Under the pieces are notes generated by a model, which saw only the letters and a list, made by a program, of their open reading frames with translations, was not told the origin of the DNA and made no database searches. The translations under genes and the position numbers were made by a program. 64,000 bases of DNA from a virus (taxonomy: Duplodnaviria; Caudoviricetes). Where the stretch lies: positions 17,755 to 81,754 of IMG/VR virus record IMGVR_UViG_3300045391_001467. The stretch is one strand, 5' to 3'. Positions within the stretch are counted from its first letter, which is position 1. Every line of letters starts with the position of its first letter. Shown one piece after another: positions 1 to 64,000 of this stretch.

Positions 1-26
1 GCAAAATCTTCTAATCTTGTAGTCAT
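1..26 (-). CDS. 5' end of a leftward gene (MTTRLEDF...) running off the window
   Basis: ATG at 26 on - strand, open to base 1, downstream of the leftward promoter at 69-97. Confidence 0.45.
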
Positions 27-68
27 CGGTATTCTCTCATAACATTTTTAATTTATTTTGACAACTAA

Positions 69-97
69 ATTATATCACAAATGTTGATATTTGTCAA
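69..97 (-). promoter_or_regulatory. sigma70-type promoter, leftward
   Basis: - strand TTGACA (97-92), 17 nt spacer, TATAAT (74-69), with extended -10 TG. Confidence 0.85.
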
Positions 98-112
98 GTT
101 TTCCACAAGGGC

Positions 113-141
113 TTGACAAAATGCACTTTTTGTGATATAAT
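113..141 (+). promoter_or_regulatory. sigma70-type promoter for terS and tRNA
   Basis: TTGACA (113-118), 17 nt spacer, TATAAT (136-141), with extended -10 TG. Confidence 0.9.
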
Positions 142-178
142 TTAAATATTAGAAAATTAAATTAAGCGAAAGAGCACT

Positions 179-526
179 ATGAGTAATGATAATAAAGGCT
201 CACAGCTATTGGTTGTCAAAGAGAATATCTGCTTTACAGAAGATGAGATTCAGTTAAGAAAACTTCTGAAGGAGCTGGATAAAGCTTCAAAAGAGGCCGT
301 AGAGATTCTTTTGGAATGTGCCAAGAGTAGAGATGATAGAGTAAGATTACAAGCTGCATCCAAGCTGATTGAGTTTAAAATTGATGTAACAGATAAGATA
401 AACGCAGACAAGATACAGCGCATGATAGCAGAATTGAAGCTAAATGGTAAAAGCTCTAACGGCAGTTTAGTTCCGACATCAGCAACGCCTGTCGTAGATT
501 TCACTAAGATTAGAACTATCGAGTAG
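179..526 (+). CDS. terS: terminase small subunit (putative)
   Basis: 115 aa helical protein, first gene of the late arm, upstream of terL; call rests mainly on position. Confidence 0.6.
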   Translation: MSNDNKGSQLLVVKENICFTEDEIQLRKLLKELDKASKEAVEILLECAKSRDDRVRLQAASKLIEFKIDVTDKINADKIQRMIAELKLNGKSSNGSLVPTSATPVVDFTKIRTIE

Positions 527-541
527 AAGAATGTAATCATA

Positions 542-617
542 GCCGATTTAGCTCAGAAGGTAGAGCAACTCTTTTGTAATGAGAAGGTCGTGGGTTCAAT
601 TCCTTCAATCGGCACCA
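542..617 (+). tRNA. tRNA-Thr(UGU)
   Basis: Acceptor GCCGATT/AATCGGC, D-arm GCTC/GAGC, anticodon TGT at 575-577, TTCAATT T-loop, encoded CCA at 615-617; 76 nt. Confidence 0.9.
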
Positions 618-692
618 ACGTTTTGTGGAGAGGGAGTCTATTTTGAGACTCCATAGTATAAGGCATGGTAGCGTGGCCTTATGCACAAATTC

Positions 693-733
693 ATAGCCCT
701 GTTTAGAGTGATCTGAGCAGGGCTATTTTGTTT
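693..733 (+). terminator. intrinsic terminator-like hairpin
   Basis: 15 bp stem ATAGCCCTGTTTAGA/TCTGAGCAGGGCTAT with two G-U pairs, GTGA loop, then TTTGTTT. Confidence 0.7.
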
Positions 734-876
734 AGTGGCTTTAAAACACCATATCCGAGTGCTCACATCCTGTTTTGGGTATGATGCTTTAAAGTTATTT
801 TAATAAAAATAACAACATTAAGGAGGTTTGATGAGAGGAAAGTTGAGTAAAGATGGCATAGGAAAAAGGTCATCAT

Positions 877-2295
877 ATGAGTGAATTAAACTTTGGCCCA
901 TCTTCTGAATGCCATAAAGTATTTTTGGATTGTAAGAGTAAATTTATAATTTTCGGTGGTGGAGCAGGTTGCGGAAAGAGTCACCAAGCGTTACTATTAG
1001 TTTTGAAGTACAAAGATGATAAAAACTTCAGGGGAGTTTTTATACGTCAAACAAGTACACAGTTGTCGCAAGCTGGAGGCTTGTTTCAAGAAGCACAAGA
1101 AATGTGGAAGTGGTTTGGGGCGAAGTTTAGAGTTCACCCTCAAATGACAGCTACATTCCCATCCGGTGCTCAAGTGCAGTTTAAAGTTTGTGGTTCAGAC
1201 AGGGATATCTCTAACTACGATGGTGGACAATACTCGCTAGTTGTATTTGATGAAGCACAACATCATTCAGAAATACAAATTAAATACCTAGAGTCACGGA
1301 TAAGATCAAAAGCCCAAGGCCCACATCAATTAATTGCAACTTGTAATCCAAAACGTGATAGTTATTTATACCAGTTTGTAAGGCCATACTTAGACATAGA
1401 AACAGGTATCCCAAAGAAAGAGGAATTTGCTAAAGAGAGGTATTATGCCACATACAACGGTTTGACAGTTATTGGCGAGACTGCAGAAGAGTTAGTAGAA
1501 AAATATGGACCGAAAGTAAAACCTCAAACGTACACTTTTATTGCTGCGTCAATTGAAGACAATCCTATTATGCGCAAGATTAATCCGGCATATTATGATC
1601 GTCTTGAAAATTTAAGAAGTTCTGAAAGAGCAAGACTACTACTAGGGTCTTGGCATGTGCAGGATACGACTGGCGGTTTTTGGAAGTCTGAGTGGGTGCC
1701 TATTGTAGACAAATACCCTACTGATATCGTCCGGGAAGTGCGTTCTTGGGACTTGGCGGCATCTGTGCCCACAGAAACTTATCGTGATCCTGATTATACT
1801 TGTGGTGTAAAGATAGGTCGTTCAAGAGAAGGTATTTATTACATTTTAGACGCTTATCGTTTCAGGAAGCTTTCTGATGGGGTTGTTAAAGAGATAATTA
1901 AAACAGCAGCAGAGGACGGTGACGATTGTTTAGTCACAATGCCTGTAGATATGGCAGCTGGCGGAAAAATTGCTGCCTCCTTCCTTAGAAAGACTTTTGC
2001 GGAGGCAGGCCTACATGTTAAGGGTATACCGACGACAGGTCACGGAAGTAAGTTGAAACGCTTTTTACCCTTTTGTACACTTTGCGAAAGTGGTGCTGTG
2101 AGAATGCTTAAGGGAGAATGGAATGAGTGGTACAAAGACGAGTTGAGTGTTTTTACGGGAGGTAGGACGGGCACTCATGATGATGCTGTTGATGCAACAT
2201 CAGACGCAGCCAATGAGGTTATGCGGCAGCTCTCCGTCCCCGCTTTCTCCATTCCCGACCTTTCAAAACCAAGCCAAATCCCTTCAGTGAGATAA
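877..2295 (+). CDS. terL: terminase large subunit
   Basis: Walker A GGAGCGKS, Walker B VVFDEA, TCNP coupling motif, RNase H-like C-terminus (WDLA ... HDDAVDA). Confidence 0.95.
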   Translation: MSELNFGPSSECHKVFLDCKSKFIIFGGGAGCGKSHQALLLVLKYKDDKNFRGVFIRQTSTQLSQAGGLFQEAQEMWKWFGAKFRVHPQMTATFPSGAQVQFKVCGSDRDISNYDGGQYSLVVFDEAQHHSEIQIKYLESRIRSKAQGPHQLIATCNPKRDSYLYQFVRPYLDIETGIPKKEEFAKERYYATYNGLTVIGETAEELVEKYGPKVKPQTYTFIAASIEDNPIMRKINPAYYDRLENLRSSERARLLLGSWHVQDTTGGFWKSEWVPIVDKYPTDIVREVRSWDLAASVPTETYRDPDYTCGVKIGRSREGIYYILDAYRFRKLSDGVVKEIIKTAAEDGDDCLVTMPVDMAAGGKIAASFLRKTFAEAGLHVKGIPTTGHGSKLKRFLPFCTLCESGAVRMLKGEWNEWYKDELSVFTGGRTGTHDDAVDATSDAANEVMRQLSVPAFSIPDLSKPSQIPSVR

Positions 2296-2320
2296 AACTA
2301 GACATTTTAATCATAAAGTA

Positions 2321-2349
2321 TTGACAAAATACAATACTTGTGATATAAT
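2321..2349 (+). promoter_or_regulatory. sigma70-type promoter for portal/head genes
   Basis: TTGACA-17-TATAAT with TGTG extended -10. Confidence 0.9.
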
Positions 2350-2376
2350 CTACTTAATTAAAAGGAGCAGACAATA

Positions 2377-3885
2377 ATGCCTTCAGAGCAAACGCCAGAA
2401 GAGGGCGTTAATGCTGCTTTGCAGCCTGATAAGGGGGCAGTAATCCCCCGTCTCAAATTATCCGAAACTGGATATCTTAATCTAAAAACACGTAACGGTA
2501 GAATACTAGAGGATGCAAATTTTGCATTCCGAATGCCGAATTTATGCAAAGTGGTGGATGAGATGAAAATCTCCCCTCCCGTTGCTATTGGCTTGAATGC
2601 TTTGCGAATGCTCATAAATAGAGCTGAAGTTTACGTTGAACCATTTGATGATACACCAAAACATAAGCAACGTGCTAAATTTCTTGAGTCTTGCCTGAAT
2701 GACATGGAGTCTTCATGGCAAACCACTATGAAGAGTTTCTTCCCTTTTTTGGAATATGGGCATCACGTTAGTGAAAAAGTATTCCGAAGGCGTCTTAAGT
2801 CTAATGGGAGCAAGTATAACGATGGCCTTGTAGGTGTCAAGGCTTTAAAACCACGCCCACAACATTCCATAGAAAAATGGAATTTTAGTGAAGATGGTAG
2901 GACTCTTGTAGGTCTTTCACAGAATATTACATCATTAGAAAACTCTTATAGGTTCAAGGCACTAACAAATGAAGATGGCCTTATAGAGATTCCTCGGGAG
3001 AAATTTCTTCTATTCCGTGCAGATGCAGTAGGGGATAATCCAGAGGGCAACAGCATATTAAAGGCAGCTTATTTAGCGTTTAAGCAGCTTTCACTGCTTA
3101 CTGACCACATGCTAATAGGGGTGGCTAAAGATACTCAAGGGCTGCCCTTAGTACAGATTCCACCACAGTATATGTCAGAAACAGCTAGTGATTATGAAAA
3201 AGATGTATATAGCGCTTGCAAAACTGTGGTGGACAATTTAGCTGCTGGGACACAGAGGGGCATCGTATTTCCATTGGCATATGATCCTGAATCTAAAGCA
3301 GAGATGTTTAAAGTATCTCTTTTAGAGTCTAAAGGAGGTAAAGCTTACGATGTTCTTGCGATTATAAAAGTCTTACAAGCAAACATCTTGAGTGTGTTGT
3401 CTTGCGATGCTGTAACTATGAGCGTTGATCAAGCCGGTTCCTTGAGTCTACAAGATGGTGACACTAACCTACTAGCTTTATCTGTTGCTTATCGTTTAGG
3501 AGAGATTGCAGATACTCTTAATACAGATTTGGTTAGGCAATTATGGGAGCTTAACGGCTTTGATACTGCAGAAATGCCTAAGATAAAGTTTAAAGATGTA
3601 TCAGGTGTTAGCCTAGAAGAGTTTTCTAAGTTTATTCAGCGTGTGTTCAGCGTTGGTGGCATGGAAGTTGACAGAGTTGTTTTGAATAAGATTCGTGAGG
3701 TTGGTGGGTTTGATCTTAAACCAGATGATGAGCCGATTGACTATGAAAATCTATCAACAACTTTAGCTGGGAAAGCAACTTCAGCAGGGGAAGGTATGGA
3801 GGTAGGGACAGTCGGGGATGGTACTTCTAAAACTGCTGTAGGGAAAAAGGATAACTCGGCTGCTAACAATGAAAATAAAGCGTAA
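2377..3885 (+). CDS. portal protein
   Basis: 502 aa, follows terL; DUF935/gp29-like portal features (GNPEGNSIL, clip region). Confidence 0.85.
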   Translation: MPSEQTPEEGVNAALQPDKGAVIPRLKLSETGYLNLKTRNGRILEDANFAFRMPNLCKVVDEMKISPPVAIGLNALRMLINRAEVYVEPFDDTPKHKQRAKFLESCLNDMESSWQTTMKSFFPFLEYGHHVSEKVFRRRLKSNGSKYNDGLVGVKALKPRPQHSIEKWNFSEDGRTLVGLSQNITSLENSYRFKALTNEDGLIEIPREKFLLFRADAVGDNPEGNSILKAAYLAFKQLSLLTDHMLIGVAKDTQGLPLVQIPPQYMSETASDYEKDVYSACKTVVDNLAAGTQRGIVFPLAYDPESKAEMFKVSLLESKGGKAYDVLAIIKVLQANILSVLSCDAVTMSVDQAGSLSLQDGDTNLLALSVAYRLGEIADTLNTDLVRQLWELNGFDTAEMPKIKFKDVSGVSLEEFSKFIQRVFSVGGMEVDRVVLNKIREVGGFDLKPDDEPIDYENLSTTLAGKATSAGEGMEVGTVGDGTSKTAVGKKDNSAANNENKA

Positions 3886-3893
3886 GGAGTGCT

Positions 3894-4733
3894 ATGGCAC
3901 ATAAATTATATCGTCTTCTTGACTCTGTGTACAACACTCCACACTTGGTTACAGAAGCAGCATTAAAACCTATTGTAGAATATTTACAAAATAGAAACTC
4001 AGATGTTCCGACATCATTTGCTATTGTATCAGATGCGAAGACAGTAGATGAGCAGAAGGCTGAAACTGTAAATAATATTGGAGAAATTCAGATTGATGGT
4101 GTTTTGACTTATAAGCCAATTCAAGGTATGTGTGGCCCTGTGGGAGTTAGCTATCAAGGCATACTAGAACAGGCTACAGAACTGATTGAGATGGGTGTTG
4201 ACACTATAGTTCTCACTCATTCAAGTCCGGGAGGTCAAGCAGCTCATTGCTTTTCTACTGCTTTAGATTTAAGAGATATGTGTGATGAAAATGATATTCG
4301 TCTAATTTCATACATCGACACTCTCTCAGCTTCAGCCTCTCTAGCTTTAGGTGTTGTTGCAGATGAAGTGATTATTCATCCTAGCGCCTCAACAGGCTCT
4401 ATTGGCTGCGTGTGCTGCATTGTTGATCAAAGTAAAGCCTTAGAAAAAGCAGGACTTAAGCCTATCTATGTAGCATCTACTCCCGGTAAAACCCCATTTC
4501 AAGAGGATGGAAGTTTTTCAAAAGAGTTCCTAGCAGAATTACAAGAAGACGTAACTAGGTTAGGGAATCAGTTTGCTGGCCATGTTTCTAGTTTTACTGG
4601 AATCCCCGTTGACGAGATTATTGCAATGGATGCCAAAATGTTTCATGCAGACAAGGCGCTTGAGCTAGGGTTAGTAAATAAGATTATGGATCATAAACAA
4701 TTCGCCAAATATTTGGCAGAGTCTACGAGGTAA
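3894..4733 (+). CDS. head maturation protease, S49 (SppA-like) family
   Basis: SSPGG, SASASLAL and TGSIG motifs of S49 peptidases. Confidence 0.9.
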   Translation: MAHKLYRLLDSVYNTPHLVTEAALKPIVEYLQNRNSDVPTSFAIVSDAKTVDEQKAETVNNIGEIQIDGVLTYKPIQGMCGPVGVSYQGILEQATELIEMGVDTIVLTHSSPGGQAAHCFSTALDLRDMCDENDIRLISYIDTLSASASLALGVVADEVIIHPSASTGSIGCVCCIVDQSKALEKAGLKPIYVASTPGKTPFQEDGSFSKEFLAELQEDVTRLGNQFAGHVSSFTGIPVDEIIAMDAKMFHADKALELGLVNKIMDHKQFAKYLAESTR

Positions 4734-4735
4734 TA

Positions 4736-5236
4736 ATGCTGAAGCATTTACAAAAATTTTTAAAAACAGAGATAACCGAGCAAAAAGAGTCTGAAGAAAT
4801 TGTAGCACAAGAAAGCAATCGAACAGAAGACCTTTCGGCTGAATATCAAAAAATTGTAGAACAGTTAGAAAGTAAGTTAGCAGATATTTCAGCTAAGTAC
4901 GAACAAGCTGTACAAGACCTAGCTAAGGCAGAGGCTGCAAAAGTTAAGTTAGAAACTGAAGCAAAACTTAAAAAAACCGCTGCTCGGCAAGAAAGAGTTT
5001 TTGCCGTTATTGGTGAGAATGAAAAAGCCACAAAATTGCTGTCTGCTACAGAAGAAATGGAAGATGCTCAGTTTGAGGCTATTGTATCAGCCTTAGCAGG
5101 GTCAGTTGAAAAAGAAGCTAATTCCAATATGTTTAAAGAAGTAGGTGTAAGTTCAGAAGCAACTCCTACTGAAATTGACCCCGTAAAAAAACTTGCAGCA
5201 AAGATGGCTGCGCAATTTAAACAAATTAAGGATTAA
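4736..5236 (+). CDS. scaffolding protein (putative)
   Basis: Acidic coiled-coil protein between protease and capsid genes. Confidence 0.65.
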   Translation: MLKHLQKFLKTEITEQKESEEIVAQESNRTEDLSAEYQKIVEQLESKLADISAKYEQAVQDLAKAEAAKVKLETEAKLKKTAARQERVFAVIGENEKATKLLSATEEMEDAQFEAIVSALAGSVEKEANSNMFKEVGVSSEATPTEIDPVKKLAAKMAAQFKQIKD

Positions 5237-5241
5237 ATAAA

Positions 5242-5940
5242 ATGACAGTTATCGCAACGTCAACCCAAGCGTACAGCAATCTTGTAAAGCGTGAGCAATG
5301 GGCTGAATATGGGTATTGCAAAAAAGTAGTTATTGTAAATCAAAGTGCTGCAACATTGGCTGTAGGCTCAGTTTTGGGTTCTTTTATTGCTTCTCCGGTA
5401 GGAACTGCTGGCGCAGTAGTTGGTACAGGCAATGGCGCAATGGGCGCTATTACCATGACATCTAATAAAGATTTGGTACTAGGCACCTATACTCTAAAAA
5501 TCGTTAAAGCAGTTGCTAATGCAGGTGATTTTGTTCTGCTAGACCCTAACGGAAAAGTAGTAGGTAACGGGCAAGTTGGGACAGCATTTAGTCAGGCGGG
5601 ATTCGCATTTACCCTTGCAGATGGAGCAACTGACTTTGTAGCAGGTGATTATATCCCTATTGTAGTAACAGGTACAGTTAAATACAAGCTGGTTGAAGCT
5701 ACCGCTACTGATGGTACTGAAGTTGCAAGAGTTGTGTTGGTTGGTGATAGCACTGGTAAGCCCCTATCTGTAACCGTTGCTGCCAACACTGATACCAACG
5801 TTTTGGTTATCTACCGTGGGCCAGTTGGTGTAGCTGATGATGCGCTCGCTTATGGAGCCTCTGTGAACACTGCCGACGAAATTGCTACTGCTGAAGCTCA
5901 ACTTGAAGCCGCTGGCATTGATGTTCTCACACAAATCTAA
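5242..5940 (+). CDS. head decoration protein (lambda gpD-like, with internal beta-rich insertion)
   Basis: Immediately upstream of MCP; gpD-like ends (VGSVLG ... YRGPVGV) flank a Gly/Ala/Thr-rich insert. Confidence 0.75.
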   Translation: MTVIATSTQAYSNLVKREQWAEYGYCKKVVIVNQSAATLAVGSVLGSFIASPVGTAGAVVGTGNGAMGAITMTSNKDLVLGTYTLKIVKAVANAGDFVLLDPNGKVVGNGQVGTAFSQAGFAFTLADGATDFVAGDYIPIVVTGTVKYKLVEATATDGTEVARVVLVGDSTGKPLSVTVAANTDTNVLVIYRGPVGVADDALAYGASVNTADEIATAEAQLEAAGIDVLTQI

Positions 5941-5960
5941 TGGTTGTCTCTGACAACATC

Positions 5961-5985
5961 TTGCCCCTTCATGGGGCAATTCTTT
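5961..5985 (+). terminator. hairpin / weak terminator before MCP
   Basis: TTGCCCC-TTCAT-GGGGCAA then TTCTTT. Confidence 0.45.
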
Positions 5986-6006
5986 GACAATTAAGGAAAA
6001 TAAATA

Positions 6007-7041
6007 ATGCTAGTTCGTAGCCCAAGTAACAATTTTGATGTCGTTGATCTGACATCAGCAGTACGTAACATCCCTATTCAATATGGTACTTTCAATCAAC
6101 TTGGAATCTTCCGTGAGGAACCTGTTGCTAGTGATACAGTACTATTCGAGGAATCCACCCAAGACGGTGCATTGATTGTTGACCGTGTGCGTGGTGAGAG
6201 AAACACAGTATCTAAAGATGGCACTCGCAAACTGCACTCATTTGTAGTTCCTCACTTTCCATTGGATGATTATATTTCTCCAAAGGATTTGCAAAATAAA
6301 TCCGCATACGATAATTTCGACGAAGCAGAAATGCTTGAAAAAGTACGGATGCGCAAGCTTACCCGTTTGCGTCAAAATCATGACTGGACGCTCAACAAGG
6401 CACGTGCCCAAGCGCTCTTTTCTGCTACCGCATATGCTCCTAACGGGACAGTAAGCCAAAACTGGAATACTGAGTTTGATGTTACTCGTACTGCAGTGGA
6501 CTTTGATCTTGGTGATGCTACTACAGAAGTTTTGGAAAAGATTGAAGCTGTAATTCAAGCAGTCCATGACGGCATGGGTGGAAACGGTGTTTTCACAGGT
6601 ATTATTATCCCATGTGATACTACATTTTTCAATTCATTGATTAAACATGCTTCTGTGCAGAATGCATACAAGTATGCACAAGCAAACAAAGTAGGTCAAG
6701 ACCCAATGCGGGGTCGCCTCACTGCTGATGGCTCTCCTATGCAGAATGGTCGAGAATTCAGTTTTGGTGGCGTTACTTTCCGTGAAGTGCGCGATAGCTA
6801 CAATGGCTCTAGTATTGTTACGTCTAATGAAGGTGTTGCAGTGCCAATGGGTTCTGATATGTTTGTAACCTATTTTGCACCAGCAGAGCGTTTTGGATTG
6901 GTGAATACTCTTGGCGAGCAAATGTATGCTTTTGAGCAAGCTGATCCAAAGGCCACTAAGATTGAGATTGAAACTGAATCCAATCATATTTCGGCTCTTC
7001 TGCGTCCGCAGGCTGTTGTTCGTTGCCATACAAGCACATAA
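6007..7041 (+). CDS. major capsid protein (lambda gpE-like, HK97 fold)
   Basis: 344 aa; PHFPLDD, YFAPA and ESNHISALLRPQAVV motifs typical of the gpE family. Confidence 0.92.
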   Translation: MLVRSPSNNFDVVDLTSAVRNIPIQYGTFNQLGIFREEPVASDTVLFEESTQDGALIVDRVRGERNTVSKDGTRKLHSFVVPHFPLDDYISPKDLQNKSAYDNFDEAEMLEKVRMRKLTRLRQNHDWTLNKARAQALFSATAYAPNGTVSQNWNTEFDVTRTAVDFDLGDATTEVLEKIEAVIQAVHDGMGGNGVFTGIIIPCDTTFFNSLIKHASVQNAYKYAQANKVGQDPMRGRLTADGSPMQNGREFSFGGVTFREVRDSYNGSSIVTSNEGVAVPMGSDMFVTYFAPAERFGLVNTLGEQMYAFEQADPKATKIEIETESNHISALLRPQAVVRCHTST

Positions 7042-7062
7042 AACAAAGTAGTCTTCTAATTG

Positions 7063-7086
7063 AAGCCCTTATTTGAGGGCTTTGTT
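7063..7086 (+). terminator. intrinsic terminator after MCP
   Basis: AAGCCCT-TATTTG-AGGGCTT then TGTT. Confidence 0.6.
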
Positions 7087-7118
7087 GAGGGGATTATAAA
7101 TTAATATGAGGATATTTT

Positions 7119-7586
7119 ATGGCAGTTGATTATTCTACTGATATTGGAAGAGTTAGGTTGAGGGTTGCAGATATCAGCGATATTCCTTACCTACCTGATG
7201 CAGTCTACACTCAGTATATTGAAGATGCTGGCGGAAACCTCCCTCAAGCTGCAAAAAACATTGCTTGTGTTATTTTAGGTTTGTTGTCTTTTAAAACACA
7301 TAAGAAGCTTTCTCAACTTGAGGTATGGGGGAGTGATGCATTTAAGCAGTATAAAGAGTTTTTGATTCTTACAACAAAAGACCCTAGCTATATGCAGCTA
7401 GCTCCTATTCCATACTCATCTTCAGGAACGGATGTGCATCCATTGATACAGTTCTCTCAAGATTGGAATAAAAACTATTGCTCAACTCAAAGCCAAAAAC
7501 TAGCTTTTGATGCCTCAATTAGCCCCAATGATGGTTCAACTGAGGGTATTTATGGGAACTCTATCGATGGATATACACTGTCATGA
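7119..7586 (+). CDS. head-tail adaptor (putative)
   Basis: Position after MCP; helical N-terminus IGRVRLRVAD. Confidence 0.6.
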   Translation: MAVDYSTDIGRVRLRVADISDIPYLPDAVYTQYIEDAGGNLPQAAKNIACVILGLLSFKTHKKLSQLEVWGSDAFKQYKEFLILTTKDPSYMQLAPIPYSSSGTDVHPLIQFSQDWNKNYCSTQSQKLAFDASISPNDGSTEGIYGNSIDGYTLS

Positions 7587-7978
7587 GTTCTTCTGAAATT
7601 TTTGATCTTGCAGTAGCAGAATTGATGGATGAGTTTGGGTTTCTAGCTACTTATATGCAAGGCACTGGTACTTATAATCCGAGCACAGGGGTAAATAACA
7701 TATCCTATAGAGAAATACAAGTCCAAGCTATTCAGATGGACTTGAATCTCAGGAGTAATGGGGTCAGTGTAGGGCAAGGGACGTTGATACAAGACGGAGA
7801 CAAGCAGTTATTTATTAGACCTCCAAATAAAACTGATACAGATTCTGATCCAATCACAATAAACCCTGAGGCAGATAAGATTAAAATTAATAACACTGTC
7901 TGGAGAATCCTTACTTCTAAGGAAATCAATACCGATGCATCCAATCAAATACTGTTTGAGTTGTATATAAGACGCTAG
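7583..7978 (+). CDS. head closure / stopper protein (putative)
   Basis: 131 aa beta-rich, IQDGDKQL motif, neck position. Confidence 0.6.
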   Translation: MSSSEIFDLAVAELMDEFGFLATYMQGTGTYNPSTGVNNISYREIQVQAIQMDLNLRSNGVSVGQGTLIQDGDKQLFIRPPNKTDTDSDPITINPEADKIKINNTVWRILTSKEINTDASNQILFELYIRR

Positions 7979-7983
7979 GTATA

Positions 7984-8012
7984 TTGACAAAATACAAGTA
8001 TTGTGGTATAAT
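7984..8012 (+). promoter_or_regulatory. sigma70-type promoter for tail genes
   Basis: TTGACA-17-TATAAT; identical to the 2321 promoter at 26 of 30 positions. Confidence 0.9.
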
Positions 8013-8032
8013 ATTTAAGTCGAGAAACTAAT

Positions 8033-8467
8033 ATGGGCAGTTTTGCGGATTCAGTAAGAGCGAATTGTCAAAAGATTATACAAGAAGTAGATAAGAAATG
8101 CTACTTCATTGTAAATCAGTTATTCACAAGTATTGTAAACCTTTCCCCCTCTCCTAGCAACCCCGGTGAAACTGCAAAAGGACTATTGGCTAACCAATGG
8201 TATCCTCAAATCGGTACAACACCTTCCACCACTTTAACTTCTGCAACATCTCCTTATGGGGTTAGTAGTTTGGCAAGAATAAAATCTTTAGAAAATCAAA
8301 AGATATTCTACGCTAAAGATGGCGCTGTTACTTTGACAAACAATGTTCCTTACATCTTGTTAGCAGAAAAACTAGGCTGGAGGGGAGAGCATTGGTCGGG
8401 AAATGTTGGGCCTTATCGGATGGTAGAAAGAAGCTTTATAAAGATAAAGGAGATGACTAGGCAATGA
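8033..8467 (+). CDS. tail completion / neck protein (HK97 gp10-like)
   Basis: LTNNVPYILLAE ... GPYRMV C-terminal pattern and position. Confidence 0.7.
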   Translation: MGSFADSVRANCQKIIQEVDKKCYFIVNQLFTSIVNLSPSPSNPGETAKGLLANQWYPQIGTTPSTTLTSATSPYGVSSLARIKSLENQKIFYAKDGAVTLTNNVPYILLAEKLGWRGEHWSGNVGPYRMVERSFIKIKEMTRQ

Positions 8468-8871
8468 CAATATCGGCTGTAAGAGCTTACTTTGAAACAG
8501 CATTGAATACTTGGGCAACATCTCAATCTCCTGCAATACCTATTTCTTTTGAAAATACCCCATTTACAAAACCTTCTAGTGGGAATTTTCTGGAATGCTT
8601 TTTACTCCCTGCTTCAACTTTAGCTAGAACGGTCGGAGCTAATAAAGAAAGAGAAGTGGGAATATTTCAAGTAAATATTTGGACTCCTAATGGCGTTGGG
8701 ACAGGTGATGTAATGTCAGTTGCAGAGGATATTGTTTCCCTATTTCCAATAGTGCCAAAAGTAGGCAGCGTTTCAATTGATAAAGCCCCTTCTATTGAAA
8801 GGGCTATTTTAGATACAAGTGGTTGGTATGTATTACCAATCATATTTCATTATCGCCATGAAAATTATTAA
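8464..8871 (+). CDS. tail terminator protein
   Basis: ISFENTPF ... GIFQVNIWTP motif; precedes tail tube gene. Confidence 0.75.
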   Translation: MTISAVRAYFETALNTWATSQSPAIPISFENTPFTKPSSGNFLECFLLPASTLARTVGANKEREVGIFQVNIWTPNGVGTGDVMSVAEDIVSLFPIVPKVGSVSIDKAPSIERAILDTSGWYVLPIIFHYRHENY

Positions 8872-8881
8872 GGAATAACAG

Positions 8882-9226
8882 ATGGCAACTCTTGCCCAAA
8901 CCAGCGTTAATCAAGCTGGCCCGTTTACACCAACTAAACTTGCGTTGGGTGCAAGCGATACATTCACATTCACATCGGGTAGCAATCAGCTACTAATTTT
9001 ATATAACACCACAGCTAGCCCGGTTGTTGTGACCTTAGATGGGTCAGGCGGAACTACTGTAACAATTCCTAACACCGGACAAACTTATGATGTCTCAGCA
9101 GGTTTGGCTATTACTGTTCCAGCTAACGCTTTTAAAGCAGTACGTTTAGATACTATATCCGCATATTGTGCTGGAACAATCGCTTTAACTGGTGGAACCG
9201 GCGTTCATGCTTGTCTGCTTGGTTAA
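8882..9226 (+). CDS. small beta-rich putative virion protein
   Basis: 114 aa, Thr/Gly/Ala-rich, SD AAGGA, inside tail operon. Confidence 0.55.
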   Translation: MATLAQTSVNQAGPFTPTKLALGASDTFTFTSGSNQLLILYNTTASPVVVTLDGSGGTTVTIPNTGQTYDVSAGLAITVPANAFKAVRLDTISAYCAGTIALTGGTGVHACLLG

Positions 9227-9251
9227 TTAAAGTATTTTAAAGGATAATTAG

Positions 9252-9689
9252 ATGACAATTCAAAGTACAGCCGGAAGTACTATCTCGATTGGCGCGGCTC
9301 CAGCAACGTATGATGCAGCAGGTTTTGGTGCGGTATCTTACACAGAAATTGGTGAGGTAAATGATCTAGGTGAGTTTAGCCTTGCAACATACAATGAGAT
9401 TAAGGCTAATAGCGTAGGAAATCGGAGAGTTAGCAAGCTAAAAGGTTCCTATGAAAATGGAACAATGACTGTCAAAGTTAATCTCGATAGTGATGATACA
9501 GGTCAAACTGCTGCCAAGACAGCCCTAGATTCTGATGCAGATCATTCTGTCAAGATTGTTTTACAAGATGGCTCAATTTACTATGTGGCAGCTAAGGTGA
9601 TGAGCTTCAAGATTTCTCTAGGAGGTGTTGATAACATTACGATGGGAACCATTGATCTAGCACTAAACTCTGATGTTGTGGAAGCATAA
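9252..9689 (+). CDS. major tail tube protein
   Basis: EIGEVNDLGEF, KLKGSYENGTMT and DTGQ motifs of sipho tail tube proteins. Confidence 0.85.
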   Translation: MTIQSTAGSTISIGAAPATYDAAGFGAVSYTEIGEVNDLGEFSLATYNEIKANSVGNRRVSKLKGSYENGTMTVKVNLDSDDTGQTAAKTALDSDADHSVKIVLQDGSIYYVAAKVMSFKISLGGVDNITMGTIDLALNSDVVEA

Positions 9690-9705
9690 TTCTCATTAAT
9701 GAGAA
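9690..9705. promoter_or_regulatory. TTCTCA-N4-TGAGAA palindrome, copy 1
   Basis: TTCTCATTAATGAGAA, exact half-sites. Confidence 0.55.
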
Positions 9706-9737
9706 AAGAAGCCCTCCATGAGAGGGTTTTTCTTTCT
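9702..9737 (+). terminator. intrinsic terminator after tail tube gene
   Basis: GCCCTC-CATGA-GAGGGT then TTTTCTTTCT, A-rich 5' flank. Confidence 0.7.
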
Positions 9738-9832
9738 GTGCTTTTATTGAAGAGTACAGAACGAAGTGAAAAGAAGCCTACGCAGATAGGCAATAACAAA
9801 ACTTATTTAAATATCTATCTAAAGGAACTAAA

Positions 9833-10234
9833 ATGGCACTTGACCTATCTACACTCGCATTGAGTGAATCTACCGAATACCAACTGCGTCATCCCGGTAC
9901 GGATGAGCTTCTCTTTGCAGACGAAGAAAAAACGCAGCCCATCACAGCCATTATCTATGGCACAAGCTCTAAACAACATAGGAATGCAATTACAGCTTTG
10001 CAGAATAAGATTCTAAAGCGTGGTAAAGCCAAAGGTACTGCAGAATCAATGCGAGAAGACGGTATTGACATTCTTGTTGCTTGTACAGATCGCTTTAATA
10101 ATCTAACATACAACGGTGCAGCAGTTAATACTGATGCGACACTTCGTGCTCTTTATAGTGATCCTCAATTTGGCTGGATTAAATCTCAAATTGAAGAAGC
10201 TATAGAAGATACATCAGCTTTTTTGGGAAAGTAA
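9833..10234 (+). CDS. tail assembly chaperone (gpG-like)
   Basis: Between tail tube and tape measure; ends in G GGA AAG TAA. Confidence 0.85.
   Translation: MALDLSTLALSESTEYQLRHPGTDELLFADEEKTQPITAIIYGTSSKQHRNAITALQNKILKRGKAKGTAESMREDGIDILVACTDRFNNLTYNGAAVNTDATLRALYSDPQFGWIKSQIEEAIEDTSAFLGK
10225..10231 (+). other. -1 ribosomal frameshift slippery site GGGAAAG
   Basis: X XXY YYZ phase is correct; same heptamer as lambda G-T; -1 frame open to 10665. Confidence 0.9.
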
Positions 10235-10665
10235 TTGAGGACTTATGCCTTTATGCAAGGCATTTAGCTTGGCTACATGCTAAGCCAAAAGACAAAGATA
10301 AGACAAGACTGCAGGCATACCAAGAGGTTGATCCTGCAGGATTAGAATATCCACCGACAGATGGTTTAGAACATGTTGTGTCCCATTTCCGTGAGTCAGG
10401 GATGATGTGCTATACAGGTATGGGCATAAGTCCTCTTACATGGTCTGAAATTGACTCTTGGCTTTCTAGAACTCAGCTTGAAATCCCCATATGGGAGATT
10501 TTATCAATTCGTGAAATGAGCATGGCCTATGTGGGAGAGTATAATCAAGCTTCCGATGAAGATAGACCTCCTCCGTATGCTTCACAAGCAATCAAACAAC
10601 TTCAAAAACAAAAAGTAAACAACGATTTAAAGTCCTTCCTAAAATCCTCAACGAGAGCAAAATAA
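10225..10665 (+). CDS. gpT-like segment of frameshifted G-T chaperone (about 277 aa fusion)
   Basis: -1 frame from 10225 is open and includes ORF 10378-10665 (PLTWSEIDSW motif). Confidence 0.85.
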   Translation, partial: GKVIEDLCLYARHLAWLHAKPKDKDKTRLQAYQEVDPAGLEYPPTDGLEHVVSHFRESGMMCYTGMGISPLTWSEIDSWLSRTQLEIPIWEILSIREMSMAYVGEYNQASDEDRPPPYASQAIKQLQKQKVNNDLKSFLKSSTRAK

Positions 10666-13600
10666 ATGGCAATCGACGTATCCCAACTTACCGTTAAAGT
10701 AATCTCTGAGGGGATTGACAAAGCTACTGAAAGTTTAAATAAGCTTGCAGATGCCTCTAGCAGAGTGGAGTCTAGCACACTTATAGTGAAGACTGCTACA
10801 GAAGCTTCTGATCAGTCTGTAAGTAAAGTAACTAAAACTACTTCGTCTTACATAGATAGATTACGAACCAAAGTAGATTTATTAGGAAAAGATACTGCAC
10901 AAACAGCAGCATATATTGCTGCGCAGAAGGGATTAAGTTCTTCAGACATCGCTCTGGCGAGTTCTCTTGGAGCACAAATAGATGCGTTTAAAGCTCGAAC
11001 TAAGGAAGTAAGAGAAGCAGAAGCTGCAGAAAAAGCCCTACAGGCTACCCAAGCTCGTGGGAATGCCTTGAATTTAGCAGGGCAAAGGGCAGCAGAATGG
11101 AAAAAGTTAGGTGAAGCTCAAGCAGAGGCTTTGCGGATGAATAAGGAGTATGACCTTTTTTCTGCTGCACATGAAGAAGCTTTAGCAATGAATGCAGCTT
11201 TGGATGAGTCATCGAAAAGGTATAAGCAAATTGCAGTAGATGCGATTGCACGCGGTCAAGCTCAGAACTTAGAGATACAAGCTACTAGATTAGCTTCTAA
11301 TGAAGTTAGTAAAGCCACATCCTATTCTAATGACTTAGCAAAATCGCAGAGCGCACAAATGGCGTCTGCTACTAAACTAGATGGTATACAAAAGTCCCTA
11401 GTTAATACCACAAAAATGAAATCAACGGCACAAGCAGAAGATGCAGCATCTATCTCTGCTTTACTTCAATCTATTGACCCACTAGAAAGAAAATTAGCTA
11501 AACTGGATGCAACTGAGAGGTTACTTACTTCAGCATTTAAAGCAGGAAAAGTGGATGCAGATGTTTATGCTGCAGCCTTAAGTAAAATTAGTTTAGCTAG
11601 GGATACTACTTCTGAAAAACAGTTAGAAAATGTAGCTAAGAATGCTTCAACGGCGGGAGAGGCACTAAAAGCGTTTTCTCTTAAGTCTGTAATGGCTCAA
11701 CGTGAGCTTATGGTTATGGGCAGAGAAATTGCAAGGGGAGATTGGACACGATTTGTTGGGTCTGCATCAATATTTGTAGATAGAGCTGGTTTAATGAATG
11801 CTGCTTTACTAGCCTTAAAAAGCCCTGTAACTGCAGTTGTGGCTGCATTGGCTGGTTTAGCTATTGCAGCAGAAGTAGGTGCTAATGAATCTAATAAGTT
11901 TAATCAAGCGTTAATTCTTACAGGAAATTACGCAGGTATTACCACGGCACAAATGCAATCATTTGCTCAGGGAATGAAGGATATTTCCGGACAACATGCT
12001 GCTGCCCAAGCTCTTACAGAAGTAGCTAACACTGGAAGATTTGCAGGGGACCAAGTAGTTTTAGTAGGTAAAGCTGCCTTGCAGATGGAGAAAATGACAG
12101 GGCAAGCTGTGGAGAAGACAATTAAGCAGTTTGAAGATTTGTCTAAAAGTCCTGTTGAAGCTATTTACAAGCTTGATGAGCAATATCACTTCTTAACGGC
12201 AGATGTTTATGAGCAAATTAGAGCCCTTGATGAGCAAGGAAAACATCAAGAAGCTTCTGATCTTGCAATGAAGACTTATGCTGATACGATAGATAAACGA
12301 TCCCCTCAAATTCTAGAGAACCTAGGCTATATTGAAAAGGGATGGGCCGCTATTAAAAAGATCATGGTGGATGTTGTTAATAGTGCAGAAGGGCTAGGAA
12401 GAACTAAATCATTAGAAGACCAAAAGAAAGTGCTAGAGGGGATGCTTTCTTCCTCTAAGATAAAGGATGTTTCTGCCTTTGGCCCATCAGATAGTGAAGT
12501 CAGAAAAGAGATTCAATCGAAGCTGGATGTGATAAATGAAGCCATTCGTATGGCTAATAGAGCAGCCACGGAAACAGCCGAAAACACTAGAATACAATCT
12601 GCTGGAAAAGAAGCTTTAAAAGGGATTGACGATCATCTAGAAAAAATGAAGGGTGAAATAAGGCTTCAGAAAGAGATTAATGAAATCACACAAAGATATA
12701 TTAATCTTAGAAAAGCCGAGCAGAACGCTCCTAGTAAAGCTTACGAGGATAAGCTAGCAGGTGTAACTTTTGATGAAAAAGGTAATCCTAGTGGCGGTTT
12801 GTTTCAACAGGAAGTGGAGGATGCCAAGCGTAAGAACAAAATAGCTTCCCCTCGGACAAATGAATACGGTATTGATGCAGCTTTACAAGCAAATAAAAAC
12901 AAAATACAAGAAGTAGCAGATGGGTTAAGAGAATCTCTGGATAGAATTAAATCCCAATATAATAGGGGTGAAATAGACACTGAAACTTATCTTCGTAACG
13001 AGTTTTTAAGAAAAGATGAAGCTTATGCTAAAGAATATGATCTAGCGGAAAAGAATCTTGAGATTGCAAAAGGTAAGAAGAATGTAGCAGCAGTAGAAAA
13101 AGCTGAAAAAGAAATTAAAAAAATACAAGATGAAGCTTATTTAAATACATCGCAATACATTGAAAGCTTAAATACTCTTGACAAGAAAAGGCAAGACAAC
13201 GTTAAAAAGCTTACAGACAGCTTGGTAGCTGAGTATAACGCCAGACAAGAAGAGATAGACAACACTTTAAATAGTAGTGGACTTGGGGCAAAAGCTCAAG
13301 ATGCTTTGGCTAGAGAATTACAAGCTAGGAGAGCATTCAATACCGAGATGAAGCGACTTGATGCTGAGTTACTGAAAGGTGAGCAGCATGGTGGGATTAA
13401 TACAGATACTTACAACAAAGAGACTGAAGTTCTTCGTCAAAATCTAGAAAAAAGATTAGCCCAAGAACGAAAATTTTCCTCTGACAAATTAGAAGCAGAA
13501 GCTAATTGGACAAACGGTGCCAAAAGGGCTTTAAATGATTACCAAGAGAGTGCAAACAATGTAGCAGCACAAACTCAAAATGTCTTTGCAGATGGGTTCA

Positions 13601-14136
13601 AAGGCATGGAAGATGCTCTCACCACCTTCATCACAACAGGTAAATTAAGCTTTGGTTCTCTAGTACAGTCTATCTTAAATGGTATGGCTAGAATAGAAGC
13701 AAGGAGGTTTTTATCTAGTTTGATGGGTGGAAGCTCTGGGGGAGGATTTCTTGGACCACTGTTATCTCTAGGTATTACTGCTTTTGGTGGGTATGGCGCT
13801 AGTGCAGGGTTATCAGGTGATGCAGCAACTATCGCTAACGGTGTAGCTGAAGCAGGAGGTATTCCTAATTATTATGCGGATGGTGGTGATCCGCCAGTTA
13901 ATCAGCCATCAATAGTAGGTGAACGCGGCCCTGAATTATTCGTTCCTAAACAAGCAGGAACAATTATACCTAATGAAAAATTAGGGGGAAACAGTACACA
14001 GATTACTTATTCCCCTGTTATTAACATTGATAGCCGCTCGGATAGGGCACAAGTAATGCAAGATGTACAAAATTCTATTAAAGCTGGACATGCACAGCTT
14101 TTAGATGATTTAAGAAGAAGAAGGATTATAACATAA
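10666..14136 (+). CDS. tail tape measure protein (lambda-like)
   Basis: 1156 aa helical; FNQALILTGNYAG and lambda-type C-terminus (VGERGPELFVP). Confidence 0.95.
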   Translation: MAIDVSQLTVKVISEGIDKATESLNKLADASSRVESSTLIVKTATEASDQSVSKVTKTTSSYIDRLRTKVDLLGKDTAQTAAYIAAQKGLSSSDIALASSLGAQIDAFKARTKEVREAEAAEKALQATQARGNALNLAGQRAAEWKKLGEAQAEALRMNKEYDLFSAAHEEALAMNAALDESSKRYKQIAVDAIARGQAQNLEIQATRLASNEVSKATSYSNDLAKSQSAQMASATKLDGIQKSLVNTTKMKSTAQAEDAASISALLQSIDPLERKLAKLDATERLLTSAFKAGKVDADVYAAALSKISLARDTTSEKQLENVAKNASTAGEALKAFSLKSVMAQRELMVMGREIARGDWTRFVGSASIFVDRAGLMNAALLALKSPVTAVVAALAGLAIAAEVGANESNKFNQALILTGNYAGITTAQMQSFAQGMKDISGQHAAAQALTEVANTGRFAGDQVVLVGKAALQMEKMTGQAVEKTIKQFEDLSKSPVEAIYKLDEQYHFLTADVYEQIRALDEQGKHQEASDLAMKTYADTIDKRSPQILENLGYIEKGWAAIKKIMVDVVNSAEGLGRTKSLEDQKKVLEGMLSSSKIKDVSAFGPSDSEVRKEIQSKLDVINEAIRMANRAATETAENTRIQSAGKEALKGIDDHLEKMKGEIRLQKEINEITQRYINLRKAEQNAPSKAYEDKLAGVTFDEKGNPSGGLFQQEVEDAKRKNKIASPRTNEYGIDAALQANKNKIQEVADGLRESLDRIKSQYNRGEIDTETYLRNEFLRKDEAYAKEYDLAEKNLEIAKGKKNVAAVEKAEKEIKKIQDEAYLNTSQYIESLNTLDKKRQDNVKKLTDSLVAEYNARQEEIDNTLNSSGLGAKAQDALARELQARRAFNTEMKRLDAELLKGEQHGGINTDTYNKETEVLRQNLEKRLAQERKFSSDKLEAEANWTNGAKRALNDYQESANNVAAQTQNVFADGFKGMEDALTTFITTGKLSFGSLVQSILNGMARIEARRFLSSLMGGSSGGGFLGPLLSLGITAFGGYGASAGLSGDAATIANGVAEAGGIPNYYADGGDPPVNQPSIVGERGPELFVPKQAGTIIPNEKLGGNSTQITYSPVINIDSRSDRAQVMQDVQNSIKAGHAQLLDDLRRRRIIT

Positions 14137-15338
14137 TGACGTTAGATGCAAAAACATTTTCTCAATTAATTACGTTTTCTCGGTCAACAACAGGGACTAG
14201 GAGAACTGCAGCAGGTTTGGTAGAAACAGTGGCAATTAATCAGCCGCGTTTTGATTTCGATCCATTGACAGGTCAAGCTCTAGGAATTTTGATTGAAGAG
14301 TCACGGACGAATTTACTGACTTATTCAGAGCAACTTGATAACGCAGCTTGGAGTAAGACGAGGTCAAGTGTTTCAGCTAATGCAACTACCGCGCCTGATG
14401 GTACAACAACAGCAGACAAGATTGTAGAAGATTCCACTGCAACTAGTACCCATTTTATCGTACAGACAGCATCTGTTGTAAGTGGTACAACCTACACTTA
14501 CTCTGGATTTTTTAAGGCGGCAGGCCGTTCAACATTTCTCTTCTATGCATCATCTCTAGGGGCAAATGTACAAGTTGACCTTACTGCAAAGACTGCGACA
14601 GGCGGGGGTACTGGATTTGTATCATGCTCAATTGAAGAATATCCAAATAGCTGGTTCCGCGTAAAGTTGACGTATACAGAAAATACAACAGCAGCTAGGT
14701 CCCATGCTGTATTTCTGTCATCAAGTGGAAATACCACCTATTCTGGGGATGGCTCATCTGGTATTTATGCATGGGGGCTACAGCTTGAAGTAGGGACATT
14801 TGCTACATCTTATATCTTCACAACTTCAGCACAAGTCACCCGAGCAGCAGACGTAGCAACGATTTCTACATCGTCCATTCCAAGCTTTAATGCAAGTGAA
14901 GGGACACTGGTTGTTGAAGCTATTCCTTACAACGCGAACTCTGCAGCAGATGGGTCTTCGCAAGCTCCTGCTGTTATTGCGGTAGATGGAGGTTCCATTG
15001 CGAATGAAATTGCAGTTCAGCGTGATGCCACAACCAATCTTCCAAGAGGTTTTGTTCGTGTCAGTAATGCACTGCAAGCCTCTATGGCAGGGGCAGTTGC
15101 ATGGTCGTCCGGCACATCGGGGAAGATTGCGGTGGCCTACAAGTCGAATGATTTTGCGTTCGTTTTCAATGGTGGAACGGTAATCACTGACACAGCAGGC
15201 TCTGTTCCAACAGTGACAACACTTAGATTGGGTTCAAGAGCAGGAGGGGTTGGATATTGGAGTGGACGTATTAAAAGTGTCACATATTATCCATCACGTC
15301 TAACGAACGCAGAATTGCAGCAGGTGACAACACCATGA
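14136..15338 (+). CDS. lectin-fold virion protein (carbohydrate-binding plus LamG/ConA-like domains)
   Basis: GILIEESRTNLL, APDGTTTADK, WGLQLE.G.FATSYI motifs; C-terminal beta sandwich. Confidence 0.7.
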   Translation: MTLDAKTFSQLITFSRSTTGTRRTAAGLVETVAINQPRFDFDPLTGQALGILIEESRTNLLTYSEQLDNAAWSKTRSSVSANATTAPDGTTTADKIVEDSTATSTHFIVQTASVVSGTTYTYSGFFKAAGRSTFLFYASSLGANVQVDLTAKTATGGGTGFVSCSIEEYPNSWFRVKLTYTENTTAARSHAVFLSSSGNTTYSGDGSSGIYAWGLQLEVGTFATSYIFTTSAQVTRAADVATISTSSIPSFNASEGTLVVEAIPYNANSAADGSSQAPAVIAVDGGSIANEIAVQRDATTNLPRGFVRVSNALQASMAGAVAWSSGTSGKIAVAYKSNDFAFVFNGGTVITDTAGSVPTVTTLRLGSRAGGVGYWSGRIKSVTYYPSRLTNAELQQVTTP

Positions 15339-15601
15339 TTCATTATCTTAAATTTTCAGATAGTGAAGAATACCAATCTTTGCTATCTGAAGTGGCTGAC
15401 GATGTAAAATCTTTATTAACACTTGATGAAATCGGTACTATTTTTCAAGGCGGGGAATACGCTGAAGATGGTACTGAAGTTTCTCCTGCTGTCGCTTTAA
15501 ACGGTTGGCATGTGAATGTGCTAGGAGAGCTTCCAGAGGATTGGAAGCAGTACGAGATTCAAACTCCTAACACCCCAACCCGTATTTTTGCAGGGTATTG
15601 A
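15335..15601 (+). CDS. small acidic partner/chaperone of the lectin protein
   Basis: 88 aa, ATGA overlap with upstream gene, GWHVNV motif. Confidence 0.55.
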   Translation: MIHYLKFSDSEEYQSLLSEVADDVKSLLTLDEIGTIFQGGEYAEDGTEVSPAVALNGWHVNVLGELPEDWKQYEIQTPNTPTRIFAGY

Positions 15602-16272
15602 TCATGTCAGTAATTTCTTTTTCTGATTCTCTTTCAGTCAGTAAAATGACATGGGCACAATATCGTAATGATCTTGAGTTTAGAAGTAGCTTTGGTGCGC
15701 AAGCAGTAGAAATTTCCCCCCCATGTTGGATGGTTACAGTGGAAGCTACCCCTATGAACGAAGCTGACTCTGGGGCATGGAAAGCGTTTGTGATGCAGAC
15801 TAGGGGCAAAACCAATCAAGTTTCAATTCATGACCTTAATAGACCAGCTCCGCTAGGAACCTTACGCGGAACAGTAACCCTCTTGAATAGTGTAAGTCAG
15901 GGTGCCACCACCATGACAATTAATGGTGGTTATGACGCTGCAGGTAAAACCTTAGTTGCTGGGGATTTGTTGGGGCTTGGAACAGGGACTACACAACAGT
16001 TGGTAATGGTTACTGCTGATGCTTCTAGTTCCTCTGAAACTAGGTCTATGTTTTTAGATTTTGCGAATAACTTGTATTCTGCTGGAACAGTAGGGGATAT
16101 CACTATCACGTTTGAACCCGCTCTCCGTAATGCTTTTACGGCTGGAGCAGCAATTACTTGGGATAAGCCTACAGCATTATTCCGACGTAAAGACTCTCAG
16201 GTAGCTTGGGAATACTCAGATTGTTTAACTAGTGGTTTCTCAATGCAATTTATTGAAGACTGGCGTGCATAA
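15598..16272 (+). CDS. distal tail protein (Dit-like)
   Basis: FVMQTRGKTN and ITFEPALR motifs; position. Confidence 0.7.
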   Translation: MIMSVISFSDSLSVSKMTWAQYRNDLEFRSSFGAQAVEISPPCWMVTVEATPMNEADSGAWKAFVMQTRGKTNQVSIHDLNRPAPLGTLRGTVTLLNSVSQGATTMTINGGYDAAGKTLVAGDLLGLGTGTTQQLVMVTADASSSSETRSMFLDFANNLYSAGTVGDITITFEPALRNAFTAGAAITWDKPTALFRRKDSQVAWEYSDCLTSGFSMQFIEDWRA

Positions 16273-16284
16273 TAAGGATAAAAG

Positions 16285-16866
16285 ATGACAATACTTTCTA
16301 CAGCTCAACAAGCAGAAGTAGAAAAGCCAGTCACTAGGGTAGTATATTTTGCTGAGTTTCATTTTGAAAGTGGAACTCAGTATTTATCTTCTCTTGTTGG
16401 CACGTATACTTGGGGCGGTCATGATTGGATTGGGCTTGGTGCAGCAGGTGGAATTAGCGCAGTAGAAGAAGCAGATTCTGTAGATGCCAAATCTTTAGAG
16501 TTTACCTTAAATATTGCAGTGCAATCTTACCTTGCTTTAGCCATTGGTGCAGTTGAAGAGTATAGGGGCAGGATTGCAAAGCTGTATATGTGCCCTCTTG
16601 ACGAAAATTTTACATTAGTAGGAACACCTGTAGTTTGCTGGACTGGCATCATGGATACAATGAGTGCAGGTGTTGATAAAGATGGAAGTGGGCAGATAGT
16701 GCTGAAATGTGAAACTGCTGCTTATGGTCTGAAAAGGCAACCAGCCCTGAGAATGACCCCAGAGCAACAAAAGCAAAGGCATCCAAACGACACAGGTTTT
16801 GATTACTTGTCTGACATTATCAATAAACCACAAACTTGGCTTTCCATTAAATTCCAGCGGGTGTAA
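16285..16866 (+). CDS. minor tail / baseplate hub protein (gpL-like position)
   Basis: YTWGGHDWIGLG and DTGFDYL motifs. Confidence 0.7.
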   Translation: MTILSTAQQAEVEKPVTRVVYFAEFHFESGTQYLSSLVGTYTWGGHDWIGLGAAGGISAVEEADSVDAKSLEFTLNIAVQSYLALAIGAVEEYRGRIAKLYMCPLDENFTLVGTPVVCWTGIMDTMSAGVDKDGSGQIVLKCETAAYGLKRQPALRMTPEQQKQRHPNDTGFDYLSDIINKPQTWLSIKFQRV

Positions 16867-16875
16867 TTTATTCAT

Positions 16876-17238
16876 ATGACGTTATCAGAATATGTAGAAC
16901 AATCATTTCATAGACCATTTAAGTGGGGTGAGCATGATTGCACACTGTTCGTCATAAATTGGATAAAAGAAGCTACCGGAAAAGACTTCCTAGAGACTTT
17001 ACCAAAGTGGAACTCAGAAAGAGAAGCTTTGGGGTTAATAAAGTCTCTAGGAGGCTTAGAGAAAGCTTGTGACGACAGATTAAAAAGAATACCAGTTGTG
17101 CAAGCCAAGAATGGAGATATCGGGATGATAGATAAATCTTTGTGCTTATTTATAGGCCCAAGAATTGTCGCAACAGGGGTTAATGGTTTGATATATTTTA
17201 ATAGAGGTGATGCCAAATGCGCTTGGCAATATTATTAG
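16876..17238 (+). CDS. NlpC/P60-like tail assembly protein (gpK-like)
   Basis: PFKWGEHDCTLF catalytic Cys motif, GDIG. Confidence 0.8.
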   Translation: MTLSEYVEQSFHRPFKWGEHDCTLFVINWIKEATGKDFLETLPKWNSEREALGLIKSLGGLEKACDDRLKRIPVVQAKNGDIGMIDKSLCLFIGPRIVATGVNGLIYFNRGDAKCAWQYY

Positions 17239-20200
17239 TGTGGTTGCTGTCGCCTATGGCAGCTTTTTCAGCACCAGCAGTAGCAGCAGTAGCTGCATGG
17301 GTTTCTACCAATGTAGTTCTTACGCAGGTACTACTCACAATTGCAATGGCTGCATATGGTAATGCAAGACGTAGGCGAGCAGAGCGAGCAGCAAAAGATG
17401 CTTACAACAATAGCTTAGCTGACAGAACTATTACTTCTGTAGCAACAGATTCCCCTTATGTTTATGTGTATGGTAGGGCAAGGGTAGGTAGTGCTGTTCG
17501 GGCTATTTTTACATCAGGGGATAAAGACCAATATAAACATCTTGTATGTGTGCATGCAGCTCATGAATGTGATGCTATTGAAGAAATTTATATTGCAGGT
17601 AAAGCGCTTGGAACGCTTGATGCAGATGGACTTGTAACATCTGGTGATTACTATAAGCTAGCCACTCATGCCGTTGAGCATGAGATGACCACTAACACAT
17701 ATACCGTGGATCAAACCGGGATAGTGGCTGACAGTGTTGGGGTGGTTTATGAAGATTCAAATAATGGTGGTGGTGGGCAAGTTGAATTCACTTACAGTGG
17801 TGGTGTAGTTACTGTTGACCCAGAACTATTTACTTCATTATCTACTTCTGCAAAAGTCTATGTTAAGTGGTATTACACTACAAACGCATCTCGGGTACGT
17901 GTTAAAAAACACTTAGGTACTGCAGGTGATCCAGTTGATTCTTATCTGCATGGATTACTTCCTACTAAATGGCCTACTACAGCAACGTTGGATGGGTTCT
18001 GCTACACAGTAATTACATTAGACTTGAATCAACCTGAGTTTCAATCAGGTATCCCAGCTATTGAAGTTTTGTTGCGTGGTAAGAAAGTATATGATCCAAG
18101 AACAGATACTACTGTATGGAGTCAAAATCCCGCCCTGATCATCAATGATTATCTGACTAGCGAAATGTGTGGAGTAGACTCGTCAGACATTCCACAGGAC
18201 TATCTAATCTCTGCTGCTAATGATTGCGATGAAGTTGTTGCAATGGCTGAGATTGATTCTAATGGTAGCTATGTTTCCGGTGCTCGTTATACATTCAACG
18301 GCACTGTGACATCAGAGCAGAATCAACAAGAAGTATTGAATCAGATGGCAGATTCTATGGGTGGTGGTATTACATCTACTTCTTGGAAAATGTGGGCCGG
18401 TGTTTACACCGCACCTGTATTATCTCTTACTCAAGATGACATTGTAGGCTCTATTTCTATTACTCCGGGTGTATCTGATGCTGACTTGTTTAATGGTGTA
18501 AAAGGCCAATATGCAAATGGCCTTAATAATTACGTAACATCAGACTACAAGCCTTACCAAAACAGCACATATGTTACAGGTGACGGTAGGGAGCTTTGGC
18601 ATAATCTAGACTTCCCTTACACAGATAATGTACAGCGCGTTTGGAATCTTTGCAGAATATTCACTGAAGATCAACGGAATAGTTACACAGTGACTGCCGA
18701 GTTTTCAATGAAAGCTTGGGATATCAACGTAGGGGATAGGGTGTATTTGACAAGTGACTTGTTTGGCTGGTCAAATAAAGTATTTCGAGTTGTAGATAAG
18801 AAGTTTTCTCCCTCATCCCCTGTAGAGTTGTCCCTAAAGGAAGATGCTAGTTCTATTTGGGATTTTGTTGATGCAGCAGAGCTAGATGAAACACCTAACA
18901 CTGACTTACCAAATCCTTTTGATGTTGAAGAACTAACTTCTTTGACTTGTTCATCAGGTGATGATGATTTGTTACTACAAGCGGATGGTACAGTAGTTTC
19001 TCGTATTAAAGTTGAGTGGCCTGAAGCTACAACACAAGCTGTATTTACTAATGGGCTTATTGAAGTAGAATGGTTAAGAACTGGTGAATCTGTTTGGAAT
19101 AAGGTAGTCGTATCTGGAAATGAAACGGGTGCATATCTTTCTCCTGCGCATGATGGTAGTTTTTATACAATACGGGCAAGAGCGGTTAATCCATATTTTA
19201 ACGTAAAATCAGATTGGATTTATACTCTCCATCAAGTAGTAGGTAAGAGTGCTAATCCACCAGATGTTACGGGGTTTGCTGTTTCAGTGTTAAGTGATGC
19301 TACAAGACATTTCTCTTGGACAGTATCAGACCAGCCTGTCGATGTATTACATGGTGGTGGGTATATTATCAAGTATAGAACTGCTGGTAGCGGTACTCCT
19401 TTTGCATCAATGACTCCTTTGCATACGGGATTACTTACTCAGTCACCTTATGATACAAGAAGTCCTGCTGCAGGTACATATGACTTTGCTATTGCGGCAT
19501 TGGACAGTAGTGGTAATGAGTCTGCTAGTGCAGCATTGGTGAGTAGCGTAGTTATTACAGACACTAGCACAGCTTCAACTGCACTAGCAGCAGCAAATGC
19601 AGCTCAGGCAGACGCTACAAGCGCCCTTAGCCAATTGAGTGATATTGCCAATGATAACTTGTTAGTACCTTCTGAGAAGACAAGTGTAATTGGAAACTAC
19701 TCTGTTATTACAGGTGAACAAGCAGGTATTGACGCACAAGCTACAGCTTATGGTATTACTACCGAGAAAACGGCTTATGATAGTGCTGTGTCTACTCTTA
19801 CTACCTACTTAGGAACTTTAACATCTCCTGTAGCATGGAATAATACTTCTGGTAATACAACAATTGTAGGTTCTACATTTAGAACAAACTTTGCGAATGT
19901 TTATACTACTCGGCAAGCATTATTGAATGCTATTTATGCTGCAGCCAAGACTCTTGCAAATAATGCACAAACTACAGCTAATACTGCCGTAACTAATGCT
20001 GCTGCTGCACAAACTGATGCTACAAATGCTTTGAGTCAGCTATCTAGTATTACTAGCGATAGCATTCTTGCTAAGAATGAGAAGATTCCTGTCATCAAAG
20101 ATGTGAATTCTATTCTTAATGATTTTGTAAAGAATAGAATTCAAGCTGATGCTTTCGGCGTTTCTCATACAGATTATGATAACGCTGTGTGGGCATTGTG

Positions 20201-20867
20201 GGATTATTTGGGAACATTATCCCCTTCTTATGATAATATTGCTGCTGATACTACTATAGATGGTGGTGTGTTTAGGCAGAAATTTGCTAATGTGTATACA
20301 GCTAGACAAGTGATGCTGAATGCTATTGCCACTAAGGCTAGTACGCTTGCTACTTGGACGGGTGTTGTGAGTAGCAGTGGTAAGTTGAGCACTGCTGGGG
20401 ATATCTTCAATGGAGGGGCTGTAGGGACAACGGAGATAGCGGACGAGGCTGCTACAGCCGTGATAGTCAGTAATGTCAGTAATGTAGGTGTAGCGACCGG
20501 TATTGGTGGTGGATTTACTACAATTGCGTCAATAACTTACACGGCTTCTGTGACCGGTGTTGTAGCACTTATTGCCAAAGGGGGGTCTTCGACAAACAAC
20601 TATGCCTCTCCGGGGACTGTTGTTGTGGAAACTCCGTTAATGAAGGTAGTAGGCACAGGAGGTCTAGCATCCGCAGTTTTGGTTCCATCTGGGTCATTTC
20701 AACAAACCTCTTCATTGCCGTATAACCTTGACATAAGTATGTCTACAGTGTTTACGTTAACATCTGGAAACACTTATACATTTGAGTTTATGATGGAAGC
20801 TGAGTCAACAATGTATCAATGCGTTGTAGATAATCTTGAGTTCCGAATGGAAGCCATTAAAAAGTGA
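17217..20867 (+). CDS. tail tip / central fibre protein (gpJ-like host specificity)
   Basis: YVYGRARVGS, RGKKVYDPR, WSQNPAL motifs; FnIII-like region; internal helical repeat; C-terminal beta domain. Confidence 0.9.
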   Translation: MRLAILLVWLLSPMAAFSAPAVAAVAAWVSTNVVLTQVLLTIAMAAYGNARRRRAERAAKDAYNNSLADRTITSVATDSPYVYVYGRARVGSAVRAIFTSGDKDQYKHLVCVHAAHECDAIEEIYIAGKALGTLDADGLVTSGDYYKLATHAVEHEMTTNTYTVDQTGIVADSVGVVYEDSNNGGGGQVEFTYSGGVVTVDPELFTSLSTSAKVYVKWYYTTNASRVRVKKHLGTAGDPVDSYLHGLLPTKWPTTATLDGFCYTVITLDLNQPEFQSGIPAIEVLLRGKKVYDPRTDTTVWSQNPALIINDYLTSEMCGVDSSDIPQDYLISAANDCDEVVAMAEIDSNGSYVSGARYTFNGTVTSEQNQQEVLNQMADSMGGGITSTSWKMWAGVYTAPVLSLTQDDIVGSISITPGVSDADLFNGVKGQYANGLNNYVTSDYKPYQNSTYVTGDGRELWHNLDFPYTDNVQRVWNLCRIFTEDQRNSYTVTAEFSMKAWDINVGDRVYLTSDLFGWSNKVFRVVDKKFSPSSPVELSLKEDASSIWDFVDAAELDETPNTDLPNPFDVEELTSLTCSSGDDDLLLQADGTVVSRIKVEWPEATTQAVFTNGLIEVEWLRTGESVWNKVVVSGNETGAYLSPAHDGSFYTIRARAVNPYFNVKSDWIYTLHQVVGKSANPPDVTGFAVSVLSDATRHFSWTVSDQPVDVLHGGGYIIKYRTAGSGTPFASMTPLHTGLLTQSPYDTRSPAAGTYDFAIAALDSSGNESASAALVSSVVITDTSTASTALAAANAAQADATSALSQLSDIANDNLLVPSEKTSVIGNYSVITGEQAGIDAQATAYGITTEKTAYDSAVSTLTTYLGTLTSPVAWNNTSGNTTIVGSTFRTNFANVYTTRQALLNAIYAAAKTLANNAQTTANTAVTNAAAAQTDATNALSQLSSITSDSILAKNEKIPVIKDVNSILNDFVKNRIQADAFGVSHTDYDNAVWALWDYLGTLSPSYDNIAADTTIDGGVFRQKFANVYTARQVMLNAIATKASTLATWTGVVSSSGKLSTAGDIFNGGAVGTTEIADEAATAVIVSNVSNVGVATGIGGGFTTIASITYTASVTGVVALIAKGGSSTNNYASPGTVVVETPLMKVVGTGGLASAVLVPSGSFQQTSSLPYNLDISMSTVFTLTSGNTYTFEFMMEAESTMYQCVVDNLEFRMEAIKK

Positions 20868-21265
20868 ATACTTATACACCTTATAATAGAATTACAGGTA
20901 TTTTCCTTCCGCAAAAAATTACATGCAAGGATATACACTTAGCGGTAAATATACCTGATATGCATAGCTGCTTAGTAGGGAGTTATGACTATTTATCTCA
21001 ACGTGTAGATGTAGATACGAACGAGGTTATTGACTACATCCCTGAGCAACCGTCTGTACAACATGAGTGGAATCCAGAGATAAAAAGGTGGGTATATACC
21101 CCTTCCGCTCTTGAAGTATGCCTTAAGAACAGACAGGCGTCATATCCGTCTTTAAATGATCTAGCAGATGCTTTGTATTGGCAGTCTAAAGGGGATAATT
21201 CAAAACTTAACTCATACTTTGAAAAGTGTGACAAAGTTAAGAAGGATTTCCCGAAGCCTGTGTAG
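20864..21265 (+). CDS. tail fibre assembly chaperone (putative)
   Basis: Follows tip gene; YPSLNDLADALYW ... VKKDFPKP C-terminus. Confidence 0.6.
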   Translation: MNTYTPYNRITGIFLPQKITCKDIHLAVNIPDMHSCLVGSYDYLSQRVDVDTNEVIDYIPEQPSVQHEWNPEIKRWVYTPSALEVCLKNRQASYPSLNDLADALYWQSKGDNSKLNSYFEKCDKVKKDFPKPV

Positions 21266-21428
21266 TTAAAGTGTCATTTGTGGGAGGGGAGCTGACAATC
21301 GTTGGTTCTGCAGTTTGATATGAGCTAAGAGAGCCGCCTTCTCCTATAGGCGGTACACTATCATCCTGAAATCCTCCCCCTCCACAAGCAGACAGTACTA
21401 GAACAAAAGTAATGCAGGCGTATTTCAT
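21237..21428 (-). CDS. small antisense lipoprotein (63 aa)
   Basis: SD AGGAGG, MKYACITFVLVLSA-C lipobox, own promoter. Confidence 0.75.
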   Translation of the reverse strand: MKYACITFVLVLSACGGGGFQDDSVPPIGEGGSLSSYQTAEPTIVSSPPTNDTLTTQASGNPS

Positions 21429-21460
21429 TTCAAACCTCCTAATGTTTAACAAGTGAAAGC

Positions 21461-21489
21461 ACTATATCACTAAATAAAAACAATTGCAA
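21461..21489 (-). promoter_or_regulatory. sigma70-type promoter of the lipoprotein gene
   Basis: TTGCAA-17-TATAGT with extended -10 TG. Confidence 0.65.
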
Positions 21490-21554
21490 GAACTTTAAAC
21501 AATAAAACTAAAAATCAATAATGTGTTGGCATATCTATCTACAAAGGAACAAAC

Positions 21555-21863
21555 ATGCCTGAAAAAAGCCCTGAGTCTTATGCGGCTCTAACATATCTTT
21601 GGGTATTTGGTATGGCTGTGTTTGGCGGACTAATATCTTATCTAAAGAAGATCAAAAGTGGCATGAAGTGGAAATTAACTGATTTCATCATTGAATTAGC
21701 AACAGCATCTTTTGCTGGCATCGTAACATTCTATCTATGCCAAGCTCTTGACCTTAGTCAAGTCGCATCAGCAGCAATGGTAGGTGTTGCAGGACATTTT
21801 AGCTCTAAAGCTATCACATTATTTGGAGAAGCTTTAGAACGTCTTATTACTAAATGGAAATAA
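21555..21863 (+). CDS. holin (LydA-like, three hydrophobic segments)
   Basis: Three TM segments directly upstream of endolysin. Confidence 0.85.
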   Translation: MPEKSPESYAALTYLWVFGMAVFGGLISYLKKIKSGMKWKLTDFIIELATASFAGIVTFYLCQALDLSQVASAAMVGVAGHFSSKAITLFGEALERLITKWK

Positions 21864-21864
21864 C

Positions 21865-22404
21865 ATGAAGATCACATTGCAGCAACTGAAGACAATTATG
21901 CCATACTCAGGACAGAATGCAGATAAGTTTTTAGATGCTCTCAATGTGGCAATGAGTGAGTTTTCTATCAATACCCCACAGAGAATTGCAGCATTTCTTG
22001 CACAAATAGCTCATGAGAGTGGTAGTTTGAGGTTTGTTAAAGAAATTGCTTCTGGAACAGCTTATGAGGGTAGGAGAGACTTAGGGAATATTCTTCCGGG
22101 TGATGGGGCTAAGTATAAAGGAAGAGGGTTGATTCAAGTCACAGGCAAGACTAACTACACAGCCGTAATGCTTGCCTTGAATATTGACTGCCTTGAGCAC
22201 CCCGAATTACTTGAACAGCCCATCAATGCTTGCCGCAGCGCTGCTTGGTTTTGGCAAAGCCATGGCTTGAATCAGCTTGTCGATTCCAATACAGAAGATT
22301 CTTTTACGTTAATTACTAAAAGAATTAACGGGGGGATGAATGGCTTTAGAGAACGGCTAGAGTACTGGAAAAGAGCAAAGAAAGTGTTAGGAGTGAAGTT
22401 ATGA
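21865..22404 (+). CDS. endolysin, glycoside hydrolase family 19
   Basis: AAFLAQIAHESG, YKGRGLIQVTG.NY, ITKRINGG motifs. Confidence 0.93.
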   Translation: MKITLQQLKTIMPYSGQNADKFLDALNVAMSEFSINTPQRIAAFLAQIAHESGSLRFVKEIASGTAYEGRRDLGNILPGDGAKYKGRGLIQVTGKTNYTAVMLALNIDCLEHPELLEQPINACRSAAWFWQSHGLNQLVDSNTEDSFTLITKRINGGMNGFRERLEYWKRAKKVLGVKL

Positions 22405-22637
22405 TGGAACAAATCAAAACACAGCTATGGAATCTTGTGACGGAGCCAGATAACAAGACACTGTGCCCTATTAAGGTTGCAGCTATGATAGCAATGGGGG
22501 AATGGCTTGTTATGCAGCCAATGTCTTTCATTCATACACATACGCTTGACCCTGTAGCTTTTGGAACGGGATTTGGAGCGCTTGTAGCTGGTGTTGGTGT
22601 AGCTCTAGGAATGAAAAAAGATTCGCCTGTTAATTAA
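22401..22637 (+). CDS. small two-TM membrane protein in lysis cassette
   Basis: 78 aa, two hydrophobic segments, overlaps endolysin stop. Confidence 0.65.
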   Translation: MMEQIKTQLWNLVTEPDNKTLCPIKVAAMIAMGEWLVMQPMSFIHTHTLDPVAFGTGFGALVAGVGVALGMKKDSPVN

Positions 22638-22641
22638 AGGA

Positions 22642-23073
22642 ATGATCATGCCTATATTGGGTATATTCAGAGTGGTTCCAGCATGGGCTTATAAATTGCT
22701 TGCTGTAATGGTTTTGCTTGCAGGAGTCTTTTTTGCTGGGGAATACAGAGTACAACGGCAGTGGGATGCCTCTATTAAAGCTCAGAAAGCTAAAGTTCAA
22801 GTTGTTTTAACAAAACAGCAAGCTGCTACAGATAATGTGCAGAAAGTTCAAGTAAAGGCAGAAGAGAAAGTACACACTGTCTTTAAGGATAGAGTAATCT
22901 ATAAGACAAAGGTGGTGCCTCATGAAGTTATTGTTAAAGAAGATGCTGATTGCATTATTCCTGATAGGTTTATCAGCATGTGGAACAGTGCCAACAGTGG
23001 TGAAGTTCCCAACGCCTCCAGCAGCATTGATGCAGCCGCCAGCGGAAGCAGGGAAATTGAAGGAACACGCTAA
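22642..23073 (+). CDS. i-spanin (Rz-like)
   Basis: N-terminal TM, coiled coil, C-terminal CIIPDRFISMWN. Confidence 0.8.
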   Translation: MIMPILGIFRVVPAWAYKLLAVMVLLAGVFFAGEYRVQRQWDASIKAQKAKVQVVLTKQQAATDNVQKVQVKAEEKVHTVFKDRVIYKTKVVPHEVIVKEDADCIIPDRFISMWNSANSGEVPNASSSIDAAASGSREIEGTR

Positions 23074-23185
23074 GTTATCCGATATAGAGGCGCAGCATGA
23101 AAGGGAAGCGGAAGCCTTCCTGATTAATAAAGAAAGACTTCTTGGCTGGCAAGAGTGGGCTAGGAAGCAAATGGACATTAAATAG
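22922..23185 (+). CDS. o-spanin (Rz1-like lipoprotein), overlapping Rz
   Basis: Lipobox LSA-C, Pro-rich FPTPPAALMQPP, alternative frame overlapping Rz. Confidence 0.85.
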   Translation: MKLLLKKMLIALFLIGLSACGTVPTVVKFPTPPAALMQPPAEAGKLKEHAKLSDIEAQHEREAEAFLINKERLLGWQEWARKQMDIK

Positions 23186-23214
23186 TATTACTTAGCTCCT
23201 AGATAGGGCATTGC

Positions 23215-23251
23215 GAGCACTTGATTCTTCATTGAGTCAGGTGCTCTTTTT
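23215..23251 (+). terminator. intrinsic terminator at end of late arm
   Basis: 13 bp stem GAGCACTTGATTC/GAGTCAGGTGCTC then TTTTT. Confidence 0.8.
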
Positions 23252-23588
23252 ATTTTACCAACTCAAAAGTATTGTGGATTCCACCAACACATCCTACAGC
23301 ATTAACAGCTACCTTCTCTGTATTTGTCATCTTATCAAATTCTTTCCAAACAAACCAAACAAGTGCAACGTTAAATAGTGCAAATAAAGCAGGATGTGCA
23401 ACAAGAGGTTTCATAACAGGGTTTAATTCAACCCCTCCTTTGTGAATTATATACTCAGTTGTGACGACATCAGTTGCTCTACACGCTGCAAAAGTATTCT
23501 TGCTAGTGCCAACAGAAATTGCTTTGTCTGAAATAGTGGAGCAACCTACTAGAGATAAAATGCACAATAATGTAATGATCTTTTTCAT
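23250..23588 (-). CDS. lipoprotein with D-x-x-T-T...E-x-N-P membrane motif (DUF5658-like)
   Basis: Lipobox LVG-C; DVVTT...GGVELNPVM; further TM segment. Confidence 0.6.
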   Translation of the reverse strand: MKKIITLLCILSLVGCSTISDKAISVGTSKNTFAACRATDVVTTEYIIHKGGVELNPVMKPLVAHPALFALFNVALVWFVWKEFDKMTNTEKVAVNAVGCVGGIHNTFELVK

Positions 23589-23634
23589 GTTGCTCCTTTT
23601 AAAGGGTTAGTTCTACTCTTTTTGTTTCTATATC

Positions 23635-24207
23635 TCAAACAAGCATATACATTTCTTCCTCTTTAACGCTGATTTGATTAGCTTCTAGAGGGTTAAAGTT
23701 AGGCTCATCCATAAGTGCTTTTACAGCTTTATAGAATGCATCCTTAGCATTAGTCGTAGTTATAATTTTATTTAGGACTAGATGTTTACCATGATAGCCT
23801 GCCCACGAGTTCAAGTTTGAGTACTCTGCGATATATACTTTAACTTTCTTTTCTTCTTTACTTGTTACACTGCTCTGACATAGATTTTTGAAGAGCACCA
23901 TTTTTAATTTCCCCTTCCAGTGTGTTGTCTCGATATAGTAGTACGTCTTATCGTGACGATTATATTCTACAGACAATGTTCCGATGTAGTGCACACCATT
24001 GACGATGAACTCTTGAGTGTATGTGCCTTCACAATCTTTATAAGCTTCGTCCTTTAGGCGCGCATACACTACTCCCTCAGCTTCTTCCATACTACTGAAG
24101 ACATTATTCTCTACAGCACCGAACCACAATGCCCTTTCATTCTTAATGCTGTCAACTAGTTCTAGGGCTGCTGACAAGCGAGTTTCAATATCTTTCAAGT
24201 CCGACAT
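23635..24207 (-). CDS. hypothetical protein
   Basis: 190 aa ORF with SD, in - operon. Confidence 0.6.
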   Translation of the reverse strand: MSDLKDIETRLSAALELVDSIKNERALWFGAVENNVFSSMEEAEGVVYARLKDEAYKDCEGTYTQEFIVNGVHYIGTLSVEYNRHDKTYYYIETTHWKGKLKMVLFKNLCQSSVTSKEEKKVKVYIAEYSNLNSWAGYHGKHLVLNKIITTTNAKDAFYKAVKALMDEPNFNPLEANQISVKEEEMYMLV

Positions 24208-24208
24208 A

Positions 24209-24484
24209 TTATCCTTCTACGACATCATCAAGAGCTTCAAACAATTGTCCCAATTCTCGTGTGGCCTTTGTTTTTGCCGCATGTCGCTCTTTTAGGTATT
24301 TAGACACTTTGGCTTTCTTTAGTCCTGTTGTCTCAGATACTGTTTCCACCACTTCTTTAAACTGCTGGTCAGCTTCCTCAATCGTTGCAAGATGTTCAAA
24401 AGCTTCTTTTAGGTACTCTTGAAACATCTCTTGGTCAATCTGAACATTCTTACCATCAAACTCAATACTTACAACATTAGTCAT
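24209..24484 (-). CDS. dsDNA-binding protein, T4 DsbA/GapR-like (putative)
   Basis: Start at MTNVVS (SD GGAGAG); helical pattern IEEADQQFKEVVE...TGLKKAKVSKYLK. Confidence 0.45.
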   Translation of the reverse strand: MTNVVSIEFDGKNVQIDQEMFQEYLKEAFEHLATIEEADQQFKEVVETVSETTGLKKAKVSKYLKERHAAKTKATRELGQLFEALDDVVEG

Positions 24485-24665
24485 TCTTCTCTCCGAATAA
24501 GATATTACATATAACACTAAAAACGATATACAAACCAAATACACCAACTCCAAGGTAGATAAATGTTGCTACTGGAATCAGGATAATAACTGCAATGCAA
24601 CTAAGTAATACTCTAACAAATAATTCTGGAACGAAGTTGTATATTCTCAGAAATATATTTTTCAT
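24477..24665 (-). CDS. small membrane protein
   Basis: 62 aa, two hydrophobic segments. Confidence 0.55.
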   Translation of the reverse strand: MKNIFLRIYNFVPELFVRVLLSCIAVIILIPVATFIYLGVGVFGLYIVFSVICNILFGEKND

Positions 24666-24668
24666 TCT

Positions 24669-24884
24669 TCAAGTTCCAAGATATATGGATTTCACCGTAG
24701 GTAAAGCTAAAGGATTAACCCTCTTCTCTAAATACTCATATAGTTCGTTTGTCTTAAAAGAAAAAGCTTCTTCTACTTCGGGTGAAGTTGAAAATACTAA
24801 GGCATATAAGTAATTAGCTTCTTCTTGCGTTTCTACAATGATACTAAATGGTTTAAATCCGTTATGAGTTTCTTCAAATTTCAT
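24669..24884 (-). CDS. hypothetical protein
   Basis: 71 aa, SD AAAGGA. Confidence 0.6.
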   Translation of the reverse strand: MKFEETHNGFKPFSIIVETQEEANYLYALVFSTSPEVEEAFSFKTNELYEYLEKRVNPLALPTVKSIYLGT

Positions 24885-24899
24885 GATATCCTTTATTTA

Positions 24900-24944
24900 A
24901 GCAAGAAAGCATAGAATCTTTATATGCTTCTATGCTTTCTTGCT
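24900..24944. repeat. 17 bp perfect inverted repeat
   Basis: AGCAAGAAAGCATAGAA-11 nt-TTCTATGCTTTCTTGCT. Confidence 0.9.
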
Positions 24945-24957
24945 GGTTGTCAAGGGG

Positions 24958-25914
24958 TTAGTATTCCCACTTACCACTTAAACTGTCTTTGCTGTAGGCC
25001 GTAATAGTTGTTTCAAAGAAATTCCCAAACACGCCGTCACCTGTGATTTCTTCGACAAATTGACAAGGATTTTTCTCAATTCCGAATTGACGCTTAAACC
25101 CAAGTTGCCTCATGCGGTAGTCACACACGAATCTCACATAATCTTTAGCCTCTTGTTTTGTCATCTTAGGTCCGCTGCCTGTATCGTAGCACAGATCAAT
25201 AAACACGTCAACTAATGTGACAACCTTCCTAGCTGTTTCATACATTGTACGCTTGAAGTCCTCTGTAACAACTGAAGGATTCTCTTCTATAAATATACGG
25301 AACAACTCCGCTAGTCCTTCAATATGCATGCTTTCATCGACTATTGACCACTGATTCACACTCACCATTCCGGGCAGTTGACCCACTCTTGAAAAGTCTA
25401 GTAGCATGGCGAATTGAGCGAAAAGATCAACACCTTCCATTAACACTTGCTTGCCTAGATACTCAGCTTTACCTTTATTGGAGCGCAAGTCAACTTGCTC
25501 AACCATGTACTCATGCTTATCTTTCATCTCCTTGAAAGATAGAAACTCTGACATGAACTCTTCTGTATCATACCCCAGCGTGTCGTTTAGACGCTTATAA
25601 GCGTACATATGGCCGCTTTCACGGCTAGCAAAAGACAACAGCATCATACGAGCATCTGCGTTCTTAAATACGGGAAGAAGTTTTTCTACGTAGCCCGCAC
25701 AAACATTTGTATCAGACTGAGTAAAGCCTCTAAGGATCATCTTAATAAAAGCTTTACGCTCAGGCGTAATGGTTCCATCCTTCCACTGAGATACGTCACT
25801 GCTCATGTCAGCTTCTTCAGGAACCCAATGAGCACGTTCGTGCTTCTCATAAATCTCTTGCAACTTAAGGTAACGGGGTACGAAGATTTCCGTCGCTTCA
25901 GTAATTTTACTCAT
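24958..25914 (-). CDS. nrdB: ribonucleotide reductase class Ia beta subunit
   Basis: HWVPEE, FTQSD, RESGH..AY, DESMHIEG di-iron ligands; start at MSKITE. Confidence 0.93.
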   Translation of the reverse strand: MSKITEATEIFVPRYLKLQEIYEKHERAHWVPEEADMSSDVSQWKDGTITPERKAFIKMILRGFTQSDTNVCAGYVEKLLPVFKNADARMMLLSFASRESGHMYAYKRLNDTLGYDTEEFMSEFLSFKEMKDKHEYMVEQVDLRSNKGKAEYLGKQVLMEGVDLFAQFAMLLDFSRVGQLPGMVSVNQWSIVDESMHIEGLAELFRIFIEENPSVVTEDFKRTMYETARKVVTLVDVFIDLCYDTGSGPKMTKQEAKDYVRFVCDYRMRQLGFKRQFGIEKNPCQFVEEITGDGVFGNFFETTITAYSKDSLSGKWEY

Positions 25915-25919
25915 CTTCT

Positions 25920-26867
25920 TTATCCTTCGCAAGAGGCACAAGTTTCAGCCTCAGACCAATCCACAAGAGCTTTTCTTTCAATCTCTTTAGCATTGTTCAC
26001 TTCCCCTTCTTTCTCCCCCCTGAAGTAGTAAAGGGTATAGACGTTTGGACTCTTCAAGAATTTCAAGTGGACACTATTCACATACTTACGGCTGCTCCCG
26101 AATGGGAAAAATAAATTCAAACTTTGAGACTGTCCACGTTCGCCCATAATTGCTCCACGATGTTCTGCTAGCTCCACTACCCAGTGCTGGTCAATCTCCA
26201 TTGCAACTTTAAACACATTTTTTTCATGCTCACTCAGGAAATCAAGGTGTGTGACACGGCCTTCATTGTCTTGAATTGACTTCCAAACTTCTTCTGTATC
26301 CTTACCACACTTTTCAAGAACTTTAGCAAGGTGCATGTTCTTCACTGTAAAGTTCCCCGCTTTTGTACTCTTCAAGAATATGTTTCTAAAGTAAGGTTCA
26401 ATTGTAGGAGAGGTATTCAGCAAATCAGAGTTATTGGCATTAGGAGCTAGAGCAAACAAGCGAGAATTTCGCAGCCCTGTTCCTTTCATGTCCTCTGGCT
26501 CACCTCGCTCCATTGCAAGTTGCTTACTTCCTTCCACACCTTTCTCCACAATATGCTTAAAGATAATGTTGGTGTGTTGCACACTGCTGTTAAAACCGCC
26601 ACCTTCAAATGGAATGCCTTTGCTCTGCAAATACCCATGAAAGCCCATTGTTCCGATCCCTACTGCCCTCTCTCTTCTTGCACTATATTTAGCACGTTGA
26701 ATTGTGTCAGGTGCATTGTCAATAAAACTTTGCAACACATTATCCAAGAATCGAACAAGGTCTTCTACAATTGTAGAGTCTTTCCATTCATCAAATTTCT
26801 CCAAATTCAAACTGCTAAGACAACAGACGAAGCTTCTATTTTCGTCTGTTGGCAACAGAATTTCACT
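25920..26867 (-). CDS. nrdA: RNR alpha subunit, exon 2
   Basis: Begins AGT GAA ATT (S-E-I); VCCLSSLN, LAPNAN, TLYYFR, C-terminal CASCEG. Confidence 0.92.
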   Translation of the reverse strand, partial: SEILLPTDENRSFVCCLSSLNLEKFDEWKDSTIVEDLVRFLDNVLQSFIDNAPDTIQRAKYSARRERAVGIGTMGFHGYLQSKGIPFEGGGFNSSVQHTNIIFKHIVEKGVEGSKQLAMERGEPEDMKGTGLRNSRLFALAPNANNSDLLNTSPTIEPYFRNIFLKSTKAGNFTVKNMHLAKVLEKCGKDTEEVWKSIQDNEGRVTHLDFLSEHEKNVFKVAMEIDQHWVVELAEHRGAIMGERGQSQSLNLFFPFGSSRKYVNSVHLKFLKSPNVYTLYYFRGEKEGEVNNAKEIERKALVDWSEAETCASCEG

Positions 26868-27148
26868 CGTTATGTTCAGGTAAGGTCGTTAGTCTTACCC
26901 CGCTTTATTCAAGCTGCTATACATCCCTGTATAGACCAGACTATATCACCATCCTGCAACAGGATGCTCACCGCTTTGAGCCACTTGGCCCTACTCCCTT
27001 CCGGGATAGTCGTTGCTCTTTCCTGCACGTTCTTCCACGCTGCTTGGTTAGTGGTTGTATCAGGCTTAGATCAGGATTACGTGTTCTACGCTTCCCCTGA
27101 GTTCAATGAGTTTGCAATATACATTACTGTATAAGGGTGCTGTTATCA
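26868..27148 (-). mobile_element. group I intron (IA2-like), 281 nt, no ORF
   Basis: P1 GTGU|UG-AUAA-CAGCAC with U-G at splice site; terminal G; GACUA / GAUAUAGUC P7; splicing restores N-L-C-S-E. Confidence 0.93.
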
Positions 27149-28036
27149 ACACAAATTACTGCCACGAATCTTCAATCCTAAATCTTTCTGTGCTTGAGGA
27201 AGATTCCTATTGGCAGCGTCAATTTTCAGTAGGTAAGGCTCACCAGTCAGCGCACGAGTTTCCAGAATCTCTTCCCATACCTTACGTGCACACAGTTTCT
27301 CAAATACTCTACCAGAATGAGGACATTTCAGTTCATATTCTTTGTCTTGCAATACAGCGTCAATGAAATTATCAGTGATATTTACTGCACAGTGAAATTG
27401 CTTACGATTATCACTGCGACGCTTACTGTCACCTCCCGGTTTCCTGAATCTAATATGTTCAATGATGTCGGGATGATCTACATCTAAATAAGCAGCTAGT
27501 GCTGCACGTTTTGATTTTCCTTGCTGAAAATAAGCGATAGCACTGTCCATCATCTTCATGTAAGGAATCGGGCCTACAGCTTTACCTCCAATCCCTCTGA
27601 TATCCATGTGTGCTGCAGTTCCACCCCCAAGCATACACAACTCAGCCAGTTCTTGAATTACACTAACTTGCCCTTTGGCTGTATCAGGGACATTAAAAGC
27701 AAAACAGTTGATTGGTTGGCCGTGTATCTTCTCTTCCGCTACAAATTCATGTGTACGCCAATCAGTGGGATTTTCCTTCTTTACCCAATGCCCTTGTTGA
27801 CTATTAGACAGCACCCGCCCCGCATACATGAACCAACCTTTGTATGCATAGTCATAAATACGTTGTGCAAGAGCATAATCCCCGTAACAAAATGCTACAG
27901 CAGGGCGGGATAACGCTTGTGAGATAGTTTCATCTTCTCTCTTATAAAATCCATCTAATAGTGTCTTTGAAAACTCTGTAATATACTCAGGGTCTTCTTT
28001 ATTAATTAGAATTCCTTGATACTCTACTTTAGTCAT
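27149..28036 (-). CDS. nrdA: RNR alpha subunit, exon 1 (spliced product 611 aa)
   Basis: PINCF, GGGTA, AAYLDVDHPDI, TGEPY, ends GSNLC. Confidence 0.92.
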
Positions 28037-28054
28037 CTACTTCCTTCTCTATTA

Positions 28055-28070
28055 TTCTCAGTTTTAAGAA
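28055..28070. promoter_or_regulatory. TTCTCA-N4-TGAGAA palindrome, copy 2 (one mismatch)
   Basis: TTCTCAGTTTTAAGAA just upstream of nrdA SD. Confidence 0.55.
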
Positions 28071-29650
28071 ACAATCTGATGTCCAAGATGCTCTAGAATC
28101 TTTTCAAATACTTGAGATTCTGTCCAACTATCGCTTCCAAAACAACTTGCTACAGGTATTAACTCTATTTTGTCGCCATTCTCAAAACAAATGCTAGCCC
28201 CCTCTGCAAAAGAATATCCGCATGTTTCGCACTCGTACTCATCATTCAACCACTCTAGTCTGATTTGCATTGTTCCAAACCTCGAATCTGATCCCTAATC
28301 ATCTCTAGTTGTTTAATTTGTGAGCTAGTCCATACATAGTCATCTTCATACTCTTGCTCATCATAATCATCGTAGCTAGCAATATCTTCGATATCTTCAT
28401 TAAGATGTCTATAATCCGCCTTACTGCACATCATACCTGCTAGTTCTCTAGCTAATGAGGGGTCTTGCATCCCGGCTGCTACAAGCTTGTCAGTAACATC
28501 ACAAACGACAGAGTTAAGCACATTTCTATTAATGTTTAGCTCACCTACTGCTTGAAAGCCTACTGCCACTTTACCTTGCATATCTCTGTGTAATGAAGGG
28601 ATATACTCAATATCATAATCAGTATCAATGCCACATTGAGATAATACGTACTTCATGAGTTCATCATTATCAGGGTGCAGCATCTGTACTTCATTTAAAC
28701 CTTCAAGCTCCTTTGCCAACTGCATATCTCTAAAGGAAATAGATTTCATACATAACCCTTTAGATCATAGACAGCTTGCAGTACTTTAATTGCTTTAGGG
28801 ATTTCTGCTTTCATTAGTCTAATAGCCACTTCCCCGTTCTTTCTGATATCTATAACGTCCTTAAGAATTGTGGCTAACTTAGCTTCAAATGTGTCACCAC
28901 TGTGACTAGTGAAGTAGTACCCTGTAATTTCTTCTTCATACTCAATATTTTTAAGCATTATTATCTACTTTCTTGTTCAGTTCTTCAATTTTGTTTTTAA
29001 TGTAATCAAGCCTTACTTGATAACAAACTACATTATTACATATAGGATAGCAATTGAAATATTTTTCAGCATATTCTCCGCATGATTCACAATAAATTCC
29101 ATGCTCCTTCCTTGAATCTTCCATAGCTACTTTCTAAAACATGTTAGCTGACATTATTAAGTTTTGACTTTTAAGCCACTCCAGCAGAATAGGCATGTCT
29201 TTATAAGGGTATTGAATGTTATAAGAATACTCTTCTTCTCCGATTGTAAACCCATCTTGCCCAAATGTTGCACAAACTTTCCCATCTCTATTAATGTCAA
29301 TTACAGCAGAAAAAGGGGCTGTCTTAATGAACACTATATTACCATGTTTCCCATCAGTTACTAGCACAAGGCTGACAGGCATGGCTTGGCCGATTTCAGT
29401 GCGTAGTTGCAACATCTGGATTCTCATTAAGTTCTTTAAGCAGAGAGACTAGGTAGTCTGCCGAACATACCCCCTCTTTTTCAGGGTACGTAATACAATC
29501 TATAAAATGGTCATCAGGATCAAGATAATCGCCGGCATTTTCTCCCATTCGCCTATTCCACAAAGTAAATGCCTTAATGAGTTGTTCTTTGCTGGTGATT
29601 ATATAATCTTCGTCAAGCGTTTTTAAATCTACTGTAATTTCTGTGTGCAT
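28064..29650 (-). CDS. run of small hypothetical genes (28064-28270, 28255-28749, 28746-28958, 29134-29427, 29396-29650)
   Basis: Tightly overlapping - strand ORFs; no recognised family. Confidence 0.55.
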
Positions 29651-30594
29651 TTACTATACTCTCTTTCTAACCAATCTAGACTGATAAATAGGGGGTCGTA
29701 GCTCCCGTCTTTGACGTTGTGTTTTACAATTATCCCTCTCCAATGGTGATTACCTTGAATACCCTTATAACTTTCCTCGTGTGTGTAGCAAGCTCCTGCG
29801 ACAATACCTATTTGTTGTTTTCCATTAGATGGTAAAAACCTAACTGCAACATCCAATGTCTGCCTATGTCCCTGCGTAAAACTACATCCAATTGTTTTAA
29901 GCATATTCATCGCGGAGCCACCAAGAGACTTCCCTGTCATGTTGTTTTGGAAGTAGTGACAATAACTAATACCATCCACAATAACAGGGGTAAGGAACGG
30001 TACAACTTCCCATCCAAACTCTTCATACTGCAAACTCTCAATGCTGAGAAATCCGTGTAGCTCAGGATTAGCGTCTACATGCCTCTCAATACGATTCTCA
30101 TGATTACCCAGCGTGAGAATCATTCGTGGCGTATATACTTCCTCTCCTGTTGCAATCTGCTGTGACTGGAGTTCTCGCAAAGGCTTCAGCAGACGCTTCA
30201 TTCCATCTTTAGCAGCATCAATATCTGCTTGTACTCTTTTACCCTCTGCCGTTCGTTTACCTTTATCATAACTGCTGAGAGATTCCATATCAGCGAAATC
30301 TCCAGCACTAATGATAACATCAGGTCGTTTACGAACGATATACTTTCCAATCCATTCCAAATAACTTAAGTCTACTCCCGGTTTTACTTGATTATCTGGA
30401 ATATATAAGTGTGTTACCGTCTTTTCTTCGTCTTTAACAGCTTCTTTTCTGACGTCATAATATTTCCTAAGAAAATCCCCAACTGTAGATCGAGGAATGC
30501 CTAGCAGCTTAGAGATTCCTCGCCATGACATTGTACCACTGGTACTTAAAGCAATTGCTTGTGCTTGCCAGTCTTTATCATTATTTTTATTCAA
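29629..30594 (-). CDS. calcineurin-like metallophosphoesterase with N-terminal HTH
   Basis: PDNQ, GDFAD, GNHE, GH motifs; SWRGISKLLGIPRSTV helix-turn-helix. Confidence 0.85.
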   Translation of the reverse strand: MNKNNDKDWQAQAIALSTSGTMSWRGISKLLGIPRSTVGDFLRKYYDVRKEAVKDEEKTVTHLYIPDNQVKPGVDLSYLEWIGKYIVRKRPDVIISAGDFADMESLSSYDKGKRTAEGKRVQADIDAAKDGMKRLLKPLRELQSQQIATGEEVYTPRMILTLGNHENRIERHVDANPELHGFLSIESLQYEEFGWEVVPFLTPVIVDGISYCHYFQNNMTGKSLGGSAMNMLKTIGCSFTQGHRQTLDVAVRFLPSNGKQQIGIVAGACYTHEESYKGIQGNHHWRGIIVKHNVKDGSYDPLFISLDWLEREYSKCTQKLQ

Positions 30595-30645
30595 ATAACC
30601 CCCTATAAGCTAATACTACACAATTCTTACTTCATGAACTATCCA

Positions 30646-31545
30646 CTAATTCATAATTGTTTTTGATAGAGATTCTGAAAGTAAAGCTTGTACCTCTTTT
30701 CTAACTCCATCTAGTGTGTCTTCTAAGTATTTTAGTCTTTGTTTAAAATTGTTCTCATCTTTGAGAATTTGATTTTCTTCCGTTCTTTTCCATACAAGTT
30801 CACCATATTCCTCAGGGTCAAGCATTTCCCGATTATACGCAGGAGATTTATATACTGCTATAGACTCATATTCATCATCAACCTCAGTTTTATGCTCCCC
30901 ATATTTCTTACAGGTATCTGTGTAAAACTCTACCCATCCACTCTTGTTTGCTAATATGTGTAAGTCATTACTATCGTTACTGTCTTTGTTGCCTGATACT
31001 TGCACATTAGGAACAACAATCCACATCTTACCATTATTGGTCTTCACACGCATAAATGGCTTTAGCATATCTTCAGTAAAATTGAATGGGTTGCCTGATG
31101 CATTTGTACCATTAGCATCCTCAACGATTGTCCACATTTTATCATCTAAATACTTTTTAACAAGACTTGGACTAAATTTAACTGACATCATGTTGTTATT
31201 CCGACTGATTTCATACTGAGTGCCTACAAGTTCTGCTGCGTAATCCAAACCTAGTAAGTTTTTGAATTTAAATTTCTCAGGGAGAGTGATTTTCTCTACA
31301 CCCTCAGTACTTATAATGAAATGTTGCCCTTTCTCACTTTCAATTCCTAGAATAATATTATCTTCAGGATGACTGGCAGTATGAGGCCCTTTAGCTACAA
31401 CTTTACACACATCACCCTCGCATGGTGATTTTCCCCAGATAAAGTTAGTCAATTTATAACGAACAGCCCATGATTCATAAGTAGAATAAATTTGCCCGTT
31501 GTTTTTGACCTCAACAATATCCCCAATATTAATCTCTGCACTCAT
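30646..31545 (-). CDS. hypothetical protein
   Basis: 299 aa ORF, SD GGAGG. Confidence 0.65.
   Translation of the reverse strand: MSAEINIGDIVEVKNNGQIYSTYESWAVRYKLTNFIWGKSPCEGDVCKVVAKGPHTASHPEDNIILGIESEKGQHFIISTEGVEKITLPEKFKFKNLLGLDYAAELVGTQYEISRNNNMMSVKFSPSLVKKYLDDKMWTIVEDANGTNASGNPFNFTEDMLKPFMRVKTNNGKMWIVVPNVQVSGNKDSNDSNDLHILANKSGWVEFYTDTCKKYGEHKTEVDDEYESIAVYKSPAYNREMLDPEEYGELVWKRTEENQILKDENNFKQRLKYLEDTLDGVRKEVQALLSESLSKTIMN
30752..30767. promoter_or_regulatory. TTCTCA-N4-TGAGAA palindrome, copy 3
   Basis: TTCTCATCTTTGAGAA, exact half-sites, about 160 nt upstream of phosphoesterase start. Confidence 0.5.
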
Positions 31546-32096
31546 ACAACCTCCTTAAGAAAAATTTCTTTGATCAACTTACGCCTCTTTGCAGCATTAC
31601 TTACTATTTCAGTATTATATCCTAATTCTTGAAAATAAGCAAGCTGTTTCTTCACAGGTTGTTTCATAAAAGCAATAACACGTTTTTCTATGGCAGCTTC
31701 TTCAAATGAGATACCAAGCTTCTGTGACAAATTAATAATAGCATGACAGTCTAAGCATACTGCCCGAATACAGCTAAAGTCTATTAGAAACAAGTATGCA
31801 GCGTACTCTTTGATGTCATCAAGTCCTGTAAATTTTCCGCCTGTATCTGAGATGTGATCAATCTGAATATTACTCTGCACTACGTCTTTCTTGCAGCACG
31901 AGCAAGTCATTCCCCATACAGTATCTTTCTTTCCATTTGGGTTAGGGTTTTGGATTTGCTTTCTATATTGCTTGATGTATTCTAGTTTGATGGGATGTTT
32001 AGACCAGAGTTTTCTAAGACCGCCCCTCACCCAAGTCCAAAATGCCGCTTCGGATTTCCAAATGTTACCTACTTTCCAAGGTTCTTTATACTTCAA
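31542..32096 (-). CDS. HNH-type endonuclease (possible junction resolvase)
   Basis: CSCC ... QIDHI ... CLDCH. Confidence 0.75.
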   Translation of the reverse strand: MKYKEPWKVGNIWKSEAAFWTWVRGGLRKLWSKHPIKLEYIKQYRKQIQNPNPNGKKDTVWGMTCSCCKKDVVQSNIQIDHISDTGGKFTGLDDIKEYAAYLFLIDFSCIRAVCLDCHAIINLSQKLGISFEEAAIEKRVIAFMKQPVKKQLAYFQELGYNTEIVSNAAKRRKLIKEIFLKEVV

Positions 32097-32099
32097 AAC

Positions 32100-32486
32100 T
32101 CACCTCGTTTCCCTATTGGAAAGTATTGTAATTGCTTTCAGTATCTCCTCTAGCTCATCGTCAGATTTTGCATAAATAGGCGTTTTAAGCATGTTGCATA
32201 GCACTTCGTACTTTCCCTTATACACTATTACTGAAGAATAAGGTAGGTCTTTTGTGAATTTTTTAACTTTTTCTAGTACAGTTTGTCCTTGTTTTTCTTC
32301 TAAAATTTTCCAAACTCTGTTTTTGACGAAATGCTCCACTGTGTCTTGATCATAGTATAGGCTTTCTCTTTTACCTTCTTCTACCCAAGAAACATCATAG
32401 CCACTATGCCCATCATAACAAACATTATACACGTTACTGTCACAACTCATTACAAACTTTTCCGGTATTTTCATAGCATATTTCAA
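32100..32486 (-). CDS. hypothetical protein
   Basis: 128 aa ORF in operon. Confidence 0.55.
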   Translation of the reverse strand: MKYAMKIPEKFVMSCDSNVYNVCYDGHSGYDVSWVEEGKRESLYYDQDTVEHFVKNRVWKILEEKQGQTVLEKVKKFTKDLPYSSVIVYKGKYEVLCNMLKTPIYAKSDDELEEILKAITILSNRETR

Positions 32487-33439
32487 TAGTCTATTTCCAA
32501 ATTGTCTAGCAGCTTTCTAGTGTTAAACACATCGGCATCAAATCTCTTCATATGAGCACAAGCCGCATACATATCCATCAAGCCAATAACATCAGTAACG
32601 TTAGTAGAGCCAGACCAATCCATGTATTCCAATTCACTCGGATACCAAGATTTATACTGCTTATAGACAGCCTCAACACATTCTTTGTCTGTAGTACAAT
32701 CTTTTAAAAGCTTATATGCAGAGGCATCCCCGAATTTCTTGCCAGACAAATCTGCTGGCCTGAAGCCATCTGTTGAATCTCCCATCACCCATTGTGCATA
32801 GAACCATTTTCTGCCAAACCCTTTTAGCTTTTTATCTTCCATTTGAATCTCACCTAGCCCTTTAATAAGCATAGGTTCATTCATTTTTGTCCAATTATAA
32901 AGCCATCCGGAATACCCATAAGCATCTTTGTCAATTGTCACTTGAATTATCTTCTGCTTATTCTTTATCCCTTCATAAGACCTTTGGGCAAGCATATCAT
33001 CTGCCTCTCTTCCATGCACCAATTTAGCATTGTACTTATTAAGTAGATACTCCCGCACTATTGGTAATTGAGACGGACGATAAGTATTGTCTCTGTTTGA
33101 TTTATACCTAGTAGGTAACGGGAGGTCAAGTCTAAAGTTATTGTCTCCGCTTAAATAGATTTCAAAGGACTCTGCTGCACAGGTTTTGCATACACCCTCA
33201 ATCGTAGTTCTGGCAGCATGCAGAGCATGTCTGATATCTCCAGGTTCTTGCACATCTTCAATATCAAATTCATCCAAATCAAAGACGCCTTTAATGTGCT
33301 CTTTTAAGGCTGTACGATGTGCATGTTCTGTTGTTACACCTGTCTCTTTGTGTGTTGCTTTGATACTTCTTGATTCATTGGCTGCTGCAGCCCTGAATGC
33401 TACAATGTCCCCGTCAATTACTGCTATTGTCACGTCCAC
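32483..33439 (-). CDS. 5'-3' exonuclease / RNase H (T7 gp6-like)
   Basis: IDGDI, NFR, YKSNR, EADD, DKD, GDSTDG motifs. Confidence 0.9.
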   Translation of the reverse strand: MDVTIAVIDGDIVAFRAAAANESRSIKATHKETGVTTEHAHRTALKEHIKGVFDLDEFDIEDVQEPGDIRHALHAARTTIEGVCKTCAAESFEIYLSGDNNFRLDLPLPTRYKSNRDNTYRPSQLPIVREYLLNKYNAKLVHGREADDMLAQRSYEGIKNKQKIIQVTIDKDAYGYSGWLYNWTKMNEPMLIKGLGEIQMEDKKLKGFGRKWFYAQWVMGDSTDGFRPADLSGKKFGDASAYKLLKDCTTDKECVEAVYKQYKSWYPSELEYMDWSGSTNVTDVIGLMDMYAACAHMKRFDADVFNTRKLLDNLEIDY

Positions 33440-33759
33440 CTCACTTCCTTAATTCCAGCCATCCTGATAGCTTCCTGACAGATAGGACAAGGTTTTGCAT
33501 TAGCAGGATTTCCCTCTCTATCAAACCTGCATACAAACATGCTATGAGCCTTATCAAGTCTTTTGCAGCGAATGAGAGCAGAAATCTCAGCGTGTAAGAA
33601 ATGCCTATGTTCCATCCCCATTTGCTTTGCCAGTCGTGCTTGCACAGGATGGGATTTCACATAAGAATTTTTCCCAACACTGAGAATATTTCCTTTCTTG
33701 TCGTATAGAAAAGCCGTTATGTTGTATTTCTTTTTCATTTTAAAAATCAGTAACTCCAA
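33430..33759 (-). CDS. zinc-dependent cytidine/dCMP deaminase-like protein
   Basis: HAE ... PCPIC. Confidence 0.85.
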   Translation of the reverse strand: MELLIFKMKKKYNITAFLYDKKGNILSVGKNSYVKSHPVQARLAKQMGMEHRHFLHAEISALIRCKRLDKAHSMFVCRFDREGNPANAKPCPICQEAIRMAGIKEVRWT

Positions 33760-34514
33760 CCTCTCAAGAAATCAATATCACTTTCATTCAAGCCATCTAG
33801 ATTCACATTGATTTTCTCTAACAGGTCATAAGCATTCCCCGGCATTTCTTCTGCTTGCTTATCTGCAATAAAATCTGATTCTTTGAATAATTCAATAGCA
33901 GCATCCATGGAGAATGGTCTATCTGTTTCAATCAAAGCTTTTTCTCCATATTGCCCACCGATAGCAGTAGCTAAATCCTCCCAGCTACTCAATGGAACTT
34001 TTTGCAAGCTTAGACCAATGCGCAATAGATCACCTTTGCCAATTGTATAACCTCGCTGCTGGTACTTAAGAACACGCAACAAAGAACCATAAGGATATCT
34101 AGTTCCACTATGAAATCGCAAGAAGCGTTGTGAGGCATGTTTCAGAAAATCTTCATGGAATACAAACTCTTCTTTATCAATGTCATATGCAGCCATTGCT
34201 ACGGTGAAATCAAAGACATCAAAAATGTCTTGGCCTGTTTCAAAGAAATCAAAATGCATTAACTGAATAACGTGGTTATCCTTAACAAAAGTTACGGCAC
34301 GATCAGAAGCAGCTACGCACCACAAGCCTTCATCATATGCTTGTCCTACGGCTAGAATAAAGTCCTTCTCAGTTTTGAAGTAAATATCTACGTCATTGAC
34401 TGGGGTATTTGTAAATACACTTGTCAAAGCTCCACCTGCAATAAATGCACCAGATGGTAAGAAGTGATATGCAGCTTCCTTAAGTGCTTTTAATTCTTTA
34501 TTATGTTGTGTCAT
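33747..34514 (-). CDS. nucleotidyltransferase-fold protein 1
   Basis: FIAGGA ... NDVDIY; FDFTV; start at MTQHNK. Confidence 0.75.
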   Translation of the reverse strand: MTQHNKELKALKEAAYHFLPSGAFIAGGALTSVFTNTPVNDVDIYFKTEKDFILAVGQAYDEGLWCVAASDRAVTFVKDNHVIQLMHFDFFETGQDIFDVFDFTVAMAAYDIDKEEFVFHEDFLKHASQRFLRFHSGTRYPYGSLLRVLKYQQRGYTIGKGDLLRIGLSLQKVPLSSWEDLATAIGGQYGEKALIETDRPFSMDAAIELFKESDFIADKQAEEMPGNAYDLLEKINVNLDGLNESDIDFLRGWSY

Positions 34515-34525
34515 TAACTTTCCTG

Positions 34526-34560
34526 AACAAAAAGCCTGCAAAGCCTTTTGAGCTTGCAAG
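34526..34560 (-). terminator. intrinsic terminator after ssb-like gene
   Basis: CTTGCAAGCT-CAAAA-GGCTTTGCAGG then CTTTTTGTT on - strand. Confidence 0.55.
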
Positions 34561-34576
34561 CTGTGGTTATGCTAGA

Positions 34577-35620
34577 TTAAAACGGTACGTCCGAGTCATC
34601 AAAGTCATTAAAACTTACAGGAGTTACCTCCTTCTTTGGCTTCTCAGATTTAGCAGCCTTTTGTACTGCAGTAGCTTCTCCTCGCTCTGCTAGAATTTGC
34701 AAAGCCTCTTGCAATTCCTTATCATTCTCAATGATAGCTTCTGCAATCTCCTTAGCCTTCTTAATCAATTCTTCTTCGTCTTCACGTTGTCGAATTGCTT
34801 TCTGAATGGCAGAACCTTCATAGTCTTGTGCAAGAACAATTTTACGAAGGTCAGAGACCCTTAGAAAATCGTATTTACATGCGCCACCAAGTTCTTCTTT
34901 CTCTTCTAACAAATCTTCATCATCAAAGTTTACGCTGATAGCTGGGATCAAAGCAGGCTCTGCAACCATACCCTTCATCATAGGTACTGGACTTTTAAGC
35001 TTTGTATTGACGTATGTATTACCGTCTTTCTCAGTCGTCTTTACTTCCACGTTATACATGAAAGGTTTACCAAGGAGTTCAGAAATGTCATTTAGCTTAG
35101 GATTTTTGTACTCAGCTTTGAAGATGACATCAGACACTTTCGTACCGTCTTCATTCTTCACTACCGCAGCAATCTTTGCCCATGCAGATGCAGGAGCCAA
35201 CAGCCAAGGCTTACCCTTTACATACTCACCTTCTGGTGTACGTGGAGCTACAGTGGTAAGATTAAGTCCTTCACTCATGCCACGGCTAACTTGATGCAAA
35301 GGGAGACGAATATTCTTTACACCAATAGTTTCACCATAGTCGTGAGTTTGTGAAAGTAAGTCCACATAGACAGCTACTTTTTGTTCAAGGTCTTTACCTT
35401 CTTTTGGTACAATGATTTTGTCATTACCATTTTCATCTTGTTCACGTTTTCCTGCATTGTCTTTAGCAAACTTAGGCAGCTTTTTGTGTAAACCAAGATT
35501 TACCAACAAACCAATTTGGACAGCTTGTAGGCCATCTTCAGGAATGATTGCTACAAAAGGTTTCTTATCAGCATTCTCATTGTTGCCAGATTGATTTAAT
35601 TTTACAGGCTTAAACGACAT
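34577..35620 (-). CDS. single-stranded DNA-binding / recombination protein (putative)
   Basis: 347 aa with acidic tail ending DDSDVPF; within replication cluster. Confidence 0.65.
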   Translation of the reverse strand: MSFKPVKLNQSGNNENADKKPFVAIIPEDGLQAVQIGLLVNLGLHKKLPKFAKDNAGKREQDENGNDKIIVPKEGKDLEQKVAVYVDLLSQTHDYGETIGVKNIRLPLHQVSRGMSEGLNLTTVAPRTPEGEYVKGKPWLLAPASAWAKIAAVVKNEDGTKVSDVIFKAEYKNPKLNDISELLGKPFMYNVEVKTTEKDGNTYVNTKLKSPVPMMKGMVAEPALIPAISVNFDDEDLLEEKEELGGACKYDFLRVSDLRKIVLAQDYEGSAIQKAIRQREDEEELIKKAKEIAEAIIENDKELQEALQILAERGEATAVQKAAKSEKPKKEVTPVSFNDFDDSDVPF

Positions 35621-35671
35621 ATTATTTCCATTTTCATAATTAAATTACACATAAGCCATGTGTGGGCCTTA

Positions 35672-35687
35672 TTCTCAATATTGAGAA
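35672..35687. promoter_or_regulatory. TTCTCA-N4-TGAGAA palindrome, copy 4
   Basis: ATTCTCAATATTGAGAAT, perfect 18 bp palindrome, intergenic upstream of ssb. Confidence 0.65.
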
Positions 35688-35690
35688 TTA

Positions 35691-36331
35691 CTACATACAA
35701 ATTTTAATACTCCATCCGATAAGCAACGCTAGTGGGGGCTTAATGATATTAACAGCGTGAAATTTTATATTGTAATCCTTCACATTTTCTACACCTACAA
35801 AGTCGGGCTGTTTCGTAATGTAATTAGCCACTAGAGTTAATCCCATAGCAGCGTATATTGTCAGTGCAGGTAAATTAAAAGTAGAGACAATAAACCAGCT
35901 CCACAATATTGTGAGCACATAGGCACTCAGAAGATACTCTGCACAGCTTAGAGCAAAGCTACCTATAAATTTAAGCATTGTGTTCCTTATTTAATACTGT
36001 AAGTTAAAGTATTGTTGTGATGAAGAATAGTGAAGTAATTAAAGCCTAATCTGCACAGCAATTCTTTAACCACCTCTCGCATACCACTATTTAACATTGG
36101 GCTATCACCAGTGTCGTGAACGAGATACACAGGTTTACCCGGATTATGCATAGCCGAAGATATATGTTCAAGTGCTTTTGCGGTAGTTTTACCGCAACAC
36201 CTGTCTTCTCTAACAATCATCTCTAACACATCAGTAGAAACTGCCTTCAGAAAATCACCGTATGTTTCTTTAGCTATGTTATTCACACTCTCTAATAGGC
36301 CTTTGCGACGACATTCTATGCAATCTTTCAT
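35691..36331 (-). CDS. membrane protein (35691-35978) and hypothetical protein (35987-36331)
   Basis: ORF track; first has three hydrophobic segments. Confidence 0.55.
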
Positions 36332-36513
36332 GGCTATCCTTATTTAATTTCAAAATCATATAAAGCACCTTCCAGACCATCCGCCAACTCCTTTAACATA
36401 CTGATAATGTACTCCTTATGGCTGGTATAGTTCTCATCATTAAAGTATTCATCTGGAATTTCATTAATTGTTACGTGGAAATTAAGCTCCATAGGATATT
36501 CCTCTTTAAAATT

Positions 36514-36591
36514 TAGAGCGAGCGGGGAGAATCAAACTCCCATTGATCCGTTACGGTGCTACAAGGTAGAAGCTTGTTCCGATACGCTCGC
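36514..36591 (-). ncRNA. tRNA-like RNA lacking D-arm, anticodon-like UCU (Arg)
   Basis: GCGAGCG/CGCTCGC acceptor, ACAAG-CTTCTAC-CTTGT arm, GGGAG-TTTGATT-CTCCC T-arm, 7 nt in place of D-arm, ends T-CTA. Confidence 0.75.
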
Positions 36592-36598
36592 ATTAATC

Positions 36599-36704
36599 TG
36601 GTGTTGGTGGCTGGCACTGGTCTCCAGCTTGGTGCCATGTCGATTTCAGAGGCTCGTGGCACCTTGACGCTCTCTAGCGAATCAGCCTTCGCAATTCCCC
36701 CAAC
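36599..36704 (-). ncRNA. 106 nt CCA-terminated tRNA-like RNA
   Basis: GTTGGGG/CACCAAC acceptor-like stem plus A-CCA; hairpins GCGAA/TTCGC, GGTGCCA/TGGCACC, GCTGG/CCAGC. Confidence 0.7.
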
Positions 36705-36712
36705 GAAACATC

Positions 36713-36741
36713 ATTATATACTAATTAATCCCTACTGTCAA
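36713..36741 (-). promoter_or_regulatory. sigma70-type promoter of the RNA pair
   Basis: TTGACA-17-TATAAT ending 8 nt upstream of the first RNA. Confidence 0.9.
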
Positions 36742-37177
36742 TAAATTCCCTGCCCATATTGCGTGGCATTATACCAACTAAAATACGTACCTTTGTTATA
36801 GCTATCCCAAAACATTTTTGTACGAGTGTTCTTTACATAATCATTTCCAGCCTTGCGGCGATGCATATAGTCTTCATAAGACTCATCTTCAATCCGTTTA
36901 GGCTGAAGAAATGTACGGTTTTCTTGCAAGAATGTTTTATTTGCTTGCATCATAGCATCATCTCTAAAATATATCCTTCCAAATTTTTAATTTGAGAATA
37001 TGTGAAAATATTCCCTACACTCTCTCCATTAGCTAGAATATCTATGATTTCCACATTTGGAGGCTCTGCTGGAGAGCTAGATGTAGCGGGATAAAATGGT
37101 GTAAAATAAAATAACACCTCTGCTTTTATTTCATCATCTGTTATTGGGTGGTTTACTGTTATTGATATTTGTCTCAC
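36738..37177 (-). CDS. two hypothetical genes (36738-36953, 36950-37177)
   Basis: Overlapping stop/start. Confidence 0.55.
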
Positions 37178-37347
37178 AAATATTTATACTCCACACTGAG
37201 TAATACATCCTCCAGTACTCTTCCATTAGTTCCTTACAATATTTCATATAAAGTATTGGCATATCTTGAATAATTAGCCATTGAGCGTAAGATGAGCACA
37301 TTACGTTTTATCCTAGATGTTTCTAGTTTTAATAGCACACTTCATTT

Positions 37348-37557
37348 TCAATCCCCTTTGTTCATCCATCTTCTGATAACATACTGTCTAGATAAACTGA
37401 TCAATGTAAATATAACTCCAACCAATAACCCATCATGTACGGTTAGTTTATACCCCATGCTAGGAAATACAATCATATTAGCTATAAAGTTGATAGAAAA
37501 ACCTATAGCAATATTAATACATGCTTCTAAAAAGCTTCGCTGCTTAGACTGAGCCAT
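37348..37557 (-). CDS. small two-TM membrane protein (QSK.RSFLEA..N family)
   Basis: MAQSKQRSFLEACINIAIGF ... ISLSRQYVIRRW. Confidence 0.7.
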   Translation of the reverse strand: MAQSKQRSFLEACINIAIGFSINFIANMIVFPSMGYKLTVHDGLLVGVIFTLISLSRQYVIRRWMNKGD

Positions 37558-38107
37558 TAGCTGAATCTTCCATTCTTAATTTACCCATAACATCATCAAT
37601 CCCCCTGTACAACTCTTCTAATGACCTATTATTCTCAATAGTAATATCAACCAATGATGGAGAAATACCTGCTTCGCTGGGATGCACAAACTTTGTGCCC
37701 GATTCTTCACGTCTTACCTCTATAATATAACCACTATCTTGTGTAATCATTTCGGCTTCATTGTCAAATCGGCAGTCAGTAATACACACGTTATACCCTA
37801 GATCGAAGTATTCATTGATTTTTTTCTTAGCAAGAATTAGCCACAAATTTTGATGCACCAGATTTCGACCATATTCTGTGCCTAGTAATTGCATAAGTTG
37901 TCTAGGAGATTTCTCAATGTCGGGAATAATCTCTTCTTTTAACGGATGTTCAAGATAGGTATTATCAAGCCCGAACATAACTTTAACACCTTCTTTTAAC
38001 GGAGCTGCAAACGATGCAAGTTGAAAATTATGGTTTGCTTTAAGATAGTTCCCTACAGTATCTTTTCCTGCCCCAGCCTTCCCTGTTAATCCAATCAAGA
38101 GACTCAT
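37544..38107 (-). CDS. deoxynucleoside monophosphate kinase (T4 gp1-like)
   Basis: GKAGAGKDT, FAAPLK, PRQLMQLLGTE, DCRF.NE, HPSE. Confidence 0.92.
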   Translation of the reverse strand: MSLLIGLTGKAGAGKDTVGNYLKANHNFQLASFAAPLKEGVKVMFGLDNTYLEHPLKEEIIPDIEKSPRQLMQLLGTEYGRNLVHQNLWLILAKKKINEYFDLGYNVCITDCRFDNEAEMITQDSGYIIEVRREESGTKFVHPSEAGISPSLVDITIENNRSLEELYRGIDDVMGKLRMEDSANGSV

Positions 38108-39180
38108 TTAACCTCCTTCTTTACCAGCCACCAGCCCGTAGATTCATCGGCAAACCCTCTATAAGTTTTACCAGTCAATAGTGATGTAGCTGTGGTTGCC
38201 AAGGGTAATAATTTATCAGCTACAGCTTTAAATTGATCTAAATTGATCTCAAATTTATCGTATAACTCGTTTTCTATAAATTCAGATGGGGTATTAGATT
38301 CTTCGTAGTCTTCAGTAACACCCATGATATGGGCAGCTAATTCTTCAATTTCAAAGTAATTACTCATACGTCGGCTCCTAAATAGCTTATAAGATCATTT
38401 CTAGCCTGTAAAAATGCTTTACGGAGCTTATGAAACTCTCCATCTTGTATGCCATTGAAATCTGTATAATACACGAATGCGTAATCAAATCCTTCGCTAG
38501 CAATAACCTCATCAACATATTCTATATCATCAGCGTTCATGTGTTTCCTCCTATAGCATCTATAATTTTATTAGTCATAACTATTTATTAGTCATAACTA
38601 TTCTGCAAGTATCTGGCATCTATCTTTACATTACTCTTAGCCAATGAGTCAAGAAATTCATGGCTATGCGACAGAATATTAGAAAAATCTGCCCTAGAGT
38701 CAGCCAAAGCTCTTGCAAGAGCAACGAAGTTATCACAGTAAAGTGTCATTTGATCAGGCTTTGGTTGATCTACATTCACTAAACGATACGCTATGATATC
38801 ATCATGACTGCCCCATCCATTCTCGTCGCTGTACCAACGCAGTAGCTTCGCACGCCTCTCGTGTACGACACGTCCGCCTCTTAATTTGACATCTACTAGG
38901 GCATCCTTGCTCACAGGACACACACTTGATGCATCTGCATTCCACTCAGTCCAGTCCATCACAACCTACCTAGCACTTCATCATATTCTTCTAAAGCCAC
39001 TACTAACCTATCAAAATCCGCATCAGGCCCGTATAAGTCTGATAGATATTCAATTGTCCCTTCTGGAACATGGTACAGATCAGAAAGATGGTCTAGATAG
39101 TCTTGTCGGTCTTTAAACCCATAGTATTGATACTTATTCATTTGCATACAACCTTCTTGTAAACTCGTCTTGACAGACAA
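38104..39180 (-). CDS. hypothetical genes (38104-38367, 38588-38962, 38959-39180)
   Basis: 38588 gene begins with W.EW...CPV...DIIAYR motif common in phage accessory proteins. Confidence 0.55.
38567..38600. repeat. 17 bp tandem duplication
   Basis: TTTATTAGTCATAACTA x2. Confidence 0.9.
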
Positions 39181-39346
39181 CTAACTCTCCGCTTGCAAAA
39201 TTAACTGTTATGTGGTTAATACCTCCACGCCAATGGCAAATCTTCTCTGATTCAAGAATATCTCCTGAAGAAGCTTTTTGATACATACAACCTGTCATAG
39301 ACACCAAAAGTACGGCTGCTACAAGCTTTAGGATTTTATTTTTCAC
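39134..39346 (-). CDS. small lipoprotein
   Basis: MKNKILKLVAAVLLVSMTG-C lipobox. Confidence 0.65.
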   Translation of the reverse strand: MKNKILKLVAAVLLVSMTGCMYQKASSGDILESEKICHWRGGINHITVNFASGELVVCQDEFTRRLYANE

Positions 39347-39720
39347 ACATCTTCTCCAATGTTCTGTGTAACGTCATTGTAGCTTATGTTTTGATCTATG
39401 TCAACTAGATTGTCTATATCCCTCATTAACTTACCCATCATACGCCTTGCATCAATCACCATCTCATATGAGATGTCACCTTTACCATTCTCATACATCC
39501 AATCTAACACTTCACCAGCATTGTATATCTTAAATCCTTTCCTAAATTTATAACGTTTACCTTTTGGGAAAGTTTTTAAAATTTTATAACTTTTAGAAAG
39601 CTTTATTATAACTGCAACTCTGTGTAAGTTTTTCCCCTCATAAGCTATTAGAGCATCTACACAAGCTTTTTGAATAGCTTTGTAATGATTTGCTTTGGGG
39701 CTAGTAGTTCTTGGCTTCAT
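39343..39720 (-). CDS. hypothetical basic protein
   Basis: 125 aa directly downstream of pol. Confidence 0.6.
   Translation of the reverse strand: MKPRTTSPKANHYKAIQKACVDALIAYEGKNLHRVAVIIKLSKSYKILKTFPKGKRYKFRKGFKIYNAGEVLDWMYENGKGDISYEMVIDARRMMGKLMRDIDNLVDIDQNISYNDVTQNIGEDV
39376..39404 (-). promoter_or_regulatory. sigma70-type promoter inside 3' end of 39343-39720
   Basis: TTGACA-17-TACAAT. Confidence 0.7.
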
Positions 39721-39721
39721 T

Positions 39722-39979
39722 TTAATGACAAGATGCCCAATCCTTTCCGAGCATATAGTCGGCTGCTAAGGTTACATTTAACTTGTAGTAATTACTTGCC
39801 TGCACTACAGCTTCTTTAATCATCTCCCCTGCTTTACACCAACCAACATAGTACCCCTTATCGGAGTGACCTACATCCGACCAAGTCGGGTTTTCTTTTT
39901 TAAATTCTTTTGCTTCTTCTTCTGTTTTAAACATCTTCCACTTAATTAAAGATTTATGAACTTCCAATTGCGCTTCATC
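39722..39979 (-). CDS. polA: DNA polymerase A family, exon 2
   Basis: Begins GAT GAA (D-E of motif C HDE); ends GKDWASCH. Confidence 0.92.
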   Translation of the reverse strand, partial: DEAQLEVHKSLIKWKMFKTEEEAKEFKKENPTWSDVGHSDKGYYVGWCKAGEMIKEAVVQASNYYKLNVTLAADYMLGKDWASCH

Positions 39980-40316
39980 CATAAGTTCAAAGTGTTCGCT
40001 ACGCACTCCCGCACCAGTATGTGCTGCCATACGCTTTCACGTAGGATCGGACTATATCACCATCTGTTTCCAGATGCCTTCCATTTCGGCTCCGCTAGGA
40101 GCCTACTCCCTTTCGGGATAGTCTCTGAACCTTGAGTCACCAAGAATACTCTTTAGAAATGTGTTGATACTGTATATCCATCTACTTCTCTAAAGTCCAT
40201 CCTTAATAACCCCTTGGCTGCTGATTAACATGAATCGTCATTATACACGATTTTTAGCCTTCCAGCAATTAAAAAGGTTATTCGATATGCCTCACGACAT
40301 AAAGCCACAATTATCT
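39980..40316 (-). mobile_element. group I intron (IA2-like), 337 nt
   Basis: P1 CCAU|AG-AUAA-UUGUGG with U-G; P AAUUGCUGGAA, Q AAUCAGCAGC, R GUUCAGAGACUA, S GAUAUAGUCC; terminal G; splicing restores Y-H-D-E. Confidence 0.95.
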
Positions 40317-43262
40317 ATGGTACGCAATAAGTTGTTGCACGAACACTCTGTTCTTCCAATCCTCCAGCCAAAAGTCTACAGACAACCCTTCTTTTTTAAG
40401 CATTCGATCATGAATAACCATGCTACGCTTTGCGCAAATAACTCCTGCAGATTGAAACAAACTATTTATTAAAGCACTGGCAGATCGGGTGTTAATCTTT
40501 CTACCGTCCAGTCCAAGAATAAATTTTTTACCGCCTGTGGTTTCCCAATATTGCTTTAATTTATCCGCAAGTTTTGCAAGTGGTTGTGCTGATTGCCAAT
40601 AAGCATCATAGATAATCTTACCATCCCCTAAACTGCAGCCGACAGTTTTTGCAACACGCTTCGGTTGACCTCCATATGCACAACAATTTCCTGTAATAGT
40701 TATCACATCGCCTTGCCTCATTACCCAAGAGCCAAGCTCTGTAGTGATACACCATACTGGCTGCTCTCCAAGTGACACCATCTTGCTTGTTTGAAGACCT
40801 CTATGAGATTTTTTAGTAAGTCTAACATGCTTCATCGGTCTGTCATTCCAACCTTTCTTATGCGTAACTTGCACAGCACCATCATGAACTAAATAAGATG
40901 CAAGAAGAGCAGCCTCTTGAATATCTCCTACGTTTTGTGCCCAATTCCAAATACTGCCTGTATGATGACCATCCGCAACCATAAATCCTTCTAAAAAAGA
41001 TACACGCTGGTCGTGGCTCATGTTTAATACTCGTTGAGTCCAGTCAGATGTGTACTTCCCATCTAAAATATTAATCATGGTTGGTCTATACACAGCATAT
41101 GCATCCTCTCCTATACCCCAAGGTGCATTCATGATAATATTGCTCTCTGTATTCAGTTGAGATGTAATTCTAACTTCATCTACAGAATTACGAACAGAGA
41201 AGTTAGGCTTACCAGTCGAATATTCTCTGCGTTGCTTTACAAACCAACGATGCTCTGCTGTTGCTTGAAATTTAGTCCATGAATTTCCAAACTCAAACAC
41301 TTCACACGAGTCAAAGAAAATTTTATCTGTGACCCTAGTCCACTTTTTTGTTTTACTTACAGGATCATAACCAAGAACTTCTTCTCCTATAATTAAATCA
41401 TTAAAGTGCTTCCATCCATTTCGCGTTAATGCTCTTGTATGCATGGGCACACAATATTTAACTGACTTTGATGGAGTCCGTTCAAATTTTCTTCCAAGCA
41501 CTTCAGATATCTTTTCAGCAGTTTTTGTATGCACATCATTAGGTTTTTCAAGCACTAAAGATTTGCAATATTTTTTATCATCCTCATCATATCTCCAACA
41601 ATAGTGACTTTCAATCATTGCTTCAAGTGAGCTGAAGTCATAACCCATCTGAAAGAAACCGTCTGCAACGTCAACACCAAATAGCTCCCGCATTTCTTTA
41701 CCAAACGGGCTAGTTACACGAGGGACATTTGCACAAATGCGATGTTTCATTCTCCCCGTACCAGCCCCACACGTGTCGGCCGGAGTTGGTATGCGGTGAT
41801 CTTGAAAGACACGATTAACACTAAGCCACCCCTTTTCTATATCCTCATCGTCGTCAGGATCAATCCCACCACCAAGAATACTATTACGCCTATGTTGATA
41901 CGTGAGGTAACTTGACACATCAGCCGCATGAGCAAACTTTTCACTTAGCTTTATAAGATTTGGGTCTAATTCTTTTTCCATACCTACAGTAAACGTAGGA
42001 TTAGTTAACACCTTCATAGGGCGTTTCATATGGTCATGTTTATATAGCTTCTTCCTCATCTGCTCTTCAGAAGAAACTTCTAAATGCTCTAACCTATCTT
42101 TCATGAACGCGCTGCTCATTGTCTGTTCAATGTACTTATCGCAAGCTTCAATATACTTCTCTTTTGAAATCTTGCGCTTTTTTGCATCGACAGTAAGATC
42201 ACGTTCTTTATAAGCAGAAGGCTCCCAACCCAAATCTCCTATGAGCCAATTTTTAATGTGTGTAGTATCATTAATCTTAGCAGGAATATGTGTAATTATA
42301 GGCTCTTGTGGTATGGGCAGCTTGTACATCTTGTCATAAAGCGAAGCATGGTAATCACCCTCAACCTGATCTATCTTGCCACCATGTTTTTCAACCCATT
42401 TTAAAATATTAGCACTAAGACTTCCATCCTTCTTGAATTGAATTTTAGGTGGAACAAACTCCTTAGCAGCAGTCTTTCCAATAGGCTTAGGTGGAATTAA
42501 AGGCTCTACCACCCTTCGTAGGTTTTCCATGCGCCCGTCAAGTGTCCTAACATGTTCTACAGCTTTTTCATGGTTGAACCAGAATCCTCGATGTTCTTGC
42601 CTAACAACAATTTCTGCTACAGCCTTCTCAAGTTCATAAGCATCTTTCCAATTCCAGTCTCCCCATTCTCGCAATAAGAATTTCCATGTCTTAATATTGG
42701 AACGAACGTCTTGCTTGTTATATACAAGCATTTCAGGGTGATATGCTAAAAACTCAGCACCTTTAGGTGCATTGGGAGTAATAAGCTCAAGCTCTATTGC
42801 TTTTGCTCGCCAATCAATTTTAGCTTCGCCGTGAAGCTTTCCGAAATATTCAATACTATGCGCTGGCCTATCAGGATTAAGACACTTAGACAAAATAAGA
42901 GTGTCTGTTATTGTAATAGGCTTGCCACAAATACTATCCCTCTTTATATCGTAGAACTTTTCTTGTTTCTTCCCCTCAAATACGCCTATCTGAAAGTCCA
43001 TTCCAAGTGCTGCTTTAAAAACTGTATGATCGTATGAAATAGAATTGTGAGCTATCAGTTCATCCGCACTATCTAGGATAAATTCTTTTGCATATTTATA
43101 GACATCATCCTGCACAAATTCATACTCTTTATCTGTATCTACGTCAATAAATACTGCTGAGTGAATTTTAAAGTTATCTTTTAGTTTATACGGTGAGGCT
43201 GTATAGTCTACAGAATCTGAGTTAAGCAGTGAGGTTGCTTCAATATCCCAGCATAACCTCAT
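40317..43262 (-). CDS. polA: DNA polymerase A family, exon 1 (contains intein)
   Basis: WDIEA exonuclease motif, GYDFSSLE motif A, K...Y...YG motif B, NSLFQSAG. Confidence 0.93.
40686..41453 (-). mobile_element. intein (256 aa) in polymerase motif B
   Basis: Starts CVPMHTRALTRNGWK, ends VWCITTE...ITGN before Cys+1; removal gives KSVKY-CCAYG; one LAGLIDADG-like block FLEGFMVADG. Confidence 0.92.
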
Positions 43263-43465
43263 ATTTCCTCCAAGTACGTAATAACGTTTTTAAGCATATG
43301 TTTTTGTCCTTTTAAATACATCCCATAATCACTCATGGCCCTTGTGTCTAATGCACAATAAACTTTACGTAGCTCACAAATAGCCTCATCAATGCATTTA
43401 AGATTACCTGAATTATCAGAGATATTGATATTGGAATTTTTAAGCAGATTGTCTAACATTGCCAT
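43259..43465 (-). CDS. hypothetical protein
   Basis: 68 aa between helicase and pol. Confidence 0.55.
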   Translation of the reverse strand: MAMLDNLLKNSNINISDNSGNLKCIDEAICELRKVYCALDTRAMSDYGMYLKGQKHMLKNVITYLEEI

Positions 43466-43466
43466 C

Positions 43467-44954
43467 CTAAGCAGCTCTCAGAGTCTTTTCACGTTCCAAA
43501 ATCTCCATCACTGTCTGATTATATTGCAAACAATTGATGGCCCTTGTGCATGCCACATACAGCAAATTCTGCTCTTCAGTGTCCAGTCCTATCCACTTCC
43601 CACCTTTCCCGTAATTAGACGGAAAATCATCTTCAAGTTTCACCTGCTTAAACTCTCGCCCCTTACTCTTATGAGCGGTAGTGAAAATAACTTGAGGGTT
43701 ATATGGCTCCTCGTGTCCTTCCAAAACACTAATCCAAACTGGAGCTTGACCAGACATAACTGCTGCTACTAATCTCTTCAACTCTTGGTCATGATCTGCA
43801 TCCTCAACAATAGCTGCCCATTCAGCATATGGCACAATTTTCTCATGCTTCACACTTTTAAGATCACCTTCAAATAGGGCTTGAGCACTCTGTAGTAATC
43901 TCACAAAATCTTTCACATCAATTTCTATAGACACACTCTTACCGTTTTGTATAGCACTTACAGCGCATGTCAAAAGCTCTGTATTCGTGCGAAACAGTCT
44001 GGCGTAAGGTTCGCTGGTATTCAAACAGTTAGTGCCTACGGTTGATGTTATGCTCTCATTGCCTACTATATCTATTTTCCAATCTAGCACAGACATTGCT
44101 ATATCAGCAACTGCTTGCCCATAGCGAAAAGATTTACTTAGCGGAAGTGATGTACATTCAATTTTGTCCATCGCATTAATAGCACCCCTCCAGCCATAAA
44201 TTGCTTGCCGTGAGTCTCCTACTAATACAACTTTCATCTTACCAAATTGATTCTTAACAATATCAAGAACGCAATCTGTAGTATCTTGAGCTTCATCCAA
44301 GTACAGAACTTTATAAGGCAAAATAGGCTTAGATAGCTGATAAAGCTTTAAATACGTATCATGTGTTGCAAGCACATGTGAATCAGGATCAATGCGTTTC
44401 TCCCAAAGCTTCTTTGCTGCTTTAAGGACTATTCCGCATGTTTTCTGTACGTCTAGCTTAGGATGTTTTTCCGCTCTCAGTTTCAGCTCTTGTTTTGGTA
44501 CATGCTTAAAATGTATGCAATCATCAGCACTTTGCTCAAACGCTGCAACTGTACGTTTTACAAGCAAGCCTAGAAAAGCTTGTGTAATGGTATGTGGTTT
44601 CTCCTCTGTACCTACATCAATCGCCTCTAGTTTTAACAGCTTGCCAATCTCCCCTCCTGTCCCTGCCACGTTCAAATACTTTTGAGGTCGCACCAATTTA
44701 TGCTGAAGATCGCTACCAAAAGCAGCATAAGCCAAGCTATGTGTCGTACGGCAAGTAACATGCGAAGGGAACTTGTTGGCAGCTTCTAGTGCTGTTACTT
44801 TATTAAATGCCAGATACAACGATGACTGTTTTAACTCATGCGCCACCATGCTCAACGTACTCGTTTTCCCTGATCCTGCAATTGCACCTATCTTTAGCAA
44901 ATCATTTTCTTTTGCAGCAGATATACAATTTAATTGCTGTTGTGTTGGTTGCAT
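43467..44954 (-). CDS. UvrD-like superfamily 1 helicase
   Basis: AIAGSGKT, LDEAQD, VGDSRQAIY, SFRYG, TAHKSKGREF, YVACTRA. Confidence 0.93.
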   Translation of the reverse strand: MQPTQQQLNCISAAKENDLLKIGAIAGSGKTSTLSMVAHELKQSSLYLAFNKVTALEAANKFPSHVTCRTTHSLAYAAFGSDLQHKLVRPQKYLNVAGTGGEIGKLLKLEAIDVGTEEKPHTITQAFLGLLVKRTVAAFEQSADDCIHFKHVPKQELKLRAEKHPKLDVQKTCGIVLKAAKKLWEKRIDPDSHVLATHDTYLKLYQLSKPILPYKVLYLDEAQDTTDCVLDIVKNQFGKMKVVLVGDSRQAIYGWRGAINAMDKIECTSLPLSKSFRYGQAVADIAMSVLDWKIDIVGNESITSTVGTNCLNTSEPYARLFRTNTELLTCAVSAIQNGKSVSIEIDVKDFVRLLQSAQALFEGDLKSVKHEKIVPYAEWAAIVEDADHDQELKRLVAAVMSGQAPVWISVLEGHEEPYNPQVIFTTAHKSKGREFKQVKLEDDFPSNYGKGGKWIGLDTEEQNLLYVACTRAINCLQYNQTVMEILEREKTLRAA

Positions 44955-44975
44955 TAGGGAGATACTCCTTTAGTA

Positions 44976-44991
44976 TTCTCATTTTTGAGAA
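44976..44991. promoter_or_regulatory. TTCTCA-N4-TGAGAA palindrome, copy 5
   Basis: ATTCTCATTTTTGAGAAT, exact half-sites, a few nt upstream of helicase SD. Confidence 0.65.
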
Positions 44992-45578
44992 TTTTCTTGT
45001 TCGTAATTATCCAAAACATCTAAAGCTAATTTTTCTAGACTGTCGTAGTATCTATAATCAGGGAACTTTGCTAGAATCTTTTTCAAATATACGTGACCAT
45101 TAGCATACAGATTATTTGTCTTATAGATCACTTTCCGTTTGATACTTCTTATAAAATCTTGTTCTAAGACAATTCTACCGTTCTTGTACCATGTCTTACA
45201 AATGCTCAGTGGGAATTCATCTACAACGTCAAATGTTTTCTTATCTACCAGAATTATTTGTACACATATTCCATCAATATTTGACTCAAATACAGCCTTA
45301 ATCTTTGGATTAATCTTATACCATTCAGGTAAGCCTTCGCCAGTCTTAACTCTGAATATAGAAAATCCAGCTTTTTCAAGAATCTTATGCACAATACCAA
45401 TCTGAACACCATCTCTTACAGAAAAGAACAAATCAATATCTGTCGCAACACGCCGAAGATACCAATCTCTTGGTGCACCACCTGCTACAATTGCAAATGG
45501 GTCTATAGTGTAAACCATTGAAAGTGCTTTATCAGCAACTGCACGTTGTTCATTTATCACCTTATCTACACTATACAT
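44979..45578 (-). CDS. nucleotidyltransferase-fold protein 2 (CCA-adding / poly(A) polymerase head-like)
   Basis: VAGGAPRD ... TDIDLF; FPLSIC. Confidence 0.8.
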   Translation of the reverse strand: MYSVDKVINEQRAVADKALSMVYTIDPFAIVAGGAPRDWYLRRVATDIDLFFSVRDGVQIGIVHKILEKAGFSIFRVKTGEGLPEWYKINPKIKAVFESNIDGICVQIILVDKKTFDVVDEFPLSICKTWYKNGRIVLEQDFIRSIKRKVIYKTNNLYANGHVYLKKILAKFPDYRYYDSLEKLALDVLDNYEQENSQK

Positions 45579-45911
45579 TTAAACATCCTTAAGAATTTCA
45601 TTCAAATCATCCAATTCACTAAACCACTCTGAAGGAATTTTATATCCTACTGAAACATAACGTGACATTGCATTGATAATCTCTTGCATACGCTCCATGT
45701 TTACAATGTACTTAGGGCGAATGCCTAGATGGTGCTTCACACTTAGCATAGCAGGACATCTTGACATGTCTGCTGTAGGTAGAATAGGCTTATAGCCAAT
45801 TTCTTGCTCTAAATATTCTGCATAATTGCTCGCGGCTTTCTCCCCTAGTATTACGTAAAGCATTCCACAGCTTTCTAATCTTTTAAAATCATCCTCAGAT
45901 ATTGGCATCAC
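45579..45911 (-). CDS. hypothetical protein
   Basis: 110 aa. Confidence 0.55.
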   Translation of the reverse strand: MMPISEDDFKRLESCGMLYVILGEKAASNYAEYLEQEIGYKPILPTADMSRCPAMLSVKHHLGIRPKYIVNMERMQEIINAMSRYVSVGYKIPSEWFSELDDLNEILKDV

Positions 45912-47145
45912 ATTTTACCTCCAATTTTAAATTCTGCTTATAACTTATGAATGATACTACTTGCTCATACAGACTATAATGCGTAGCTTCAGTTCTAAAT
46001 CCACTAATCTCTTGCCTAACAACAGGAAATAGATTTTTTATTTCTTTTTCTAGACTGTAGGCCGTTTCTCCGTCCATCTTAAAATGTACCTGATTTACAA
46101 CACTTAAACCATATTCCTTGGTATTTCTCACATGAGAGCGCAGCCTATCCTCTATGTTATTAGTTATGCCATACCCAGTGAAATGTGTAGATGGACCCTT
46201 CACCTGTAGTACATAAACATACCCGTCTTTATTTCTCTTAAACCCCGTAATTGCACAGTCCGGACATCTTGATCTGGTATTTATAAATGTGTTTGCGTTC
46301 GCTTCCCACACTCCATGATGTTCACACCTAATTGTAAACTTAACAGGGGTTTCGGATACATCCGACCACTCTACAAATCTATATGGAAGTCTTTCTTTTT
46401 CAATTATATTTTTTATTCTATACTCATATTGCTCTAATGTCCAGCGCGTTGATTTTGAGCAGCGGCAGGGTCTTACTCCACGTTTTAAGTGCCTTCCGTC
46501 TGCCTCAAAAACTCCATCGCAGACGCCTGCGGCAACATACTCATCATTACTGCACAAAGGGCAGTGGACGTTCCAGTACACTGACACGCCTTGAGAGTTC
46601 TTTCTAGAACTTCTAGTGAAGATAGTGCCTTCCATAAATGCACCCGTTTTCTGAAAATCCGCTATTGCGCTCTGTAATGGCTGCTGGTTTAGCAAGGAAT
46701 TTAAGTCGTTTCGGCACTGCGGACACCCAATACCAAATAACAAAGTGCTTATTGTGCACGACCACTCGTTCCCGTCCTTATTACAACGCAAATTTACGCG
46801 TGTCTTATTTCCTTCCCACTTCTCTGAAAATCCAATGAAAACGAAGTCTCTGTCTGCGCATATCCTTTGAATTTTTATCTCGTACTGATCTTTAGACCAA
46901 TAGTGTTGTTTTGCACAGCCACACGGTGTTTGGCCTGCTTTCAATTGTGCTTTTGTTGACTTAAACAATCCAAGGCCAAATAACTCACTGTCTTGACTGC
47001 AAATATGGCATTTTACTGTATATACCTTGTTGCTGTAAGACCTAGACCCATCCCACCCTATAACCTCTAACTGCCCATCCTCCCCGAATCGTTGTCCTAT
47101 AAAGTCATCGACCTTTTGATCTTGTTTTTCTTCTCCAACTTCCAT
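45895..47145 (-). mobile_element. free-standing homing endonuclease (duplicated Cys-rich modules plus C-terminal GIY-YIG-like domain)
   Basis: CHIC/PCGC/CPQC and CPLC/PCRC/CPDC modules; GYVYVL...GYGITNNIEDRLRSH. Confidence 0.75.
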
Positions 47146-47147
47146 TT

Positions 47148-47336
47148 TTAAGCAAGCTCCTCCAACTTCTTGAGGAGCTTTCGCTTCCTTACAACCCTCC
47201 TCGCCTCTTTAATCTTATCAACCATTGCGTTGTTGCTTCGCTTCTGGTAGTATATTAATTGCTGTGTTATCCGCTGCGCTGTGCTAATCTCAACATAGTC
47301 TGCAAGCTCTTCAATTGTGCAATTCTGGTAGTCCAT
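47148..47336 (-). CDS. hypothetical basic protein
   Basis: 62 aa, SD AAGGAG, behind promoter at 47360. Confidence 0.6.
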   Translation of the reverse strand: MDYQNCTIEELADYVEISTAQRITQQLIYYQKRSNNAMVDKIKEARRVVRKRKLLKKLEELA

Positions 47337-47359
47337 AAATCTCCTTTAAATGAACTACC

Positions 47360-47388
47360 ATTATACCACGACATACACTATTTGTCAA
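47360..47388 (-). promoter_or_regulatory. sigma70-type promoter
   Basis: TTGACA-17-TATAAT. Confidence 0.85.
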
Positions 47389-47421
47389 CAGGCAACTACG
47401 TCAATATCCTCCATGCAGGAA

Positions 47422-48545
47422 TCATCCATACCAATGTGAAAGCTCCTCCTGCACAGCCTCATCTGGAGACAACCCTTCAGATTCTGCATAGGAATCATAA
47501 ACGGAGGCAGCAACATCAAAGCAGGCGCGATACTTCACATTCGTCTGCGCTTGAAACTCTTTAGCAAACTCTGCAATCCACGTTTGTTTGTTCATACAGC
47601 TTCCTCTTTAAACTCCTGAACACTCTCGTAATATTTCTTTGCGAGTGCAGCTTTCTCTTCGGACTTGTAAGCGTTAATGCAGCGCGTAACCGTTTGCGTG
47701 TGCGAATAGCCTCGTGTGTCATGGTGAGTGACGTTTCCTTTGCACCAAATCTCATACTTCATTAAGTAACGGTTTGGGTTGTAGATTACGGTGAATTGAT
47801 CTTTTTGCATTTGTTTCTCCCTTTATTAGATACTAACACAGTGTTATAGCATAAATAGATAATTTCCTAGCGTTAATTGTGATACAACTCTGTGCTAATA
47901 CAAGTTTTCACTGAATAGCTTACCAACACCATCCTCAGACATATCACCACCAACTCTGCGAATGATTTGTCCTGCAGTCTCTGCAACAAGCCATGCTTCT
48001 TCCCTTGTAAGAAACTGCCCTCTATTATCTATAAAGCCTTGCTCTGTCTCGTTAGACTTCCAAGAGAAACCCCGTAATCCCCATGATTTCATATGTTGAC
48101 ATTGAAAGCTATCATAATGCCTAATACCTAGTACTATATTTCCTGTATTAATATCTTTGTTGGCTGCACATACAATTCTTTGTTCCATTACCATCTTTTA
48201 TAAATGTTTTTCAATAAGGTCTGCAATCTCTAGAAAAGACAGCCTATCCACGTCATTGATACAAGAAATCTGTCCTACACCTACATAAGGATTGTCTGCA
48301 TCTAACTCTGCCCAACTTACTACATCACGAGGGGGCAGGTGACAGCCTATCCCTCCTGTATCATATGCATAAAAAGAATGACCAGAAACGGGCCTCCATT
48401 GACCGTTGCTCGTAACTTTCCTATGTATGTCACATAGAACCCCCAAGCAGCAAAAGGCATTTTTACTCTTCAATACTACAGTTCCTTGCTCGTACTCTCC
48501 ACTCCGCAGGGCTTCTAGCCAGAGTTGTTTTACTTGGTGATTCAT
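47422..48545 (-). CDS. run of small hypothetical genes (about 47422-47595, 47592-47810, 47895-48194, 48198-48545)
   Basis: ORFs with SDs; 48198 gene has CCLGVLC motif. Confidence 0.55.
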
Positions 48546-48580
48546 TTGGTATTTCTCCTTTAGGTAGTGAATTTGAATTG

Positions 48581-48609
48581 ATTATAGAAGATTTGCAGAG
48601 TGTTGTCAA
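48581..48609 (-). promoter_or_regulatory. sigma70-type promoter
   Basis: TTGACA-17-TATAAT. Confidence 0.85.
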
Positions 48610-48616
48610 TGGCTAC

Positions 48617-50341
48617 TTAGAACATAGCATCTCCGGGCTTCGGAGGTGTGTAGTCTCTCAAGTTTTCTACATCACTTTCCAAAAACCCTTCAGGAGGTTC
48701 TACGTACTCTCCTGTATCCATATCATAATAAACTTTAAAGTACCCACTTCGTCCATATTTACGGTCTTCCAAAAGGACGATAGTAGAGGTGTTCCTTTCT
48801 TTCAAAGGCAGATCAGGGTCTTTGTTGCGCTCAATACCCCACATGTAATACGTGCTTCGCATCATCGCGCGAGAGCCTGTAAATTGGTGGCTCAGGACTT
48901 TTCCGCCACGCTCGTGAGGTGGTCCAGCATCAGGTGATTTCAAGTGACAAAAACAGTAATAAATAAAACCAAGGTCTTTAGCCATCTTGCTCAATTCGTC
49001 TGCGAACTTTTCAAGTGCTGTATTTGCTTCTGAAGCTGTAAGGCCCTGCACCATGCGGCTAATAGGATCAAGAACAATGTCTGTAACACCTTCAACCAAC
49101 ACGGCATGACGGATAGCACCTTTCACAACATCCCAAGAGCAAGCTCCATAGTTGTTGTAATAAATAACATTGTCACCAACAGCGTCTACAGCCCTCTTGA
49201 GAGTTTCTTGGTCAAAGAATCCATGCTCAATGTTGAAGATTTCTTTCCCGTAGATGTCCTTAAAAACACCATCATCACCTACGAAAATTACCTTCTCAGG
49301 GTTTGTAAAGTCCTTCCCAAACATCTTACCGGCAACTTTTTTGCATGTCACCTCTGGCTCTTCTTCAAACTTGAATAGGGCTATCCTGCCGCCTTCTGCC
49401 TTAATAATGTGCTCAGACAGTTGGTTTACAAACTCGCTCTTGCCAATCTTGACACCAGCTCCGATGTAGTGTCCCTCCCCAATCCTTCGTCCAAGACTCA
49501 GCTTGGTCATTGAGGGCCACGGCCACGGCTTGCCTAACTTCGGTAGCTCATAGGCTTTATCTTTAATAGTCTCGTATTTAATAAAGCCGTCTGGTGTATA
49601 ACTTTTTGGCTTCATACAGCACCAATAAAGCTGCTCCCCCATCCCTTCGCGCACCATGTCACATGGGTCGTAATCATCAGGAAAGTCAGCAACAAGAATA
49701 TCGGGCATCAAACTGTACACGGCTGCTACAGCATCACGCCCTTTCATTATTTTTTGTTTCTCTCGTTCCTCTTGCGTAGCCTTGTCTGCATCAAACGCTA
49801 GAATACATTCAGAAAATTTACGAAGATAGACTTGATTGTGTTTCTGACCGATGTTTTGAACGGCATTGGCAGTTCCGTTGCTTATGCTGAGAACTGTAGG
49901 GTTGGAGGCAGGATATTTGGCTTTTATTACGTCCCATGTTGCAGCAGCATCGTACTCTCCTTCTGTTATCCAAACCTTCTTTCCACCTGTTTTGTTTCCC
50001 ACTGACATCCCAAACAAATCACACTTTACACTCTGAAATCCAATGGTGGTGAAATGCCTACTAGCCATTTTTGGCACAGTGAGGTCACGTTTCTTATACC
50101 CTACAATGTCCCCTTCGTAGGTATATGGAAAATAGTGTGCAATAGGCGTTTTGCCATCTATTTGGCTAAGTGCTGTCCTAATCCCATAATGCTCCGCTGC
50201 CATCTTTGAAATACCCCTTTCTGGAATGGCCATTATGGGGTATCTACTTACATCCTCAACAGTCTCAAGTTCTTCTTTTGTCCCACTAATTTTTTTTGCT
50301 GCCAAAATTCTTCCACCTTTCTCATATCCTGACTGACTCAT
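48617..50341 (-). CDS. primase-helicase (T7 gp4-like)
   Basis: TOPRIM ITEGEYDA and FDAD; helicase GKSEF, LDPI, CHL, GSRA. Confidence 0.92.
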   Translation of the reverse strand: MSQSGYEKGGRILAAKKISGTKEELETVEDVSRYPIMAIPERGISKMAAEHYGIRTALSQIDGKTPIAHYFPYTYEGDIVGYKKRDLTVPKMASRHFTTIGFQSVKCDLFGMSVGNKTGGKKVWITEGEYDAAATWDVIKAKYPASNPTVLSISNGTANAVQNIGQKHNQVYLRKFSECILAFDADKATQEEREKQKIMKGRDAVAAVYSLMPDILVADFPDDYDPCDMVREGMGEQLYWCCMKPKSYTPDGFIKYETIKDKAYELPKLGKPWPWPSMTKLSLGRRIGEGHYIGAGVKIGKSEFVNQLSEHIIKAEGGRIALFKFEEEPEVTCKKVAGKMFGKDFTNPEKVIFVGDDGVFKDIYGKEIFNIEHGFFDQETLKRAVDAVGDNVIYYNNYGACSWDVVKGAIRHAVLVEGVTDIVLDPISRMVQGLTASEANTALEKFADELSKMAKDLGFIYYCFCHLKSPDAGPPHERGGKVLSHQFTGSRAMMRSTYYMWGIERNKDPDLPLKERNTSTIVLLEDRKYGRSGYFKVYYDMDTGEYVEPPEGFLESDVENLRDYTPPKPGDAMF

Positions 50342-50595
50342 CTACAAAACCCCATCAATAAGCAGAGACACTCCGACAATAAATACTGCAAACGATGTAA
50401 TAAACGAAGGTACGATTACCCAATGGCCTTTGGGAATAATCTCTTCCAGCAAATAACTCCCCGCCCATAACGAAGCCAAGGCAAGAATAGCTCCAAATAT
50501 TATTTTAAAGGTTTTCATCTACCTTCCTTTTTAATTGTTATAGAATATCCATTGGAAACACTAATACCAAAACCACATTACTTAAAATACTCATA

Positions 50596-51200
50596 TTATT
50601 CTGGATGTATTTCTTTCAAAGCATCGTCAAATGCTGCACTGATCCCTTGAAGCTCGTCGAGAGTATCACAATCGTAGTATTCAAACAAACCAATCAATTT
50701 CTTGAAAGCTTCAGTTTCACCAATAGCTCCAACATAAAGATTCTCAACAATAGGAATAATCTCTTCCATTAGTTCACTACCTCTTGACCAACCCATATTA
50801 CATCTCCATAAAGAGGTCTTTAATCTTACTTCTGAGCGTTTTCAATTTATCGGATTTCTCGGCCAGTTCATCACAAACCTCTAAATAATCAGCATAAGTT
50901 ACATAGTCACCATATTCATATTTCTCTATAGCTCCATCACAAAGGTCATAACGTTGCACTTCCATTTTACCCCCAATATGTGCGTGATATGATATTCTTA
51001 TCTAACTTCTGATCTTGCTCAAGTTGTCTCAAATCCGCTTTAAGGCCTACAAGGTAACTATACAGAACAGGAACTCCATAACACCCTTGAAGCTCTTCAA
51101 TGCTTGACAAAACATCTGTAATCTTTGCAGCACGTCTTGCAATACGGCTTTGTAATCTAGCTTGAATAGAATCACACATTTTTATCCTCAATAAAATCAA
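50596..51200 (-). CDS. small hypothetical genes (50596-50796, 50967-51200 and one between)
   Basis: ORF track plus short ORF MEVQRYD... Confidence 0.5.
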
Positions 51201-51367
51201 AGTGCTTCATCGTGAAAATAAACACATTCCAATTTACGTGCATTGTCATAGCCTCTCTACCACTACTACTTTTTGTGCAGTAAGAACTACTTCAAACCAT
51301 TTAGACATATTTTCCTCCAAATAAACATTACAAGCTATAGAATCCGTAACAATCTAAACCACTATTT

Positions 51368-51749
51368 TTATTTTTCTTGACTTGTTTCTTCCAGTTCATC
51401 TTCAGCCATTAAGATAGCAAAGTCAAGTGCCATAAGAACATGCTTGTGTTTTGTTGAGGGCATATCGTTAATTATTTCAATATACTCACCACTTTTTACC
51501 GTAAGTACAGTTTCAAGAAATTCTATAGTCTATAGAGGTATTTGCCAATGTAGAGGTATATAGATAATCTACATTACAAGCTCTAGCAATTGCACCGACA
51601 ACGCAGAACCGGCTGGCATGTGCCTCTGTAGGGTAAACAGGTTTTCCAAGATTATCTAAGGCAATGCACCGGCGTCCCCAGCTATTAGGCTTCTCAAGAA
51701 TGCTGCGAGTATCTTTCAGGACTTGTACTAATTCTTTTGTTACTTTCAT
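51368..51749 (-). pseudogene. gene frameshifted by a 7 bp tandem duplication
   Basis: TCTATAG x2 at 51522-51535; removing one copy gives one 124 aa ORF ending ND...KHKHVLMALDFAI...QEK. Confidence 0.8.
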
Positions 51750-51927
51750 TTTTAATACCCCTTAAACCTAAATAGTTATAACACTGGCAATAATTGAGAT
51801 AAAATTAATCTCACTTTCAGTAGAACATGCGCCTCTGCAGTCAATGCCGCTTCATTGCAATTATGTGTTGTCCAATCCTGAAACACTAGCTTATACATTG
51901 TCGGCACTTCAACCCTCCTTAAGTAAT

Positions 51928-52509
51928 TCACTTATTCCACTTTAAAGCCCATTGAGGGGTTTTACCTCGTACCCAGACCATCTTACGAGCATATTTCCTA
52001 ACCTTATCACTACTTTGCTCTCTAAGCAAATTATTTTCCAACATCTTTGCGTAATCTACATCTTGCTTATAGGAGTAGTACAATCTATAAGAATCTACAG
52101 ATTTGAAGGTTTTACATTCCTCAGGCATAACGAGAGCTGCCTTTGTCAAACTATATATACCAATTGCATTAAATACATGATTACTGCATGCTTCAAATTC
52201 ACTTCGCAATGTGTGAAATCTAGTCTCTGAAGCATGTTTTCTGCCATACCTTTTGGTGTACTCTTTAAACAACGCTTCACAATGCTTAACAAGCCACGAA
52301 TAATTTTCAAAAGATGCTCCAGCCCATTTTACGCAAGGATGGTGCTGATGTGTAGCCTTCATGAGGCACTCGTGCTCAAGTCTAGGTCTATATTGCCTGA
52401 GCACTGTACATAGTATTTGAAGGGACTCTAATACCATTTTAACAACATGACCGTCAAAATGGTATTTAGCAGCTAGAGCAGGATCATAATCAAGGAAGAA
52501 GATGTTCAT
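51928..52509 (-). CDS. pyrimidine dimer DNA glycosylase family protein
   Basis: MNIFFLD...HVVKMVLE..Q.L and HHPCVKW motifs. Confidence 0.75.
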   Translation of the reverse strand: MNIFFLDYDPALAAKYHFDGHVVKMVLESLQILCTVLRQYRPRLEHECLMKATHQHHPCVKWAGASFENYSWLVKHCEALFKEYTKRYGRKHASETRFHTLRSEFEACSNHVFNAIGIYSLTKAALVMPEECKTFKSVDSYRLYYSYKQDVDYAKMLENNLLREQSSDKVRKYARKMVWVRGKTPQWALKWNK

Positions 52510-52536
52510 GAATGCCTTTATAGGATGTATGACCTT

Positions 52537-52565
52537 ATTCTAGCTTACTTGTTGACGGATGTCAA
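52537..52565 (-). promoter_or_regulatory. sigma70-type promoter
   Basis: TTGACA-17-TAGAAT. Confidence 0.8.
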
Positions 52566-53500
52566 GAGGCTTTGTAGTTCTCCCCTGGAATTGTCTTACG
52601 ATATTGAATCCATCCTTTGAAGTTGCCACTCCAAAGATTTCCTTCGTTGTCCATGTGGGAGACCCCTTCTTGCCATGCTTTCGAACTCATTTCAATGTTC
52701 ACCCATAGCTCTTTTCCGACATGCTTAACAGTTGCTTTTGGGTTCATCGGTGTGGCAACATGCTCTAAAGCACTTCCATGAATCCTATCATCGCTCACCA
52801 ACCGAGCATACACTTCACGAGATTTCTCTACGCCATAATCAACGTTTCTAAAAGAAGCCGCAGCACATCTGGCACAACTTACTTTGATAGCATCCTCTAG
52901 TGAAATTTCTTCACTACTTTCTTTGTCTAGGTAATACGCTCCATCAATTTCTCTGTCAACATAAGGAAGATGATATTCACCGGCTTTCAACAGTTTTGGA
53001 ACACTCTTCTCGTGGGCTTCTCTCATGAGACGCGCCAATTCAGCAATCGTAGGGTCTGCTGCAGAGTCATCTCGCAGCCAATAGAAGTTCGCCCACTCTG
53101 TAGCACTTACAACACCTTTAATCATCTGAAAAGGTTCTGTGAGGCGATTGAAAATTTGTTTCGCGTAACCAGCCTCGTAAAAACCACGAGAAAAATTAAC
53201 TGCAGAGAGCTTAGCAAGATGCCACCATTCTTCTGCAGTATAGATTTCATTAATCAGGGTATTATGCACCCCACCATCCTGCATGCCTTTGTTGGCTGCA
53301 CCAAAACGTGCAGGCTTTCCAGTCAGTTGCTCTATCATCTTTGAGAATGGAATAGCACGAGAAGATGCAGCATTTCGACTAAACATTCTGTGTGTCATGA
53401 ATTCAGCCCACACAATGCGGGGAACTTCAATCTCAAATGTTGTAAGACGATACCCGGCTTCAGAAATGCTGTCACAAATCACTTTTGCACTACTCATCAA
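52562..53500 (-). CDS. thyX: flavin-dependent thymidylate synthase
   Basis: EFMTHRMFSRNAASSRAIP, HGSALEH, GNFKGWIQYR. Confidence 0.92.
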   Translation of the reverse strand: MMSSAKVICDSISEAGYRLTTFEIEVPRIVWAEFMTHRMFSRNAASSRAIPFSKMIEQLTGKPARFGAANKGMQDGGVHNTLINEIYTAEEWWHLAKLSAVNFSRGFYEAGYAKQIFNRLTEPFQMIKGVVSATEWANFYWLRDDSAADPTIAELARLMREAHEKSVPKLLKAGEYHLPYVDREIDGAYYLDKESSEEISLEDAIKVSCARCAAASFRNVDYGVEKSREVYARLVSDDRIHGSALEHVATPMNPKATVKHVGKELWVNIEMSSKAWQEGVSHMDNEGNLWSGNFKGWIQYRKTIPGENYKAS

Positions 53501-54444
53501 TAATCCTCCCTTTCCTCAATCCCAAGCCTATCCAATACTTCCTTCCACATCTCGTATCGCCCTCTCTCGTAAGGACGTTCATCAATAGCCCTACATCCCA
53601 TGTCATAAGCATATTGCATCATGTGATTGAGGAACTGTTCTGTAATATTTTCTTTACCTGTGTTTCTAATTTCTTTGAAATGATCTGACATTAAGCCCAT
53701 TTGCTTTAGCCAAAGTACACTTTGGGAGATTTCTTTACAAGGTTTAACTCTTGTGCCTTTTTCACCCAGTCATCATAAAAGGATGTCCTTTCTTTGTACC
53801 ACTCGTCGTAAAAGCTCACTCTACTTTCTCCATTTCTTCTGCAAGCTTTAACAACTCTTCAGCAAAACTTCGCGCAGATTCTGAATTACGAAGGTAGAGA
53901 GACAAACTTTTTGCAGGAAAATACACACCATCCTGAGTATAATCCTCTTGCATAAGAGTTACGTAACCATCACCTGCGCGAATAGGAATATGTGCATCGC
54001 TACTGGAGCTAACAATTCTTGCGTGTAACTTTACAACTACTCCGCTATATTCGACAATCTTTGTATATGGCATGTCCATTAAATCTTCGTCCCTTCAGTA
54101 TACTCCACAAATTCTTCTACAACAAGAGAGTGTTCTTCATCGTAGGGAAGCTTACCATTCATACTGATAATATAACTATTAGCATCGTACTCACTCTCAA
54201 ATACTTTAGGAACAATCTGCAGTCCCATATACTCCCCCGTAACACGGAATTTCTTAGTTTCTTGCATAGGTTCTTGTCTAAGAATTTCAAGGCCATTACC
54301 ATAGTAATCGCCTTTTACAATACGCAACTCATCTTTTCCAGCTTTCACTACAATTGCTTCTACTTTATTATCAACAACTTGCAAACTAATAATGTCCTTA
54401 AATACACCAAGGTCATTCACATCTTTAATCTTAATCATTCGCAT
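53497..54444 (-). CDS. hypothetical genes (53497-53700, 53816-54079, 54079-54444)
   Basis: Coupled ORFs. Confidence 0.55.
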
Positions 54445-54455
54445 TTTATTTTTCC

Positions 54456-54686
54456 TTATTTAACAATACTTCCACTTAGGGTATCCCACTCATAAACATC
54501 GTTTTTGGATATCCACATCAACTGATCTTCATAAGCATACCCCGCATCATCATGACTGGCTTCCAGTTTAAGTGGGTACAAATAAGGACTGCCACAGCAG
54601 CCACATCCGCTCACCACAATTTTGTATTTGCGGGATAGTTGCTCAAGCTCTTTAATAAAGCTTTCCTCATTTTGTGTAAGAGTCAC
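54456..54686 (-). CDS. small protein with GCGCCGSP motif
   Basis: Likely GTG start at 54686 (SD GGAGG) overlapping upstream TGA. Confidence 0.65.
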   Translation of the reverse strand: MTLTQNEESFIKELEQLSRKYKIVVSGCGCCGSPYLYPLKLEASHDDAGYAYEDQLMWISKNDVYEWDTLSGSIVK

Positions 54687-54838
54687 TGTTCCTCCCGCAT
54701 CTCTTGACAAATTTCTCTACCACTATCATATCCTTGCCAATTGTCCACTCCAGCAGCTTCTAATGCAGATAGCCAAAGTGAGTCTTCAAGAAATTGTTAG
54801 TATTCTTCTAAAGTGATTGTAACTGATTTACCATCCAT
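54683..54838 (-). pseudogene. 51-codon gene with in-frame ochre at codon 14
   Basis: MDGKSVTITLEEY*QFLEDSLWLSALEAAGVDNWQGYDSG...; SD GGAG; coupled at both ends. Confidence 0.75.
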
Positions 54839-55733
54839 ACATACTCCACTTAAAAGGTTTCACAATCCCTCTCTTCTCTGCTTCCCAAAACCTATTCACA
54901 AATTCCTCATCATACATTGCCTGCGCTTTATCGTAATTCTCCCAAGCATATTCTCTCCACCAACCAGATGTAATACTTGTGCATACTTTCATCAAAGCCA
55001 TGTCAAAGCTTTCTTTTGCAGACATTTTCCCATGAGGAATAATAGCACGTTCAAGGGCTAATACATAAGATTCTTCAAGAACAGAAAGGAGCTTAATATG
55101 CTCTGGTAGACTAAAGAATTTTTCCTTATCAACCTGCACTTGAGCGCCATCTATGATAAAATACGTATAAGCTGGCCTGTCAAGATGTTTTACAGCTTCG
55201 TGAATAGAATCATGGTCGTAGGTGTATGGAACTTCATCATTCTTGAAGAAATTATCTTTATCCACTTTCAGATTTGGATGCTTATAAGCGTATGTTGCCT
55301 TCTCTCGCTCAATGAAAAACTCCATATGAGCATCTTCAATAAACGCTCCATGCTGTCTCATTAACTGAATATCTCTCATAGTCTTCAGAAAATGAGGGCT
55401 ATCCTTCAAATATTTGTGAGACATTTTAAGCATGTATAAGAAATTTAGAGAGGGTATATAAAACTGATCGAATGGTTTTGCATCCTTATAGGCTACCTTT
55501 AGCAAATGTTCTGAGCTACTATCAGGCCACGCAATCTCTGCTTCAACAATCTTCTCTGAAGATTTCATTATAAACTTCTTTCCCTGCTGAATAGGGTATT
55601 GGGCAATCTTATTTGGGATTTTCTTTGAGTAATCCTCAAACTCATCGTATGTACAAACAATATCCATATCCGCAGGAACACGTACATCTTCATCGAGATG
55701 ATAATTGAGAGCAACAGACCCGATCAGTAGCAT
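54828..55733 (-). CDS. nucleotidyltransferase-fold protein 3
   Basis: LIGSVAL ... RVPADMDI N-terminus; HDSIHE and EESYVLALER C-terminal motifs. Confidence 0.65.
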   Translation of the reverse strand: MLLIGSVALNYHLDEDVRVPADMDIVCTYDEFEDYSKKIPNKIAQYPIQQGKKFIMKSSEKIVEAEIAWPDSSSEHLLKVAYKDAKPFDQFYIPSLNFLYMLKMSHKYLKDSPHFLKTMRDIQLMRQHGAFIEDAHMEFFIEREKATYAYKHPNLKVDKDNFFKNDEVPYTYDHDSIHEAVKHLDRPAYTYFIIDGAQVQVDKEKFFSLPEHIKLLSVLEESYVLALERAIIPHGKMSAKESFDMALMKVCTSITSGWWREYAWENYDKAQAMYDEEFVNRFWEAEKRGIVKPFKWSMYGW

Positions 55734-55746
55734 TTAGTTTCCTTTG

Positions 55747-55935
55747 TTAACAAGAATGTGCAGAAGTGTTCCATCCATCTTCTTCAGGATTATAATACCC
55801 TCCCATACCATATTTAGGCCCGTCCCAATAAAAAGATATACCACTTTCTTCAGAAACTCCTACAGCTTGAGCAATCAATGCATCAGCCTGCTCAAGCAAA
55901 TCGGCAATCTTCTTTGCAGCTTCTTCTTTATTCAC
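55747..55935 (-). CDS. WN[ST]S-x-C C-terminal motif protein, paralog 3
   Basis: Ends WNTSAHSC-stop. Confidence 0.75.
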   Translation of the reverse strand: MNKEEAAKKIADLLEQADALIAQAVGVSEESGISFYWDGPKYGMGGYYNPEEDGWNTSAHSC

Positions 55936-55948
55936 TTACCTTCCCCCT

Positions 55949-56179
55949 TCAGCAATGGTAGCTAGAACTATTCCAATCTGGATGTAGCGCATTAATTTGT
56001 TCCATATCATAAGCCAACTCAGAATCAATTTTAACATTAATTCCAGTAAGCTCTGCAAGCTCTTTAATCTCACTTAGAAGTACTTTAATAGTTGCAATCT
56101 TTTCTGCAATATCTTTTGCAGCCCTCTTTGCAAGAGTTTCCTTCATTCGTTTGAATTCTTTCAAATCAATATTTTCCAT
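55949..56179 (-). CDS. WN[ST]S-x-C C-terminal motif protein, paralog 2
   Basis: Ends WNSSSYHC-stop; SD AAGGAG. Confidence 0.75.
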   Translation of the reverse strand: MENIDLKEFKRMKETLAKRAAKDIAEKIATIKVLLSEIKELAELTGINVKIDSELAYDMEQINALHPDWNSSSYHC

Positions 56180-56188
56180 TATATCTCC

Positions 56189-56614
56189 TTAACAGTTAGA
56201 AGTGTTCCATGCAGCTACGTCAGTTTCCATGTTTTGAAAAATGTTGTAAAGATCAAACATCTTCTCAAGACCTTTTTTATCCTTCCATGAAACATCAAAT
56301 TCATCTAGCTTTTCTTCCAACCGGCAACTTGCAATATCGCTATGGCTATAGTCGCCATACTCATTTCGATACTCGAAGAAGTATTCTACTCCAGATACAG
56401 AAGAAACAACATTGATATTTTCAAGCATCTCAAGTGCTTTACCGCTCAGTGTTTCAATTTCACTCTTATCTTCAGACTCTACAATCTTATCGACAATCAC
56501 TTTAACACTGTTGGTTGTCTCTGCAATAAACTTTGCAGCATCTCGCTGAATAGCTTGTTTTTGCTTCTTCAACTCAGAAATACTCACACCATTCAAAATA
56601 ATATCTTCTTTCAT
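56189..56614 (-). CDS. WN[ST]S-x-C C-terminal motif protein, paralog 1
   Basis: Ends WNTSNC-stop; SD AAGGAG. Confidence 0.75.
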   Translation of the reverse strand: MKEDIILNGVSISELKKQKQAIQRDAAKFIAETTNSVKVIVDKIVESEDKSEIETLSGKALEMLENINVVSSVSGVEYFFEYRNEYGDYSHSDIASCRLEEKLDEFDVSWKDKKGLEKMFDLYNIFQNMETDVAAWNTSNC

Positions 56615-56671
56615 TCTTCTCTCCTTAAAATTTCAATAAATTATTGAGGAATATTCCACAAATTGATTGGG

Positions 56672-56695
56672 GGATATTATATATATATAATATCC
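56672..56695. repeat. 24 bp perfect AT-rich palindrome
   Basis: GGATATTATATATATATAATATCC equals its own reverse complement. Confidence 0.9.
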
Positions 56696-56701
56696 ACGTA
56701 A

Positions 56702-56717
56702 TTCCCATTGTTGAGAA
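56702..56717. promoter_or_regulatory. TTCTCA-N4-TGAGAA palindrome, copy 6 (one mismatch)
   Basis: ATTCCCATTGTTGAGAAT, intergenic. Confidence 0.55.
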
Positions 56718-56872
56718 TGTTTCTAATCAAATTTCTTAGGTTTTCCACATTTTATACAACGACAATAAGTGCGAGTCCACCTTTCTCCATACTCTCCATT
56801 GCAACTTTTACGCTCAACGATTTCCCATTTATGAGCACACCCACAAAACAGAAACTGGAACAGTCTAAGCAC

Positions 56873-57283
56873 TCAGTTTTCCTCTCTGCAAAACTTACTA
56901 TGTTCAATAATAACACATTCCATATTCCTAGCCCAGATCGGATGAAGCCGCTTATGGAAGAAGAACAGATATGTATCAGACAGCAACACTCTACCAGATT
57001 CTTTTGCATTCTGCAAGAGATTTCTCATCTGCTTGTTCAGTGGTAATATTGGCTTTGTGCGATTCCATTGGAATTGTCCTGCCTGCAACACCACAGCACA
57101 AATGCTCTTACCAGATTGCTTTACACGATTGAGAATTGTATCCATTACAGCTCTCTGAGCTACAACAGACTCTGTGTTTGCCTCGTAAAAAATTGCTGAC
57201 GCAAGACAGGCCTGCTCAGAATGTGCCAAGCAAGATTTGAAAGGGGTGATGGATAAAGCTGCTGCGAATAGGAGTTTTAACAT
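56873..57283 (-). CDS. cell wall hydrolase, SleB (Hydrolase_2) family
   Basis: CLASAIFYEA, VMDTILNRV, ICAVV, GQFQW; hydrophobic N-terminus. Confidence 0.85.
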   Translation of the reverse strand: MLKLLFAAALSITPFKSCLAHSEQACLASAIFYEANTESVVAQRAVMDTILNRVKQSGKSICAVVLQAGQFQWNRTKPILPLNKQMRNLLQNAKESGRVLLSDTYLFFFHKRLHPIWARNMECVIIEHSKFCREEN

Positions 57284-57676
57284 CGGGAAGCCTCCAAAGC
57301 TTCTCCTGCCTCGTTTTGGCAAAGCTCTTGAATATGCAATGTAACGTCTTGTACAGAACGACCTTCATTCCACAGCTCTGAACATATTTCCACAGCAAAT
57401 TTAACTCCCAACTTATAAGCAAGCTGCTCTGATTCAGTCATTCTTCTCTCCTGTAATCTTCTTTCTGTACAAATGTACAATAAACGCAATAATAGGCGCA
57501 GAAATTGGAAGTGTCAATAGGATAGTTAGACGTAATATTCCTCTGACAAAACACCAATATGTTTTTCGCGCAGCATCATACAAATCGTCTAAATCATCTT
57601 CTCTTAAAGGCCATTGAATCAAGCCACGAGCAACAATCTTCAGAGATTGCCAATATGTCATACTTGGATCAAACAT
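57277..57676 (-). CDS. two small genes (57277 to about 57441; 57434-57676 membrane protein)
   Basis: AT-rich resident genes abutting the island. Confidence 0.5.
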
Positions 57677-58122
57677 TACGATTTCCTGTCAGTGGCGCAA
57701 TCTGCGCTGTCAGTAGGCGTGCTGTCAGGGGCGGCGGCGAGCATGGCGCGGTAGACTCGTGGCGGGAAGTCATCGTTGCCCGTGCATCGCACGATAGTGC
57801 GCACAGCAGCGACGTGCATTTCCTCTGTAAGCTCAACCGGCACCAGCTTCCACCCCTCCCGTGCCGCCTCTGCCTTGCGCAGCCTGTCGATGAGAGTGCG
57901 GCAAGTCTGCGGGTTGAAGGCGGCGATGAAATTCAAAATGGTTTCGTTATGGCTTTCCTCTCCGACTGCATATTGGTCTGCATCGACGGTACCTATATCG
58001 TAGAAGCTACCGTCTTCATTCAGATGGCCGAACTGGTCGCCTTGCGCGGTCTCCCATTTCCATCCGTGCGCCGCATCAACCAGCGCCCGCAAAGCATCAA
58101 GGTCAAGTATTGGTTGGCTCAC
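57676..58122 (-). CDS. Ead/Ea22-like protein with DUF551-type C-terminus
   Basis: FIAAFNPQTCRTLIDRL; GWKLVPVELTEEM...AMLAAAP. Confidence 0.7.
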   Translation of the reverse strand: MSQPILDLDALRALVDAAHGWKWETAQGDQFGHLNEDGSFYDIGTVDADQYAVGEESHNETILNFIAAFNPQTCRTLIDRLRKAEAAREGWKLVPVELTEEMHVAAVRTIVRCTGNDDFPPRVYRAMLAAAPDSTPTDSADCATDRKS

Positions 58123-59003
58123 GGCTTCTCCCCTTCACTGGATTGCGCGAGACTGAGCAGGGCGCGGGCGAAACCAATAATGCAATCGTCCCCGGTTCCC
58201 AATAGGTGTCTGTGCGCGAGTTCTCGTATCTCGGCATCCGTCACACCCGAAAGGGATACCGCTGCCCGCTCTTGTAGCGCTGAAACACCGGCAGAAGTCA
58301 CAATGCTTTCGCAATCTGCAAACTGGTCTTCATCCAATAGGTCGGTGAGCCGCGGCATCAGCTTCTGCATGCCGCGTCGAAGTCGATGATTTTCAATGTC
58401 GAGATGTTCGATTTCTTCTTTCGCGCCTTGGTCTTGTGGCGCTTGGGGGAGGGCGTTGGTTACCGGCCCCACAAGCGCGCCACTTTCCGCTTGCCCCAAC
58501 AGGCGCTTCGCGTTGCGAGCGTTCTGGGCAAACTCGCTACGGGTGCGATCCAAGTACGCCGACGCCTTCGCTATCTGGCGCGAAATGTCAAGCTGCTGGG
58601 AACCAGAGCCGGTTCTGTCTTGTTCATGGCTTTCCTTCGGTTGGGGCGGAAACTCATATACATTCATCGTGAACCCATATTCCGCCAGCATTCGCTGCAA
58701 GTCATAGAGCTTGTAGTTCGGGATGAAGCCGATCAGATCGCGCCAAACGTGCTCAAGCCGAGCCTGGAAGCCATCCGGCCAGTTGCGAATCACATTCAGC
58801 GGAATTTCCTTCGGCCCCGGCACGCTCGCAATGATGGCGTCGAGGTCGAGAGAGCGGATAGCATCAGCGGCCTTGTCTAGCGTGCGCTGGCCGTCGTCAT
58901 AGTCGTAGTAGCCGCCCACCGTGACAACGCGCGTTTCCTCGCACAGCTTTGCCGCTGCCTCTATCACCGCGTCCGCGATGCGCTTTGCGTAGTCGTTATT
59001 CAT
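58119..59003 (-). CDS. mosaic accessory protein
   Basis: Likely start MNNDYAK (SD GAGGAG) overlapping upstream stop. Confidence 0.6.
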   Translation of the reverse strand: MNNDYAKRIADAVIEAAAKLCEETRVVTVGGYYDYDDGQRTLDKAADAIRSLDLDAIIASVPGPKEIPLNVIRNWPDGFQARLEHVWRDLIGFIPNYKLYDLQRMLAEYGFTMNVYEFPPQPKESHEQDRTGSGSQQLDISRQIAKASAYLDRTRSEFAQNARNAKRLLGQAESGALVGPVTNALPQAPQDQGAKEEIEHLDIENHRLRRGMQKLMPRLTDLLDEDQFADCESIVTSAGVSALQERAAVSLSGVTDAEIRELAHRHLLGTGDDCIIGFARALLSLAQSSEGEKP

Positions 59004-59223
59004 TCTCAGCAAGCTCCTCAAGGTATGCGTTGTATTCGGCTGGATTGCACTTCGGGCAGGGGATGCGCCAAGTCTCAGGATCGTCACCATCGCGGTCCAT
59101 GTCACTCATGCGACCGTCGGTACACATCAAGTCCGGGTACAAAGTGGTCCCGCTGTAGCCCTGGAATCCGCATCCAGCAGGCCCAATTGCTCGGCGCTGT
59201 TTACGCCGCTGGTGTGAGTTCAT
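58996..59223 (-). CDS. small Cys-containing protein
   Basis: CGF ... C ... CPKCN; ATGA overlap. Confidence 0.6.
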   Translation of the reverse strand: MNSHQRRKQRRAIGPAGCGFQGYSGTTLYPDLMCTDGRMSDMDRDGDDPETWRIPCPKCNPAEYNAYLEELAENE

Positions 59224-59786
59224 TTGCTCTGCTCCTTCCCGGCTTGCGCGAGTGCGGCGTCAATGGCCTGGTCCATTGCATCTTCTGCGAGGATGCATTT
59301 CACGTTTCCCGCACCGTCCCGCGTCAAAACCACAGATTCAGCTACTTGAGGCTTTCCTTTTGCTGTGTTGTATCCAGCCCAGGATTCATTGCGCAGCCAC
59401 CGATACCGCGCTGCATCCCGGCTGTCCTCGCTCCGCGCTGCCTGTGGCTGCGGTGCTGCCGGTCGCTCTGCATGAAAGCCTTCCGCATAAAACGCATGTG
59501 CTACTTCCCTGAAAGGTGGTGCGTCATCAATGCTCCAGCCACGTGCATTGCATATCTGCACGAGCATTTCATCGGTCAGGATGGGCATTCCAGAAAGTAG
59601 GCGATATGGCTGCACTGTCGCGGCAGTCTTATCTGCAGATGCTGCAAGCTGCTGCCGAAGCTCCGCGTTCTGGCGTTCGAGTTCTGCGATGCTGGCTATC
59701 AGTTCGAGTTCCTGAGGAGAGCCATAGCCTTCACCATGATTGTGTCCGCAATGAAAGCAGGTTCCTCTTCTCGGCAGTAGGCTCAT
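59220..59786 (-). CDS. mosaic accessory protein
   Basis: DSRDAARYRWLR ... MDQAIDAAL motif typical of prophage early-region genes. Confidence 0.65.
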   Translation of the reverse strand: MSLLPRRGTCFHCGHNHGEGYGSPQELELIASIAELERQNAELRQQLAASADKTAATVQPYRLLSGMPILTDEMLVQICNARGWSIDDAPPFREVAHAFYAEGFHAERPAAPQPQAARSEDSRDAARYRWLRNESWAGYNTAKGKPQVAESVVLTRDGAGNVKCILAEDAMDQAIDAALAQAGKEQSK

Positions 59787-61204
59787 GACTTGTTGCCTCC
59801 CTGAGATTGATTGGATAGGGCGGCAACCAAATCACACGCCTTTTTGTACGCAGTTCCCGGAGTCCCAAGAAGCTCACTGGCGAGAACTGGATCAAGATGC
59901 CGAACTACTGATCCAAGTGCCGATTTGAAATCGGACGAGTCATCGAAATAAAGCGCAGATACTGCCGCATGCAGAGCCTTCCTCCACCCTTCCGGCACGG
60001 TCTGCTCGCTTACTGGCGCTGCGGCTGTTCTACCTGCAAGCAGTTCATGCAGAGCGCGTAACTGGTCATCAGTCAGCCGCTCTTTGAATGCAACCAAAAC
60101 ACTCTTTTGCCCCGGTGATTCAGCATCCCGCGAAACCCCTACGGCTTTCGGCAATGCGAGTGCCGCTGCTGCGGCTGGCTGGGAGCATGCAATGATCTTT
60201 GCATTTGCCCGTTCGACGGCTTCAGCGAGAGTTGTTGCTGCTGGCTGAGATAAAAGGGCACGCTTTGCAATTCGCATGCAAAGATTGAAGTCGGCTCTGC
60301 TAAGTGTGCGCCCCGCCTCTTCATGCACAATGCGCAAAGCTTCCGCCTGCTCACTCACCACTGGCGCTATCTGCGCTGGTTGCGTTGCTTCAGGTTGAGC
60401 GGGGATTTTCTGCTCGATGTAGTGCTTGCAACTCTCTGATGCGCAACCAGACTCACTCCGGCAGAAACAGGCATTCCCGCCTCCCAGCTCACAATCTGCC
60501 GGATCGTCGCTTGATTGCTGCGTTGCTTGGGCGCGGGAGAGGGCAAGCAGGGCGTATTCGCGCATGTCACGCTCACAGAACAAGGGCAACCCCAGCCCAC
60601 TATGCGCATAAGGCATCGGCAGCGACGGCAGCTCATCCACTGCGCCAGATACCGACTGCTCTGGCGCTGATGGTGTCAGAACGAAATCAATGCCGCCGAA
60701 GGATACTGGGATCGGCTCTTGCGCCTGCGATGGGCGCTTGAGAGATAGAATAAGCTCGGCCAATGCAATCAATCCGTGCTCGTATGCTTTATTCGCCGCC
60801 GCTTCTATCGCCTCGTTCCATACCTGAGCGCGAACAAGTTCGCCATCGTGCGTAGCACTATCGGACGAGGGAGGGGAGCCCGCAAGCAGCGCGGTAATTT
60901 GCAGGATCAATTCACGCTCAGAGCGCCCGCAAACCTTCTTCCAACCCTGCCTTAGATAATCAAGAGCCTCGTCTAGCGTCAGGTCATCACGCTCGCGGGC
61001 GTGATAGGACAGCGCTTCGATTATGTGCGCCGCTTTTTGCGCCTGCAGCGACGCCAGCGTATCCTGTGCCTGCAGAAGGGCGGCGAAGCGTTCGCAAATC
61101 TTCTCAGCCAATGCGTCGGCGCCCATGCTGTTGTTGCCGTCGATGGATCGGATAAACTGCGCCAGATCGTCTACGTCCAGCAGCATGTTGCGGTCAGTGG
61201 TCAT
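59783..61204 (-). CDS. long mosaic accessory protein
   Basis: 473 aa, Ala/Gln/Pro linkers joining short modules. Confidence 0.65.
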   Translation of the reverse strand: MTTDRNMLLDVDDLAQFIRSIDGNNSMGADALAEKICERFAALLQAQDTLASLQAQKAAHIIEALSYHARERDDLTLDEALDYLRQGWKKVCGRSERELILQITALLAGSPPSSDSATHDGELVRAQVWNEAIEAAANKAYEHGLIALAELILSLKRPSQAQEPIPVSFGGIDFVLTPSAPEQSVSGAVDELPSLPMPYAHSGLGLPLFCERDMREYALLALSRAQATQQSSDDPADCELGGGNACFCRSESGCASESCKHYIEQKIPAQPEATQPAQIAPVVSEQAEALRIVHEEAGRTLSRADFNLCMRIAKRALLSQPAATTLAEAVERANAKIIACSQPAAAAALALPKAVGVSRDAESPGQKSVLVAFKERLTDDQLRALHELLAGRTAAAPVSEQTVPEGWRKALHAAVSALYFDDSSDFKSALGSVVRHLDPVLASELLGTPGTAYKKACDLVAALSNQSQGGNKS

Positions 61205-61338
61205 TGCGGGCTCCTATTCAGAAAATCACGAGCAGCGTCAAGCTGCTTTTGCCATGCAGCGGTTGATTGCCACGTTGAAATGAATGCGTTGTCTAGTGCA
61301 TCAACAAGAGCTTTCAGGAATTCTCTGGCATCCGTCAT
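61201..61338 (-). CDS. 45 aa protein, first gene of island
   Basis: SD GGGAG, MTDAREFLKALVDAL..., TGA overlaps next ATG. Confidence 0.55.
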   Translation of the reverse strand: MTDAREFLKALVDALDNAFISTWQSTAAWQKQLDAARDFLNRSPQ

Positions 61339-61523
61339 GTTCAATCTCTCCCTGCGCTATCGCGCTCAATAGTACCAATTAAAATTAAACTTATCAACAT
61401 ATAATACATAGTAAATTACTACACGCATGACAATGATACTACAACACATCTTGTTTGACAAATAATTTTACTCTATACCCAAACAATCAAATCCAAAAAC
61501 CTCGTTAAATAAAAACAGCCCTA

Positions 61524-61552
61524 ATCATATCTCTACGAACAGGGCTTGTCAA
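61524..61552 (-). promoter_or_regulatory. sigma70-type promoter upstream of the island
   Basis: TTGACA-17-TATGAT; overlapped by AGCCCT/AGGGCT inverted repeat. Confidence 0.75.
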
Positions 61553-61559
61553 GATAAAA

Positions 61560-61575
61560 TTCTAATTATTGAGAA
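61560..61575. promoter_or_regulatory. TTCTCA-N4-TGAGAA palindrome, copy 7 (one mismatch)
   Basis: ATTCTAATTATTGAGAAT, 7 nt upstream of the -35 at 61552. Confidence 0.6.
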
Positions 61576-61577
61576 TT

Positions 61578-62426
61578 TCAATGAACTGCTGCTTCCTTAG
61601 CTTGCATCGCATTAATGTACTCCAGCAGCTTCATGCTCATCTCCATCAACTCCTTTTTATCAATGTCAAGAGGAATTACAAGATTTAGATGCTCCGTTTT
61701 AAGTGTAGCAACCCCTTCTACATCACTAGCTCTACGACCTCTGGCAGCACGATCTTGTGTAATTGCTTGTCCTATCATCTGAGCTGTTTCAGAAGCAAGT
61801 TGTTCTTCTTTTTCATCTGCCCTAACGTTTGCAGTGGTTTTAATTTCCTCTTCTTTGCCAATTGCCTTTGGCTGTTCTCGTAAAGATTCCTGCTTAGGTT
61901 TCACAACAGGCTTCTTACCAACTAAGGCAAGCACACTGTTGATACCGGTAAAATTATATTGTTCCAATTGAGCAACAATCTTCTGAATAGCATTCCTATC
62001 TTTAGCTTTGCCAATCCAAGAGACAATTTCCTCATGACCTATGTGAACAAACAATGCAGCACTAGCATCAATGCGCCTACGAACAGTTTTATAGTGCTCG
62101 TCAGAAATGTTTTCAGACTTGTACCCAGCTTCAACGTACACAGCCTGTAGCAATTTCTTTGTAGCAAGCGATACACCCTCATTTTCAGCGAATAATACCA
62201 GTCCTGTTGCAAGTTCAACATCAAGGGCTTGTTTGCTCCAAGATGCGGCATCCATGATAGCATCTACCATTGCTTTTTGTGTAACGGGACGAAAAGCAGA
62301 TTTTGCAGCTTGCTTGTCTGCCTCACTCATAGCCCCAGCAACAATATGTGCAGGCGTGTTATTAGCAACAGACTTGTTGATGTTTTTAACAGCGTTCATT
62401 GTATTTCTCCTATAAAGATTGTACAT
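61578..62426 (-). CDS. hypothetical helical protein
   Basis: 282 aa; likely start MNAVKN. Confidence 0.65.
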   Translation of the reverse strand: MYNLYRRNTMNAVKNINKSVANNTPAHIVAGAMSEADKQAAKSAFRPVTQKAMVDAIMDAASWSKQALDVELATGLVLFAENEGVSLATKKLLQAVYVEAGYKSENISDEHYKTVRRRIDASAALFVHIGHEEIVSWIGKAKDRNAIQKIVAQLEQYNFTGINSVLALVGKKPVVKPKQESLREQPKAIGKEEEIKTTANVRADEKEEQLASETAQMIGQAITQDRAARGRRASDVEGVATLKTEHLNLVIPLDIDKKELMEMSMKLLEYINAMQAKEAAVH

Positions 62427-62676
62427 GTTTGTGAAAATTTAAGAAGCATTTTCATTTCGTGCTTCCATGAGACGTACTTTATAAGAGATAGTTCCCGCTG
62501 TCTTTGATATTTGTCAATATTCTAACTTTTTACCTTCCAAGCTATCCTTTCTTGTAAGCAATAAAAGCATTCTGTCGTGACTTACAACACCCCTAGCCTT
62601 GGCTGCAACACTTCCGTACATTTCCCACATGAAATACCAATTCTTTAGTTGTTTTAATGCAAGATGAACTGCTTTA

Positions 62677-62868
62677 TTAGTCATAAATACCTACTTCTAT
62701 GAACTCACCTTCGCTGTTAAAAAGATACTCTGTATAAAGATTACAATAAGCACACATTTTTCTACTACCGGCTGTCAATCTAATGGCTTTATCAGGATAG
62801 TAAAGGACATGCTCAAAATCTAAGCCAAACTCTACCAGCAATTCCTTCAATTTCTCATAATCAGTCAT
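62677..62868 (-). CDS. hypothetical protein
   Basis: 63 aa, ATGA overlap with ligase stop. Confidence 0.55.
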   Translation of the reverse strand: MTDYEKLKELLVEFGLDFEHVLYYPDKAIRLTAGSRKMCAYCNLYTEYLFNSEGEFIEVGIYD

Positions 62869-64000
62869 TTCATTCCGCCATTCTTTGCAGATTGAAGTTG
62901 TGCACGAATGCGTTCGCTACTGTCTGCTTCATTTTTGTCGTACCTGTGTTCAACGAAGATTGGCAAAAACAATGAGTCAACATTACTACCTTCCCTTGAG
63001 ACAACATCATTAGCTTTGATTGTCACAATACAACCAATAGGCAAATCCCCTATACGAATTGCTTCCCAAGCATCCTTGCGCTGTTGGTCGGAAAATCCCG
63101 ACCCTACATTTGTCACAATCTTGTCATCAGAAGATGCAACAGTGTAACCTCCAAGCATCCCTTTAGCCTTACCTTCACCTTCGTAATAACCTACTATTTT
63201 CATCTCACATTCAAACTCAATTTTCAACTTTACGTTGTAGGGGCTTGTATGATTTCGCCACTCAGCGCTCGGGTCTTTGATAACAGCACCTTCAAGCCCT
63301 TGCGCTGTATAAGACGAATAAATTTTGTAGGCTTCTTGTAGATTATTGACGACGTGTGACTCTATTGCTTCAATGTTAGGGCACTCATTTGCAAACTTCA
63401 GAAGCTTATCTAAACGATGTGAATATTCAACACTACATAGACCTTCTTTAAAGTCCAGAACCGGAATGGCATCCCATGCTTCCATACAAAAGTTGTATTT
63501 ATCAAATTCTTTTTCATCTTCACCCTGAAGAATTGAATTCAACACACCATTACCTACTTTACGTGAGAGCGGAAGTGCTCGACATTGTCCTGATGGATAT
63601 ACAAGCAACTCTCCAGCCAATACAACATTGACATCCTCTGGCAATCCTTCGGCTAGCGACGTTGCCATCCACTGCGGATATATGCTACCATTGCGTGTAA
63701 AAGCTTTTGGAGGCTCGTTAACATCTTTCATTAGATACAAGAATGATCCATCTGCTTTCTTTTGAACGATTATTTCCTTCAAGTTATCAAAATGCTTGAG
63801 GATTTTATCTGTCATTAAACTACACCTCATATATGGCGGAATAAAGAACAATCCGGGCCAAGTCTTTAGCACCATAGTTTCTCCAACATTTGTGCCTGCA
63901 ATTTTGCGCTTAATGATATGCTCTAACAACTCAATACCTTCAAAATCCATAGATGATGCTGTTGCTTTAAGGATGTTGGTAGCCTTACTGCCTGTATAAA
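62865..64000 (-). CDS. lig: ATP-dependent DNA ligase (N-terminus beyond window)
   Basis: QKKADG motif I, EGAVIK, VKLK, NVGSGF, SLFLPIF; frame stays open from 63950 to the window edge. Confidence 0.92.
   Translation of the reverse strand, partial: YTGSKATNILKATASSMDFEGIELLEHIIKRKIAGTNVGETMVLKTWPGLFFIPPYMRCSLMTDKILKHFDNLKEIIVQKKADGSFLYLMKDVNEPPKAFTRNGSIYPQWMATSLAEGLPEDVNVVLAGELLVYPSGQCRALPLSRKVGNGVLNSILQGEDEKEFDKYNFCMEAWDAIPVLDFKEGLCSVEYSHRLDKLLKFANECPNIEAIESHVVNNLQEAYKIYSSYTAQGLEGAVIKDPSAEWRNHTSPYNVKLKIEFECEMKIVGYYEGEGKAKGMLGGYTVASSDDKIVTNVGSGFSDQQRKDAWEAIRIGDLPIGCIVTIKANDVVSREGSNVDSLFLPIFVEHRYDKNEADSSERIRAQLQSAKNGGMK

What the first reader, a model, noticed from the sequence alone, without database searches (positions are those of the whole stretch)
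36514..36591. tRNA-like RNA with no D-arm and a UCU anticodon loop
It has a perfect 7 bp acceptor, a perfect 5 bp stem with a 7 nt loop CU-UCU-AC, a perfect 5 bp T-stem (loop TTTGATT) and a 19 nt variable region with a CCG-TAA-CGG hairpin. Only TATCGGA stands where the D-arm belongs. Perfect stems argue against decay. D-armless tRNAs are known mainly from animal mitochondria. It may read AGA, common in this AT-rich phage, or act as a decoy for anticodon nucleases or synthetases. The 3' end is T-CTA rather than CCA.
Basis: partly seen in the sequence, partly recalled or inferred. Interest (0 to 1): 0.8.

Follow-up and report, generated by a model that had tools for sequence, protein, structure and literature searches.

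The report
Rewired phage arginine tRNA gene
The "tRNA without a D-arm" is a real, conserved phage gene for an arginine tRNA (anticodon UCU) whose D-arm is not missing: it sits after the anticodon arm instead of before it, a wiring that standard tRNA finders miss and that I could not find described in the literature.

Summary
The 78-nt element is real and lies on the minus strand (36591->36514). A covariance model built without this window scores it 89.3 bits (E 1.7e-24).

It belongs to a phage-specific family: more than 55 distinct sequences in IMG/VR contigs, plus Felix O1, PAK_P2, Atu_ph04, DC31, SOVA965 and Streptomyces phage Mildred21.

Comparison changes the reading. The proposed CCG-UAA-CGG hairpin is not conserved. 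Instead, the CGG of "UAUCGGA" pairs with that CCG. The two triplets covary (CGG:CCG, CAC:GUG, CUC:GAG, CAG:CUG, CCG:CGG; CGU:GCG ends in a U.G wobble), forming a D-stem that encloses the anticodon arm.

A D-loop-like UAA..GGA..CRAU follows, next to an otherwise normal T arm. Moving that block in silico back to the canonical position makes ARAGORN, 52 members as ordinary tRNA-Arg(UCU). In native order it calls none.

Anticodons in the scaffold are only UCU or UCG, both arginine. Canonical tRNA-Arg(UCU) is usually absent from the same tRNA arrays.

AGA is this phage's commonest Arg codon, and the 81.7-kb genome has no other Arg tRNA.

This copy deviates in four ways: U at T-loop position 56, U73, no encoded CCA, and its own consensus promoter.

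Function is inferred, not shown.

This scan has already met the family on other genomes. My literature searches found no description of it.

The parts
36514..36591 (-). Whole rewired tRNA-Arg(UCU) gene, 78 nt including the U73-CUA tail
   Evidence: R2 (built without the window) gives 89.3 bits, E 1.7e-24. All 20 of 20 model pairs form.
36585..36591 (-). Acceptor stem, 5' strand GCGAGCG (pairs with 36518-36524)
   Evidence: Seven pairs. Six of the seven columns show compensatory changes in the family.
36582..36584 (-). U8, A9 and U10. U8 and A9 are invariant. U10 is the partner-less '22' position.
   Evidence: UA in 52 of 52 members; third base U in 41 and C in 11.
36579..36581 (-). CGG: D-stem strand that runs straight into the anticodon stem (equivalent to canonical 23-25)
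   Evidence: Pairs with 36554-36556. 100% paired, with compensatory changes in 2 of 3 pairs.
36578..36578 (-). A, equivalent to position 26, opposite A 36560 (equivalent to 44)
   Evidence: Both invariant in A1. The mapping is an inference.
36561..36577 (-). Anticodon arm ACAAG-CUUCUAC-CUUGU; anticodon UCU at 36570-36568
   Evidence: Five pairs, three of them covarying. Loop is CUUCUAA in 49 of 52 members and YUUCUAC/AUUCUAC in 3, including this copy.
36557..36560 (-). AGCA: A (44-equivalent) plus a 3-nt bulge (45-47-equivalent)
   Evidence: A-G-Y/A-A is conserved. The mapping is an inference.
36554..36556 (-). CCG: D-stem strand equivalent to canonical 10-12
Evidence: Covaries with 36579-36581.
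36542..36553 (-). D-loop-like segment UAACGGAUCAAU. Proposed equivalents: U13; A14 (36552); A15 (36551); G18 G19 (36549-36548); A20 (36547); A21 (36543); U48 (36542).
   Evidence: UAA, GGA and C-R-A-U occur in all 52 members. The T4 tRNA-Arg D-arm reads GUGU-AAUGGAUA. Transposing this block restores a cloverleaf for ARAGORN in 52 of 52.
36525..36541 (-). T arm GGGAG-UUUGAUU-CUCCC
   Evidence: Five pairs, three covarying. The loop has U where the family has C56; this is the only such case among 52.
36518..36524 (-). Acceptor stem, 3' strand CGCUCGC
36514..36517 (-). Discriminator U73 and CUA in place of CCA
   Evidence: The 3' end is CCA in 43 of 52 members and CUA in 4. CCA-less members mostly sit in phages whose other tRNA genes also lack CCA.
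36713..36741 (-). Consensus sigma-70-type promoter TTGACA-17-TATAAT, likely driving the upstream RNA, this gene and the downstream ORFs
   Evidence: 12 of 12 hexamer matches. No terminator-like site in 35900-37300.
36599..36704 (-). Co-transcribed 106-nt RNA ending ACCA, 7 nt upstream of the gene; nature unknown
   Evidence: Sequence. Fold z-score -1.06. No homologue in 77 loci or in IMG/VR by pattern.

Best explanation
This is a gene for an arginine tRNA (anticodon UCU, reading AGA and probably AGG) of a phage-specific class. In this class the D-arm block, canonical nucleotides 10-21, lies between variable-loop positions 47 and 48 instead of between 9 and 22.

Proposed fold:
- The acceptor and T arms are standard (7/5).
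- After U8-A9 comes the D-stem strand that runs directly into the anticodon stem.
- After the anticodon arm and a short bulge comes the other D-stem strand.
- That strand is followed by a D-loop (A14, A15, G18 G19, A20, A21) and U48, and then the T stem.
- The three new junctions (9->22, 47->10, 21->48) join nucleotides that are neighbours in the canonical L-shape. The molecule can therefore keep the U8-A14, A15-U48 and G18/G19-T-loop contacts.

Proposed pathway in this phage:
- Transcription starts from the consensus promoter at 36741-36713, giving one precursor that also carries a 106-nt CCA-ended RNA and the downstream mRNA.
- RNase P cuts the 5' end.
- Because the 3' end reads U-CUA, trimming and the host CCA-adding enzyme would be needed.
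- Host ArgRS would then charge it through C35, U36 and the A20 equivalent.
- It would supply AGA decoding, the phage's commonest Arg codon.

What is shown: the secondary structure, family membership, the arginine-only anticodons and the complementary distribution with canonical tRNA-Arg(UCU). What is inferred: the 3D mapping, processing, charging and decoding.
For: - Family size: 51 distinct sequences among 71 loci at the first count, rising to 54 when five genome contigs MAG hits were added. Further members were reached by BLAST or covariance model rather than by my patterns: Felix O1 at 58 bits, PAK_P2 at 78, Atu_ph04 at 92, Mildred21 at 63.
- Structure: 99.4% of cells paired; covariation score 0.81 against 0.21 shuffled and at most 0.15 for slid controls.
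- Long-range helix: always paired, with six distinct states. Five are fully Watson-Crick (CGG:CCG, CAC:GUG, CUC:GAG, CAG:CUG, CCG:CGG). The sixth, CGU:GCG in PAK_P2, closes with a U.G wobble.
- Conserved core bases: U8, A9, UAA, GGA and C-R-A-U are in all 52 members.
- Similarity to a canonical tRNA-Arg: the T4 tRNA-Arg D-arm is GUGU-AAUGGAUA, close to the family's GUG-U-AAUGGA.
- Transposition test: moving alignment columns 36-51 to just after column 9 makes ARAGORN of 52 as tRNA-Arg(tct). Native order gives 0 of 52. Shifted, shuffled or reversed controls give 0-25.
- Anticodons: only UCU or UCG, both arginine. UCG occurs in the subfamily that includes Streptomyces phage Mildred21.
- Arginine identity elements A20, C35 and U/G36 (PMC9976931) all have conserved equivalents.
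- Context: usually inside phage tRNA arrays.
- Canonical Arg(tct) is found in only 7 of 75 loci. Three of those seven (L038, L055/L060) hold a truncated rewired copy directly followed by a canonical one.
- CCA status follows the phage's other tRNA genes: 15% against 76%.
- In this window, AGA is 30% and AGG 19% of Arg codons.
- The complete 81,754-bp genome has one other tRNA and no Arg tRNA.
- A 12/12 promoter lies 122 nt upstream.
Against: - There is no expression, processing, aminoacylation or decoding data for any member.
- This copy deviates from the family. It has U instead of C56 in the T loop (unique among 52) and U73 rather than the A/G73 of arginine identity.
- It has CUA instead of CCA, although the phage's one canonical tRNA and the upstream RNA both encode CCA.
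- The family structure is 4.9 kcal/mol above the predicted MFE for this copy (family median 1.6, maximum 6.9).
- ARAGORN is lenient: 25 of 52 are still called when the moved block is shuffled.
- Several 'invariant' columns were fixed by my search patterns.
- The 3D mapping rests on textbook tertiary contacts, not on a model or a structure.
Confidence: 0.7

Rival explanations
1. The element is a tRNA mimic that is not used in translation. It would act as a decoy or sponge for a host factor that binds tRNA-Arg(UCU), such as an anticodon nuclease or a modification enzyme, or it would serve some other tRNA-shaped role.
For: The core is non-canonical. A decoy would also conserve the anticodon loop and the overall shape. 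Phage tRNAs are proposed to counter tRNA-targeting defences (PMC10264068, listed). This copy lacks CCA and has U73.
Against: - CCA is encoded in 43 of 52 members, with 7/5 acceptor/T geometry and an A20 equivalent.
- The anticodon switches only within arginine, UCU to UCG.
- Members sit in arrays that otherwise lack Arg(UCU), and truncated copies have been replaced by canonical tRNA-Arg(UCU).
- CCA status tracks the neighbouring genuine tRNAs.
- I know of no nuclease specific to tRNA-Arg(UCU) and tested none.
Confidence: 0.13
2. The family is functional, but this particular copy is a decaying or inactive gene.
For: It has a unique U56. It also has U73, a CUA tail in a phage whose other tRNA encodes CCA, and a fairly high energy gap to the MFE.
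Against: - All 20 pairs are intact and every family-invariant base is present.
- Its leave-one-out score of 89.3 bits is higher than those of PAK_P2 (78, model R1), Mildred21 (63) and Felix O1 (58, model R1).
- It has a dedicated 12/12 promoter.
- The genome has no alternative Arg tRNA, and AGA is the top Arg codon.
- G19-U56 can still wobble-pair.
- CUA tails recur in L033, L035 and L043.
Confidence: 0.12
3. One reading: a truly D-armless tRNA, like mitochondrial tRNA-Ser, with a short variable-arm hairpin CCG-UAA-CGG.
For: The hairpin can be drawn in this copy. ARAGORN in mitochondrial mode of 52 members as tct tRNAs.
Against: - The hairpin is 80% paired with zero compensatory changes and is broken in 13-15 sequences per pair.
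- Its CCG instead covaries perfectly with the CGG upstream.
- The GG and the canonical T loop are conserved, which would not be expected without a D-loop/T-loop elbow.
Confidence: 0.03

Closest known systems
Canonical bacterial and phage tRNA-Arg(UCU), e.g. phage T4 tRNA-Arg (L076:2174-2248) and E. coli argU (from memory)
   Same: Same anticodon loop CUUCUAA. Same 7-bp acceptor and 5-bp T stem with a UUCGAAU-type loop. Similar D-loop wording, AAUGGAU with A20. Same U8, and CCA in most members. After the block is transposed in silico, it is called as an ordinary tRNA-Arg.
   Different: The order of parts differs: the D-stem strands flank the anticodon arm and the D-loop runs into the T stem. 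The result is a three-way rather than four-way junction, and there is no separate variable loop. Rfam RF00005 and ARAGORN do not detect it.
Metazoan mitochondrial D-armless tRNAs, e.g. mt-tRNA-Ser(AGY) and nematode mt-tRNA-Ser(UCU) (PMC4013460; PMC7609411)
   Same: There is no hairpin between the acceptor and anticodon stems. Some of these tRNAs also have a UCU anticodon.
   Different: The mitochondrial tRNAs lack a D-stem and the D-loop/T-loop elbow and are flexible. The phage family keeps a covarying D-stem, GG, A14/A15/A21/U48 equivalents and a canonical T loop. It is charged, by inference, with Arg rather than Ser, and it is used with bacterial rather than specialised mitochondrial machinery.
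Circularly permuted tRNA genes of Cyanidioschyzon merolae (mentioned in PMC4090602; details from my own knowledge)
   Same: The gene order of tRNA segments differs from the canonical order.
   Different: In the permuted genes the 3' half precedes the 5' half, and processing restores a normal cloverleaf. Here the acceptor strands are at the termini and CCA is at the 3' end. The rearrangement is internal and would persist in the mature RNA.
Viral tRNA-like structures such as the TYMV TLS (from my own knowledge)
   Same: An L-shape with a D-loop/T-loop-like elbow is reached through a non-cloverleaf connectivity.
   Different: The TLSs are 3' ends of RNA genomes. They build the acceptor arm with a pseudoknot and are not decoders. 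This is a free-standing gene in tRNA arrays with an intact anticodon loop.
CCA-less phage tRNA genes, e.g. several T4 tRNAs matured by RNase BN and the host CCA-adding enzyme (from my own knowledge)
   Same: This copy ends U-CUA and would need 3' trimming and CCA addition.
   Different: That precedent concerns canonical cloverleaf tRNAs.

Membership tests
   7 of 7 pairs; UA present.
   CGG (36581-36579) pairs with CCG (36556-36554). The helix is 100% paired in the family, with compensatory changes.
   The loop is CUUCUAC. Position 38 is C, as in 3 of 52 members.
   UAACGGAUCAAU is one of the commonest variants.
   The loop is UUUGAUU. It is the only member of 52 with U56. T54-A58 and a possible G19-U56 wobble remain.
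   89.3 bits, E 1.7e-24. With R1, canonical tRNAs of Felix O1 and T4 score at most 34 bits.
Canonical tRNA (Rfam RF00005) | Cloverleaf with a D hairpin between the acceptor and anticodon stems | tested here: not met
   No RF00005 match even at E<=10 in 35800-37400. ARAGORN of 52 in native order.
Canonical tRNA (Rfam RF00005) | Aminoacylation and use on the ribosome | not testable with these tools
   Needs tRNA-seq, acid gels, and ArgRS and reporter assays.
Bacterial arginine identity set (A20, C35, U/G36, A/G73; PMC9976931) | A20, C35 and U36 | tested here: met
   C35 and U36 are present. The A directly after GG (36547) is invariant in the family. Its equivalence to A20 is inferred.
Bacterial arginine identity set (A20, C35, U/G36, A/G73; PMC9976931) | Discriminator A73 or G73 | tested here: not met
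   This copy has U73. In the family, A occurs 27 times, G 18 and U 7.
Mitochondrial-type D-armless tRNA | No D-stem and no conserved D-loop/T-loop elbow | tested here: not met
   A covarying D-stem and an invariant GG with a canonical T loop are present.
Circularly permuted tRNA gene | 3' half upstream of the 5' half, with acceptor ends internal to the gene | tested here: not met
   The acceptor strands are at the two ends, and CCA follows in 43 of 52 members.

The most novel reading that the evidence does not exclude
A natural topological isomer of tRNA. It would be a working arginine tRNA in which nucleotides 10-21 have been transposed into the variable loop. It would be accepted by RNase P, ArgRS, EF-Tu and the ribosome despite having a non-cloverleaf secondary structure. 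It would be maintained across many unrelated phages, possibly because the altered gene or RNA escapes something that targets canonical tRNA-Arg(UCU), such as a host tRNA nuclease or the homing endonucleases common in phage tRNA arrays.
Probability: 0.6. Interest if true: 0.9.

Novelty: new variant of a known kind. Interest (0 to 1): 0.8.

Why it matters
The cloverleaf is treated as universal outside animal mitochondria. A widespread bacterial-virus tRNA that reaches the L-shape through a different strand order would matter in several ways.
- It would show that the translation machinery reads the 3D shape, not the connectivity.
- It would give a natural scaffold for tRNA engineering and orthogonality studies.
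- It would explain 'missing' AGA tRNAs in phages such as Felix O1 (PMC3185647).
- It would expose a systematic blind spot in tRNAscan/ARAGORN/Rfam annotation of phage genomes. Members are unannotated, or mislabelled as in Mildred21, where the gene is called tRNA-Phe.

The hypothesis is directly testable with phages that are already in culture.

Tried and rejected
- Standard detectors (ARAGORN, Rfam gathering threshold, Rfam at E<=10) do not call the element.
- ARAGORN in mitochondrial mode on native sequences gives inconsistent calls, 13 of 52 as tct.
- Looking for other anticodons in the scaffold: a scan with the anticodon arm left free found only UCU.
- A later scan was mis-registered by one base through my own error. 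It therefore recovered only the Mildred21-like subfamily plus one chance hit (L090). That subfamily has UCU or UCG.
- MFE folding of this copy prefers a different long hairpin. I judged this uninformative, since 13 of 52 members share less than half of their pairs with the MFE.
- The upstream 106-nt RNA has no homologue in the held loci or by an IMG/VR pattern, and its fold is not significant. It remains unexplained.
- Close relatives of this phage: a search with the neighbouring dNMP kinase gave one 42%-identical locus that lacks the element.
- PAK_P3 has no member.
- HNH endonuclease adjacency: homologues of seven HNH genes lie within 100 nt of the element in 12 of 86 loci, but not in this window. 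It is recurrent, not defining.
- The nearby 270-aa ORF with a weak 'nucleotidyltransferase' PHROG hit has no Pfam, NCBIfam or PDB match, so there is no evidence for a phage CCA-adding enzyme.
- Identity of the permuted family to canonical tRNA-Arg genes is only slightly higher than for native order, about 0.60 against 0.56. It says little about origin.
- Seven literature searches found no description of this architecture.

Full report
**1. The observation**

Read on the minus strand, 36591->36514 is GCGAGCG-UAUCGGA-ACAAG-CUUCUAC-CUUGU-AGCACCGUAACGGAUCAAU-GGGAG-UUUGAUU-CUCCC-CGCUCGC-U-CUA. ARAGORN finds only one tRNA in the window (542-617). Rfam finds that tRNA and a group I intron. Even at E<=10, Rfam reports no tRNA match in 35800-37400.

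The element lies in a 245-nt non-coding gap between minus-strand ORFs. A perfect TTGACA-17-TATAAT promoter sits at 36741-36713. A 106-nt G+C-rich stretch ending ACCA (36704-36599) stops 7 nt before the element. The ribosome-binding site and ATG of a 50-aa ORF follow 22 nt after it.

**2. It is a member of a large phage family**

- A sensitive BLAST against isolated phages matched only the element itself, in Limnohabitans phage DC31 and Stenotrophomonas phage SOVA965. Both have the same architecture, compensatory stem changes, a UCU anticodon and an encoded CCA.
- Pattern scans of IMG/VR gave 23, 66 and 25 loci.
- A scan of 185,579 species genomes gave only five hits, all on MAG contigs. The family is essentially viral.
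- Pooled, there are 54 distinct sequences. Two of them (L038, L055) are truncated.
- Independently of my patterns, BLAST and covariance models find members in Felix O1 (record 25951-26032, 58 bits, unannotated), PAK_P2 (78 bits), Agrobacterium phage Atu_ph04 (92 bits) and Streptomyces phage Mildred21 (63 bits).
- A model built from 53 relatives without the window scores the window element at 89.3 bits, E 1.7e-24, and this is the only hit in the 64 kb.

**3. The structure is not 'D-armless'**

The triplet after UA-Y covaries with the triplet just before UAA. The fully Watson-Crick states are CGG:CCG, CAC:GUG, CUC:GAG and CAG:CUG and CCG:CGG in the Mildred21 subfamily. PAK_P2 has CGU:GCG, which closes with a U.G wobble.

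On the 52-sequence alignment A1 this helix is paired in 100% of cells. Double changes occur at two of its three pairs: G-C to A-U nine times and to U-A three times, and G-C to C-G nine times. The whole structure is 99.4% paired. Its covariation score is 0.81, against 0.21 for shuffles and at most 0.15 for slid controls (same result on A2).

The anticodon arm is therefore enclosed by a second, 3-bp helix, across an A.A apposition and a 3-nt bulge (G-Y/A-A).

**4. The missing D-arm is there, in a different order**

After the 3' strand of the long-range helix, every member has U-A-A, then 1-3 nt, then G-G-A, then 1-3 nt, then C-R-A-U, and then the T stem. U8 and A9 are invariant.

This reads like a D-stem strand plus a D-loop:
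- N-N-G-U corresponds to 10-13.
- A-A corresponds to A14 and A15.
- GG corresponds to G18 and G19.
- The next A corresponds to A20.
- The penultimate A corresponds to A21.
- The final U corresponds to U48, the partner of A15.

Phage T4's canonical tRNA-Arg has the D-arm GUGU-AAUGGAUA-GCAU. That is nearly the same wording as family members with GUG-U-AAUGGA.

As a test, I moved alignment columns 36-51 to just after column 9. ARAGORN then called 52 of 52 members as ordinary tRNA-Arg(tct), against 0 of 52 in native order. Shifted, reversed or shuffled versions gave 0 to 25 of 52. ARAGORN is lenient, so this is supporting evidence rather than decisive evidence.

In canonical numbering, block 10-21 sits between 47 and 48. 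The new junctions (9->22, 47->10, 21->48) join residues that are neighbours in the textbook L-shape: the 9-[12-23] and 45-[10-25] triples, and the 8-14-21 layer stacked on 15-48. That statement comes from established tRNA structure, summarised in PMC7609411. The mapping itself is my inference.

**5. Evidence that it works as tRNA-Arg**

1. Anticodons in the scaffold are only UCU or UCG, both arginine. A scan with the anticodon arm left free found only UCU. UCG appears in the subfamily that includes a phage of high-G+C Streptomyces. In Mildred21 the gene is annotated tRNA-Phe(gaa), which reads the loop one base out of register.
2. The bacterial arginine identity set is A20, C35, U/G36 and A/G73 (PMC9976931). 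The A after GG and C35 are invariant. Position 36 is U or G. The discriminator is A in 27 members, G in 18 and U in 7.
3. Members usually lie inside phage tRNA arrays. ARAGORN finds a canonical Arg(tct) in only 7 of 75 loci. Three of those seven (L038, L055/L060) hold a truncated rewired copy followed directly by a canonical tRNA-Arg(UCU). That looks like allelic replacement.
4. Whether CCA is encoded follows the phage's other tRNA genes. About 15% of canonical tRNAs end in CCA where the rewired gene lacks it, against 76% where it has it.
5. The Felix O1 genome paper expected an AGA tRNA and did not find one (PMC3185647). The family member lies unannotated between tRNA-Ile and HNH ORF45.

**6. 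This copy**

The phage is a complete 81,754-bp genome with terminal repeats. It is distantly related to Felix O1/Pakpunavirus-type myoviruses (terminase 38% identical). It has one Rfam-detectable tRNA and no Arg tRNA. AGA is its commonest Arg codon (30%) and AGG is 19%.

In its favour, the copy keeps all 20 pairs and all family-invariant bases, and it has its own consensus promoter.

It deviates in the following ways:
- U56 in the T loop, unique among 52 members.
- U73.
- C38, which it shares with SOVA965, Atu_ph04 and L069.
- CUA instead of CCA, although the phage's other tRNA and the upstream RNA encode CCA.

CUA or similar tails recur in L033, L043 and L035. I rate the copy as probably functional, with about 12% for a decaying gene.

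**7. Why the rewiring?**

This is unknown. I see three possibilities, none of them tested:
- escape of the RNA from host factors that target canonical tRNA-Arg;
- escape of the gene from homing endonucleases;
- a neutral rearrangement that spread with mobile tRNA-array segments.

On the second possibility, HNH genes abut the element in Felix O1, PAK_P2, DC31, SOVA965 and Mildred21, and in 12 of 86 loci by tblastn. No HNH gene is adjacent in this window.

**8. Novelty and earlier notes**

Seven full-text searches, a 2020 review of non-canonical tRNAs (PMC7609411) and the paper on novel cloverleaf structures (PMC5389517) do not describe this architecture.

Earlier notes of this scan report the same 'rewired arginine tRNA' on Felix O1-type and other phages. 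I reached this reading, before seeing those notes, and then checked the Felix O1 claim myself. This window therefore adds a divergent, promoter-driven, CCA-less member in a phage with almost no other tRNAs. It is not a first sighting.

**9. Limits**

- Several conserved columns (GTA, AAC, CTTCTAA, TAG, TAA) were fixed by my patterns.
- Counts are of sequences, not independent events.
- One scan was mis-registered by my own error.
- No 3D model and no experimental data exist.

Noticed in passing
window 36599-36704 (-): A 106-nt G+C-rich RNA candidate lies directly after the consensus promoter. GUUGGGG pairs with CACCAAC (one mismatch), followed by A-CCA. It contains a 7+3-bp arm with a 10-nt loop holding CUCUGAA, no T-loop motif, and the alternative pairings UGGCACC/GGUGCCA/GUGCCA. 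No homologue was found and its fold z-score is -1.06. It is presumably co-transcribed with the rewired tRNA.
   Followed up: partly
window 542-617 (+): This is the phage's only canonical tRNA. ARAGORN calls it Tyr(GUA), but it has a short variable loop, whereas bacterial tRNA-Tyr is class II. Its anticodon stem is irregular. In standard numbering the anticodon would be UGU (Thr), flanked by A.A and U.U mismatches. Its isotype is uncertain.
   Followed up: no
window 26917-27158 (-): Group I intron (Rfam RF00028, 66.6 bits).
   Followed up: no
L038:3201-3374; L055:1860-1993 (identical in L060): A 5' fragment of the rewired tRNA-Arg gene is directly followed by a canonical tRNA-Arg(UCU). It looks like replacement of one allele type by the other at the same site.
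   Followed up: partly
L082:595-673 (Streptomyces phage Mildred21, record 91367-91445): A family member is annotated as tRNA-Phe(gaa). In the scaffold's register the anticodon is UCG (Arg). Related IMG/VR loci (L084-L092) have UCU or UCG.
   Followed up: partly
L025 about 6730-6760 and L007 about 3210-3240: Just downstream of the rewired tRNA-Arg there are T-arm-like hairpins (for example CTAGG-TTTGATT-CCTAG) that ARAGORN does not call. Further non-canonical tRNA-like genes may be present in these arrays.
   Followed up: no
L077:4004-4396; L078:1287-1652; L001:1222-1506; L002:955-1491; L082:159-593: HNH endonuclease genes lie immediately next to the rewired tRNA-Arg gene, within 0-33 nt or overlapping it, in five isolated phages and in 12 of 86 loci overall. 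This is not the case in this window.
   Followed up: partly
window 33747-34559 (-): A 270-aa ORF about 2 kb downstream has strong hits only to PHROGs of unknown function. It also has a weak hit to a 'nucleotidyltransferase' PHROG (E 4.5e-5). It has no Pfam, NCBIfam or PDB sequence match.
   Followed up: partly

Follow-up and report, generated by a model that had tools for sequence, protein, structure and literature searches.

A 106-nt segment between a consensus promoter and an unusual tRNA gene

What is encoded by the 106 nt that lie between a strong promoter and an unusual tRNA gene in this phage genome? The window, i.e., the 64-kb stretch of DNA analyzed here, is part of a phage record of 81,754 bp with terminal repeats. 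A sequence-only reading of the region had described a CCA-ended RNA with an aberrant cloverleaf, preceded by a consensus promoter and followed by a tRNA-like gene as in a tRNA operon, and had proposed that it represents an undescribed noncoding RNA able to adopt two folds. All the elements of this unit, as well as all neighboring genes, are located on the minus strand.

A promoter scan of region 35900-37400 revealed a single perfect TTGACA-17-TATAAT motif, which matches the sigma-70 consensus at 12/12 positions (36713..36741). Its -10 hexamer ends 8 nt before G36704, as the sequence-only reading had indicated, and its -35 hexamer is overlapped by the stop codon of the upstream gene, ORF71. The segment itself (36599..36704) starts with GUUGGGG (RNA positions 1-7; 36698..36704), the 5′ strand of a closing stem, P1, whose 3′ strand is CACCAAC (positions 96-102; 36603..36609). 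Enclosed by P1 are a hairpin, P2, of sequence GCGAA-GGCUGA-UUCGC (positions 13-28; 36677..36692), a central arm composed of 7 bp, an internal loop, 3 bp, and the 10-nt loop GCCUCUGAAA (positions 42-74; 36631..36663), and a second hairpin, P3, of sequence GCUGG-AGACCAGUG-CCAGC (positions 77-95; 36610..36628). The three internal stems listed by the sequence-only reading, GCGAA/UUCGC, GGUGCCA/UGGCACC, and GCUGG/CCAGC, are thus all present. The segment ends with an ACCA tail (36599..36602) followed by a 7-nt spacer, GAUUAAU (36592..36598), and by a tRNA gene with anticodon UCU (36514..36591).

Thermodynamic ensemble calculations gave probabilities of 0.98-0.99 to the outer P1 pairs, GUUGG/CCAAC, leaving ACCA single stranded, and of 0.93-0.99 to the GGUGCCA/UGGCACC and CGA/UCG pairs of the central arm, with 0.99 for its 7-bp stem; P1 contains one G.A mismatch. 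The minimum free energy (MFE) of the RNA is -34.9 kcal/mol, with an unremarkable z-score of -1.5. The fold described above, which is that of the RNA family presented below, lies 2.6 kcal/mol higher, at -32.3 kcal/mol, although nested folding cannot count a duplex between the P2 and P3 loops worth about -4.4 kcal/mol. The second fold that had been suggested, based on pairing of UGGCAC with the downstream GUGCCA, can indeed be drawn from the sequence, but at -30.4 kcal/mol it is 4.5 kcal/mol above the MFE and it would break the conserved P3 hairpin. Neither the comparison of members nor the energies favor it, and we reject it.

If one GC-rich block is set aside, the segment is the highest G+C peak of the genome (57.5%, compared with 39.6% overall). 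Only 0.43% of the start positions in this genome begin an acceptor-like stem with NCCA after it, and we estimate at roughly 0.3-1% the chance that such a stem would coincide with the transcription start at one end and lie immediately upstream of the following tRNA at the other.

The segment belongs to a widespread phage RNA family

Direct searches returned next to nothing for the RNA. Rfam models gave no match on the 106 nt, either at gathering thresholds or at E values up to 10, apart from a match to mascRNA, at chance level and on the other strand (E 0.77). In a blastn search of the region against phages only the neighboring tRNA-like gene was matched, and no exact 33-mer or 19-mer match was obtained in IMG/VR. 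Relatives were reached by a stepwise search. A covariance model built from the window sequence alone (R1) yielded one weak match, in the untranslated region upstream of a tRNA cluster of Stenotrophomonas phage SOVA965. By eye, the two sequences have the P2 loop, the P3 hairpin, and the closing stem in common, with compensatory changes in each helix. Searches by blastn from the SOVA965 sequence and then from its Escherichia coli version produced 49 and then 118 phage records. Finally, a degenerate P2 motif scan of IMG/VR combined with a second covariance model (R2) brought the collection to at least 97 members, which are 84-220 nt long. The 12 phage sequences underlying R2 include homologues, from Stx phages and P1-like phages, of the small RNA sRNA-17 of E. 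coli K1, and the window was left out.

R2 gave a single match in the window, at 36704..36601 (38.1 bits; E value of about 2.2e-8; model positions 1-137), and none elsewhere in the 81.7-kb genome. A model to which the window did not contribute thus gives the same boundaries as those first drawn from the letters of this DNA. The segment is a genuine noncoding RNA gene with defined boundaries. It belongs, as a divergent copy, to a phage RNA family that is very widespread and whose sole published member is sRNA-17; consequently, the earlier view that it is an undescribed RNA does not hold. The window copy is among the shortest and most divergent of the members, and it is the second weakest of those that match over the full length (38 bits).

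The link with sRNA-17 was established using the supplementary primer table of the article that reported it (Sun et al. 2020, Front Microbiol, PMC7719688). The full-length primer CGTTGTGGTGAATGCGCAGGCTGATGCGCGAAA, the RACE primers, and the Northern probe all match the family core of the Stx/mEp460 phages in the same orientation, and the matches include the 5′ end of sRNA-17, CGUUGUGGUGAAUGCGCAGGCUGAUGCGCGAAA. This indicates that sRNA-17 consists of the family core plus a terminator hairpin. The RNA originates from an mEp460-like prophage of E. coli K1 strain RS218 and is 193 nt long; its accumulation was demonstrated by RACE and Northern blotting, and it affects the survival of E. coli K1 in blood (PMC7719688). 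It is the only member of the family known to accumulate. The authors reported no Rfam homologue and described no family, conserved fold, or likeness to tRNA, and the word "tRNA" is absent from their article (PMC7719688). Our literature search found no paper describing the sRNA-17-like RNAs as a family, which also has no entry in Rfam 15.

The family is very common, with members in E. coli genomes, P1-like phage-plasmids, Stx-converting, Klebsiella, Xanthomonas, and Stenotrophomonas phages, and many IMG/VR contigs; members of the Ackermannviridae and N4-like phages also carry it. Of 5,426 complete E. coli genomes, 846 contain the E. coli version, as do 272 plasmids, most of which are P1 sized, and no annotated feature lies beneath any of the matches listed. 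In all the GenBank and RefSeq records that we opened, the RNA is unannotated, or the sole calls overlapping it are "hypothetical protein" or antisense ORFs, such as the antisense ORF annotated plp in P1-like phages.

Several members are found close to tRNA genes. The family RNA precedes tRNA-Trp and tRNA-Arg(UCU) in Xanthomonas phage Kintu and tRNA-Phe in Erwinia phage phiEt88. In Klebsiella phage KP591P3 it ends with ACCA and directly abuts tRNA-Ser, which is followed by tRNA-Arg(UCU) and tRNA-Met, and in the P1-like phage JL22 it is located about 80 nt after tRNA-Asn and tRNA-Thr. In total, a tRNA gene in the same orientation lies no more than 300 nt away in 16 of the 97 members and no more than 30 nt downstream in 5. 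In Stx2-converting phages and mEp460, the RNA lies between cI and yfdP.

Family members have a covarying fold with the outline of a tRNA

The members have the same layout, with the P1 closing stem, the P2 hairpin on the 5′ side, a hypervariable arm, and the P3 hairpin on the 3′ side stacked directly on P1. In the 97-member alignment (A5), which was fitted to the model and in which the P2 sequence is largely fixed by the search pattern, 95% of the cells are standard pairs and double-sided changes occur in 14 of the 19 pairs. None of 500 shuffles reached the observed pairing and covariation, and sliding of the 3′ partners gave only 27-41% paired cells. Covariation was found for 8 of the 9 pairs of P1 and 4 of the 5 pairs of P3, and the position of P2 left free by the search pattern covaries as well (C-G, U-A, A-U, and G-C). 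The window copy fits this description. Its P2 region reads GAAU-U-GCGAA-GGCUGA-UUCGC, with an A-U pair at the fourth position as a compensatory variant of the usual C-G, and its P3 adjoins the 3′ strand of P1 without a linker and has a compensatory U-A pair in place of the usual C-G. That 3′ strand is supported by both the ensemble pairing and R2.

The hairpin loops are also conserved. Of the 97 members, 95 have GGCUGA as their P2 loop, and the P3 loop, usually AGAUCAGCA, has a CAG(C/U) core complementary to that sequence. GCUGA can thus pair with UCAGC, the CAGU variants maintain a G.U pair, and in one member collected independently of the search pattern GGUGA faces UCACC, a compensatory loop-loop change. 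The two loops therefore probably kiss, as in the elbow of tRNAs. In the window RNA this complementarity amounts to four pairs including one G.U (-4.4 kcal/mol, versus -8.3 kcal/mol for the consensus), and its ACCAG loop variant was found in one other member.

As P3 runs into P1 like a T stem into an acceptor stem and P2 starts three nucleotides after P1, the family is tRNA shaped, with the anticodon arm replaced. In most members P1 is 9 bp long. The window copy has a P1 of seven positions, which together with P3 makes a stack of 12 bp, as does the acceptor/T stack of a genuine tRNA.

The replacing arm is 24-162 nt long, and 90 of the 97 members have a distinct one. Its loops are mostly GNRA-like or A rich without obvious seed sequences, and no enrichment of a common seed or anti-Shine-Dalgarno motif was detected in the variable arms. 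CCUCU is found within the 10-nt loop of the window arm. Among the stems noticed at the outset, the 5-bp hairpin and the stem in T position are those that define the family and covary, and the 7-bp stem with the CU-CUG-AA loop lies in the hypervariable arm.

NCCA directly follows P1 in 9 of the 97 members, about 6-fold more than the approximately 1.5 expected. The CCA end is not a family feature, and since about 90% of the members lack it, 3′ processing as in tRNAs cannot apply to the family in general. Only 2 of 88 members, one of them the window copy, have a strong promoter that abuts P1.

Comparison with known small RNAs

The window RNA and sRNA-17 share P1, the GAAU linker, the P2 loop GGCUGA, a variable arm, and a P3 hairpin that abuts P1 and has a CAGC-containing loop. 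They differ in that sRNA-17 has 193 nt, a 9-bp P1, an intrinsic terminator, and no CCA and is located in the cI-yfdP leader, whereas the window RNA has 106 nt, a 7-bp P1, an unrelated arm, an ACCA end, its own consensus promoter, and a tRNA 7 nt downstream. The window RNA also lacks the terminator and U-tail found in sRNA-17 and in Hfq-bound relatives.

STnc100 and PasD, which are prophage small RNAs, have been reported to be structurally homologous and Hfq associated, with differing seed regions (bioRxiv 10.64898/2026.05.13.724894). STnc100 (RF02076) has the same P1-GAAU-P2...P3-P1′ layout as the RNAs described here, and the 3′ strand of its P1 also begins with CACC. In contrast, STnc100, PasD1, and PasD2 have other hairpin loops, e.g., AGGCA in P3, and end with a terminator and U-tract. 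RF02076 has no match in region 36300-36950 at E values up to 10. Both types of RNA occur in the same phages, where RF02076 matches separate loci and not the sRNA-17-type copies; one P1-like element is weakly matched by both R2 and RF02076. Given the shared layout but the different loops and loci, we treat STnc100/PasD as a sister family.

The resemblance to species 1 and 2 of phage T4 (rnaC and rnaD) is one of context, as the genes for these small, stable RNAs lie beside tRNA-Arg(UCU) within a tRNA cluster. However, they are located downstream rather than upstream of the tRNA, and rnaC has a true T arm, GGUUCGAAUCC. Neither R1 nor R2 matched the T4 locus (L061), and no shared motifs were seen on inspection, which bears out the initial impression that the RNA cannot be matched to the T4 species.

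Lastly, the window RNA resembles tRNAs by its paired ends, the coaxial 7+5 bp of its 3′ hairpin and closing stem, a 5′ hairpin 3 nt after that stem, partly complementary loops, and ACCA, but it has no T- or D-loop consensus, no U8, no U33, and no 7-nt anticodon loop. ARAGORN found no tRNA in standard, intron, or relaxed mode and no tmRNA, and the tRNA model RF00005 gave no match at E values up to 10, in keeping with the description of the RNA as an aberrant cloverleaf that is not a tRNA.

Evidence for joint acquisition with a D-arm-less tRNA(UCU)

The gene that begins 7 nt after the ACCA end codes for a tRNA without a D arm and with a long variable region, so that the arrangement is indeed reminiscent of a tRNA operon. 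A covariance model built from 25 distinct D-arm-less tRNA sequences of other phages (R3) scores it at 90.6 bits (E 2e-23). Within that set, 99.3% of the cells are paired and double changes occur in 11 of 17 pairs. A motif scan identified 36 IMG/VR loci as well as phages DC31 and SOVA965, many of the genes being found within tRNA clusters. The Rfam tRNA model gives 33-44 bits on other members and no match on the window copy, which has UUUGAUU as its T loop and CUA where its relatives and the tRNA of the related phage G004 encode CCA. This D-arm-less tRNA(UCU) represents a real, widespread, mostly unannotated, and conserved type of phage tRNA. None of its 36 IMG/VR loci has the RNA upstream.

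G004 (locus L062; 82,048 bp) is the nearest complete relative that we found. The two phages have ORF71, the promoter, and the downstream membrane-protein gene in common, with 70-85% DNA identity and 85% for the promoter. In G004 the promoter drives a canonical tRNA-Arg(UCU), within a 97-nt stretch. Homology ends at 36705, immediately before the RNA starts, and restarts at 35979, which indicates a lineage-specific insert of 725 bp in the window (35980..36704). The insert contains the RNA, tRNA(UCU), ORF50 (36340-36492), and ORF114 (35987-36331), and the same slot holds a tRNA-Met in one more distant relative (L003) and is empty in two others (L004 and L005). No copy of the RNA was detected anywhere in the G004 genome. 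As judged from this alignment, the RNA and tRNA(UCU) were acquired together, and they now follow a promoter whose counterpart in G004 serves an ordinary tRNA-Arg(UCU).

Other routes to relatives of the locus yielded little. The three relatives reached through the SSB-like protein all lack the RNA, ORF114 as a query returned no loci, and no such RNA was found beside the ORF71 homologues read in metagenomes; another ORF71 homologue, P0002, is 70% identical. Scanning for the promoter motif retrieved one true relative only.

Possible maturation and role of the window RNA

The expression, processing, and function of the window RNA can be predicted from the arrangement of these elements. Transcription would start at or next to G36704. 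In E. coli tRNAs and in the dimeric precursors of T4, RNase P cuts and exonucleases trim the product. Similarly, RNase P might cleave at the 5′ end of the downstream tRNA, and 3′ exonucleases would then trim the 7-nt spacer to ACCA, yielding a stable 106-nt RNA with a 7+5-bp stack of tRNA length. The conserved core would serve as a scaffold, both a substrate for the tRNA-processing machinery and a product resistant to it. The variable arm would be the working part, either as a base-pairing or regulatory element as in STnc100/PasD or as a decoy for a tRNA-binding factor. We thus consider it fairly probable that this genuine sRNA-17-family gene with a tRNA-outline fold, acquired with tRNA(UCU), provides a scaffold matured by the tRNA machinery that carries a variable working arm.

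Alternatively, instead of giving rise to a free RNA, the segment might act in cis within the leader, where it would protect the 5′ end, provide a processing entry site for the tRNA, or modify elongation in the manner of put sites. Its targets would be tRNA(UCU), ORF50, ORF114, and the membrane-protein and SSB-like genes downstream, and a scan of the region for promoters and terminators detected no terminator-like site from the promoter to these downstream genes. Such a function would also agree with the fact that most family members sit in long leaders without a promoter of their own, including the lambdoid prophages that hold the module in the cI-yfdP leader, where replacement of sRNA-17 by a cassette lowered the expression of yfdP and yfdR (log2 changes of -6.6 and -4.1, respectively; PMC7719688). 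However, that effect may reflect mere polarity of the inserted cassette, and sRNA-17 is a discrete RNA on Northern blots (PMC7719688). In addition, G004 has this promoter and these downstream genes but not the module, and in P1-like phages the module is found downstream of tRNAs. We regard a leader element as unlikely on these grounds.

Another hypothesis, which appears somewhat less probable, is that the RNA is a tRNA mimic, namely, a decoy or substrate that is bound, and perhaps CCA repaired or charged, by a tRNA-recognizing enzyme or a tRNA-targeting defense nuclease. The RNA and the D-arm-less tRNA(UCU) would then form an antidefense pair replacing the ordinary tRNA-Arg(UCU). The 7+5-bp stack and ACCA end of the window copy, compared with 9+5 bp and no CCA in most members, are consistent with mimicry, as are the enrichment of the family beside tRNA genes and the arrival of this copy with a noncanonical tRNA(UCU) in place of the canonical one. 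Conversely, the RNA has no T loop, D-loop signature, or 7-nt anticodon loop, ARAGORN and the Rfam tRNA models are silent on it, CCA is not conserved in the family, and no defense or counterdefense gene was identified beside it.

In its most elaborate form, to which we give slightly less credence still, the mimic would be functional by virtue of its 12-bp stack, kissing elbow, and ACCA end, the RNA being processed and its CCA maintained by the tRNA machinery of the host. With its partner tRNA(UCU), which would decode the frequent AGA and AGG codons of the phage once the pair had taken the place of the ordinary tRNA-Arg(UCU), it would divert or resist a host factor that attacks or sequesters tRNAs. 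If such a pair existed, it would provide the first function for a family found in P1, in Stx phages, and in a sixth of E. coli genomes.

Finally, a decayed tRNA gene, or a fold that arose by chance in a promoter-proximal leader, in either case without function, is hardly credible, because the modest MFE z-score and the lack of a close homologue in the nearest relatives are outweighed by a significant match to the independent model with exact boundaries, by helices that covary across 97 members, by the G+C peak, and by the existence of a published, expressed member.

Irrespective of these alternatives, the window copy is a useful natural variant, which combines a minimal length of 106 nt, its own promoter, a tRNA-like stack, and ACCA in a predicted dimeric precursor with an unusual tRNA. 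It offers an unusually clean test case for a common family.

Other features of the locus

Several further interpretations of the sequence were tried and dropped. A small ORF of 49 aa starting with GTG runs through the tRNA. A hammerhead-like CUGAUG...GAAA core has no stem II, and Rfam is silent on it. The tmRNA-like 5′ sequence GGCUGAUUC is a short chance match only. A remnant of an HNH endonuclease was considered because the GATTAAT spacer corresponds to the end of an HNH ORF of Limnohabitans phage DC31, but there is no similarity at the protein level. The same heptamer, GAUUAAU, precedes the D-arm-less tRNA of that phage. As for codon usage, AGA and AGG together make up 44% of the arginine codons in the long ORFs of the phage, such that a tRNA with a UCU anticodon is plausibly useful to it.

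A conserved D-arm-less tRNA(UCU) and its surroundings

The RNA encoded next to the 106-nt RNA in the window (36514-36591, minus strand) belongs to a conserved phage tRNA type that lacks the D arm, has a variable region of 19-20 nt and carries the anticodon UCU. The type occurs in 36 IMG/VR contigs (L014-L049) and in the phages DC31 and SOVA965 (L001 and L002), where it bears no annotation, and all three of its stems show covariation. The window copy has no encoded CCA, and its T-loop carries C56U. In the nearest relative, the same promoter is associated with a canonical tRNA-Arg(UCU) instead of the D-arm-less type.

In DC31 (L001:1222-1506) and SOVA965 (L002:955-1491), an HNH homing-endonuclease gene ends directly upstream of the D-arm-less tRNA(UCU), an arrangement reminiscent of that of T4, in which segB adjoins tRNA-Arg(UCU). 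An IMG/VR contig related to DC31 carries a tRNA-like array (L042:582-790), in which the D-arm-less tRNA is followed directly on its 3′ side by a 99-nt tRNA match with an insertion of approximately 25 nt in the anticodon region, then by a CCA-ended tRNA-like RNA (GGACAAA...UUUGUCC-ACCA, T-loop UUUGAUU), and lastly by a lone T-arm-like hairpin. tRNA matches 100-108 nt long were found in the contigs L043 and L024 as well.

tRNA-related elements near sRNA-17-type RNAs

Two T-arm-like hairpins, CUGG-UUCAAUU-CCAG and UCCG-UUCGAUU-CGGA, lie just upstream of the sRNA-17 homologue in the leader of the Stx2a_1447 prophage (L072:1380-1500); the cI-yfdP leader therefore contains several tRNA-related modules. 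In the P1-like Escherichia phage JL22, the sRNA-17 type is represented twice, and an STnc100-like copy once, within 800 nt. There the conserved RNA comes after tRNA-Asn and tRNA-Thr, and plp, an ORF annotated as a lipoprotein (L075:2544-2876), is antisense to it; the plp gene call may be spurious.

Other features of the window

The product of ORF71 (36738-36953, minus strand; also in L050-L065) is small and conserved, contains the motif RRKAGNDYVK..TRTKMFWDSYN, and has homologues in viral contigs and marine metagenomes. ORF71 and the RNA promoter share bases, the stop codon of the former overlapping the -35 hexamer of the latter. A 270-aa protein encoded downstream of the SSB-like gene (33747-34559, minus strand) had no match in Pfam or NCBIfam; it has a GG...DVD motif and a weak PHROG match to nucleotidyltransferase, and may be linked to tRNA 3′-end metabolism. 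A block of approximately 3.5 kb (57600-61200), with 55-68% G+C versus 39.6% for the genome, appears to have been acquired horizontally; the ORFs of 328 and 473 aa on its minus strand are high in GC and rich in Ala.
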